Of a stretch of DNA of 337 nucleotides, positions 1-337 are shown in pieces. Where the stretch lies: the NCBI RefSeq assembly GCF_003334255.1, contig NZ_QOWU01000261.1. The stretch is one strand, 5' to 3'. The number at the start of each line of letters is the position of its first letter. The stretch's first letter is position 1. Made by a program: the position numbers and the translations under genes. Origin of the DNA: Escherichia coli. Its GTDB lineage: Bacteria > Pseudomonadota > Gammaproteobacteria > Enterobacterales > Enterobacteriaceae. Below the pieces are notes generated by a model. The model saw only the letters and a list, made by a program, of their open reading frames with translations, was not told the DNA's origin and ran no database searches.

Positions 1-185
1 TCAGCGACAGTCATCTGGTCATGTTCAAACCACGGTGGTTGTCCGTCATTGCCCCGCTGAAGTGTTAACGGGCATCCACAGGACACACAGCACAAAACGT
101 CCTGTCGGTTGTGCTTCGCAGCTTCTTTCGCCGTAACAAAATGGCCTTTGCTGTCATTCGCCATATAACAGTTCAGAATTCGCAT
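1..185 (-). CDS. Partial CDS (N-terminal 61 codons; 3' end lies beyond window position 1). Hypothetical Cys-rich protein, putative zinc-finger N-terminal domain, possibly CoiA-like. Translation: MRILNCYMANDSKGHFVTAKEAAKHNRQDVLCCVSCGCPLTLQRGNDGQPPWFEHDQMTVA...
   Basis: Seen in sequence: ATG at 185-183 (minus strand) sits 4 nt downstream of a perfect AGGAGG (complement of 190-195). The frame stays open for 61 codons to the window edge. Codons such as CTG, GCG, AAA, CCG and CAG are typical of enterobacterial genes (impression from memory, not computed). A CC-x2-C-x-C cluster lies at residues 32-38 (plus 72-92), followed by LxL-x2-G and a W-F-E-H-D motif at residues 52-56 (plus 18-32). Product assignment is inference from recalled family patterns. 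Confidence 0.75.
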   Translation of the reverse strand, partial: MRILNCYMANDSKGHFVTAKEAAKHNRQDVLCCVSCGCPLTLQRGNDGQPPWFEHDQMTVA

Positions 186-337
186 ATTTCCTCCTGAGTT
201 GTCCGGGGAATACTGAATCCTCCGGTCTGGCAGTGTGTGCAGTACTGCTCCCCATAATAATCGTGGTGACATTGTCTGCAGTGCCAGCTGGCTTTACGCA
301 CCACGGGTAAGGCATCCGGTACGAATTGCTGCAGACG
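173..337 (-). CDS. Partial CDS (C-terminal 54 codons plus stop; 5' end lies beyond window position 337). Hypothetical protein with a C-terminal C4 zinc-ribbon motif. Translation: ...RLQQFVPDALPVVRKASWHCRQCHHDYYGEQYCTHCQTGGFSIPRTTQEEICEF*
   Basis: Seen in sequence: the minus-strand frame beginning at 337 is open across the whole 3' part of the window and ends at TGA (complement of 173-175). Codon choice looks like genuine coding (CGT, CTG, CAG, CCG, GTG, AAA). It encodes CxxC-x9-CxxC (Cys codons at plus 278-280, 269-271, 239-241, 230-232) with flanking His residues. It overlaps the downstream start codon by 13 nt in a different frame. Confidence is reduced because no start codon is visible and the region could instead be a 5' leader. 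Confidence 0.55.
   Translation of the reverse strand, partial: RLQQFVPDALPVVRKASWHCRQCHHDYYGEQYCTHCQTGGFSIPRTTQEEICEF
190..195 (-). promoter_or_regulatory. Shine-Dalgarno / ribosome-binding site (AGGAGG) for the downstream CDS
   Basis: Seen in sequence: plus-strand cctcct at 190-195 is AGGAGG on the minus strand, a perfect anti-SD complement, followed by AAAT and then ATG. The 4-nt spacer is at the short end of the functional range. The site lies inside the coding sequence of the upstream ORF (codons Q-E-E). Confidence 0.6.

Follow-up and report, generated by a model that had tools for sequence, protein, structure and literature searches.

CoiA is a PD-(D/E)xK nuclease of Firmicutes that resolves the D-loop during transformation, and its N-terminal finger has been described only as a 'putative C2H2-type zinc finger' (10.1101/2024.02.06.579203). 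In S. pneumoniae the nuclease domain occupies approximately residues 56–209 (PMC1189080). A search of the PDB by sequence found no solved CoiA structure. A CoiA-domain protein has also been validated as an anti-phage system of E. coli (PMC9519451). The genomic setting of the genes considered here has a parallel in the Shigella SRL pathogenicity island, where orf34–orf41 follow the same order as our E. coli ATCC 11775 locus (L001), i.e. phytase-like esterase, IS66, hypothetical, YfjJ-like, Hha and AlpA/Vis-like; the counterpart of the zinc-ribbon gene in that island, orf38, was listed as 'no similarity' (PMC6980539).

The window, by which we mean the whole 337-base stretch of E. coli DNA that was analysed, covers the place at which two paralogous island genes overlap on the minus strand. 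We gave these genes the working names zrA and zrB. Both ORFs are annotated CDSs in E. coli ATCC 11775. The zrA product is 144 aa long and 100% identical to WP_001221615.1, which RefSeq calls a 'zinc-ribbon domain-containing protein', while zrB corresponds to the 133-aa WP_000270971.1 ('putative zinc ribbon protein'). zrA runs past the left edge of the window, and 61 of its 144 residues are encoded inside; the minus-strand translation of 185..1 is MRILNCYMANDSKGHFVTAKEAAKHNRQDVLCCVSCGCPLTLQRGNDGQPPWFEHDQMTVA. Translation of 337..173 gives the C-terminal end of zrB, ...ASWHCRQCHHDYYGEQYCTHCQTGGFSIPRTTQEEICEF, followed by the stop codon. The features of the window are as follows.

1..185, minus strand: 5' part of zrA, codons 1–61 (translation; RefSeq CDS 15153–15587 of L001; Pfam DUF7828)
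183..185, minus strand: ATG start codon of zrA (sequence; homologue starts align)
190..195, minus strand: Shine–Dalgarno sequence AGGAGG of zrA, within the 3' end of zrB (read from the sequence)
173..185, minus strand: 13-nt overlap of the zrB stop and the zrA start (CDS 14764–15165 versus 15153–15587 of L001)
173..337, minus strand: 3' end of zrB, last 54 codons plus stop (translation, RefSeq CDS, Pfam, 31% identity to zrA)
78..89, minus strand: zrA codons for C33-V-S-C36, the CxxC knuckle of the predicted N-terminal zinc finger (invariant in 27/27 family members; aligned to CoiA C26/C29)
21..32, minus strand: zrA codons for W52-F-E-H55 (F53 and H55 invariant; H55 aligns with the final His of HFAH in CoiA)
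215..286, minus strand: C-terminal C4 zinc ribbon of zrB (Zn_ribbon_11), W-H-C-R-Q-C ... Y-G-E-x-Y-C-T-H-C-Q-T-G (Pfam E 8.4e-9, zrB residues 94–126)

No competing plus-strand ORF was found in the window, the longest being 33 aa. Homologues of zrA from other genera have their start at the corresponding Met of the alignment (MR[IM]LKCY...), and the AGGAGG sequence at 195..190 is spaced 4 nt from the zrA ATG. The zrB stop codon, TGA at 175..173, falls within zrA, and hence the two genes overlap by 13 nt. The same tandem order, B-type followed by A-type, and the same 13-nt ATG...TGA overlap are kept in a Klebsiella plasmid (L015 6594–7417, NZ_CP082986.1) when compared with the E. coli pair (L001 14764–15587), and the Shine–Dalgarno sequence is conserved as well. 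As the proteins of the two pairs share only 51–60% amino acid identity, this conservation argues for co-translation and possibly for joint action. From this arrangement we infer that zrB and zrA are translationally coupled via the overlap.

The remaining sequence signals in the region proved uninformative. A promoter and terminator scan together with an Rfam search of the 2.5-kb operon region returned nothing above chance; three terminator-like matches were found in the region, versus 2.3 ± 1.7 expected by chance. One terminator-like hairpin match lies antisense to zrA, at window positions 130–145 on the plus strand (L001 15208–15193), and is probably meaningless. A 19-nt direct repeat, 84% identical, occurs at L001 14903–14921 and 15298–15316, the second copy being window 40..22 on the minus strand. 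This repeat is not a regulatory element; it is the P-W-F-E-H coding stretch common to both paralogues.

Over their full length the two paralogous proteins share 31% identity. Each matches two Pfam models, DUF7828 (PF25165; E 9.3e-31 for zrA and 2.6e-31 for zrB) and Zn_ribbon_11 (PF11682, formerly DUF3279; E 1.7e-18 and 8.4e-9, respectively). In zrA the DUF7828 match spans model positions 2–86 of 87 and, given its E value, is far beyond chance, while the Zn_ribbon_11 match covers model positions 1–36 of 37 at residues 93–128, which lie outside the window. The sequence of zrA is identical to that of a RefSeq protein of wide occurrence, which belongs to an already catalogued Pfam family without assigned function, and in this sense it was already known. 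When 1.84 billion representative proteins were searched exhaustively with a profile, only 211 clusters were found at E ≤ 1e-3, and the representatives of the best 150 of these were all at most 238 aa long, which indicates that the family is narrow and that the members seen are small. Foldseek with the full model against afdb50 was uninformative on remote relatives, as the best 50 matches were all family members. Both proteins were scanned against NCBIfam without a match, and against PHROGs and PADLOC with nothing significant (best E 0.018 and 0.063, respectively). A literature search on DUF7828, Zn_ribbon_11, DUF3279, YfjJ, YagK and Ybl85 did not find a functional study.

Database names for the family vary. 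In UniProt/AFDB many entries, among them B7MMF4 and A0A6N8N922, bear the name 'DNA-directed RNA polymerase, beta subunit/140 kD subunit'; 'Ybl85' is used for others and 'Competence protein' for one. The polymerase name has the appearance of a misannotation that has spread; a marginal profile match to RPB9 is all that we found to connect the family with the enzyme. One member of 238 aa (P0073) carries an extra DUF7828 N-domain fused to a complete protein with DUF7828 and Zn_ribbon_11, and could be a fused tandem pair.

The original prediction, made from the letters of the window, was that the zrA N-terminus resembles the zinc finger of CoiA-like proteins. The motifs on which it drew are all present in the translation: the Cys cluster C32-C33-x2-C36-x-C38, the P-L-T-L-x-R-G stretch as P39-L-T-L-Q-R-G45, and the Gly/Pro linker with W-F-E-H-D as N-D-G-Q-P-P and W52-F-E-H-D56. 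The Pfam model of the CoiA finger itself (CoiA_N, PF25164) matched zrA at only E 0.39; it reached E ≤ 0.1 in 7 of the 27 aligned family members and 1e-3 in none. Direct Pfam support for CoiA_N was thus weak, and the strong link to CoiA came from profile–profile comparison. The first 80 residues of genuine streptococcal CoiA proteins were aligned, and this alignment was compared by hhalign with an alignment of the family N-domain. The comparison gave a probability of 96.7% and an E value of 3.1e-10 over 57 columns. It paired zrA residues C33, C36, H55 and C68 with CoiA residues C26, C29, H47 and C53, and also aligned an A-x-D-x-x-G-x-x-V hairpin and a CG-x-x-L-x-L-x-x-G stretch.

Several controls bear on this result. 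The real score was 53.1, compared with 10.7 ± 2.3 (maximum 19.2) for 200 column shuffles of the CoiA alignment and 9.3 for the reversed CoiA alignment. When all conserved Cys and His columns were masked, the same register was recovered with a probability of 79.7% and E 1.5e-5. Against the C4 ribbon of the family itself, CoiA_N reached a probability of only 16–17%. In the reciprocal direction, a bona fide CoiA (P0215) matches the DUF7828 HMM over residues 1–49 with an i-E of 5e-5, and many streptococcal CoiA proteins carry a precomputed PF25165 match. On the strength of the hhalign score, the shuffle and masking controls and the reciprocal match, we judge from these alignments that the N-terminal finger of zrA is a real, remote homologue of CoiA_N. 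DUF7830 (PF25169) gave a weak cross-match on the same stretch that stayed below significance for zrA (E 0.077), for the five of 27 family members at ≤ 0.1 (best 3.2e-3) and for genuine CoiA (E 0.0038). These DUF7830 cross-matches, from the family and from CoiA alike, suggest a wider set of CoiA_N-like fingers.

zrA therefore carries the N-terminal CxxC ... HFAH type of finger, and its likeness to CoiA extends to the N-terminal beta-hairpin A-x-D-x-x-G-x-x-V, the CxxCG-x-x-L-x-L-x-x-G and [HW]F[AE]H stretches and the next Cys, all in register, with a predicted finger fold common to both. The two differ in that zrA has Trp for the first His of HFAH and in that the spacer from H55 to the last Cys is 12 residues in the zrA family compared to 5 in CoiA. 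Its host and setting also differ from those of CoiA: zrA lies on a mobile island of E. coli and not within a competence regulon, and its neighbours are Gp2, AlpA and IS elements on a CP4-57/SRL-type island rather than competence genes.

Conservation within the family narrows the probable metal ligands. Our alignment comprised 27 diverse intact members with 25–45% identity, all of which match DUF7828. Ten positions are invariant, C33, C36, F53, H55 and C68 in the N-domain and W98, C100, C103, C113 and C116 in the C-domain; C68 falls outside the window. From the invariance across these members, the N-domain metal site of zrA is likely to be of the C2HC type, C33-x2-C36 ... H55 ... C68. The invariant residues fit one C2HC and one C4 site per protein, both of which presumably bind zinc. 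A site in which C32, C33, C36 and C38 all act as ligands was rejected, as only C33 and C36 of these four are conserved. The AlphaFold2 models are confident (pLDDT 87.5 for full-length zrA and 87.4 for the N-domain) and show a small finger rich in beta-structure, then a helix (residues 73–85) and a C-terminal ribbon.

It had also been predicted that zrA is the N-terminus of a CoiA-like enzyme, with a PD-(D/E)xK nuclease beyond the window. The homology of the N-domain to CoiA_N is what speaks for such an enzyme, but the full zrA CDS ends in the C4 zinc ribbon after 144 aa and the AlphaFold2 model contains the finger, helix and ribbon only, with no nuclease fold. CoiA_nuc (PF06054) matches residues 60–193 of the genuine CoiA P0215; zrA has no match to this model and carries Zn_ribbon_11 at residues 93–128. 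The size limit of the best 150 family representatives leads in the same direction, and the next feature downstream of zrA in L001 is an IS66 element. As there is no PD-(D/E)xK domain and the ribbon is followed by the stop at residue 144, zrA is not a member of the CoiA family (COG4469), and we give a hidden nuclease practically no credence. The expectation thus held for the finger and failed for the enzyme: zrA is a CoiA_N-like finger fused to a zinc ribbon in place of the nuclease domain and the C-terminal region of CoiA.

We are highly confident of the resulting picture, in which the window covers the overlapping junction of two paralogues and each protein, approximately 135–145 aa long, consists of two predicted zinc modules without a catalytic domain. 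These are an N-module of approximately 90 residues (DUF7828), with C33, C36, H55 and C68 as putative ligands and with a remote homologue of the N-terminal finger of CoiA in its first 55–60 residues, and the C4 Zn_ribbon_11.

The window was matched in 3759 of 5426 complete E. coli genomes (about 69%), with a median of two places per matching genome and up to seven. Its best place was at least 99% identical in 2789 of 3763 matching E. coli records, and the listed best matches were 100% identical. The family was absent from 50,697 phage genomes. Among 72,556 plasmid records only 28 carried it, including several of chromosome size. No homologue was found in the K-12 islands CP4-44, CP4-57 and CP4-6, and consequently K-12 offers no gene name for them; yoeG and yeeH were rejected as possible K-12 remnants. 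The family was seen here in enterobacteria. Sequences with 97–99% identity occur in records labelled as distant taxa, namely a 'Collinsella sp.' MAG, a 'Veillonella sp.' MAG (P0004) and 'Pseudomonas aeruginosa' (P0034), and most likely reflect contamination or mis-binning. A contig profile search found two loci (L013 and L014), both on E. coli-like contigs in the 'Collinsella sp.' MAG JAIJJM01; a second contig of this MAG carries a more distant relative with 35% identity.

Truncations, frameshifts and chimeric joins affect many of the copies in databases. Clean paralogue chimeras, in which the window sequence is one parent, were seen among P0031, P0033, P0040 and P0054. P0040 combines the zrA N-terminus with the zrB C-terminus, and P0031 and P0054 combine the zrA N-terminus with the C-terminus of a third type. 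The chimeras suggest frequent recombination among island copies in E. coli, or assembly artefacts.

In E. coli ATCC 11775 the zrB–zrA pair lies directly downstream of a gene for an 'inovirus Gp2 family protein' (WP_000221544.1), the product of which is 36–39% identical to YfjJ and YagK of K-12. The island also encodes a GTPase, Ag43, DUF905, DUF932, antirestriction, RadC/JAB, DUF987 and CbeA proteins, the fec operon and many IS elements, and it is riddled with IS elements and pseudogenes. Six independent loci had enough flanking sequence for comparison (L001, L003, L004, L007, L012 and L015); L003, L007 and L012 are metagenomic or draft-genome islands of enterobacterial type, and L015 is on a Klebsiella IncFIB/IncHI1B plasmid. 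A gene of the YagK/YfjJ/Gp2 family (Pfam YagK_YfjJ_C, REP_ORF2-G2P) lies just upstream of the zinc-ribbon gene on the same strand in all six, with an AlpA-family gene between the two in four. On the other side of the module, a DUF932–antirestriction–RadC block is found in four of the six (L001, L003, L007 and L012), usually with DUF987 and CbeA/CbtA. A second Gp2/YagK–YfjJ-like gene lies directly downstream of the zinc-ribbon gene or genes in L003 (6784–7584) and L015 (7493–8059), where they are thus bracketed by two Rep-like genes.

Content beyond the zinc-ribbon gene varies, and includes IS66, HsdR, a MarR-type regulator, HamA with a DEAD helicase, and RND efflux genes; L009, a short contig, has a gene for an OLD-family ATPase downstream. 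The original prediction had called for a look at this neighbourhood for defence genes, and defence-type cargo does adjoin the zinc-ribbon gene in three loci: an HsdR fragment in L004 (6453–7532), an OLD-family AAA_15/TOPRIM protein in L009 (3494–5803), and a HamA/Cap4-nuclease with a DEAD helicase in L012 (9423–12183). In this respect the region beyond the gene looks like the cargo hot spot of P4-like satellites. Because the cargo changes while the linkage to Gp2 and AlpA stays, the zinc-ribbon gene behaves as a conserved core gene next to a cargo hot spot and not as cargo. We conclude that the genes of the family are carried by integrative islands of the CP4-57/SRL type and by a few large plasmids, bordering variable cargo.

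The best explanation as a whole, to which we assign a probability of about 0.5, is that the window encodes parts of a nuclease-free pair of two-zinc-module proteins that serves the Gp2/AlpA module of the island. What the pair does can be proposed only tentatively. The proteins may be non-catalytic, zinc-stabilised binding factors, a role that we regard as possible while holding it well below even odds. zrB and zrA would be translated together by way of the 13-nt overlap and could function jointly; their zinc modules would bind DNA, DNA structures or a partner protein without catalysis; and this binding would serve the Gp2/AlpA module, either in regulation or in Rep-driven excision and replication. 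Two findings count against such a role. The proteins are near neutral (median pI 7.6, net charge about 0–1), which is not what one would expect of a non-specific DNA binder, and K-12 yfjJ and yagK have no zinc-ribbon neighbour, which indicates that a Gp2-like protein does not need a zinc-ribbon partner. An unlikely but more specific version is that zrB–zrA, as a nuclease-free offshoot of the CoiA finger, could form a heterodimeric adaptor for ssDNA, nicks or D-loops, or could partner the YfjJ/YagK Gp2-like Rep, and thereby control excision, rolling-circle replication or mobilisation of CP4-57/SRL-type islands.

The position of the gene at the edge of a variable region, beside HamA with a DEAD helicase, an OLD-family ATPase or HsdR, could be read in another way, namely that the proteins are sensors or regulators of the variable cargo, which is often anti-phage, or act as nuclease-free decoys against CoiA-domain defence nucleases. 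The validated CoiA-domain anti-phage system of E. coli and the antirestriction, RadC and toxin–antitoxin genes on the same island fit such a defence or anti-defence factor. It is nevertheless improbable, about as much so as the adaptor, given that the gene stays with Gp2/AlpA while the cargo changes, that no PADLOC match was obtained, that the family is absent from the phage genomes searched, and that the proteins have no catalytic or effector domain. A two-zinc-ribbon transcription factor of the RPB9/TFIIS type that binds RNA polymerase would share with these proteins two zinc modules and a linker of about 30 residues. In PDB sequence searches with the family profiles, the full-length profile matched RPB9 across both Cys pairs (E 0.0037), and the RNA polymerase name carried by many UniProt entries, an unverified label, points the same way. 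However, this marginal match was the only one in those searches and depended on the two-ribbon spacing; the N-domain alone gave neither an RPB9 match nor a PDB fold match. A zinc-ribbon fold in both modules and homology independent of Cys spacing were thus not found, the likeness appears not to extend beyond the way in which the Cys pairs are spaced, and we consider this kind of factor quite unlikely.

There is even less to recommend the view that the two ORFs are decaying, functionless remnants of a degraded island. The many truncated, frameshifted and chimeric variants and the IS elements and pseudogenes of the ATCC 11775 island are what decay would leave, but the ten metal-ligand and aromatic positions are invariant across genera at 25–45% identity, E. 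coli and Klebsiella share the gene order, Shine–Dalgarno sequence and overlap, and most matching E. coli records contain a nearly identical copy.

These results document DUF7828, with controls, as a CoiA_N-like finger detached from its nuclease, and correct the plausible but wrong expectation that a nuclease was hidden beyond the window. CP4-57/SRL-type islands carry virulence, iron-uptake and defence cargo, and about 69% of complete E. coli genomes contain genes of this family, frequently as multiple copies. If the genes control island replication or excision, this would bear on the upkeep of very common islands and could hint at the role of the CoiA finger; if the adaptor reading were true, it would also show what that finger does in transformation.

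Follow-up and report, generated by a model that had tools for sequence, protein, structure and literature searches.

Does a 337-nt stretch of Escherichia coli DNA (the window) encode the end of a genuine zinc ribbon protein and, if so, what might this protein and the gene that follows it do? The original prediction, made from the letters alone, placed a CxxC-x9-CxxC ribbon with flanking histidines at positions 230-286, at the C-terminus of one open reading frame and immediately ahead of a second zinc-finger protein. Here we examine the motif, the family to which it belongs, the genomic islands that carry it and the roles that the gene pair could play there.

The ribbon motif and its coding context

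The window is 100% identical to chromosomal island DNA of E. coli and matched 3759 of 5426 complete genomes of this species, with a median of two and a maximum of seven copies per matching genome, nearly all of them chromosomal. A blastn search of GenBank phages with the window returned no match, and an Rfam scan of the window found no RNA family. Locus L001, from E. coli ATCC 11775, contains the window at L001:12001-12337, where it covers the junction of two annotated genes, both encoded on its minus strand (Table 1). The upstream gene, which runs past the window edge at base 337, encodes WP_000270971.1, a 133-aa protein annotated as 'putative zinc ribbon protein', and the downstream gene encodes WP_001221615.1, a 144-aa 'zinc-ribbon domain-containing protein'. 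Read from base 337, the minus frame translates to RLQQFVPDALPVVRKASWHCRQCHHDYYGEQYCTHCQTGGFSIPRTTQEEICEF before its TGA stop, and a second minus frame begins with ATG and reads MRILNCYMANDSKGHFVTAKEAAKHNRQDVLCCVSCGCPLTLQRGNDGQPPWFEHDQMTVA... up to the window edge.

We found that the minus strand, which the original prediction had left unstated, encodes W-H-C-R-Q-C-H-H-D-Y-Y-G-E-Q-Y-C-T-H-C from position 286 down to 230, and the CxxC-x9-CxxC spacing was thus borne out. The 20-residue segment quoted at the outset is real, but the span given for it holds 19 residues (W to C), the final Q being encoded at 227-229, and the histidines in it number four rather than three. As a bare pattern, the motif is only moderately unlikely to arise by chance: when the window was shuffled 5000 times with dinucleotides preserved, 128 shuffles (2.6%) contained some CxxC-x5-20-CxxC within an open frame and seven (0.14%) had the exact x9 spacing. 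Since the pattern alone is not overwhelming in shuffles, the verdict on it rests on homologues.

The original prediction had held that the lack of a start codon in the extended sequence would count against translation of the upstream frame. The extended sequence contains an ATG with GAGG 9 nt 5' of it. In addition, the N-terminus M-Y-A-K-S-F is kept in homologues, the length and start of the reading frame are conserved, and comparison with a 79%-identical orthologue gave a dN/dS of 0.18 for the upstream gene. These properties indicate that the upstream frame is coding, translated and under purifying selection.

The second gene follows directly, as predicted. The 13-nt overlap between the two coding sequences reads ATGCGAATTCTGA, and together with the AGGAGG Shine-Dalgarno sequence inside the upstream gene it suggests translational coupling. 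The Shine-Dalgarno sequence is identical in locus L009, and the diverged pair of L015 retains an overlap, of 17 nt. An EcoRI site (GAATTC, window positions 173-178) lies inside the 13-nt overlap, and its biological meaning is not evident. A scan for promoters and terminators around the operon found sites no more numerous than in shuffled sequence.

BLASTP aligned the two proteins over their full length at 31% identity (E 8e-16), and we therefore regard the downstream gene as encoding a full-length tandem paralogue. In a neighbour-joining tree, a derived 'up-type' clade with the MYAKSF N-terminus, which includes WP_000270971.1, is set against a broad 'down-type' group with the N-terminus MRILKCY. 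All four loci that carry an up-type member (L001, L013, L014 and L015) also carry a down-type partner, whereas down-type members stand alone in L005, L008 and L017.

Table 1. Positions of the genes, motifs and neighbouring elements discussed in the text. Coordinates without a locus prefix refer to the window.
Feature	Coordinates	Strand	Basis
Upstream gene, WP_000270971.1	L001:11764-12165		
Downstream gene, WP_001221615.1	L001:12153-12587		
Upstream gene, 3' part (residues 80-133 and TGA at 175-173)	173..337	-	Translation; 100% match to annotated CDS
Zn_ribbon_11 (PF11682), WP_000270971.1 residues 94-126	197..295	-	hmmscan, E 8.4e-9
CxxC-x9-CxxC core	230..280	-	Cys columns invariant in alignments A1 and A2
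W codon	284-286	-	
Codons of C99, C102, C112 and C115	278-280, 269-271, 239-241, 230-232	-	
AGGAGG Shine-Dalgarno sequence of downstream gene, 4 nt before ATG, inside upstream CDS	190..195	-	Sequence reading
ATG of downstream gene	185-183	-	
13-nt gene overlap (downstream start/upstream stop)	173..185	-	Sequence reading
Downstream gene, first 61 codons, within DUF7828	1..185	-	Translation; Pfam
Downstream protein sites C33, C36 and H55 (PWFEH motif)	87-89, 78-80, 21-23	-	
Protein of ~177-200 aa, L001	L001:8403-9005	-	Pairwise E
Protein of ~177-200 aa, L015	L015:2322-2921		Pairwise E
Protein of ~177-200 aa, L004	L004:7458-7991, L004:9537-10067		Pairwise E
Slot cargo: IS66 element (tnpA, tnpB, frameshifted tnpC), ~350 nt after ribbon pair	L001:12942-15111		
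Slot cargo: SMC-like ATPase	L004:11447-14071		
Slot cargo: SMEK_N/CTD10 + MC6 + DUF2326	L005:9400-12320		
Slot cargo: HamA + DEAD helicase	L017:9423-12183		
Slot cargo in K-12 CP4-57, after yfjJ: abpAB + rnlAB	L003:8352-14356		

Conservation and putative metal sites of the two-domain family

Both of the checks proposed with the original prediction, a profile search of the full upstream protein and a comparison of its cysteines among homologues, supported a C-terminal four-Cys zinc ribbon. In WP_000270971.1 the C-terminal segment matched positions 3-35 of the 37 in the Zn_ribbon_11 model (35.4 bits), and residues 2-87 matched the complete model of DUF7828 (PF25165; positions 1-87 of 87, E 2.6e-31). 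The same two domains were found in WP_001221615.1 (Pfam; DUF7828 E 9.3e-31, Zn_ribbon_11 E 1.7e-18), and PF11682 is also the precomputed assignment of protein cluster P0002, which is 98% identical to the upstream protein. All 30 of the diverse members that we compared have the DUF7828 plus Zn_ribbon_11 layout. A 238-aa protein, P0144, has an extra DUF7828-like copy (RWYCADCSCPLIL...AWFDH...C) at its N-terminus, before the usual two-domain protein.

A word-indexed search found 285 homologue clusters, and a profile run exhaustively against 1.84 billion representatives gave only 245 clusters with E <= 0.001. The named members are nearly all from Enterobacterales, including Escherichia, Salmonella, Citrobacter, Enterobacter, Klebsiella, Edwardsiella and Serratia. 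Judged from these searches, the DUF7828/Zn_ribbon_11 family is small, narrow and confined to Enterobacterales. It is near-absent from viral collections, being present at four loci among the 2.9 million contigs of IMG/VR. NCBIfam gave no family match, and PHROGs gave none for the upstream protein and, for the downstream protein, only matches at E 0.018 and 0.033 to families of unknown function.

We examined conservation in an alignment of 61 full-length relatives (A1; 57-98% identity, including the 30% paralogue) and in one of 30 diverse members (A2; 24-60% identity). The invariant columns of A1 are A18, C31, C34, P49, H53, C65, C99, C102, C112 and C115, and those of A2 are C31, C34, F51, H53, W97, C99, C102, C112 and C115, with C65, Y106, G108, K110, G118 and S121 nearly invariant. 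The four cysteines of the ribbon are thus invariant down to 24% identity, within a family motif of the form W-x-C-x2-C-x3-Y-x-G-x-K-x-C-x2-C-x-T-G-x-Y-S. Most of the sequences without the C-terminal cysteines are singleton, frameshifted or truncated variants that do not match PF11682 either.

By the conservation of its cysteines, the motif is judged not to be a chance pattern. A coincidence in a non-coding or mis-called frame is scarcely credible: a similar loose pattern does appear in 2.6% of shuffled windows, but it would have to be reconciled with cysteines held over 24-98% identity, a significant Pfam match, a conserved frame and the low dN/dS. On these comparisons the motif is almost certainly the C-terminal C4 ribbon (Zn_ribbon_11) of a 133-aa protein of two domains.

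The original prediction had allowed the flanking histidines a part as ligands. Residues H103, H104 and H114 are freely variable, and distant homologues have H, F, Y, R or E at position 98. Because the flanking histidines are variable, the ribbon reads as a C4 site and the proposal of histidine ligands for it fails; we therefore rejected them.

A rubredoxin-like knuckle had also been suggested, under which the four cysteines would form an iron redox centre rather than a structural zinc site. Rubredoxins have the signature C-x2-C-G / C-P-x-C-G with a spacing of roughly 29 residues. The ribbon has four cysteines in two pairs, but these read CRQCH...CTHCQ, differing from rubredoxin in both signature and spacing; the rubredoxin HMM matched neither protein nor any of the 30 members, and redox partner genes are missing from the neighbourhood. 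We rejected rubredoxin identity and consider such a redox centre very improbable.

A second invariant set, C31, C34, H53 and C65, was found in the N-terminal domain, with the pattern CxxC...PWFEH...C; in the upstream protein this domain lies mostly outside the window (L001:11764-12024). This set is probably a second metal site. An AlphaFold2 model built from the 61-sequence alignment was of moderate quality (mean pLDDT 68, with blocks of the N-terminal domain at 71-83) and predicts beta-hairpins around both cysteine pairs.

Island setting and neighbouring cargo

In every locus long enough to judge (L001, L004, L005-7, L014, L015 and L017), AlpA and a YagK/YfjJ 'inovirus Gp2' gene precede the ribbon gene or genes and share their strand. 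Directly upstream of the ribbon gene of L008 is a gene for a short YagK-like protein. The Rep-like neighbour has Pfam matches to YagK_YfjJ_C and REP_ORF2-G2P and includes an H-Y-H motif. Coverage of the block formed by the Gp2 gene and two ribbon genes is 80% or more in 3237 of the 5426 E. coli genomes. The AlpA, Rep-like and ribbon genes are accompanied by a gene for a conserved protein of ~177-200 aa without a Pfam match (pairwise E 1e-16 to 1e-83), which in L004 is found directly before each of the two ribbon genes. The far side of the module carries a YeeP-like GTPase, DUF932, an antirestriction protein, RadC/JAB, DUF905 and an Ag43-type autotransporter.

In L001, 259 nt separate the first ribbon gene from the Gp2-like gene, and this gap contains an inverted repeat of 7 bp whose loop is T-rich, CACTGAC-TGTTTTTTAC-GTCAGTG (L001:11581-11604), and two 16-nt direct repeats close to it (L001:11618-11653). 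These repeats could be a candidate terminator, or a site for Rep or a regulator. Folded as single-stranded DNA, this intergenic region gave a z-score of -1.08 against shuffles, which is not significant.

Beyond the ribbon genes we found a variable slot, followed by a P4-type integrase where the contig extends to it (L005-7). Based on the contents of this slot (Table 1), the position after the ribbon genes, or after yfjJ in K-12, looks like a hotspot of differing defence-type cargo. Past the IS66 element in L001, the fec iron-dicitrate operon is found further on. An IS66 element (orf35-37) is similarly placed in the Shigella SRL pathogenicity island, which has the same arrangement and in which the gene beside the YfjJ-like orf39 was listed as having 'no similarity' (PMC6980539). 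In addition, int, alpA, RadC and a Gp2-like protein have been described as 'core element functions' of Pseudomonas islands that also carry defence cargo (PMC12595487). The shared gene order identifies the ribbon genes as part of the conserved backbone of P4-integrase/AlpA islands of the CP4-57 / SRL-PAI type.

The two ribbon genes directly adjoin a slot that holds different defence-type genes in each island, and they overlap one another, so that the pair might itself be cargo, as a two-gene anti-phage defence, anti-defence or toxin-antitoxin-like module at the edge of the hotspot. We consider this quite unlikely. The genes persist across wholly different cargo and are syntenic with AlpA and Rep, which is the behaviour of a backbone; their products are paralogues of the same fold, unlike a toxin/antitoxin pair, and an enzymatic domain is absent. 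A search of PADLOC-DB 2.0 gave no match for the upstream protein and a best match for the downstream protein that was not significant (PDC-S64, E 0.063).

In K-12, the CP4-6 (L002) and CP4-57 (L003) islands keep YagK/YfjJ, but the family HMM found no DUF7828/Zn_ribbon_11 gene in either, YfjM included. YagN, YkgV and YagM of K-12, considered as possible named homologues, were translated, showed no resemblance and were rejected. The absence from K-12 may explain why the family has neither a y-gene name nor a literature; our search of the literature on the DUF7828/Zn_ribbon_11 family found no relevant paper. Since the K-12 islands do without a ribbon gene, the protein appears dispensable, at least for the retention of a decayed island.

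Proposed role and comparison with known systems

The original prediction remarked that function is not deducible from the fragment, and this was fair; its suggestion of a nucleic-acid-binding or protein-interaction module is reasonable but tentative. We propose that each domain would hold one structural Zn2+ and that the two co-translated paralogues would act together, probably as a heteromer, as their paralogy and the gene overlap suggest. The pair would then assist the island Rep/AlpA excision and replication module as a small accessory that binds nucleic acid or protein, and would not be cargo. Such an accessory might act by binding DNA at the Rep target or close to it, or by modulating the activity of Rep or AlpA. 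We give this explanation as a whole, including the assignment of the paralogue pair to the Rep/AlpA module, a probability of roughly 0.5; the identity of the protein is near-certain, and the mechanistic part is weakly supported.

In favour of an accessory role, the order of AlpA, Rep-like and ribbon genes holds whatever the cargo, and the weak CoiA_N likeness of the N-terminal domain offers a link to DNA. On the other side, both proteins have a near-neutral pI (6.7-6.9), unlike a classic DNA binder, the genes border the cargo slot, the K-12 islands have no ribbon gene, and structure comparison found generic zinc ribbons but no informative neighbour for an AlphaFold2 model that is only moderately confident. 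A sequence-profile search of the PDB returned only eL43/L37ae ribbons at non-significant values (E 0.16-0.7), and Foldseek found nothing at E <= 0.001 among the viral structures of BFVD. Among the matches listed by Foldseek for AFDB50, all belonged to the family itself, under names such as 'Ybl85', 'DUF3279' and, without support, 'DNA-directed RNA polymerase beta subunit'.

The novelty of the sequence feature is low, since it is already catalogued: thousands of E. coli genomes have the protein annotated, and both domains are in Pfam. The Gp2/ribbon/ribbon block is carried by ~60% of complete E. coli genomes, often in several copies, on islands whose other genes encode adhesins (Ag43, for example), toxin-antitoxin pairs and systems of anti-phage defence. 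The replication, movement and regulation of islands of the CP4-57 / SRL-PAI type are poorly understood, and AlpA, the Rep-like protein, the ~190-aa protein and one or two ribbon proteins beside a cargo slot make a reasonable experimental target. A bolder reading is that the up-type and down-type proteins form a heteromeric zinc protein that is the obligatory partner of the HUH Rep-like YagK/YfjJ in widespread, defence-carrying islands of enterobacteria, for example by recognising or coating an intermediate of island replication or transfer, or by sensing a helper phage. We regard this as doubtful and offer it tentatively; if true, it would reveal a previously unrecognised module for the replication or movement of 'cryptic prophage-like' islands.

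With respect to known systems, the closest comparison is with the family that Pfam defines by Zn_ribbon_11 (formerly DUF3279) and DUF7828 and that UniProt calls 'Ybl85'; this is the proteins' own family, and they do not differ from it. Generic C4 zinc ribbons, such as those of eL43/L37ae, RPB12, the Pirh2 C-terminal domain and the MCM N-domain, gave non-significant scores and offer no wider homology. In UniProt and JGI, the names 'DNA-directed RNA polymerase, beta subunit/140 kD subunit' and 'ribosomal protein L37AE/L43A' are attached to many members of the family. They look like annotation errors, as the only support that we found for them is a non-significant likeness to generic ribbons.

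The N-terminal domain weakly matched CoiA_N (PF25164) in 7 of the 30 members at E <= 0.1 (hmmscan, best E 1.3e-3) and DUF7830 (PF25169) in 6 of the 30. It shares with these domains the arrangement CxxC ... aromatic-F-x-H ... C, a likeness that does not reach significance for any one sequence. CoiA acts in competence as a DNA-processing protein and has a PD-(D/E)XK nuclease core (PMC1189080). It differs from the ribbon proteins in having a nuclease domain of its own and in the absence of a C-terminal Zn_ribbon_11. No hmmscan match to the CoiA PD-(D/E)XK domain (PF06054) was found in either protein or in the 30 members, and membership of the CoiA family was rejected because the nuclease domain is missing.

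Ogr of phage P2 and Delta of P4, the latter a duplicated form, are small zinc proteins with four cysteines that occur in P2/P4-type elements. Their genetic setting is comparable to that of the ribbon genes, which are found with a P4-type integrase and AlpA, but the cysteine spacing is different and DUF7828 is an addition in the ribbon proteins. By analogy, the pair could be zinc-finger transcription factors that contact RNA polymerase and activate genes of the island or of a helper phage, instead of assisting Rep. We think this unlikely: Ogr_Delta (PF04606) matched neither protein at independent E values up to 10, nor any of the 30 members, and on this ground membership was rejected; phage late genes are missing from the vicinity, the scarcity in GenBank phages and IMG/VR reported above fits poorly with such a role, and the RNA polymerase names in UniProt give it no support.

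A last comparison is with gene V of the Ff inoviruses, which encodes a small ssDNA-binding protein just after the gene II-type rolling-circle Rep. The gene V protein is an OB-fold without zinc and has no similarity to the ribbon proteins in sequence or fold. The analogy is purely positional and lies in gene order, gene V coming after a gene II-type Rep gene and the ribbon genes after a Gp2-family Rep-like gene.
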